Assembly (NCBI GenBank): GCA_018897535.1
Contig: JAHIKO010000020.1
Location: 1-38,573, forward strand
Length of the DNA stretch: 38,573 nt
Origin: Candidatus Babelota bacterium
GTDB taxonomy: Bacteria; Babelota; Babeliae; Babelales; UASB340
Direction of reading: 5' to 3'
A program made the translations under genes and the position numbers. Under the pieces are notes generated by a model. The model was not told where the DNA came from. It saw nothing but the letters and a program-made list of their open reading frames with translations, and made no database searches. Of this stretch, positions 1 through 38,573 are shown one piece after another (position 1 is the stretch's first letter; each line of letters opens with the position of its first letter).

Positions 1-2785
1 ATGAAATTATAAATCCGGAAATTATGAAAGAAATTAATGTAATTAATTCTAAAATACCCAAATTTGCCGTTGGAGAAATAGGTATTACCCAGCGTTTAGA
101 TAGATCGCTAAAAAGGCTGGCAACTGTATAATTTAATTGCCAAATTCTTGTTATAAAAAAGAAGGCAATAAAACTTAATGCTAAAAATGTCAAAATTATA
201 AAAAATCCGTAATAAACTTTTGCTTGTTCAAACTTATTTACAATTTCATCATTTTCTTCTTTTAAGAAAAATGTTGATGACCATTTACGAATATAAGAAT
301 GTGCAATAAGAGCACCATATATTATCGACATTGATACAGGTATTGCAAAAGCGAGGTACCACGCCATATTGGAATATCCTATGTATGGATTTGATAAAAT
401 TAATAAACCCATAAATGATATAAACACCGGATAATAATATTTTTCTATTTTCTTGGTAAGCCATGAAAATATTGGGCCTTGAGATGGTATTAGAGTTAAA
501 ACATCTTCTTTGCCAAAGAATAATAAAATCATAACTACAAGTATTAAAGAATATGCTGCAGACATAACATTTGGAAATGAAGAAGGCATGTCTATATAAT
601 TCAAAAATGCTTGTCTTAAAGGTATTAATGTTGCCGTTGAATATAATATTGACGCAACTAGAAAAATAAATTTGCTTTCTGTTTTTTCAGCAAAAAATAA
701 ATAACTTAATTTTTCATTTAACATTTTTGCCGTTGCCAAGAGTTTACCGGACAAATATATCCATATAGGTATTGTTGCTATATAAAATACGGCAATTAAA
801 TATGGTGTTGCTAAAAATTCAATTGATGAAAAAATATATCGAAAATCGAATAATATGTGACAATATATAAAAAACCAACTAAATAAGAGTTTAAAGTTGT
901 TTAACGAAAATTCTAAAAAAGTACTTATGCTTATTAATAAATATACAATATTCTGATTATGTTTAGAAATTTTTATATTTTCTGAAACTATGTTTTGTAT
1001 GAGTAATAATATTTTTTTTGTAAAAAACATGAATAATATAAAAAATATCGCAAATATTAATAATCCAAAATAGTTTGGTAGATTTAAATTTTTTATATTT
1101 GTTACGATAATGTAAGGGTTTAGGTAACTTTGTGTATCCCAAAAAAGTTTTATCAAAAAGCTTTCAGCATCTTTTATTGCTTTTAATAGATCGGATAAAG
1201 TTATTGATTTTGGCGATCTTTTCCATATGTTTTCAGAGATATTTTTTGTTTGTAACTGTTTTTTTGTAAAATCTATAGTATTTTTAATCTCTTCTGCTGT
1301 ATTTTTTTGATCATTAATTATAGCAAAAGCCCTTGAATCCTTTATCGTTATTAAATTTATTTTAGCATCATTATAATTAATTATGGAATCTTCAAAAAAT
1401 TTTGTTTTATTTCTAAAAAGACCGGTTTTTTTGAGCTGTAACTCTTCTATTTTTGCTTTTACTTGATCTATTTTTCTAATTGTTTCTGTTTGTGTATTTA
1501 TTTCTTCATTTATCTTTCTGTCCAATTCCGTAATTTGAACCAATATTATATCTTTTTGGTTTTTAAAACTTTCAAGCCACGGTTTAATTAATGAATTTTC
1601 TAAATTACTTTGATAATATGCTTTTATCGAATCGTGTTGAAGTTTTTTTGCCGTTACATTTAAGTCTAAGCGGCTTTTTTCATAGTCGATTATTTTTAAG
1701 TAATTATTATGTTTATCTATTTCAGTTTGATATTTTAAAAGTAAACTTTCTTGGTAAATTTGTTCTGCTTGATCTTTTGTTTTACTTAAATCTGAATTTA
1801 ATGAATCTATTTTTTTCTTTAATTCTTCAATTTCTTTTTTTATAGGATTCTTTTTTTCTTCCCAAGAATCTTTGGCAATCTGACTTTTTTGTGATTCCAG
1901 GCTCCATTCTTGTTGTGCAATATTTACATCTTCTGCCGTTGGAATTAGATTTTTTTCAATTTCTTTTATTTCTTCACTTTTTTTCTCAATTTCTAATGTT
2001 AAAATTTGCAAATCACTATTTTTAAGAATTACCAATTCTTTTAGCTTTTTTATTTTTAATTTATAAGAAATATCTATTTCTGATAAAAGTATAATTTCTT
2101 CTTTTAATAAAGCTCTTTCATTTATTTTAATTTGTTCTCTAATGCCTTTGCCAATCTCTTCTTCTACTTGTTTTAATTTATCTTCCTGTGTTTGTTTTTG
2201 TAAATTATTGGATTCTAAAAATTTTAATTCCGTTTCTTGTTGTTTTTCCAATGTTTTAATCTTATCCTGCAAGCTTGTAAGCTCTGTTTTTTTTGTATAA
2301 AGATCTTTGGATGCTTCTTGAAATTCTTTCCACGAATATGAAGAACTTTGCTTAGCTTCTTTTGGTGTTTCTTTGTATGTAATAATTATTTTTAAATTTT
2401 TTATATTTTGTTCAATTGTGGTAACGATCTCTTTTAGTGATTCCAGTTGTGATAAAAGTGTTTGTTTTTTTTCATTTAAAAGGGTTATGAATTTTACTAA
2501 AAATTCTTTTTCACTCTCACTTGCCGTTTTTAGTTTTTCATCTATTTTTGAAAATTCACTTTGAATACTGTTTAATTTATTTGTGATATTTCTTTCTTCT
2601 GTGGCAAATTTTGCTTGTTCTTCGGATAATTTTGTTTCTTCTGTTTTTAAAAGATCTTTTTCGATAATTGTTATATCGTTTGATTTTATTATTGTTTTTG
2701 AAAAATCTGAATTTAAAGCATTAATTGGTGTGTAAAAATTTGAACTAAAAAAAATTGTAAATAATAAAATAAGCAGTTTAAACAT
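1..2785 (-). CDS. MscK/KefA-like mechanosensitive channel, N-terminal part; the C-terminus runs off the left edge of the window
   Basis: This gene is absent from the ORF track because it has no stop inside the window. Reading the reverse strand from the ATG (complement of 2783-2785), the frame stays open down to position 2. I checked it codon by codon for 2-142 and 1082-1141, and the lack of any listed minus-strand ORF here agrees. The translation starts MFKLLILLFTIFFSSNFYTPINA (signal peptide). It continues with about 560 aa of K/E/L/Q-rich coiled coil. From about nt 1080 downward there are successive hydrophobic helices (NYFGLLIFAIFFILFMFF, ATPYLIAVFYIATIPIWIYL, LGILELITLISFIISGFIIS). A signal peptide, long periplasmic coiled coil and multi-TM block is the MscK/MscM architecture. 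The diagnostic MscS pore domain would lie outside the window. Confidence 0.5.
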   Translation of the reverse strand, partial: MFKLLILLFTIFFSSNFYTPINALNSDFSKTIIKSNDITIIEKDLLKTEETKLSEEQAKFATEERNITNKLNSIQSEFSKIDEKLKTASESEKEFLVKFITLLNEKKQTLLSQLESLKEIVTTIEQNIKNLKIIITYKETPKEAKQSSSYSWKEFQEASKDLYTKKTELTSLQDKIKTLEKQQETELKFLESNNLQKQTQEDKLKQVEEEIGKGIREQIKINERALLKEEIILLSEIDISYKLKIKKLKELVILKNSDLQILTLEIEKKSEEIKEIEKNLIPTAEDVNIAQQEWSLESQKSQIAKDSWEEKKNPIKKEIEELKKKIDSLNSDLSKTKDQAEQIYQESLLLKYQTEIDKHNNYLKIIDYEKSRLDLNVTAKKLQHDSIKAYYQSNLENSLIKPWLESFKNQKDIILVQITELDRKINEEINTQTETIRKIDQVKAKIEELQLKKTGLFRNKTKFFEDSIINYNDAKINLITIKDSRAFAIINDQKNTAEEIKNTIDFTKKQLQTKNISENIWKRSPKSITLSDLLKAIKDAESFLIKLFWDTQSYLNPYIIVTNIKNLNLPNYFGLLIFAIFFILFMFFTKKILLLIQNIVSENIKISKHNQNIVYLLISISTFLEFSLNNFKLLFSWFFIYCHILFDFRYIFSSIEFLATPYLIAVFYIATIPIWIYLSGKLLATAKMLNEKLSYLFFAEKTESKFIFLVASILYSTATLIPLRQAFLNYIDMPSSFPNVMSAAYSLILVVMILLFFGKEDVLTLIPSQGPIFSWLTKKIEKYYYPVFISFMGLLILSNPYIGYSNMAWYLAFAIPVSMSIIYGALIAHSYIRKWSSTFFLKEENDEIVNKFEQAKVYYGFFIILTFLALSFIAFFFITRIWQLNYTVASLFSDLSKRWVIPISPTANLGILELITLISFIISGFIIS

Positions 2786-2802
2786 ACATATATCCTTTTT
2801 AT

Positions 2803-3441
2803 TTAAGCACAAATAGTTCTAAAAAATTTGAAATTTGGATGAGTTGCCAAACTTGCAATAATCCACTTATCTATTTTAGATATTTGTGCATTATTAATAT
2901 TTTGCAAATTTGTTTTTAATAATTTTAGTTGATTATTGTCAACAATATTAATATATGTAGACCTAATATTTATATATAGGCTCAAATATGTAATTAAATC
3001 GGTTGTTGGATAGAATCCCAAAAGTTCCAACAATTTAATAAGATATATTTTTTTGATTATTTCCAATTCGCTTGAAAAATTTCGGTTCAATAACATTATA
3101 TTGAAACAACTATAAATATGATCAAAAAGTTCTTTGTCAGGATTACTTAATGGCGCGAAATAATAGCAAATCTCAAGTATTTGATGTGCCCATTTTATAT
3201 TTAAATTTGTATCAAAATCCGGTGACATTAATATTTCCAAATCTTGTGCTATAAATATTTTTGAATTGTTTGCAAAATTTTCTTTATAAAAAGATAAAAG
3301 CATTCCGGGCCAAAGCTCAATTGTTTTGGCGGTTGGCCTTGTTATTATTTCTATTTTTCCGGATTCTTTTGTTAATACTGAAAGTTTGTTTTTATTTGGT
3401 AAAAATCTTTTTAAGACAAAACCGATTTCTTTTGTTTGCAC
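2803..3441 (-). CDS. recO: DNA repair protein RecO-like
   Basis: 212 aa. The N-terminal OB-fold pattern MQTKEIGFVLKRFLPNKNKLSVLTKESGKIEIITRPTAK...LLSFY matches the RecO N-terminus. A helical C-terminal half ends in LIKLLELLGFYP, resembling the RecO (L..LG) segment. The assignment is by eye and the protein is divergent. Confidence 0.55.
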   Translation of the reverse strand: MQTKEIGFVLKRFLPNKNKLSVLTKESGKIEIITRPTAKTIELWPGMLLSFYKENFANNSKIFIAQDLEILMSPDFDTNLNIKWAHQILEICYYFAPLSNPDKELFDHIYSCFNIMLLNRNFSSELEIIKKIYLIKLLELLGFYPTTDLITYLSLYINIRSTYINIVDNNQLKLLKTNLQNINNAQISKIDKWIIASLATHPNFKFFRTICA

Positions 3442-3443
3442 GA

Positions 3444-4559
3444 CTATATCTTAAGTAATTTTACACTATTAATTTCAGGATTTGGTTTATAAAGAAGTAT
3501 ATCTTTGGATTTTCTTAAAAATGTGTACATTGTGCCGGTGCTTTCCTTTTTAAAATCTTCAAAACTTATATTATTTGTTAAAAAATCAATTGCATCTTTA
3601 GAGCCTAACATTTTATAAAAAGAATCTGAATATTCCAATTTTACATTTTTTCTATTTTTTAAAAAAGTTGTAATTGTTAATAGTGTATTAAAATAAGAAT
3701 AATTTTTTATGTAATCCATATTTTCTATTTTTATTCCGGTAAATTCTTTATTATTTTCCATGTAATTATAATTTTTACAGATTAATCCTAATTTTAAACA
3801 TATTTTTTTAAAATAATTTATTTCCCAATCCGTAAGACTATTTTTAGGTAATAATATCGATCTGTCGGTTACTTTTTTATCTATAGAATTATTTATGGGT
3901 TTTATTTTGTTTAGCATATTTAATAAATTTTCCAAATAATCTTTATCATATTTATCGTTATTTGATCTTTGCCAACCAATCATTGGAATGACTGTAAGAT
4001 TTGATGGCTTTTTGATTGAATAATTATTAAAATATTTTGCAAGTTCCCCTGCAGTCAGTCCGTGTTGTAAAGGTATTTGACCGGGACCTTCTATAAATTT
4101 AGCTATAGGATTTGGTTGATCAAGAATAACGATTTGCTTATTGTATTCTTGGTTTAGTTCCAGTATTTTAAAAATGCTGTTATAGCAGTTATCACCCCTG
4201 ATGCCACTATTTTTTATGCTAACGATTATGCCGTCTATATTTTTATTTTTAAATATATTTTTTAAATTATTATTGTCAGTTAATGTTGTTTCTATTTTTA
4301 TATTAAAGTTTTTTAATATTTTAGCGTAATTTATAAAATCGTTTTTTTGTTCATTATCACATATAACGGTAAAATTTTTATTTTGTAGTTCAATAAATTT
4401 TCTTTTGTTTTTAATCAAATTTTCTATGCTGGAAATATAAATAGAATTTTTTTCCAAAATTTCTTTGTTTTTATCTTTGTTTGATATTATTTGAGGAATA
4501 TAAACAGCTAAGTACACCAAACATAAAAATTTTATAAATGAACTAAGTTTTTTATTCAT
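3444..4559 (-). CDS. DUF1343 family protein (NamZ/YbbC-like exo-beta-N-acetylmuramidase), secreted
   Basis: 371 aa with an N-terminal signal/anchor (FIKFLCLVYLAVYIP). Blocks DGIIVSIKNSGIRGDNCYNSI, IVILDQPNPI, IPLQHGLTAGELAKYFN and LTVIPMIGWQR line up with the conserved DUF1343 blocks (D.QDVG.R.YTY, LDRPNP, IP.RHGMT.GELA, M.GW.R). A G-rich SD (gggggaaagggtaggga on the coding strand) sits upstream of the ATG. Confidence 0.6.
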   Translation of the reverse strand: MNKKLSSFIKFLCLVYLAVYIPQIISNKDKNKEILEKNSIYISSIENLIKNKRKFIELQNKNFTVICDNEQKNDFINYAKILKNFNIKIETTLTDNNNLKNIFKNKNIDGIIVSIKNSGIRGDNCYNSIFKILELNQEYNKQIVILDQPNPIAKFIEGPGQIPLQHGLTAGELAKYFNNYSIKKPSNLTVIPMIGWQRSNNDKYDKDYLENLLNMLNKIKPINNSIDKKVTDRSILLPKNSLTDWEINYFKKICLKLGLICKNYNYMENNKEFTGIKIENMDYIKNYSYFNTLLTITTFLKNRKNVKLEYSDSFYKMLGSKDAIDFLTNNISFEDFKKESTGTMYTFLRKSKDILLYKPNPEINSVKLLKI

Positions 4560-4710
4560 GTCCCTACCCTTTCCCCCAAAAACTCATAACCTCAATTTAA
4601 AAATAAAACATTTAATGCTTGCTATGCAAGCTTTTTATTAAATAATTGCATTTGTGTTTATATATTTGTTTTACTATTTAAAAGATAATATTTGGGGAAG
4701 GGTTTTAAAA

Positions 4711-5841
4711 ATGAAAATAATTTCAAGATTATTATTTGTTTGTTTGCTTTTTTATTTAAATTTGAGTTCATATAGCCTTAATTCAGAAGAAATAAAAGCA
4801 TTAAATAAAAATGGACAAGTTATTAAACGGCAAGATGTTCTTAATTTTTTCAGGCCTGCAAATAAGGCGTTAACTGCCGAAAAAATAGATACGGACCCAA
4901 TAAAATTGCGTGAAGCTGCTATTTATTCTTTAAATTTATTAAATAGCAGTAAATCTAATTTATCCACCACCAATCCCTATATTTTAAATCAAAGACTTAT
5001 AAATATCGATCGAGTAAAAGAGACTTTAAAATTTATAATACAGTTAGTAGAAAACGATCAAAAAACCAATTATCCATATCGCATTTTGGATCCGGTGTTT
5101 TTAAATATACATTTTAGTTTTTTAAGATGGACCGGAGATAAAGAAAGTGCTAAAAATAATGGTAAAACTATTTTTAAAGATGCTATTTATTTGACTCACT
5201 ATGCAACGTTTGAAATAGTTGGGAGTTATCAACAAAGTGAAGAGTATAAATATGCTCTCTATTCGATTATTAACAAAAATTTTGAAAATGATCTAAGATT
5301 CAAAATATCAAAGCAAAATATTTTAAAGGGTACTTTGAATTTGCCTGAGTATAAAAATAAAGTTAAGCCATTGGTTTGGCTTTCAAGAGACGGGCTTGAA
5401 GAGGCTTTAATGCAGGGAACAGCTGTTGTTAAAATGCCAGATGATAAAGAATTTGTATTTTGTGTTGATAAAAATAATGGTTTTGCCTATGACAAAAATA
5501 TAAAAGATAGAAAAGATCAAAAACGATACTGGTATTTCAAGCCATTAAATAACAATCAAAAAAATAAAAGCTCAAATCTTTTGGATTTAGGTGGAGTTAT
5601 TTTTGCCGGAGATATTTATAATTTGGGGCTTGGAAAAATTATCGCTATAAGATATAAAAATAGAATTACTCGGGCAACAGAAATGCGTCTTGGCGTTTTG
5701 GCCGATTCCGGTGGAGCGTTTATTAATAATCTATATCAACTTGATTTTTATGGTGGTATTTTTACAAATTATGATGATTTTTATAGTTGGGTAAGACCGA
5801 TGCCTAAAAATGTTCAGGCATATATAGTTGTTAAAAAATAA
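4711..5841 (+). CDS. mltA: MltA-like membrane-bound lytic murein transglycosylase (3D-domain protein)
   Basis: The track ORF starts at GTG 4654. I prefer ATG 4711 (MKIISRLLFVCLLFYLNLSS, a signal peptide), which is preceded by ggggaagg. The C-terminal blocks LGVLADSGGAFINNLYQLDFYGGIF and VQAYIVVKK resemble the MltA 3D-domain end (L.VALDVGGAIKG...D.Y.G.G ... VWVLK). QGTAVVKMPDD resembles the QGSG..... block. Confidence 0.55.
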   Translation: MKIISRLLFVCLLFYLNLSSYSLNSEEIKALNKNGQVIKRQDVLNFFRPANKALTAEKIDTDPIKLREAAIYSLNLLNSSKSNLSTTNPYILNQRLINIDRVKETLKFIIQLVENDQKTNYPYRILDPVFLNIHFSFLRWTGDKESAKNNGKTIFKDAIYLTHYATFEIVGSYQQSEEYKYALYSIINKNFENDLRFKISKQNILKGTLNLPEYKNKVKPLVWLSRDGLEEALMQGTAVVKMPDDKEFVFCVDKNNGFAYDKNIKDRKDQKRYWYFKPLNNNQKNKSSNLLDLGGVIFAGDIYNLGLGKIIAIRYKNRITRATEMRLGVLADSGGAFINNLYQLDFYGGIFTNYDDFYSWVRPMPKNVQAYIVVKK

Positions 5842-5875
5842 AAAAAGCCCGGAAATTAATCCGGGCTTAAGTTTT
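5839..5875. terminator. Bidirectional intrinsic terminator between convergent mltA-like and hppA
   Basis: Perfect 9-bp stem aagcccgga (5845-5853) / tccgggctt (5860-5868) with loop aattaa. It is preceded by an A-tract and followed by a T-rich tail, so it reads as a hairpin plus U-tract on both strands. The stem is GC-rich in an AT-rich background. Confidence 0.6.
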
Positions 5876-5891
5876 ATTAATTAAATTAATA

Positions 5892-7874
5892 TTATAGTGT
5901 TGCTAGTAATAAAGAAATAACTGCCATTAATTTAATTAAAATATTCAAAGATGGTCCGGATGTATCTTTAAATGGATCGCCAACTGTATCACCAACTACA
6001 GCAGCTTTATGGGCATCTGAGCCTTTACCGCCAAAGTGACCTTCTTCAATATATTTTTTAGCATTATCCCATGCGCCACCGGCGTTTGCCATTGTGAGTG
6101 CAAGTAAAATTCCTGAAAGAGTTGCGCCTGCTAAGAATCCACCAAGAGCTATATTTCCCAAAGTATATTTTATTGCAACAGGTGCTCCAATTGTCAAAAT
6201 ACCCGGTAATATCATTTCTTTTAAAGCTGCATTTGTAGAAATTTCAATACATTTATTGTAGTCGGCATCAGCCTTACCTTCGGCAAGACCTTTTATAGAT
6301 TTAAATTGTCTTCTTACTTCAATAACCATTTGCCATGCAGCTTTGCCTACCGATTTCATAGTAAGAGCTGAAAGTAAAAATGGTAATGTGCTTCCAATAA
6401 ACATTCCAACTATTACTAGTGGATTTAAAATATCAATTCCCGGCATACCGGCTGTTTCGGAGTATGCTGCAAATATTGCCAATGCTGTTAACGCAGCAGA
6501 ACCTATTGCAAAGCCTTTACCTAGAGCTGCAGTCATATTTCCAAGAGCATCCAATTTATCTGTGATTTTTCTAACATTTGGACCAAATCCGGACATTTCT
6601 GATATTCCGCCTGCATTGTCTGCAATAGGGCCATATGCATCAACTGACATTGTAATACCAACGGTTGAAAGCATTGATACAGCTGCAATTGCTATTCCAT
6701 ATAATTCGCCAAAATATTTAAATGAAAAGAATATAATTAAAGCTAATGAAATTACAGGAGCTACAATTGATTCAAATCCAATTGATAAACCATAAATTAA
6801 ATTTGTTCCCGCACCTGTTTGTGATGATTCAGCAAGTTTTTGTACAGGTTTACCGCTTGTATAATAATCAGTTATGCGACCGATTATTACGCCTGATAAA
6901 GCACCCAATATTACGGCACCAAATAATTTAAGATCTATACCGACATATTTTACATAAGCATATGTTCCGGCAAGAAAGAAAATAATTGCTACATATGTAG
7001 AATTATGAAGCATTGAGCTTAATTTGCCTCTGAATAAAGGTATTGCAATTAAGCCAAATATTGAGCCAATTAAACCAATTGTAATAAGAACCAATGGTAA
7101 TGAAATATATAATAAATTTCCTGGAAATGCTGTAAATGCTAATGTCATTGCTGCCAATGTTGCGCCAACATAACTTTCGAAAATATCTGCACCCATACCG
7201 GCTGTATCACCAACGCAGTCACCAACATTGTCTGCAATTACGGCCGGATTTCTTGGATCGTCTTCAGGAATTCCCATTTCAATTTTACCGACAAGATCAG
7301 CTCCAACGTCAGCTGCTTTTGTAAATATTCCGCCACCAACACGAGCAAACAAGGCTATTGAGCTTGCTCCTAAACCGTAAACTGTAATAGCTTGTGCAAA
7401 GTTAACGTCAGTACTTTTTACAAATAAAAGAAACAATGATCCAAGTCCAATTAAGCCAAGAACAGCAACAACAAAACCCATTACGGCGCCACCAAAAATA
7501 GCGGTCATAAATGCTTTACGTTCTCCACTGTCTTTTGCGGCCATTGTTGTGGCAACGTTAGCTCTTGTTGCAGCTTTCATTCCAATGTAACCTGCAAGCA
7601 TTGAACTTATTGCTCCGGCAATATAAGCAAATCCAATAATTATGCTCTCTGTTGCGTATGATATAATCCCAAATGCAAAAACAATAAAAATTGCTAAAAT
7701 TGAATATTCTTTTTTAAGAAATGTCATTGCGCCATTTCTTATCAATTCAGCAATTTTTTCAGCTTTCTTATTTTCTATCTTTTGTTTTAAGATATTCCAA
7801 AATAACACTGCGACCACAAGTATTCCAAGAATGCTTGCGCCAAAAAACATTATTGAATAATGCATTAGCTCCAT
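5892..7874 (-). CDS. hppA: Membrane-integral ion-translocating inorganic pyrophosphatase
   Basis: 660 aa and highly hydrophobic. Signature blocks are [56 protein letters not shown] and [23 protein letters not shown]. Confidence 0.95.
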
Positions 7875-8022
7875 AAGGACTCCTATAAAAATTGATTAAT
7901 AATCTGTTTATATACGATTTTAAAAGTTTAAATTAGTGCTGATTTTTGTAAAGATAATTTTAATTAAATGCTTTTAGCTGTTTAGATATCGTTAATTAAT
8001 AAATTAATATTGATTTTCGATA

Positions 8023-8058
8023 AATAAATATTGACATTCGATATTTATTGCGTATTAT
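8023..8058 (+). promoter_or_regulatory. Candidate sigma70-type promoter with an overlapping inverted repeat (putative operator) for the DUF2975/HTH operon
   Basis: TTGACA (8031-8036), a 16-nt spacer, then TATTAT (8053-8058), about 40 nt upstream of ATG 8097. A perfect 9-bp inverted repeat AATAAATAT (8023-8031) / ATATTTATT (8041-8049) straddles the -35. AT-only repeats are cheap in this genome, so confidence is moderate. Confidence 0.4.
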
Positions 8059-8096
8059 TATGTTTAATATTTAAATTTAATTTATTGGAGTTTTGT

Positions 8097-8630
8097 ATGA
8101 TTAATATAAAAAGATATGCATTGTTCTTAAAAATTATTCTAATTTTAGGTTGTATACCTACGTTTGTTCATGGATTTTTTAAAACGACCATTAATTGGAT
8201 AAATGGGCTTGTACCCAAAAATGTAGCAGCAGGGTTGGAAATTTTTTATCAGTCAATTACACCAACTGTAAAAGCTCTATGTATTTTTATTGATGTTGTT
8301 ATTCCATCTATTATTTTGATCTTTGGATTTATTTATTTTGTAAAAATTTTGAATTTATTTAAAAAGGGTGAAATTTTTTCAAAACCAGTTTTTTTATGTT
8401 TTAAACGACTGGCCAGAGTTGCTTTTATTTGGGTTATTTATAGTCCGATAAGTTTTATTTTACTGGGCTTAATTGTTACAATGAATAATCCAAAGGGGTC
8501 TCGTTACTTGGCTATTGGCTTTAATACACAAGATATTTTAAATATTATTGTTTTTGGTTTTTTTTCGATAATTACATCAATTATGTATGAAGGCTTGGTT
8601 CTTAAAAAACAATCAGATCTAACGGTGTGA
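8097..8630 (+). CDS. DUF2975-like multi-pass membrane protein
   Basis: The track ORF begins at TTG 8031, which is the putative -35 box. ATG 8097 (MINIKRYALFLKIILILGCIP) is preceded by ttggag. There are four or more hydrophobic helices. Its stop overlaps the start region of a YozG-type HTH gene, which is the conserved DUF2975/YozG gene-pair arrangement. Confidence 0.55.
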   Translation: MINIKRYALFLKIILILGCIPTFVHGFFKTTINWINGLVPKNVAAGLEIFYQSITPTVKALCIFIDVVIPSIILIFGFIYFVKILNLFKKGEIFSKPVFLCFKRLARVAFIWVIYSPISFILLGLIVTMNNPKGSRYLAIGFNTQDILNIIVFGFFSIITSIMYEGLVLKKQSDLTV

Positions 8631-8632
8631 TT

Positions 8633-8842
8633 ATGAAAATAATAGTAAAATTGGATGAAATGATGGCTCGACGCAAAATTAGATTGAATGAACTTGCGCA
8701 AGAAGTTGGAATTACTGAAGCAAATTTATCGATTTTAAAAAACGGAAGGGCAAAAGCAATTAGATTTTCTACGTTAGAATCTTTATGTAAAGTTTTGGAA
8801 TGCCAACCTGGGGACATTTTAGAATTTGATACAAAAGATTAA
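8633..8842 (+). CDS. XRE-family helix-turn-helix transcriptional regulator, YozG-like
   Basis: MKIIVKLDEMMARRKIRLNELAQEVGITEANLSILKNGRAKAIRFSTLESLCKVLECQPGDILEF is a near-textbook YozG/Cro-C1-type small HTH (..LA...GI....LS.L.NGK.K.I....L..IC..L.C.PGDIL). I prefer ATG 8633 to the GTG at 8627. Confidence 0.8.
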   Translation: MKIIVKLDEMMARRKIRLNELAQEVGITEANLSILKNGRAKAIRFSTLESLCKVLECQPGDILEFDTKD

Positions 8843-8889
8843 AAGCTAAATCTTAAGTATATATTTTAACTATAATAAGAAAGGTAAAT

Positions 8890-9258
8890 ATGAAAATTTT
8901 AAAATATTCGTTAATTTTTTTAATATCTTTTATGGCTCTAAATGCTGGAGGCGAAAAGGATACAAAAATTAATGATCAAAATTCTTTTGAAGAATTTATA
9001 AAAGATAAAACGGCAGAAGACATTAGAAATATAAAAATAGTATTTGAAATCTCCGAAAAAGATGCAAAAAATGAGGTTTGGCAAAATGTTTTTGATCAAT
9101 TTGTAAAATGTGCTCGTATTATGCCTGAAAAAGATAAAAATTTTAATGATATTTTTAAATCAATTACAGAGTTTCTTTTATTTTTAGCAGAGCAAAAGGA
9201 TAATCTATCCGGAGGAATAAGTTTACTTGCTGAACCAAAAATAAGCGCAAAAAATTAG
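8890..9258 (+). CDS. Small secreted hypothetical protein
   Basis: 122 aa with signal peptide MKILKYSLIFLISFMALNAGG. The mature part is helical and K/E/D-rich. aaggtaaat lies upstream of the ATG. I recognise no family. Confidence 0.5.
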   Translation: MKILKYSLIFLISFMALNAGGEKDTKINDQNSFEEFIKDKTAEDIRNIKIVFEISEKDAKNEVWQNVFDQFVKCARIMPEKDKNFNDIFKSITEFLLFLAEQKDNLSGGISLLAEPKISAKN

Positions 9259-9284
9259 AAAGTTTATTTATTTATATTAGTCTT

Positions 9285-9320
9285 GGCCACCGCGTAAAAA
9301 ACGGTGGCCGTTTGCGTTTG
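9285..9320 (+). terminator. Intrinsic terminator after the small secreted protein gene
   Basis: GC-rich 8-bp stem ggccaccg (9285-9292) / cggtggcc (9302-9309) with loop cgtaaaaaa, followed by gtttgcgttt. Confidence 0.6.
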
Positions 9321-17711: not shown

Positions 17712-19460
17712 TTATATTGGCAATAATATTTGAAAAGTTGCTCCTTGTCCATCTACAAGTTTTATGCTTCCACCTGATTGATTTATAATTTCATGAACGA
17801 TAGCAAGACCAAGTCCCATATTTTTTTGGTTGGTTGAAACGTATGGCATAAAAAGTGTTGTTTTAACTTCTCTTGAAATTCCCGGTCCATTATCTGAAAT
17901 TAAAATTTCAAGTTTATTTAAATTTGTTTTAATTGTTGTTTTGATTTTTATAAATTTAACATTTGATATTACATCTTTTTCATCTTCACATAGAACTCTT
18001 ACGCTATTATCAAGCAAATTTACAATGGCACGTTTAAATTTTTTGTTATCGATTTTTATATAAGGTATGGGTTTTGTAAATTCACAAATAAAATTTATTT
18101 CCGGATAGCTTACTTTGTAAAGATTTACAATTTCTTCTATTATGTCGTTTACATCAATAGATTCAATATTATTAGATGGCAATTGTGCAAATTCCGAAAA
18201 ATGTGAAGCCAAATCTTTTATTATTTTTACTTGATTTAAAATTGTGTTTGTGCTGTCAAAAAAAACTTTTTCATGTTCTAAAATGTCTTTATATTTTCTT
18301 TGTAGATGTTGTGTGGCAAGCTGAATTGGGGTTAGAGGATTTTTAATTTCATGCGCGATTTGTCTTGCAGCTTCTTGCCAAGTTTTTATTTTGTTAATTT
18401 TTACAATATCGCTTAAATCTTCAATTATTACCAAAAGACCGTCATCTCGTTCACTTAATTTTGTATTGCTAAAATTGTTTTGTAATTTTGTTAAATGTAC
18501 AATAAATACTTTCTGCTCGGAATTAAAGCTAAAAGAAATTTCTCTTGTGAGCTGTGCTTTTTCCGACACAATGAGTTCTCTTGTAAGTTCTATAAATTTA
18601 TCTAAAACTTTTTTACCAAAAAAACTTATTCTTTTATTTTTAAATCTTTCAATACCCAGATATTTTTGAACCAATTCTTTTGATGCAGAATTATAAGTTA
18701 ATATTCGTCCTTTTTTATTAACATAAAAAATAGCTTCTTTCATATTTTCTATGATCATAAGCATTTCTTTGTTACTTTGTTCCAATTGATTATGTGCTGC
18801 TTGTAATGCCATTGTCATTTGATTGAAACTTATTTCTAAATTTTTAAGATCACTTGTTGAGTCTTGATTTAATGAAATATTCCATTCGCCTTGTTTAATC
18901 TTTTCAGTTGCTTTTAGTAATCCCAAAATAGGCTTACTGATGCCTTTTGCAAGATAAAATGCACACCATAAAGATAAAAATAATATCAATAAAGTTAGAA
19001 GTATAAATGTAAATAAATAGCTCCAATAGATTGGATTGCGTGTTGCTTTGAATTTTTTATAGTTGGTAATTTTTATACCTATATTTTGTTGTTCTTGAAT
19101 TAACCTGTAATTTTCATTAATACTTGCGTTAATTAATTTTCCTGCAATAAAGAAAACTAGAACCGATGGAACAACGGAAAAAACGCTAAATGCAAAAAGT
19201 AAATTTCTTTTAAAATTACTTCCCGGAATTTTTCTATTTTTTTCTACAAATAATTTAATACTTTGTCTTATTATTAAATATAAAAAAATTAAAATAGATA
19301 TTATATGTAAATTTATAAGCAAAAATAAAGCAATACGATTTGTATCATAGTGCGATAGATACTGTCTTTTGAATAGAAAAAATTCAAGCCAACCTGTTAT
19401 TAAAAAACTGATTAGACTTAATGCAAGTATTAAAAAACTTTTGTTTTTTGTTGATAACAT
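17712..19460 (-). CDS. Sensor histidine kinase, NtrY-like architecture (multi-TM, HAMP-like, PAS-like, HisKA, HATPase)
   Basis: H-box HEIKNPLTPI, N-box NLLDNSVR, G1 DNGPGI and G2 GLGLAIV. N-terminal hydrophobic helices and a second TM pair lie around aa 150-175. The ATG (19458-19460) directly abuts the aspS stop (19461-19463). Confidence 0.85.
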   Translation of the reverse strand: MLSTKNKSFLILALSLISFLITGWLEFFLFKRQYLSHYDTNRIALFLLINLHIISILIFLYLIIRQSIKLFVEKNRKIPGSNFKRNLLFAFSVFSVVPSVLVFFIAGKLINASINENYRLIQEQQNIGIKITNYKKFKATRNPIYWSYLFTFILLTLLILFLSLWCAFYLAKGISKPILGLLKATEKIKQGEWNISLNQDSTSDLKNLEISFNQMTMALQAAHNQLEQSNKEMLMIIENMKEAIFYVNKKGRILTYNSASKELVQKYLGIERFKNKRISFFGKKVLDKFIELTRELIVSEKAQLTREISFSFNSEQKVFIVHLTKLQNNFSNTKLSERDDGLLVIIEDLSDIVKINKIKTWQEAARQIAHEIKNPLTPIQLATQHLQRKYKDILEHEKVFFDSTNTILNQVKIIKDLASHFSEFAQLPSNNIESIDVNDIIEEIVNLYKVSYPEINFICEFTKPIPYIKIDNKKFKRAIVNLLDNSVRVLCEDEKDVISNVKFIKIKTTIKTNLNKLEILISDNGPGISREVKTTLFMPYVSTNQKNMGLGLAIVHEIINQSGGSIKLVDGQGATFQILLPI

Positions 19461-21224
19461 TTATTTAATTTTAATATGCAACTCTTTTAATTGTTTTTCA
19501 TCCACCTCAGATGGCGTTTGCATCATAGGACATGTTCCACTTTGCGTTTTTGGAAATGCAATAACGTCTCTTATTGAATCCGTTTTTCCCAAAAGCATTA
19601 CCAATCTATCCAGTCCAAGTGCAAGTCCGCCGTGTGGTGGAAAACCGAGCTGTTGTGCTTCCAATAAATATCCAAATTTATTTTCCGCTTCTTTTTTATC
19701 AATACCTATAATTTTAAAAATTTCAGCTTGAAGCTCTGAATCGTGAATTCTAATTGATCCACCGCCAACTTCTTCGCCATTGCAAACAAGATCATAAGCT
19801 TTTGCATGTACTGATTCCAAATTATCTGTTTTCAAACTGTCGGTTGGAGATGTGAATGGGTGATGCATTGCATTAAATTTCTTTTCTTCTTCACTCCATT
19901 CAAACATTGGAAAATCAGTAACCCATAAAAAATTAAATTCATCTTTATTTATTAAATTTAATTTTTTTCCAAGTTCAAGTCTGAATCTTCCAAGAATATC
20001 CCAAGCGCGTTTAAATTTATCGGCTACGATAAAAATCGTTCCGGAGCATTTCTGTATTTCCGGAATAAATTTTTGTAGCTCTAAAAGGAAATTTGATGGC
20101 AAAAATTTTTGAACTGCAGATTCGATATTTTTATCATTTGTAATTTTTATACTTAAAAGACCACCGGCATTTAGTTTTTCTTTAGCAAAGTTTTCTAAAT
20201 TACTAATCTCAGATCTTGAAAATTCTTGATTTGGTACAAAGATTCCGCCAACTTTTCCACCGCCTTCAATAGTAGACTTTAAAAATTTTAGTTCAGTTGA
20301 CTCAAATAGTTTTGTAAGGTTATGAATTTCAAGCCCAAATCTCATATCAGGTTTATCTGACCCAAATTTGGAAAAAATTTCATCATATGAGTATCTTTTA
20401 AACGGAAACTTGAGCGTGTTGTTGTAGGTTTTTTCGAAAACGTTTTTAATTATTCCTTCGACAATATTTATTATATCGTCTTGTTCAACGAATGACATCT
20501 CCAAATCTATCTGTGTAAACTCCGGTTGACGATTCGCTCTTAAATCTTCGTCTCTAAAACATCTTGCTATTTGAAAATATCTATCCATTCCTGATGCCAT
20601 TAAGAGTTGTTTGTAGATTTGAGGTGACTGTGGTAGCGCATAAAATTTTTTTTCTTGTAGACGAGATGGTACCAAAAAGTCTCGTGCGCCCTCAGGAGTA
20701 CTTTTTGAAAGTATTGGAGTTTCTATTTCTAAAAAATTTTGAGAATTTAAATATTCCCGAATTGCGAAAGTTATTTTATGTCTTAGTTTTAAGAGATCAT
20801 ACATTTTTTTACGTCTTAGATCTATGTATCTATATTTTAATCTAAGCTCTTCGTCGACATTTTCAGCGTCATCAACTTGAAATGGTATTGCTTTTGATTT
20901 GCTAAGAATTGTTAAATTTTTGACTATAAGTTCAAATTCGCCTGTTAGTATTTTTGTATTTATAGCTTCAGGTGATCTTTTGGCAACAGTGCCCGTTACA
21001 GATAAAACAAATTCGGATTTAATATCTTTTATTTTTTCAAATAAATTTTTTGAATTTTCAGGATTAAACACAAGCTGCATTATGCCGGTATTATCGCGTA
21101 GATCAATAAAAATTAAATTACCAAAATCTCTTCTTTTATTAACCCAACCAACTAAGGTAATTTCTTTATCTAAAAATTTTTTATCAACCAAACCACAATA
21201 TGTGGAGCGTTTTAATACTTGCAT
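19461..21224 (-). CDS. aspS: Aspartate--tRNA ligase
   Basis: 587 aa. Class II motifs are FQIARCFRDEDLRANRQPEFTQIDLEMSF, GGGSIRIHD and GLALGLDRLVMLL. The N-terminal OB anticodon-binding domain contains LIFIDLRDNTGIMQLVF. Confidence 0.95.
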   Translation of the reverse strand: MQVLKRSTYCGLVDKKFLDKEITLVGWVNKRRDFGNLIFIDLRDNTGIMQLVFNPENSKNLFEKIKDIKSEFVLSVTGTVAKRSPEAINTKILTGEFELIVKNLTILSKSKAIPFQVDDAENVDEELRLKYRYIDLRRKKMYDLLKLRHKITFAIREYLNSQNFLEIETPILSKSTPEGARDFLVPSRLQEKKFYALPQSPQIYKQLLMASGMDRYFQIARCFRDEDLRANRQPEFTQIDLEMSFVEQDDIINIVEGIIKNVFEKTYNNTLKFPFKRYSYDEIFSKFGSDKPDMRFGLEIHNLTKLFESTELKFLKSTIEGGGKVGGIFVPNQEFSRSEISNLENFAKEKLNAGGLLSIKITNDKNIESAVQKFLPSNFLLELQKFIPEIQKCSGTIFIVADKFKRAWDILGRFRLELGKKLNLINKDEFNFLWVTDFPMFEWSEEEKKFNAMHHPFTSPTDSLKTDNLESVHAKAYDLVCNGEEVGGGSIRIHDSELQAEIFKIIGIDKKEAENKFGYLLEAQQLGFPPHGGLALGLDRLVMLLGKTDSIRDVIAFPKTQSGTCPMMQTPSEVDEKQLKELHIKIK

Positions 21225-21279
21225 TTTAAATCCTTAAAATTATAGAATTTATATCTATAAAACTGTTTTTTACTCGTAA

Positions 21280-21288
21280 AGTATAGCA
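21280..21288 (-). promoter_or_regulatory. Candidate extended -10 promoter element for the aspS operon
   Basis: On the minus strand the sequence reads TGcTATACT (TGn-extended -10), about 56 nt upstream of the aspS ATG and downstream of the terminator at 21313-21345. I found no convincing -35. Confidence 0.3.
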
Positions 21289-21312
21289 AAGTTGTAAAAA
21301 AATTGTATAAGT

Positions 21313-21345
21313 AAAAAGAGGTGGGAACAATCCCACCTCTTTTTT
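21313..21345 (-). terminator. Intrinsic terminator downstream of the 722-aa OMP gene; its symmetric flanks make it potentially bidirectional
   Basis: The sequence is aaaa-AGAGGTGGGA (21317-21326) - acaa - TCCCACCTCT (21331-21340) - ttttt. It has a perfect 10-bp GC-rich stem and lies 20 nt past the OMP stop. Confidence 0.65.
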
Positions 21346-21365
21346 AAAAAAATTATATACTAATT

Positions 21366-23534
21366 TTAGAATCTATATTCTAAAGATATAACACCCCAGA
21401 ATGCATTATCATCGGAGATTCTGTAATCTGCAGGATTAAGACCTGTACGAGCATCTGAAGGAATTTTGTCTCTGTAAAAATCGCCCCTAATTGGCACGCC
21501 TTTTACATCTTTATAAAATGTTCCGGGTGCAAAGAAAGAAACGATAGCACCAAGTGTTAAGTCTTTTATTAATTCATAATTTAATATTAAACTTATTTCC
21601 GTACCCAAGAAGCTTCTTGCTTTTTCTGTGCTTGATACTTGGCTGTTATCAGGATTTGCGCTATCCAAAACATATTTGTAAGAATCATCATTTTTCCAGA
21701 AAAATACTAAATTTGGATTTATTTTAAATCTATTTTTTTCATAACTTGCCGGTTTCCATGTGGCACCAATACCGAAATATGTTAAATCTGTAAATCCGTT
21801 GTCTATTTTTGCTCTAAATCCATCAACTTCTTTTTGTCCGGCTACAAGTCCTCTTAATCTTGGTATATATCTTTCACCAAGTACCATTGGTGCAAAAACT
21901 CTTTTACCCATGTAAATTTCATGTAGTCCAATAAATCCGTGATAATTTTTATTTACTTCATTTACTGTTGGATCATTGTCGCCTGATGCATATCCTAATT
22001 CGGCAGCAATTTTTAATGTTTTTGTTGCTTGATATCTTGTGTCAAATATTGCCATATACCCTTCAAAATCGTTTGTGTATTCAGGGCGAACTCTTGTTGA
22101 TTTGTTGATTAATCTTTGATCATTGTCTCCACCGTCTGGATATGCTGTTGTGCGAGTAATATTGTTATTATTATAAACTGCACTTGTAGCCGCAGTATTA
22201 ATTGGCGCATTTTTACCATTTAATGTTCCACCGTTAACGTTTACATGACTGTAGCCTTTGTATAACATGCCAGCTCCATAAGAGTTGTCTGCCGTTATAT
22301 CGATCATGTCTGAAATATTTGTTGGAATTTTTCCATCAGTTTTAACTACGGCAAGTTGTACTTTATTTCTATCTATGGAGTACAATTTTTCTTGACCATA
22401 ATTGAATGCCATTTCACCGCCAATTTTGAATTTATTTTTTTTGTATCTGGTTTCAAATCCATAAGCTCCAAGTTGTGTTTTTGTATCATTAGCAACTTCT
22501 ACTTTTTGATCTGAAGCTTCATTGAAATATATGTATGGCTCAATGTCCCATCTTCCATCTGATTTATTATCAAATGGTCTAATTATTAATCTTGCGGCCC
22601 AAAGTTCATCATCTTTTCCATCACCTCTGTATGGATTTGATCTTCTGCCAACATGATTTATTTTTACCGTGTTGTTAAATGTATCGTCTATGGATGCACT
22701 TTTTTCTTCAAATTTTGCGTAATATAAATCGTACCATAATTTATTTTTGATAAGTTCGCCGTTTAAAACAAGTCCAGGCGCAGATGCATCTGCATTATAG
22801 CTAAACAAGCCTAAAGCTTCTTCTACTGCTCCATAAATACTTCCAAGAGCTACACCTCTGCCAAGTTGAAATGGGAACCATCCAATTTTGAAATATTGTA
22901 TTTTATCGTTTTTTGAATTGAAAATTTTGTTTAAGCTTACCATTAACCATGCATCTTTAAACCATGGGTTTGGACGGCTTGAATAGTGAGCATGTTCTCC
23001 GAGCGAAATTCCATCAAGTGTTATTTCTGCTGCAGTTGTACTTTTATAAGCACCAACAACACCCCATTTATTTTTCATGCGTAAATCTAAAAATGCTTCA
23101 ACGGCTCTGTGTCCACATTTTTCTTCACCAAAAATTGCATCAACGGTTAAATCTACTGTTTCTTTGAAAAAACCGATATCATCAGGAATTTTGTTATTTA
23201 AATAATTGTTGTTTAAATAATTATCATATTCAACTCTAATTTTGCCACCGAAAATAACTTCCAAATCATCTTTTTTAAAAGTTATTCTTGGCTTGGACAA
23301 TGGTTGTTCTACTGCGGCAAACGTTGGTAATTCTTTGGATTTTAATTCCGGTGTTGATACTTCTTCGTCATCTAAAAAGTCTCCTAAATCAGGATCTAAA
23401 TTGTCTGCAGTCATCTGTTGATTTTTATTTGTTGTGCTATTTGCAGCATTGTTTTTTGCATTTGAATCTGAAACCATAACTGCAGTTAAAAATGCTAAAA
23501 GCAGTAGCTTGTTTTTTGTTAACTCTAACATCAA
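21366..23534 (-). CDS. Large outer-membrane beta-barrel protein (porin-like), orphan family
   Basis: 722 aa with signal peptide MMLELTKNKLLLLAFLTAVMVSDSNA. An acidic low-complexity linker (DNLDPDLGDFLDDEEVSTPELK) follows. Many amphipathic beta-strand segments are present, and the C-terminus is the classical OMP type, VISLEYRF, with a terminal Phe. A strong SD aagggag lies upstream. Confidence 0.55.
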   Translation of the reverse strand: MMLELTKNKLLLLAFLTAVMVSDSNAKNNAANSTTNKNQQMTADNLDPDLGDFLDDEEVSTPELKSKELPTFAAVEQPLSKPRITFKKDDLEVIFGGKIRVEYDNYLNNNYLNNKIPDDIGFFKETVDLTVDAIFGEEKCGHRAVEAFLDLRMKNKWGVVGAYKSTTAAEITLDGISLGEHAHYSSRPNPWFKDAWLMVSLNKIFNSKNDKIQYFKIGWFPFQLGRGVALGSIYGAVEEALGLFSYNADASAPGLVLNGELIKNKLWYDLYYAKFEEKSASIDDTFNNTVKINHVGRRSNPYRGDGKDDELWAARLIIRPFDNKSDGRWDIEPYIYFNEASDQKVEVANDTKTQLGAYGFETRYKKNKFKIGGEMAFNYGQEKLYSIDRNKVQLAVVKTDGKIPTNISDMIDITADNSYGAGMLYKGYSHVNVNGGTLNGKNAPINTAATSAVYNNNNITRTTAYPDGGDNDQRLINKSTRVRPEYTNDFEGYMAIFDTRYQATKTLKIAAELGYASGDNDPTVNEVNKNYHGFIGLHEIYMGKRVFAPMVLGERYIPRLRGLVAGQKEVDGFRAKIDNGFTDLTYFGIGATWKPASYEKNRFKINPNLVFFWKNDDSYKYVLDSANPDNSQVSSTEKARSFLGTEISLILNYELIKDLTLGAIVSFFAPGTFYKDVKGVPIRGDFYRDKIPSDARTGLNPADYRISDDNAFWGVISLEYRF

Positions 23535-23607
23535 AAACTCCCTTAATGGATGTTGTTAAAAAGATATTCCTACAAGTTGAATAGCGTCGTGCATTTTGAA
23601 ATTTTTG

Positions 23608-25494
23608 TCAACAACAAATCGCTATAATTTTTTGAACAATAGCTTTAGCATTTATTTCTTCAAAATTTAAAAGCTCTTGCGATGTGGCCGATCTAGGTAT
23701 TTTATTTACAGCAAGCTTTTCGACTATAATATTTGTGTTTGAAAGCTCAGATGTTACAGATTCACCAATACCGCCTTGTATATAATGATCTTCTACTGTT
23801 AATATTTTATTTTCGGATTTTTGAGCAATATCAATTATTGTATTTTTATCCAGAGGTTTTATCGAATATAAATCTATAACGGAAACATTAATATTTTGTT
23901 TTTTTAATTCTTCGTAAGCTTTTAATGATTCATGTAATGTTATTCCCGCTGCAATTATACAAATTTTGTCATTTTTACTTTGGCGTAAAATTTTGCATCC
24001 GCCTATTTTAAACTCTTCGTTTTTATTATAAATGTTTGTTGTTTCCGGTCTTGAAGTTCTTAAATATGAAACACCGTCATGATAATTAGCCATCAGTTCG
24101 GTTAATTTATATGCCGACACTCCATCAGATGGATATAACACAATAGAATTAGGAATGGTTCTAAACATAGCGATATCTTCCAAAGCCATCTGCGATGGAC
24201 CATCTTCGCCTATTGATACGCCACAATGAGAGCCGCAAAGACGAAGTGCATTTTTGCCGATTCCTGCCATTCTTATCTGATCAAATGCTCTTGTAAAAAA
24301 TGCACCAAAAGTTGATGCAAACGGAATTTTACCGCGAGATTCCAGACCGGTTGAAACACCAATCATATTTTGCTCTGCTATAAAACATTGAATAAATCTT
24401 TCAGGATATTTTTGACCAAACATTTCAGTATAGGTAGAATTTTGAACATCGGCGTCTATTGTAAAAATTTTTTTATTTGTATTTCCCAAAGATTCTAATG
24501 CATAACCAAATGCTTTTCTTGTTGCTATTTTTTGGTCTAAATCAAAAAAATTTGTATTTGAATCTGTGTTTAAACTTATTTTTATTTTTTCTTTTTCTAA
24601 ATTTATATTTGTTTTATTTGGTAATTCCGGAGTGTATTTTATGTTTTGATATTTTAACTTAAATCGAGATTCAAGTTCTTTAATTATGTCGTTTAATTCT
24701 TCTTGTTTAAATGGTTTTCCGTGATGCCCATTTTTGTTTTCGATTTCTTGTAATCCACTACCTTTAAATGTTTTTGCGATTATTGCGACAGGCTGATTTT
24801 TTATATCATAAGCCGAATTTAAAGTATCGAAAATTTCTTGAATATTATGGCCGTCTATGGAAAAAGTTTTAAATCCAAACGCCTGAAATTTTCTTTCAAA
24901 TTTTTCAACATCATGTCCGTGAATGCTTTCGCCCGATTGTCCAAGCCTGTTGCAATCTAAAATGGCAATCAAATTGTCCAATTTGTAATGAGCAGCAAGT
25001 TCTGCAGCTTCCCACACGGAGCCTTCTGCGGCTTCGCCATCTCCTATCATGACAAATGTTTTATAATTAAGTTTGTCATGTTTTGCATTTAATGCCATGC
25101 CTACACCAATTGCCAAACCTTGTCCTAGAGAGCCTGTAGCGGCTTCATTATATTCAAATCTTGGGGTAGGGTGTCCTTCCAACACAGAATTAAATTTTCT
25201 TAAATCTAAAAATTCTTTTTCTGTTATTACATTTAAATTTTTCCATGCAGCATAAATTATTGGAATTGTGTGCCCTATTGATAAAATAAATCTGTCATTA
25301 TTGGGGTTTTTAGGATTTTTAATATCGTATTTTAAAAAATTAAAAAAGATTACACTTATTAAATCTGCTATTGCCATGCAAGATGTTGGGTGTCCTGATT
25401 TACTTGCAGTTGTTGCTTTTATACTATCAATTCTTAAGTTTAAAGCGACTTGTTTTAATAAATTTAATTTTTCCGGGGTCAATTTATTTTCCAT
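23608..25494 (-). CDS. tkt: Transketolase
   Basis: 628 aa. Motifs are SGHPTSCMAIAD and the thiamine-diphosphate motif GDGEAAEGSVWEAAELA...LIAILDCN. The pyrimidine-binding domain contains FIAEQNMIGVSTGL and FGAFFTRAFDQIR. Confidence 0.9.
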   Translation of the reverse strand: MENKLTPEKLNLLKQVALNLRIDSIKATTASKSGHPTSCMAIADLISVIFFNFLKYDIKNPKNPNNDRFILSIGHTIPIIYAAWKNLNVITEKEFLDLRKFNSVLEGHPTPRFEYNEAATGSLGQGLAIGVGMALNAKHDKLNYKTFVMIGDGEAAEGSVWEAAELAAHYKLDNLIAILDCNRLGQSGESIHGHDVEKFERKFQAFGFKTFSIDGHNIQEIFDTLNSAYDIKNQPVAIIAKTFKGSGLQEIENKNGHHGKPFKQEELNDIIKELESRFKLKYQNIKYTPELPNKTNINLEKEKIKISLNTDSNTNFFDLDQKIATRKAFGYALESLGNTNKKIFTIDADVQNSTYTEMFGQKYPERFIQCFIAEQNMIGVSTGLESRGKIPFASTFGAFFTRAFDQIRMAGIGKNALRLCGSHCGVSIGEDGPSQMALEDIAMFRTIPNSIVLYPSDGVSAYKLTELMANYHDGVSYLRTSRPETTNIYNKNEEFKIGGCKILRQSKNDKICIIAAGITLHESLKAYEELKKQNINVSVIDLYSIKPLDKNTIIDIAQKSENKILTVEDHYIQGGIGESVTSELSNTNIIVEKLAVNKIPRSATSQELLNFEEINAKAIVQKIIAICC

Positions 25495-25582
25495 TTGATA
25501 TCCTTATAGTTATAATATAATAAATAATATTTATGCTAAAAAAAATCGTATGGCAAGTTATAAAATATTTTAATGGTGTTTT

Positions 25583-26041
25583 GTGTTTAAGCATATTTCT
25601 GAATTGTTAAATAATTTTGTACCAAAACAGGATGAATGGAAAGTTAAATTATTTAATAATTGGGACAAAGTCCTTGGCAGTTTAAGTGATAAAGTCGTTA
25701 TATTAAAAGTGGAAAGAAACTTTTTACTTTTAGGTGTAACTCATCCGGCATGGGCTCATGAAATGTATATGCTTTCAGATGTTTTGAGAGAAAAAATAAA
25801 TTCTTTATTTGAATATGAACGCATAAAATATATAAGGTTTCAGGTGATAAAAAAACAAACGTTAAATTTAAAAGATACTGCAAAATTATTTTTAAATTCT
25901 AAACATAATAATACAGAACCTAAAAAAGTTTCACTAAATAGTGTTGAATATTCAAATTTAGGTAAAATTAAAGATGATGAACTTAAAAGTTTATTAAAAG
26001 ATTTTTATTTTAAGAGTAAAAAGGAGAAGTATGTTAAATAA
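25583..26041 (+). CDS. DUF721 (DciA-like) protein
   Basis: 152 aa with a GTG start. The block WDKVLGSLSDKVVILKVERNFLLLGVTHPAWAHEMYMLSDVLREKIN follows the DUF721 pattern (W..IVG..L...T....L..G.L.V.V.S..WA.EL......I...IN). Confidence 0.55.
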   Translation: MFKHISELLNNFVPKQDEWKVKLFNNWDKVLGSLSDKVVILKVERNFLLLGVTHPAWAHEMYMLSDVLREKINSLFEYERIKYIRFQVIKKQTLNLKDTAKLFLNSKHNNTEPKKVSLNSVEYSNLGKIKDDELKSLLKDFYFKSKKEKYVK

Positions 26042-27620
26042 AAAAATTTTTAATTTTGTTTTTATTAATTTTATTATGGTTGCTTGTAATTCCATGCAAA
26101 TGGTTAACGTAAAAGATAATTCAGGGGCAAATGCAAATAATTATGAAACGTATATGCGTGGGTGTGTTGATTATATGAGTGGTGATTATAATTCTGCAAT
26201 GCAAAATTTTGAAAAATTAGAAAAAACGGAAAATTCTATTTATGCAAAAGAACGTTATATAAGATTTTTATTCGAAACAAATCAATTTGATAAAATAGTT
26301 AATTTGGATCAAAAAGTAAAAGATGTATTTAAGGGTAATTTGGATATAGAAAAAATATTTGCACAATCATATTTGCATCTTGGCCATGGCGAAAAAGCTT
26401 CGAATTTCATAAATAAATTAATTAAAGAAAATCCTCATGATCTTCAATTATCATATTTTAAAGTTTTAAATCTTATAAAAACCGGAAAACTTGATGAAGC
26501 TTTGACTGTTATTGATGAGTGCATAAAAGATCAAAATTTAGAATCAAAACAGTTTTTATTTTATTTTTTAGCATCAAAGGTATATTTGCAAAAAAATATG
26601 GAACAGCAGGCTTTAAAATATATCAATAAAAGTTTGGAATTGTTTCCTGATTTTGAACGGGGATGGTTGTTAAAAGCTATAATTCAAGAACAGCAGGGCC
26701 AGATCCAGGGAGCAATTGCCGGGTATAAAAGATTTTTAGATATTGTTGGTTCTGACGAAACAGTTGAAAAACAGCTTATAAGATTATTATTTGTAGAAAA
26801 AAGATTTGATGAAGCCAGTGATGTATTGGAAAAAGTAAAAGATAAAACTCCAACACAAATTTTTGATTTATCTTTAATTAATTGGCGAGCCGGAAAGGCA
26901 GACATAGCTTTATCAAAACTTGATGAATTACTTGCCCAAAATCCTGATTTCAAAGATGCAAAATTTTTAAAAATAGAAATTTTGGTTTCAACAGGAAAAT
27001 CAAATATGGCTATGGATATACTTAAAGATTGGTTAATTGCAGATCCGGAAAATAAAGAAGTTTTACAAGTTTTACTGTTATTAAGAAGAGCTAAAGTTGA
27101 TGTAAATTCAATTATTAAAGTTTTAGAACTCGTTGAAAAAAATAGTTCCAATCAAAATTTGGTATCGGCATTAATAGATTTAAATTTTGAAAAAAATGAT
27201 AGATCAAAAGTTCTTTCTTATTGTAAAAAATTATTTGATATAACCAAAGATAATGGGCTTAAGTCAAAAATATTATTCCAAACGGCTTATATAAGATTTA
27301 TATCGGGTCAAAATGATAAAGTTGAAGCCATATTGTTAAATGCGTTAAAATATCAACCGGCTTATTCTTCCATTCATAATTTACTGGCCTATTTTTATGC
27401 TCAAAATAATTTAAAACTTGAGGATGCTCTTGTTCATATTGATTTGGCATTAAAAGAAAAACCGGAATCTTATTATTATATTGATACAAAAGGATTTGTT
27501 CTATTTAAAATGGGTAAAACGGAAGATGCAATAAATATGTTTGAGAAAGCATTGAGTTTTAATGCAAATGATTCTGAAGTTTTAAAGCATTTGGAAATGG
27601 CAAAATCAGTTGGAAAATAA
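26031..27620 (+). CDS. TPR-repeat protein, probable lipoprotein
   Basis: 529 aa. The N-terminus FVFINFIMVAC is lipobox-like. Many 34-aa TPR-like units follow (for example YETYMRGCVDYMSGDYNSAMQNFEKL, AQSYLHLGHGEKASNFINKLIKENP, DTKGFVLFKMGKTEDAINMFEKALSFNAND). SD aaggag lies upstream, and the start overlaps the DUF721 3' end by 11 nt. Confidence 0.75.
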   Translation: MLNKKIFNFVFINFIMVACNSMQMVNVKDNSGANANNYETYMRGCVDYMSGDYNSAMQNFEKLEKTENSIYAKERYIRFLFETNQFDKIVNLDQKVKDVFKGNLDIEKIFAQSYLHLGHGEKASNFINKLIKENPHDLQLSYFKVLNLIKTGKLDEALTVIDECIKDQNLESKQFLFYFLASKVYLQKNMEQQALKYINKSLELFPDFERGWLLKAIIQEQQGQIQGAIAGYKRFLDIVGSDETVEKQLIRLLFVEKRFDEASDVLEKVKDKTPTQIFDLSLINWRAGKADIALSKLDELLAQNPDFKDAKFLKIEILVSTGKSNMAMDILKDWLIADPENKEVLQVLLLLRRAKVDVNSIIKVLELVEKNSSNQNLVSALIDLNFEKNDRSKVLSYCKKLFDITKDNGLKSKILFQTAYIRFISGQNDKVEAILLNALKYQPAYSSIHNLLAYFYAQNNLKLEDALVHIDLALKEKPESYYYIDTKGFVLFKMGKTEDAINMFEKALSFNANDSEVLKHLEMAKSVGK

Positions 27621-27623
27621 TTT

Positions 27624-28628
27624 ATGAATGAAAAAACTTTATTTGTAGTTGCTTCAGGTTCAGGCGGGCATATTTTGCCCGCGCTAATTTTGGCAAAAGA
27701 ATGGAAAATTAAAAATTTAGGTAAAGTTGTCTTTTTTACAGGGGTTAAGAATTTGGATAAAACTATTTTAGATGATAATAGTTTTATTGATCAAAAAATA
27801 TATTTAAAGTTATCTAACTTCCCGGGAAAAAAAGTTTATTTATACCCTAAATTTATTTGGCAATTTATTTTCAGTTATTTTAGAGCTATTTATTGGGTTA
27901 AAAGATATAAAAATATAACTGTAATTTCTACCGGTGGATATTTAGCAATTCCTGTTTGTTTGGCTGCAAAAAGATATAAGCAAGAAATAATTTTATATGA
28001 ATTAAATGTTGTTCCCGGTAAAGCAATAAAATTTTTGTCCAAATTGGCGACTAAAATAAATATTGTTTTTGAAAATAGTAAAAATTATTTTTCTAAAAAA
28101 TTACAAAACAAAATAAATCTAACAAATTATCCGTTAAGATATTCAGAATCAGACAAGATTTTTGATAAGCAAGAGCTTATATTAAAAATAAATAAGCAAG
28201 ATAGTATAAATTTTGATATTAATAAAAAAACTATATTTGTATTGGGCGGTTCTCAAGGTTCCGTTTCTTTAAATAATTATTTTAAAGTTTGGTTAAAAAA
28301 ATATAGTTTGCATGATAATTTTGAATTAAATAATATTCAGGTTATTCACCAAACAGGTGCATTGGATAAAACCAATTGGCAAGATTTTTATAAAAATTTA
28401 AATATACAAGCCATAGTTTTTTCGTATCGACAAGATTTAAAAGATTATTATTTATTATCAGATTTGGTTTTTGCCAGAGCAGGCGCGGGTACGCTATTTG
28501 AGCTTGAATTTTTTCAAAAGAGAAGTTTTATTTTTCCATTAAACACAGGATATACATCGCATCAGGTTGATAATGCGAAATTTATGGTAGAAAGAAATAA
28601 AGAGCTGTTTAAAATAAAACAGCTCTAA
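27624..28628 (+). CDS. murG: UDP-N-acetylglucosamine--N-acetylmuramyl-(pentapeptide)-pyrophosphoryl-undecaprenol GlcNAc transferase
   Basis: Motifs are VVASGSGGHILPALILA (N-terminal G-loop), FVLGGSQGS and FARAGAGTLFELEF, at the spacing typical of GT28 MurG. Confidence 0.85.
   Translation: MNEKTLFVVASGSGGHILPALILAKEWKIKNLGKVVFFTGVKNLDKTILDDNSFIDQKIYLKLSNFPGKKVYLYPKFIWQFIFSYFRAIYWVKRYKNITVISTGGYLAIPVCLAAKRYKQEIILYELNVVPGKAIKFLSKLATKINIVFENSKNYFSKKLQNKINLTNYPLRYSESDKIFDKQELILKINKQDSINFDINKKTIFVLGGSQGSVSLNNYFKVWLKKYSLHDNFELNNIQVIHQTGALDKTNWQDFYKNLNIQAIVFSYRQDLKDYYLLSDLVFARAGAGTLFELEFFQKRSFIFPLNTGYTSHQVDNAKFMVERNKELFKIKQL
28601..28625. terminator. Hairpin at the murG 3' end, a probable terminator for the convergent kinase gene
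   Basis: Perfect 9-bp stem AGAGCTGTT (28601-28609) / AACAGCTCT (28617-28625) with loop taaaata. On the minus strand it is followed by ttatttctttc. On the plus strand it is followed by an A-rich tail, so it is less convincing for murG. Confidence 0.4.
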
Positions 28629-28652
28629 AATTATTGTAAATTTAAAAATTCT

Positions 28653-29729
28653 TTAAATATCAGTAATTTCAATATAAAGTTTTTTTAATGCGTTAAAAAT
28701 ATCTAAAGCATTAGGTCTTTTATCTGGGTCTGGATTCCAGCATTTTTCTATTATTTCGTTTATAATAGGGTATTGAACTACAGAGTCATCTAATTTTGGT
28801 CTTACTCCATTTGCAATAAGTTGAATTATTGGTTCTCTTTTTTTTGTATCATTTTCGTATATGGGCATATTTTTTATTTCTTCTTTGTTTTCTTTTTTAA
28901 TAGTTTTAAAAAATTTCTTACCATAAAAGATTTCGTATAACGTTACTCCAAATGAATGTATATCTGCAGCTTTCGAAATATTATATGTTTTTTGTTGTTT
29001 ATTTGGATCAATGCTTTTTATTAATATATTTTCTGATGGAGTATAAAAAATTGTTCCTTTAAAAAATTCAGAAATTTCTTCGTTTTTTGTAAATGTAAAA
29101 TCTGTTAACCAAATATTTATAAAATCGATTTTTTTATTACATGAATATAAAAAATTATCTGGTTTTATATCTTGGTGAACTAAATTATTATGATGTAACA
29201 TATTTATAGCAGCTATTGCTCCAAGAGATATTTGTAATTTATGTTTGATATTTAATTCTTTATAATAGTGATATAAAAAATAATCCAACGAATTTTCTGC
29301 CCGCATTGTGAATATGATGTATATTTTGTTAGGTTTATCATAAATATATCCTAAGTACTTGATTATATTTGGATGTTTAAGTTTTTGTAGTAAATTCAGT
29401 TCGCGCAAAAAACGTCTTTCAGGATCTTTTACTGGAATAAAATATGAACAGGCCATTTCTTTTTTTTCATCATTTTCAATTTTTGTTCCACTGAATACTA
29501 TTTTTTCGGTACCTTGTCCTATTGTTGTTATATCTTTAAAATCATGTTTAGTTAAAATATCTTTAGCAATTTCTTCATAGTTTGGTATCTCTTGATTAAG
29601 GTTTGGTGTCTCTTCATTAAGATTTGGTATCTCTTCATTAAGCGCCAAAATATTTGTATAAACAAAAGATGCAAATATAAAAAAAACGTTTATGAAATAT
29701 TTTTTAAAATTATTTAACATAATTTTCAA
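28653..29729 (-). CDS. Secreted eukaryotic-like (TKL/Tyr-kinase-like) protein kinase
   Basis: 358 aa with signal peptide MKIMLNNFKKYFINVFFIFASFVYTNILA. Hanks subdomains are: I IGQGTEKIVFSG; III FLRELNLLQKL; IV HPNIIKYLGY; VIb LVHQDIKPDNFL; VII LTDFTFT; VIII GTIFYTPSE; IX DIHSFGVTLYEIF; XI CWNPDPDKRPNALDI. The subdomain IX and XI patterns (D..SFG..L.E, CW..DP..RP) are of the TKL/TK type. Confidence 0.85.
   Translation of the reverse strand: MKIMLNNFKKYFINVFFIFASFVYTNILALNEEIPNLNEETPNLNQEIPNYEEIAKDILTKHDFKDITTIGQGTEKIVFSGTKIENDEKKEMACSYFIPVKDPERRFLRELNLLQKLKHPNIIKYLGYIYDKPNKIYIIFTMRAENSLDYFLYHYYKELNIKHKLQISLGAIAAINMLHHNNLVHQDIKPDNFLYSCNKKIDFINIWLTDFTFTKNEEISEFFKGTIFYTPSENILIKSIDPNKQQKTYNISKAADIHSFGVTLYEIFYGKKFFKTIKKENKEEIKNMPIYENDTKKREPIIQLIANGVRPKLDDSVVQYPIINEIIEKCWNPDPDKRPNALDIFNALKKLYIEITDI
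29581..29643. repeat. 3 x 21-bp tandem repeat within the kinase gene, encoding heptapeptide repeats
   Basis: The units are tttggtatctcttgattaagg / tttggtgtctcttcattaaga / tttggtatctcttcattaagc. On the minus strand they encode LNEEIPN-LNEETPN-LNQEIPN immediately after the signal peptide. Confidence 0.9.
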
Positions 29730-29858
29730 CCCCCATATTTAATTAAATTTCAGATAGTAATAATAATATTCGTTTTGAAAAATATAACAAATGGGTTGAT
29801 AAAATAGCAGAAAAAACGAGATTTATTAATTATTTTGTTATGATTTTTGAAAAAATCA

Positions 29859-31442
29859 TTAAAAAATTCGTTTTTTGATCATTTTTGTCGGTATTTTTAG
29901 ACCTAAATCTTGTAAAATTGTTGCTGCTATATTTGATAATTCGAGCTTAATTGGCCCAAATTTAGTTATCTCAGGCTTATTTTTTTGTGATTTTTGGTTA
30001 ATTTTTATAAATATAACCGGATTTATTGTATGAGCAGTTACAAGTTCTCCGGTTTTTTTATTTATCATTTCTTCGGCATTTCCATGATCAGAGGTCAAAA
30101 ATATTGTGCCATTTTTATTTATAACTATTTCGTCATAAAGTTTTTTAATTTGCACATCTAAGCATTCACAAGCTTTAACTGTTGCATCAAAATCACCGGA
30201 ATGTCCAACCATATCTGCATTGGCATAATTAATTAAATAGAAATTTGCCGGATCATTTTTTAAAGAAGCTAAAACTTTTCTAGTAATTTTATATGCAGAC
30301 ATTTCCGGATGGTTTATATAATTTTTAGCTTTTATTGATGATATTAAGTTGTATGTTTCGTTTGGCAATTTTTTCTCATTCATACCTCTGAAAAAATAGG
30401 TTACATGAGCATATTTTTCTGTTTCTGCTATGACAAATATTTTTGCGTTTGATTGTGTAGATATCTCATCTAAAAGCGTGTGATCTATTTTTTCATGTTC
30501 AAATAAAATATCGTTATTAAAATTTTTAAAATCTTGCATATATCTTGTAGTTGTTATAAAAAATGCAAGAGTATTATTTGTTGAGTTTAAGTTTTGGGTC
30601 TTAAATTTATTAAAATCCGGATCTATAAAACTTTGGGTAAGCTGTCTTGCGCGATCAGGTCTAAAGTTGTAAAAAATTACACCATCTCCTGTTTTTATTT
30701 GTCCATTTTTTATAAATAACGTTGGATTAACAAATTCGTCAGTTATATTTTTTGCATAAAAATTTTTAAGTAATTGTTCCCAATTTTTTAAATTTGAGAT
30801 TTTAATTTTTGGGTCACACAAAATATCATAACTCTTTTTAGTTCTTTGCCAGTTATTATCACGATCCATAGAATAAAATCTACCGTGAATTGATGCAATT
30901 TTTCCCAAATTTAATTTTTTACAAATTTTATCTAATTTTTTTAAATGTATATTTGCAGATTTGGGAGGCACATCTCTACCGTCTAAAATTACGTGTATAT
31001 AAACATTTTTAATATTTTGTTTTTTTGCAAATTCCAATAATGCAAAAAGTTGAAATTCATGACTATGAACCCCACCATCGGACAGAAGCCCAATTATGTG
31101 TAAGGCGTTATCTGCTTTTATTTTCTTAAAATTATTAATTAAAACTTTATTTTTAAATATCGTTTTATTGTCTACTACTTCTTTGAATTTTGCCAAAGTA
31201 GATTTTATAATTCTGCCTGCACCCATAGTTAAATGTCCAACTTCGGAATTTCCAATAAATTTTGGTAAAAGTCCAACGGCTTTACCCGATGCATTTAATA
31301 ATGTTGAGGGGTAATTTTTGAGCAAAAACTCAAAAAATGGCATTTTTGCAGCTTTTATAGCATTTCCAAAAACTTGATTTTTATAGCCAAAACCATCGAA
31401 AATAACCAAAGCAATTGGGCCTTTTTTTGATATTTTGTTCAT
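29859..31442 (-). CDS. gpmI: 2,3-bisphosphoglycerate-independent phosphoglycerate mutase
   Basis: 527 aa. Motifs are ALVIFDGFG, GNSEVGHLTMGAGR, SDGGVHSH, NYANADMVGHSG and TSDHGNAE. Confidence 0.95.
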   Translation of the reverse strand: MNKISKKGPIALVIFDGFGYKNQVFGNAIKAAKMPFFEFLLKNYPSTLLNASGKAVGLLPKFIGNSEVGHLTMGAGRIIKSTLAKFKEVVDNKTIFKNKVLINNFKKIKADNALHIIGLLSDGGVHSHEFQLFALLEFAKKQNIKNVYIHVILDGRDVPPKSANIHLKKLDKICKKLNLGKIASIHGRFYSMDRDNNWQRTKKSYDILCDPKIKISNLKNWEQLLKNFYAKNITDEFVNPTLFIKNGQIKTGDGVIFYNFRPDRARQLTQSFIDPDFNKFKTQNLNSTNNTLAFFITTTRYMQDFKNFNNDILFEHEKIDHTLLDEISTQSNAKIFVIAETEKYAHVTYFFRGMNEKKLPNETYNLISSIKAKNYINHPEMSAYKITRKVLASLKNDPANFYLINYANADMVGHSGDFDATVKACECLDVQIKKLYDEIVINKNGTIFLTSDHGNAEEMINKKTGELVTAHTINPVIFIKINQKSQKNKPEITKFGPIKLELSNIAATILQDLGLKIPTKMIKKRIF

Positions 31443-31525
31443 TTTTTACCTTTAAAATTCGATACTTTTTACTTTTTTTTATTTTGATTTATGATTTAAG
31501 TATCAATAAATTAGAGGAAATTAAT

Positions 31526-31873
31526 ATGTTTTTAAAGAAATTATATATTTTAATAATAATTGCTTTTTTTAGCATAACTATTAACACACAAAATTTTGCA
31601 GCACAAGCTGAAAAAATAACTGAAGTAAATCGTGATTCAGCAAAAATGTCACCAAATTCAGAAAAATCTAAAATTAGTAAAATAAAAGAAGATATACAGC
31701 TTTATTTTGAAATTTTTTCTGAAATGTCACCTAGTGCAAGATGCGATTTTATAAAAGAAATTGTTGCTTTTCATGTATCTGAAAATAAAAATAAATATAT
31801 AATAGGATCAGCTGTTACAGCTACAGCAATAGTTGCTTATATATATTTCCATAATTCTAATAAAATTAACTAA
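31526..31873 (+). CDS. Small hypothetical protein with an N-terminal signal and a C-terminal hydrophobic helix
   Basis: The track ORF starts at 31415 inside the gpmI 5' end. ATG 31526 (MFLKKLYILIIIAFFSITINTQNFAAQA) has SD agaggaaa. The C-terminal segment IIGSAVTATAIVAYIYF looks like a TM anchor. I recognise no family. Confidence 0.45.
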   Translation: MFLKKLYILIIIAFFSITINTQNFAAQAEKITEVNRDSAKMSPNSEKSKISKIKEDIQLYFEIFSEMSPSARCDFIKEIVAFHVSENKNKYIIGSAVTATAIVAYIYFHNSNKIN

Positions 31874-31881
31874 AATTTATT

Positions 31882-32643
31882 ATGAGTAAGCATATATTTT
31901 CTATATTTTTAGAAAATTTAACAGAGTTAACTTCTAATTTAAATATTAATCAAACTTTTGAATTAAAAGATAAATTAGTATATTCAAGAATTACAAATAT
32001 TTTACGTTTATCTGAATCTGATAATATTATCTTTTTTGATAAAAATATAAATATTCTTGTCGAACTTTTATCCCAGACTTTCAAAAATAATAAATCTGTA
32101 TTTTTAAAAGTTTTAGAGAAAAATAAAAATAAAAAGTTAGAACCTGAAATAATTTTGTGCACTGGGCTTATAAAAAAAAGCTCTTTTGAAGAACTTATTT
32201 ATAATGCATCTGCACTTGGCGCTACAATAATTCAGCCTATATTAACTGATAAGTGCCAACAAAAGTGGGCCGGTCAAAAAGAAATAGATCGTTTGAAAAA
32301 AATAATAATAGCGGCCTGTGAACAGTCAAAAAATTATTGTTTACCCGAATTATATGAACCCATAAAAATTTCTGAATATTTAAAATATGCAAAAGATAAA
32401 AATTATAAAAAAATATTTTTTGAATCAGATCAAATTAAAACTACAGAATTAATAAAAGAATTAACGCAAAATAAATCAGAAAAAATTGTATTGTTCTTTG
32501 GTCCTGAGGGTGGATTTTCAGACTCTGAAATTTCAAATTTTCAGGAAAATAATTTTGTCGGTTATTCTTTAACAAAAACAATCTTACGATCACAAGAAGC
32601 TGTGACTGTTGGGCTTGGTTTGATACGAATTGTGACTAAATAG
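31882..32643 (+). CDS. rsmE: 16S rRNA (uracil1498-N3)-methyltransferase RsmE
   Basis: 253 aa. Blocks are LCTGLIKKSSFEELIYNASALGATIIQPILTDKC, KKIIIAACEQSKNYCLPEL, LFFGPEGGFSDSEI and TKTILRSQEAVTVGLGLI, the last being the SPOUT knot region. Confidence 0.8.
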   Translation: MSKHIFSIFLENLTELTSNLNINQTFELKDKLVYSRITNILRLSESDNIIFFDKNINILVELLSQTFKNNKSVFLKVLEKNKNKKLEPEIILCTGLIKKSSFEELIYNASALGATIIQPILTDKCQQKWAGQKEIDRLKKIIIAACEQSKNYCLPELYEPIKISEYLKYAKDKNYKKIFFESDQIKTTELIKELTQNKSEKIVLFFGPEGGFSDSEISNFQENNFVGYSLTKTILRSQEAVTVGLGLIRIVTK

Positions 32644-33348
32644 TTATTTTTTAGTTGGTCTTATGGCAAAATTTTGAGATTTTAAGTAAAGAGGCGTTAG
32701 CTTGAAAGATAAACAGTTTTTATCTTTTTCAAATTTATCTAAAGCTATTAATGCTATTTCCTGTGAACTTGCATTTTGAATATCTATAAAAGCTGAATTT
32801 TTATCAAAAATATTTAAGATTTTATCTTTGTGTAAATTTACTGCATTGCCAATAAAAATTATTTTTTGATTTTCAAAATTATTTTTTAGATCACTTAATA
32901 GTAAATCTATTTTTTTATAACCTTTTTGATTTTCGACTTTATCTGAATTAATTTTATAATAAACATCGTCATTATATGCATTTAAAAGCGCAACTATAAC
33001 ATCTGTTTTTTGTAAATTCTGTATTTGTTTTAAGGCCTGAGTTGATATTGCATCAAGTCCGTCTATACCTATTAAAGGAATTTTGCTTGCAAAACTTAGA
33101 CCATTTACCGTGCTTATGGTTACTCTCAAAGATGTAAAAGCACCCGGCCCCTGGTCTGTGGCAATAAACGCTAAATTTTCCAGTTTTAAATTGTTTTCTT
33201 TTAATAGATTTTGAATTATTGGGATTAAAAGAGAACTTGCTTTAAAATTATCTTCTTTGATATTTTTGATTATATTTGAGTTATTAAAAAGAGATATATC
33301 TAAAAGAGAGTAACTGCCTTGAATGCTTAAGAAAAATAGATTATCCAT
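32644..33348 (-). CDS. tsaB: tRNA threonylcarbamoyladenosine biosynthesis protein TsaB (YeaZ)
   Basis: 234 aa. FLSIQGSYSLLDISLF followed by FIATDQGPGAFTSLRVTISTVNGLSFASKIPLIGIDGLD matches the TsaB GPGSFTGLR...G...A...P..G.. block. Confidence 0.8.
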   Translation of the reverse strand: MDNLFFLSIQGSYSLLDISLFNNSNIIKNIKEDNFKASSLLIPIIQNLLKENNLKLENLAFIATDQGPGAFTSLRVTISTVNGLSFASKIPLIGIDGLDAISTQALKQIQNLQKTDVIVALLNAYNDDVYYKINSDKVENQKGYKKIDLLLSDLKNNFENQKIIFIGNAVNLHKDKILNIFDKNSAFIDIQNASSQEIALIALDKFEKDKNCLSFKLTPLYLKSQNFAIRPTKK

Positions 33349-33354
33349 AAAAAA

Positions 33355-33537
33355 TTAAGAACTGTGTTTTTTTAATTTTTGTTTTTGATAAAAAATACTA
33401 AACGCGTCATCTTTGATTGTGTGCTCTTTTTTTTCTATGATTTTGCCACAATTAAGACATTTCCAGCCTTCAAAATTAATGAAGTGATCAAAGAACGATT
33501 GCATGACCATCAATCCGTCACACTTTGGACACTTCAT
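33355..33537 (-). CDS. 60-aa zinc-ribbon protein
   Basis: MKCPKCDGLMV...WKCLNCGKII has two CxxC pairs about 22 aa apart. A strong SD ggaggga lies 6 nt upstream of the ATG. Its stop is 6 nt before the tsaB start. Confidence 0.55.
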   Translation of the reverse strand: MKCPKCDGLMVMQSFFDHFINFEGWKCLNCGKIIEKKEHTIKDDAFSIFYQKQKLKKHSS

Positions 33538-33646
33538 ACCGATTCCCTCCAGGCAAAGGAAAAAAACTCTTAAACCCTATTTTTATAATATAACCATTTT
33601 TTTTATATTTTGTAAAAGATTAGATAAATTAATTTAAACCCAATAT

Positions 33647-34075
33647 TTAAAATTGTTGAAAAGCTTTGTTGTCCAAATAACTTTGTAAGATAAATGCAGC
33701 TGCAACAGAGTGGCTTTTAATTTTATCTTCTTTAGTTTTTATTTTTTTTGTATTTAGACTTTCGGCCCTTTTGCTACTTAATCTTTCGTCCCAAAGAATC
33801 CATTTTATTTGATTATTAAATTTAGGATTTATTTTTTCTTCAAGTTCTTTGGCCGTATTCATTATTTTTTTTGTTTGTTCGCTTTCAAGTCCTGAAAACG
33901 TTGTTGGTTTTCCTATTACTATTGTTGATATATCTTCTTCTTTAATAACGGTTTCTAAAAAACTTTCCGTCATTTCCACATCTACAGTTTTATATGGTTT
34001 ACAGGTTATACCCAAACCGTCTGATATTGCAGAACCTACCCATTTATCACCAAGGTCTAAAGCAAGAATTTTCAT
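33647..34075 (-). CDS. ruvX: Putative pre-16S rRNA nuclease / Holliday-junction resolvase-like YqgF
   Basis: 142 aa. MKILALDLGDKWVGSAISD, IVIGKPTTFSGLESEQTKKI and WDERLSSKRAE match the YqgF family blocks (LG.D.G.KR.GVA, .V.G.P....G, .DER.T...A). Confidence 0.85.
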   Translation of the reverse strand: MKILALDLGDKWVGSAISDGLGITCKPYKTVDVEMTESFLETVIKEEDISTIVIGKPTTFSGLESEQTKKIMNTAKELEEKINPKFNNQIKWILWDERLSSKRAESLNTKKIKTKEDKIKSHSVAAAFILQSYLDNKAFQQF

Positions 34076-34166
34076 AAACTACCTATTATTAATAATTTTT
34101 TGCAAAATAGTATTATTCATATAAATATATTTTATATAGATTTTCAAATATTTAGAAAGGACTCAT

Positions 34167-36986
34167 GTGCATAGAATTAAAAAAGATGCCCTTTTTTTAA
34201 TAGACGGCTCTTACATTTTGTATAGGTCCTATTATGGTTTGCGTCCGTTACAAACTTCAAGCGGTATTAGCGTGCAAGCAGTTTATGGCTTTTGTCGTAC
34301 AATAAAAAGACTTATAGATATTTTTGATCCACAGTATTTTGCAATTGTTTGGGATAGTAAAGGTAAAACTTTTAGATCTGAAATTTATGAGCCATACAAA
34401 GCCACACGTCAAGCACCACCAAGTGATTTATTTGTACAAAAAGAATATATAACTGAATTCGCAAAAAATATTGAACTGAAGCAGGTCGCAAAAATTGGAT
34501 TTGAAGCTGATGATTTAATCGGTTCTATTGCAAAAGATTATCGCGGTGAGCAGGTGGTTATAGTTGGTCCGGACAAAGATTTATATCAGCTTTTATCTGA
34601 CAAAATAATAATTTATGATCCATTTAAAGAAGAAATAATTGATGCTAAAAGTTTTGAAAAAGCTAAGGGCTTGAGCCCTGAAAAAGTACCATTTTATTAT
34701 GCTTTACTTGGTGATACTTCTGATAATATTCCGGGTGTTTTTGGAATTGGTAAAAAGACGGCCTTAGATTTAGTTAATCAATTTGAATCGCTGGAAGATC
34801 TTTATGAAAATTTAGATAAAATAAAAAAAGAAAGAACTCAAAATTTACTCAGCGAAAATAAAGAGAATGCTTTTTTAAGTTTAAAACTTTTTTTATTAAA
34901 ATATTATGACTTGGCATTACACAAAAAAGATTTTGAATTCGATAAAAATAATTTAATAAAGGCGGCTGAAATATTTGAAAAACTTGAATTTAAGTCTTTG
35001 TTAAATGATTTAAAAAAAATATTTGGTCATAAGGCTGTAGAACCTTATATTGGGATTCAGGAAAAAGTTGAGGATAAAAAACAGGCTATCCAACTTTCGT
35101 TATTTGATAGTTTTAAAAAAAATGATGACATTGTGTTGGAAGTAGATAAAAGAAAAAAAACAGAGTGGGACTGCCATATAGTATTAAACGAAGAGTCTCT
35201 TGATAAGTTAATTGAAAAATTAAAAAACGCTGATGAAATTGCAATAGACACGGAAACTACAGGGATTAGGCCACTGCGTGACGAATTAGTTGGAATATCT
35301 TTTGCTTTTAATAAGAACGAAGCCTATTATATCCCGCTTGCTCATGAAGATGGCTCTGTAAAACAGCTTGATCTTAAATCTACACTTGAAAAATTAAAAT
35401 CAATATTTTTAAGCAATAAGATTGAAAAAATATTTCATAATGCCAAGTTTGATTTGCTTGTTTTAAAGCAATATGGCGCAGATTTTAAAAATGTTAAATT
35501 TGATACTTTGATAGCTGCAAGTTTACTAAAAAAAGAAGATGAAAAAATTAATTTAAAGGTATTATCTGTAAAATATCTTAATGAGCCAATGAGTACTTTT
35601 GAGCAAATTTTAAAAAATAAGTATAAAACATTTAACCAGGTTCCTATAAAAGAAGCTTCCGAATATGCAGCCTATGATGCATTACAAACATTTAAATTAA
35701 AACCCATACTTGAAAAAGAATTAAAAAATAATTCTAAGCTATATAAAATATTTATTGATTTGGAAATGCCATTATCTTTTGTTTTGTTTGATATGGAATT
35801 ATGCGGAATTAAACTTGATCCGGACAAATTAAAAGAAATAGGCAAAGAAATAACACATGATTTAAAAACTGTCGAACGAAAAATATTTGCATTTATAGAA
35901 GAAAACTATAATAAAAAATATCAAGATATAAATTTAAATTCTCCTCAGCAGGTGCAGGAACTTTTATTTGATGTTTTAAAATTGCCTGTAGTAAAAAAAA
36001 CGCATAAAGGGACTCGTGGAACTGATCAAGAAGTTCTTGAGGAATTAAGTAAAATTCATCCAATACCCGGACTTATTTTAAATTATCGAGAGTTATCAAA
36101 ATTATTAAGTACTTATGTACAAACGCTAATAGATGAAATAAACCCAAATACAGGAAAAGTACATACATCTTATAGCCAAACAATGGTGGCTACAGGCAGA
36201 CTTTCAAGTTCAAACCCTAATTTACAAAATATACCGGTCTCGTCTGATCATGGTATAAAAATTAGATCGGCATTTTTGGCCGATAAGGGTATGTCTTTTT
36301 TATCTGCAGACTATTCACAGATAGAACTTCGTGTTTTAGCTCATATGACAAAAGATAAACATTTAATAGAAGCTTTTGAGCAAGATATTGATATTCACTC
36401 AAAAACGGCAAGCCAAATATTTAATGTTTCTATCGATGAAGTTACACATGAACAAAGACAGGTAGGTAAAAAAATAAATTTTAGTATTATTTACGGATTG
36501 ACACCATATGGATTGTCTAAAGATTTGGATATTAAACCATCTCAGGCAAAAGAATATATAGATAAATACTTTCAAGTATATAAGGGTGTTGCCTCCTGGA
36601 TAGAATCTACTATTGAGAAAGCTAAAGAAGATGGCTTTACTCAAACATTAATGGGGCGGCGTAGGTATGTTTCAGGTTTGCATGAGCAGAATAAAAATTT
36701 GTATCAAGCAGCTGCAAGAATTGCCGTAAATAGTCCGGTGCAAGGTACTTCAGCCGAATTAATAAAAAAAGCTATGATAAATATTCATAAAAAGCTGGAA
36801 GAGAAGTACCAGAGCGCAAAAATTATATTACAAATTCACGATGAATTGGTTCTTCAGGTTCCAAATGAACAGGTCGATTTTGTTGAAAAAATTATTAAAA
36901 AAGAGATGGAAACTGTTGAAAATTGGATAATTCCGTTAAAAGTGGCTACAAAAATTGGCAAGAATTGGGAGTCTGTAACTAAATAA
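34167..36986 (+). CDS. polA: DNA polymerase I (5'-3' exonuclease, 3'-5' exonuclease and polymerase domains)
   Basis: 939 aa with a GTG start preceded by aaagga. 5' nuclease blocks are LIDGSYILYRSYY, GFEADDLIG and LLGDTSDNIPGV. The Exo I motif is IAIDTETTG. Polymerase motifs are A DYSQIELRVLAH, B RQVGKKINFSIIYG and C LQIHDELV. Confidence 0.95.
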   Translation: MHRIKKDALFLIDGSYILYRSYYGLRPLQTSSGISVQAVYGFCRTIKRLIDIFDPQYFAIVWDSKGKTFRSEIYEPYKATRQAPPSDLFVQKEYITEFAKNIELKQVAKIGFEADDLIGSIAKDYRGEQVVIVGPDKDLYQLLSDKIIIYDPFKEEIIDAKSFEKAKGLSPEKVPFYYALLGDTSDNIPGVFGIGKKTALDLVNQFESLEDLYENLDKIKKERTQNLLSENKENAFLSLKLFLLKYYDLALHKKDFEFDKNNLIKAAEIFEKLEFKSLLNDLKKIFGHKAVEPYIGIQEKVEDKKQAIQLSLFDSFKKNDDIVLEVDKRKKTEWDCHIVLNEESLDKLIEKLKNADEIAIDTETTGIRPLRDELVGISFAFNKNEAYYIPLAHEDGSVKQLDLKSTLEKLKSIFLSNKIEKIFHNAKFDLLVLKQYGADFKNVKFDTLIAASLLKKEDEKINLKVLSVKYLNEPMSTFEQILKNKYKTFNQVPIKEASEYAAYDALQTFKLKPILEKELKNNSKLYKIFIDLEMPLSFVLFDMELCGIKLDPDKLKEIGKEITHDLKTVERKIFAFIEENYNKKYQDINLNSPQQVQELLFDVLKLPVVKKTHKGTRGTDQEVLEELSKIHPIPGLILNYRELSKLLSTYVQTLIDEINPNTGKVHTSYSQTMVATGRLSSSNPNLQNIPVSSDHGIKIRSAFLADKGMSFLSADYSQIELRVLAHMTKDKHLIEAFEQDIDIHSKTASQIFNVSIDEVTHEQRQVGKKINFSIIYGLTPYGLSKDLDIKPSQAKEYIDKYFQVYKGVASWIESTIEKAKEDGFTQTLMGRRRYVSGLHEQNKNLYQAAARIAVNSPVQGTSAELIKKAMINIHKKLEEKYQSAKIILQIHDELVLQVPNEQVDFVEKIIKKEMETVENWIIPLKVATKIGKNWESVTK

Positions 36987-37117
36987 ACCCTTTGACTTTT
37001 GTTGAAAAACAAGGCACAATATTTTTGTCTTTTTTAGGCAAATTCGTTAAAAATAGAAAATATAAAGTTTGTAAGATCTTTTTAATTATTTCTTATTAAA
37101 AATAAAGGATATTTAAG

Positions 37118-37378
37118 ATGGCAACGAGTAAAACCGGTGGTTCAACTAGTAATGGTCGCGAGAGTCAAAGTAAACGTTTAGGCTGTAAAAAATTTGCAGG
37201 TGAAGTTGTAATACCTGGAAATATTTTATTTCGCCAAAGAGGAACAAAGATTCATCCCGGCAACGGAGTAAAAATAGGCAAAGATGACACTCTTTTTGCT
37301 GTAAAATCCGGATTTGTAAAATATTACAAAGGGTTAAAAGGCAGACAGTTTGTTTCAGTTATTGATCAATTGGCTTAG
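37118..37378 (+). CDS. rpmA: 50S ribosomal protein L27
   Basis: [55 protein letters not shown] is the conserved L27 core. SD aaagga lies upstream. Confidence 0.9.
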
Positions 37379-37400
37379 TTTTTAAGGAAGAGTAGGAATC

Positions 37401-38285
37401 ATGATTGATTTTTTAAAGTACAAATCAGCCTGTATATTTTTTTCATTGGTATTAATAGCTTCAGGTGTTGTTGCTTATTTTATGCAAGGTGGATTTAAAT
37501 ATGCAATAGATTTTGCCGGCGGCGCAGAAATTAATATTTCTTTTGAAAAAAGCATAGATATTGGTGTTTTAAGAGATGCAATTTCAAGCCAAGGTTGGCA
37601 GGATTCAGTAATTCAAAGCGTTGGTAAAGACGGCAAAAATTTTATCGTAAAACTTGGCGGTGTTACTGTTGAGGGTCTTGAAGATAAATTTAGAATGGCT
37701 GTTGATGCTGCGACTCCTGGAAACACAATGACTGTTAATCATATTGATTGGATTGGCGCTGAAGTTGGCAAAGATATGAAAAAGAATGCAATTTTTGCAG
37801 TATTGTTATCTATTCTTGCCATATTGTTATATGTTGCAATAAGATCAAAATTTGCTTACGGTGTTGGAGCTGTTGTTGCATTATGTCATGATATGCTTGC
37901 AGTTCTTGTTTGTATATTGCTATTTAAAGAACAAATGTCTTTGTCTGTTTTAGCTGCAATATTGGCAATATTAGGTTATTCAATAAATGATACTATCGTA
38001 ATATTTAGCAGAATTCGTGATAATGTTAAAAAAATGAAAGATCATACTTTAAATGATATTGTAAATGTTAGTATAAACCAGACATTGAGAAGAACTTTAC
38101 TTACAAGTTTTGCAACATTACTTTCAGTAATAGCTTTTTACGTTTTGGGTGGTGAATCATTAAGAGGATTTTCTTTTGTAATGATGCTTGGTATTATTTT
38201 TGGAACATATTCTTCCATTTATATTGCAAGTCCTGTTATGATATATATTGAGCAACGAGCCGCTCATAAAAAAGAGGTTCTTTAA
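37401..38285 (+). CDS. secF: Protein translocase subunit SecF
   Basis: 294 aa. Blocks are N-terminal TM then YAIDFAGGAEINISF, six TM helices, and GYSINDTIVIFSRIRDN (SecD/F signature). SD aaggaagag lies upstream. Confidence 0.85.
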   Translation: MIDFLKYKSACIFFSLVLIASGVVAYFMQGGFKYAIDFAGGAEINISFEKSIDIGVLRDAISSQGWQDSVIQSVGKDGKNFIVKLGGVTVEGLEDKFRMAVDAATPGNTMTVNHIDWIGAEVGKDMKKNAIFAVLLSILAILLYVAIRSKFAYGVGAVVALCHDMLAVLVCILLFKEQMSLSVLAAILAILGYSINDTIVIFSRIRDNVKKMKDHTLNDIVNVSINQTLRRTLLTSFATLLSVIAFYVLGGESLRGFSFVMMLGIIFGTYSSIYIASPVMIYIEQRAAHKKEVL

Positions 38286-38334
38286 TAAAAATTTAATGGA
38301 GGTTATTTTAAATTTGTGGAGGGTTTAAAATCTG

Positions 38335-38573
38335 ATGAATAATTCAAAAAAGTCTCTAAGAGGTAAATTAATGATACGTGATGACAAAGAATTAAAAAAT
38401 GATTTGGATCAAGATTTGAATAATGATGAACAAAGATTTAATCAAGATGATCAAAATTCTGATTCTAAGGTAGGTATTTTTGTTGGTAATGAGGATGAAA
38501 TTGCCACAAGTAGTCCTGCAAGAGGTGGATATAAAAGAAAAGTTCGCACTGAAAAAAAAGAGGTTTCTTCAAA
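38335..38573 (+). CDS. Partial CDS (5' end only), hypothetical protein with an acidic low-complexity N-terminus
   Basis: The frame stays open from ATG 38335 to the window edge (MNNSKKSLRGKLMIRDDKELKNDLDQDLNNDEQRFNQDDQNSDSKVG...ARGGYKRKVRTEKKEVSS). The in-frame ATG at 38371 has the better SD (agaggt, 6 nt spacing) and may be the true start. The product cannot be identified from this fragment. Confidence 0.4.
   Translation, partial: MNNSKKSLRGKLMIRDDKELKNDLDQDLNNDEQRFNQDDQNSDSKVGIFVGNEDEIATSSPARGGYKRKVRTEKKEVSS

Follow-up and report, generated by a model that had tools for sequence, protein, structure and literature searches.

A candidate exported protein kinase family of Dependentiae with a WNK-like, apparently convergent lysine in the glycine-rich loop

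Background

Of the functional ePK families, only the WNK kinases have been regarded as working without the beta3 lysine (PMC1821047), and in WNK1 a lysine of beta2 can catalytically replace the role of K72 (PMC1821047; PMC4718504). Here we ask whether a gene of Candidatus Babelota bacterium encodes a bacterial kinase of the same layout and, if so, whether it is active, exported and related to the WNKs. The gene lies in a stretch of 38,573 nucleotides of contig JAHIKO010000020.1, which was analysed as a whole and is called the window below. An initial reading of the sequence (the original prediction) had described a secreted kinase with a WNK-type lysine and had taken this layout for a eukaryotic feature. 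The latter point agrees with the microbial kinome and pseudokinase literature searched, where no bacterial family with such a layout is described; a review of bacterial pseudokinases contains none with the lysine migrated to beta2 and gives WNK as a eukaryotic precedent only (PMC12599244). No relevant work came up in literature searches for WNK-like kinases of bacteria or for kinases of Dependentiae. The TM6 (Dependentiae) clade bearing the kinase is small and amoeba-associated.

The gene and its product

The ORF 28653-29729 (minus strand) was present in the ORF list of the window, and its product is identical to database protein P0001. Translation almost certainly starts at ATG 29720, as judged from the sequence around it. 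The features of the gene and its flanks were:

28653..29720, minus strand: kinase CDS of 355 aa, ATG at 29720, stop TAA at 28653-28655 (ORF list)
29730..29734, minus strand: Shine-Dalgarno-like GGGGG run, 9 nt 5' of the ATG (reading of the upstream sequence)
28601..28626, minus strand: intrinsic-terminator-like hairpin, 10-bp stem and T-rich tail (terminator scan)

A start at TTG 29729 was rejected: the GGGGG run directly abuts this codon, and the orthologs (see below) all begin at the equivalent Met. Because the start is ATG 29720 and not TTG 29729, the residue numbers of the original prediction were 3 too high, its Lys76 and Ser95 being Lys73 and Ser92; the codons it quoted were correct (29502-29504, AAA; 29445-29447, TCA). 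The hairpin is located 3' of the kinase stop, within the 3'-terminal part of murG, which runs convergently, and the scan yielded 2 sites against 0.4 expected.

The ORF product is a genuine protein kinase domain. It matched Pfam Pkinase at 2e-33 (116.3 bits, gathering cut-off 31.7) and PK_Tyr_Ser-Thr at 1e-28 (100.8 bits, gathering cut-off 23.1); Pfam returned kinase models only, with no PASTA or other sensor domains, and the protein ends 9 residues past the kinase domain. The catalytic and C-lobe motifs were positioned as follows:

29400..29402, minus strand: alphaC glutamate E107 (FLRELN), invariant in the family
29154..29177, minus strand: catalytic loop H182-Q-D184-I-K186-P-D-N189; H, D, K, P and N invariant in orthologs
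29094..29102, minus strand: metal-binding motif D207-F-T209 (DFT for DFG), DFT in 7/7 family members
28713..28742, minus strand: subdomain XI C327-W-N-P-D-P-D-K-R335-P336, of the TK/TKL type CWxxxPxxRP

E107 in FLRELN, HQDIKPDN, DFT, DIHSFG and CWNPDPDKRP were each found as previously reported for this sequence, and the catalytic residues said to be retained proved to be conserved across the orthologs as well. The label of non-RD kinase is valid for the window genome (HQD) but not as a family trait, the second residue of the catalytic loop being Q, R or C and the orthologs having HRD or HCD. In subdomain XI, C327, P332, R335 and P336 are invariant and the segment aligned with the C-lobes of JAK1, Roco4 and IRAK4; the TKL/TK-like character ascribed to the C-lobe was borne out by profile and fold matches (see below).

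Position of the lysine

The two segments of the N-lobe that bear on the lysine were:

29496..29519, minus strand: Gly-rich loop G68-Q-G-T-E-K73-I-V75, Lys73 codon 29502-29504
29439..29459, minus strand: beta3 strand E88-M-A-C-S92-Y-F94, Ser92 codon 29445-29447, VAIK-lysine column

Columns were assigned with an HMM of 40 canonical kinase domains, 0 of them from the window-kinase family. In this alignment GQGTEK paired with GTGSFG of PKA and GRGSFK of WNK1, and MACS with YAMK of PKA and AWC- of WNK1, with column posterior probabilities of about 0.7-1.0 for the placement of Lys73 and Ser92; therefore Lys73 falls in the column of PKA G55 and WNK1 K233, and Ser92 in that of K72 and C250. BLASTP against WNK1 chain 6cn9_A gave the same pairing (Lys73-K233 and Ser92-C250), and alignments with JAK1 and Roco4 likewise put Ser92 in the VAIK-lysine column. 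The canonical HMM and the WNK1 BLASTP thus agree with the original prediction on both counts: a Ser in the beta3 VAIK-lysine column and, as in WNKs, a Lys at the third glycine of GxGxxG. At the loop tip, near the ATP phosphates, there is a Glu where an aromatic residue is usual, a point of caution for activity.

An AlphaFold model of the window kinase (pLDDT 76.8) had beta2 at residues 73-82, beta3 at 85-94 and alphaC at 100-113. Lys73 is the first residue of beta2, and in the model both it and Ser92 belong to the hairpin of beta2 and beta3, like G55 and K72 of PKA. E107 is the eighth residue of the helix and 15 residues beyond Ser92, a TK/TKL-like spacing.

A shift of register was considered for three lysines (K89, K90 and K101 in the numbering of the original prediction), and no genuine beta3-column lysine was found. 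Even the orthologs with 85% and 56% identity fail to conserve K101. K89 and K90 are situated at the hairpin-turn end of the modelled beta3, and in P0003 they are too near the loop Lys for a beta2-turn-beta3 path because they stand only 8 and 10 residues past it. Among about 190 N-lobe-containing domains from the best 150 database proteins, a loop Lys combined with the absence of a beta3 Lys occurred only in the window-kinase family and one moss protein. Apparent cases of Lys at column 73 in P0044, P0109 and others were discarded, since reading of the sequences revealed alignment shifts in canonical kinases.

Distribution and evolution of the family

Besides the window protein, five orthologous protein clusters from related TM6 genomes and one tandem paralog were recovered, 29-85% identical to the window protein; the family sample hence consisted of seven sequences, i.e., six orthologs including the window plus the paralog. 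A word search of 5.8 billion proteins found two close relatives only, and an exhaustive search of 1.8 billion representatives added P0040, P0052 and P0083. Weak single-domain relatives may be missed by the latter, because the representative list was ranked by whole-protein score and multi-kinase eukaryotic proteins dominate it. A GTDB genome scan for further members gave UASB340 only, and a JGI metagenome scan gave generic kinases only, at 30% identity or less.

The lysine layout was common to the family. Column 92 of beta3 is Ser or Leu in every member (Lys in 0/7) and A90-C91 is invariant in 7/7, whereas E72-K73 is invariant in 6/6 orthologs and replaced by D-K in the paralog. Lys73 is the sole invariant basic residue in the N-lobe of the orthologs; none of the six departs from the alphaC Glu, HxDxKPxN or the Asp of DFT either. 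The first loop glycine is missing in three orthologs (P0040, P0052 and P0083), and the tandem paralog, from L005, is clearly degenerate, reading VNRD without the HRD His.

All six orthologs, including the window, are directly downstream of iPGM, in a slot iPGM-kinase-murG, with the convergent murG on the other side in five; the remaining contig is too short to show murG. In the TM6 clade the kinase gene keeps a fixed locus and is inherited vertically, and it is not a recent acquisition from a host. It is also the fastest-evolving gene of this conserved block, with identity down to 29-34% where the neighbour genes hold 57-68%, and its selection is purifying but relaxed: its dN/dS was 0.38 versus 0.06-0.21 in the neighbours, the highest of six neighbouring genes.

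Affinity to WNK and TKL kinases

The layout might have been inherited, if horizontal transfer from a eukaryotic host had brought in the gene of a true WNK-family kinase. Since TM6 bacteria and protists live together, there would be opportunity for such a transfer, and WNK1 is matched in both the Gly-loop and the beta3 column: beta3 has no VAIK Lys (Cys250 in rat/human WNK1, PDB 6cn9 and 4q2a; Ser or Leu92 here), a Lys stands at the third glycine where beta2 starts (Lys233 in WNK1, Lys73 here), and the alphaC Glu, HxD Asp and metal-binding Asp are kept (PMC1821047, PMC4718504). The family profile scored WNK1 at 74.5 bits, well above PKA (39 bits). However, WNK1 was outscored by 60 or more distinct PDB sequences, most of them TKL; the 60 best had 85-118 bits and included no WNK, the best matches being JAK1, Roco4, TTK, DLK, SOBIR1, CERK1, CTR1, IRAK4 and IRE1. 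The top structural matches in Foldseek were JAK, EGFR and FAK. In a crude NJ tree with WNK1 as its one WNK sequence, the family and its paralog came together in 98/100 bootstraps and the family joined WNK1 in 0/100. The closest non-family kinases in the protein database were plant RLK/Pelle and Tritrichomonas kinases.

Sequence signatures told the same way. The window protein was just 21% identical to WNK1 in BLASTP, and its motifs LVHQDIKPDN, DFT and GTIFYTPSE contrast with the WNK1 catalytic loop PPIIHRDLKCDN, DLG and GTPEFMAPE, so that the WNK signatures PPIIHRD, KCDN (HQDIKPDN here versus HRDLKCDN in WNK) and DLG are absent. Ahead of the loop Lys there is Glu instead of the Phe of WNK1. 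WNKs carry C-terminal autoinhibitory and PF2/CCT-like regions behind the kinase domain; none of these is found in the window protein, which ends soon after it. Also unlike WNKs, the protein is bacterial, begins with a predicted signal peptide and has the CW..RP subdomain XI. While the WNK-type lysine layout is present (no beta3 Lys, a Lys at the third Gly), no specific affinity to WNK was found, and descent from a WNK is in our opinion very improbable.

The general ePK/TKL-like features, on the other hand, are all there: Pfam scores above gathering, CWNPDPDKRP, and best profile matches that are mostly TKL. With TKL kinases (IRAK4, the RLK/Pelle kinases CERK1 and SOBIR1, Dictyostelium Roco4, DLK/MAP3K12, CTR1) and JAK-type kinases, which gave the best profile and fold matches, the family shares the Ser/Thr-type HxDxKPxN, the GT..PE end of the activation segment, DxxSFG and CWxxxPxxRP. 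Those kinases differ in that all keep the beta3 lysine and DFG and that no Sec signal peptide immediately precedes their kinase domain; since identity is only about 20-30%, no single TKL family can be named as parent. The kinase scaffold may well be of eukaryotic TKL origin, and the lysine relocation apparently arose independently of WNK, convergence being the better reading of these comparisons. Hence, where horizontal acquisition from a host or convergence had been offered as the two origins, convergence is favoured for the lysine and a recent acquisition is not. The best explanation of the family is a lineage-specific, eukaryote-like Ser/Thr kinase with a TKL-type scaffold in the TM6/Dependentiae clade near UASB340.

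Predicted export

Two features precede the kinase domain:

29643..29720, minus strand: predicted Sec signal peptide or signal anchor, residues 1-26, MLNNFKK followed by FINVFFIFASFVYTNIL and A, with LN next
29580..29642, minus strand: three 21-bp tandem repeats encoding an acidic linker, LNEEIPN/LNEETPN/LNQEIPN

The N-terminus resembles a Sec signal peptide, as had been claimed, with a basic n-region and a hydrophobic core in the same layout in all members. In the window protein two Lys stand ahead of a hydrophobic segment of about 18-19 residues (Kyte-Doolittle 19-residue maximum, 1.96) and an acidic stretch follows it; every ortholog and the paralog likewise had KK, the hydrophobic core and a small residue at -1, and behind the core of P0083 there are basic residues. 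These Sec-type features rest on hydrophobicity and charge, and the h-region could also serve as a signal anchor. The repeat linker (TRF: period 21, 3.0 copies, 90% matches) is missing from ortholog P0003, and residues 1-44, which include it, are disordered in the AlphaFold model (pLDDT <50).

A hydrophobic segment of this length and score suffices for a transmembrane helix, and the product could accordingly be a housekeeping regulator, anchored in the membrane and acting, like kinases of the PknB type, on the envelope or cell-wall apparatus of the bacterium itself, with no host-directed role. The gene adjoins murG, the window contains further envelope genes, among them a class A PBP, and the locus is stable and vertically inherited. 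Against this, the kinase gene runs convergently to murG and ends in a terminator of its own, and because of that the two are not co-transcribed. The KK before the core and the net-acidic stretch after it predict an extracytoplasmic kinase domain, in a place devoid of ATP. The sensor domains looked for with Pfam are lacking (see above), and the fast evolution relative to the block (29-34% versus 57-68% identity) is typical for host-interaction proteins.

Bacterial kinase families were a poor match too. Hanks-type kinases and pseudokinases (PknB/Stk1, LegK1, ActPs, DYD, DLHK) are, like the window kinase, bacterial and of ePK fold, and in some bacterial pseudokinase families the beta3 Lys is replaced by Arg or Thr (PMC12599244). 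Among the NCBIfam families compared (PknB/Stk1, PknD, LegK1, PglW and MAD6), however, none came near its cut-off: the best score was 71.7 bits (MAD6, cut-off 460) and PknB gave 45-72 bits (cut-off 450). Coverage ran from alphaC onward only, with the matches to P0040 and the window protein beginning at about residue 100 and those to P0052 no earlier than residue 78, and the N-lobe was unmatched. The choline/aminoglycoside-like CAK-chloro kinases (Kannan et al. 2007) are small-molecule-kinase-like and not ePKs; they have Arg rather than Lys and have lost the alphaC Glu that the window family keeps. We consider a housekeeping role improbable.

For an exported kinase, a route is conceivable: TM6 genomes encode T2SS components, and their bearers are host-dependent parasites by inference (PMC4776705). 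The protein would pass the Sec system and then be released, probably via the T2SS, or be otherwise exposed to the protist host.

Activity

In the mechanism that we propose, Lys73 would reach across from beta2 to the ATP alpha and beta phosphates and to Glu107, and this contact would make the enzyme catalytically active. The invariant Glu-Lys pair, together with DFT, might mean an altered nucleotide, metal or anion dependence.

The main rival is a pseudokinase that has kept the fold and possibly nucleotide binding, and that works, exported or not, as a scaffold, decoy or allosteric binder, its loop lysine merely holding ATP or stabilising the fold. By sequence a pseudokinase is a kinase domain that lacks one or more of three residues (VAIK Lys, HRD Asp, DFG Asp), a definition that is mute on actual activity, as WNK illustrates (PMC4718504); the family falls under it through the lost VAIK Lys, with the HxD and DFx Asp both present. 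DFT in place of DFG, the first loop Gly lost in P0040, P0052 and P0083, the highest dN/dS of the neighbourhood and the HRD His lost in the L005 paralog point the same way, and the elevated dN/dS with the degenerate paralog imply that the family tolerates decay of the active site. ULK4 offers a precedent, a relocated lysine that serves ATP binding without catalysis. Yet identity falls as low as 29% without any change at the HxD Asp, the Lys and Asn of the catalytic loop, the Asp of DFT, the Glu of alphaC, the Glu of APE or the Arg of subdomain XI, which argues against a pseudokinase because a non-catalytic scaffold would need no such set; moreover, the lysine is at the exact position proven catalytic in WNK1. 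We regard a pseudokinase as unlikely, though it deserves to be taken seriously.

The best reading, and in our judgement a somewhat probable one, is an active, exported, host-directed kinase with a WNK-like but convergent loop lysine. Once exported, it would phosphorylate host proteins, by analogy with the secreted signal-peptide kinases of eukaryotic parasites. Among those, the Toxoplasma rhoptry kinases (ROPKs) evolve fast, and the active ones keep the beta3 lysine; they are eukaryotic and use another secretion route. The likeness is one of function only: PMC3682881 presents ROPKs as lineage-specific signal-peptide proteins exported into the host by an intracellular parasite, and as a mix of active enzymes and pseudokinases.

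Significance

WNKs are the textbook caution against calling kinases dead from sequence alone. It is quite possible, if short of probable, that the family described here is a second ePK that independently came to anchor ATP by a lysine of the Gly-rich loop instead of the beta3 one, with a TKL-like scaffold, and that it is an active, fast-evolving enzyme exported by Sec as an effector against protist hosts. If so, this bacterial family would be a natural replicate of the WNK experiment on another scaffold, kept below 30% identity, and would help to separate required from incidental changes (the Glu before the Lys, Ala-Cys in beta3, DFT). It would also be a warning to compilers of pseudokinase catalogues not to list such proteins of bacteria as inactive. 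The literature searched described no effector kinase for the protist-parasitic phylum Dependentiae, and the family would then provide a concrete, testable candidate effector there.

The kinase gene and its locus

On the 38.6-kb contig (28% G+C), ORF 28653-29729 of the minus strand is present in the ORF list of the window. On sequence grounds ATG 29720 is a better start than TTG 29729: a run of GGGGG precedes the ATG by 9 nt but directly abuts the TTG, and all homologues start at the equivalent Met. The protein therefore has 355 aa and the original prediction numbers its residues three too high, i.e., its Lys76 and Ser95 are Lys73 and Ser92; its codon coordinates proved correct when the window sequence was read directly. 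Pfam matches were Pkinase (2e-33, 116 bits) and PK_Tyr_Ser-Thr (1e-28), and the search found no other domain in the protein.

A word-indexed search of 5.8 billion proteins returned only two close relatives, with 85% and 56% identity. The first is encoded, in the same gene order as in the window, on scaffold LDIX01000002 of "candidate division TM6 bacterium UASB340" (1.08 Mb, 28.7% G+C, from an anaerobic reactor), which makes the source of the window a close relative of UASB340 within the TM6 phylum (Dependentiae); the second is protein P0003. Searching 1.84 billion representatives exhaustively brought in three more, P0040, P0052 and P0083, small single-domain proteins with per-domain scores of 113-131 bits versus at most 88 bits for all other matches. 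These relatives are positional orthologs: iPGM lies immediately upstream of the kinase in all of them and, where contigs extend far enough, the other side holds a convergent murG, then a TPR protein and DciA. Evolution of the kinase is fast but constrained, with identity down to 29-34% versus 57-68% for murG, iPGM, TPR and DciA. Between the window and UASB340 its dN/dS was 0.38 versus 0.06-0.21 for the others, i.e., purifying selection acts on it, the weakest among the six adjacent genes compared.

Other features of the window were:

4654-5841: ORF of 395 aa
5892-7874: H+-translocating pyrophosphatase (Pfam 5.6e-245)
11935-13392: ORF of 485 aa
13428-16676: ORF of 1082 aa
17712-19460: HisKA/HATPase_c histidine kinase
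21366-23534: ORF of 722 aa
28601-28626: terminator-like hairpin for the kinase gene

The hairpin sits in the final codons of murG (end 28628), so that both genes overlap in their transcription termination signals. The pyrophosphatase and the histidine kinase are ordinary genes in a reduced genome. For the four ORFs listed by length, Pfam gave nothing at E<=1e-4; the 722-aa ORF corresponds to one of 721 aa in the equivalent place in UASB340.

Position of the lysines

The beta3 lysine had been claimed to be missing and a loop lysine to occupy the WNK position, and the comparisons below confirmed both. In phmmer alignments with solved kinases, Ser92 or the adjacent Tyr93 stood opposite the VAIK lysine, neither register giving a Lys. 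BLASTP against the WNK1 kinase domain (identical to PDB chain 6cn9_A) paired IGQGTEKIVF with IGRGSFKTVY and EMACSYF with EVAWCEL, matching Lys73 to Lys233 and Ser92 to Cys250. An HMM was built from 40 canonical kinase domains, excluding the family, and the family, PKA, WNK1 and a moss protein (see below) were aligned to it: Lys73 fell in the column of PKA Gly55 and WNK1 Lys233, and Ser92 in that of PKA Lys72 and WNK1 Cys250 (posteriors of about 0.7-1.0).

AlphaFold2, run on a 7-sequence alignment, gave a model (mean pLDDT 76.8, about 80 in the N-lobe) with beta1 at residues 61-69, beta2 at 73-82, beta3 at 85-94 and alphaC at 100-113. In it Lys73 is the first beta2 residue, Ser92 is close to the C-terminal end of beta3, and alphaC has Glu107 as its eighth residue, 15 positions past Ser92 as in TK/TKL kinases. 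The lysines whose placement in beta3 would speak against the layout, K89, K90 and K101 in the original numbering, were checked in orthologs and model, and none qualifies: K101 is Asn in both other close orthologs, and K89/K90 lie, in the model, where beta3 meets the hairpin turn and, in P0003, only 8-10 residues beyond the loop Lys.

Only 49 columns were invariant among the six orthologs. They include Gly70, Glu72-Lys73, Val75, Ala90-Cys91 and Glu107 in the N-lobe, where Lys73 is the sole invariant basic residue; His182, Asp184, Lys186, Pro187 and Asn189 in the catalytic loop; and Asp207-Phe-Thr209, Glu230, Cys327, Pro332, Arg335 and Pro336. The other catalytic residues (alphaC Glu107, Asp184, Asn189, Asp207) are thus retained, as predicted. 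Column 92 is Ser or Leu throughout the family.

Relation to WNK and other kinases

Horizontal acquisition and convergence had both been proposed; descent from WNK was not borne out by identity (21% to WNK1), motifs, profile, fold or tree, and we regard a true WNK gained by horizontal transfer as highly improbable. WNK1 carries the signatures PPIIHRDLKCDN and DLG, whereas the window kinase has LVHQDIKPDN and DFT, a CW..RP subdomain XI absent from WNK1, and no C-terminal extension. With the family profile, the 60 best distinct PDB sequences scored 85-118 bits (JAK1, Dictyostelium Roco4, TTK, DLK, SOBIR1, CERK1, CTR1, IRAK4, IRE1), WNK1 74.5 bits and PKA 39 bits. The top Foldseek matches were JAK, EGFR and FAK kinase domains, and the nearest named proteins outside the family were plant RLK/Pelle-type and Tritrichomonas kinases. 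Scores of the family proteins against NCBIfam bacterial kinase families all stayed far below the cut-offs; weak matches in the window protein and P0040 started only at alphaC. In a neighbour-joining tree (Kimura distance, 49 domains) the family and a tandem paralog (see below) grouped in 98 of 100 bootstraps and joined WNK1 in none. Since this tree is crude, with a single WNK sequence and taxa chosen as best matches to the family, convergence with WNK is favoured for the lysine relocation, not proven.

Kannan et al. described WNK as the only functional ePK family without K72, and one analogous charge shift in the non-ePK family CAK-chloro (PMC1821047). Among bacterial pseudokinase families, a 2025 review describes some with a Lys-to-Arg and some with a Lys-to-Thr replacement, and mentions WNK solely as a eukaryotic precedent (PMC12599244). 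Our full-text literature searches turned up neither bacterial WNK-like kinases nor Dependentiae kinases. Judged from its alignment, the loop-Lys layout is not unique outside WNK and this family: the moss protein (P0131, Ceratodon purpureus KAG0605062.1) may be another non-WNK eukaryotic case. Its C-terminal kinase domain (~793-1075), TKL-like with a CW..RPSF subdomain XI and DFQ, has a GRGSVKTVY loop and IVAVSTIE, with Ser in the beta3 Lys column.

Predicted export and activity

The N-terminus consists of MLNNFKK, some 18-19 residues that carry no charge and are mostly hydrophobic (Kyte-Doolittle maximum 1.96), A|LN and a strongly acidic stretch. The latter, directly past the predicted cleavage site, is encoded by repeats that the UASB340 ortholog shares and P0003 lacks, and is a putative expandable acidic linker:

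29580-29642: three 21-bp tandem repeats encoding LNEEIPN/LNEETPN/LNQEIPN in perfect register

All orthologs and the paralog share this build of n-region, h-region and small residue at -1; in P0083 basic residues follow the hydrophobic core. By hydrophobicity and charge, the proposed signal peptide looks like a Sec-type N-terminus in the whole family, although it may also be a signal anchor. The charge bias predicts a kinase domain outside the cytoplasm. The periplasm contains no ATP, so the retained catalytic apparatus would make most sense if the kinase reaches the host; we consider an envelope-directed housekeeping kinase improbable. Members of the TM6 phylum have been inferred to be parasites that depend on a host, and type II secretion components are encoded in TM6 genomes (PMC4776705).

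One genome, MAG JBDRJW01, carries a second kinase directly after the ortholog P0052:

contig L005, 8704-9966: tandem paralog kinase, 420 aa

It has the layout of the orthologs, with a GSGKDKV loop (Lys in the Lys73 column), PVACLWY without a beta3 Lys, and DFT, together with a predicted signal peptide and 29 additional residues inserted in the beta2-beta3 hairpin. With VNRD it lacks the HRD His and is therefore probably a pseudokinase derivative. In metagenome contig L002 (ANAN16) kinase and murG are separated by an ORF of 248 aa (1610-2356), hydrophobic at its N-terminus and lacking Pfam matches; the kinase slot appears to collect exported lineage-specific genes.

Lys73 would take over the role of the beta3 lysine, like Lys233 in WNK1 (PMC1821047; PMC4718504), making the kinase an active enzyme, exported to act on host proteins. 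We lean slightly towards such an active exported kinase. The main rival, a pseudokinase, seems to us rather unlikely, although ULK4 offers a precedent of a relocated lysine serving ATP binding without catalysis, and the DFT motif, the degenerate paralog and, in three orthologs, the absence of the loop's first glycine also argue for it. With its candidate active exported kinase, the family is of interest mainly because it would repeat the WNK solution independently, and in conserved form, in bacterial proteins that are probably exported.
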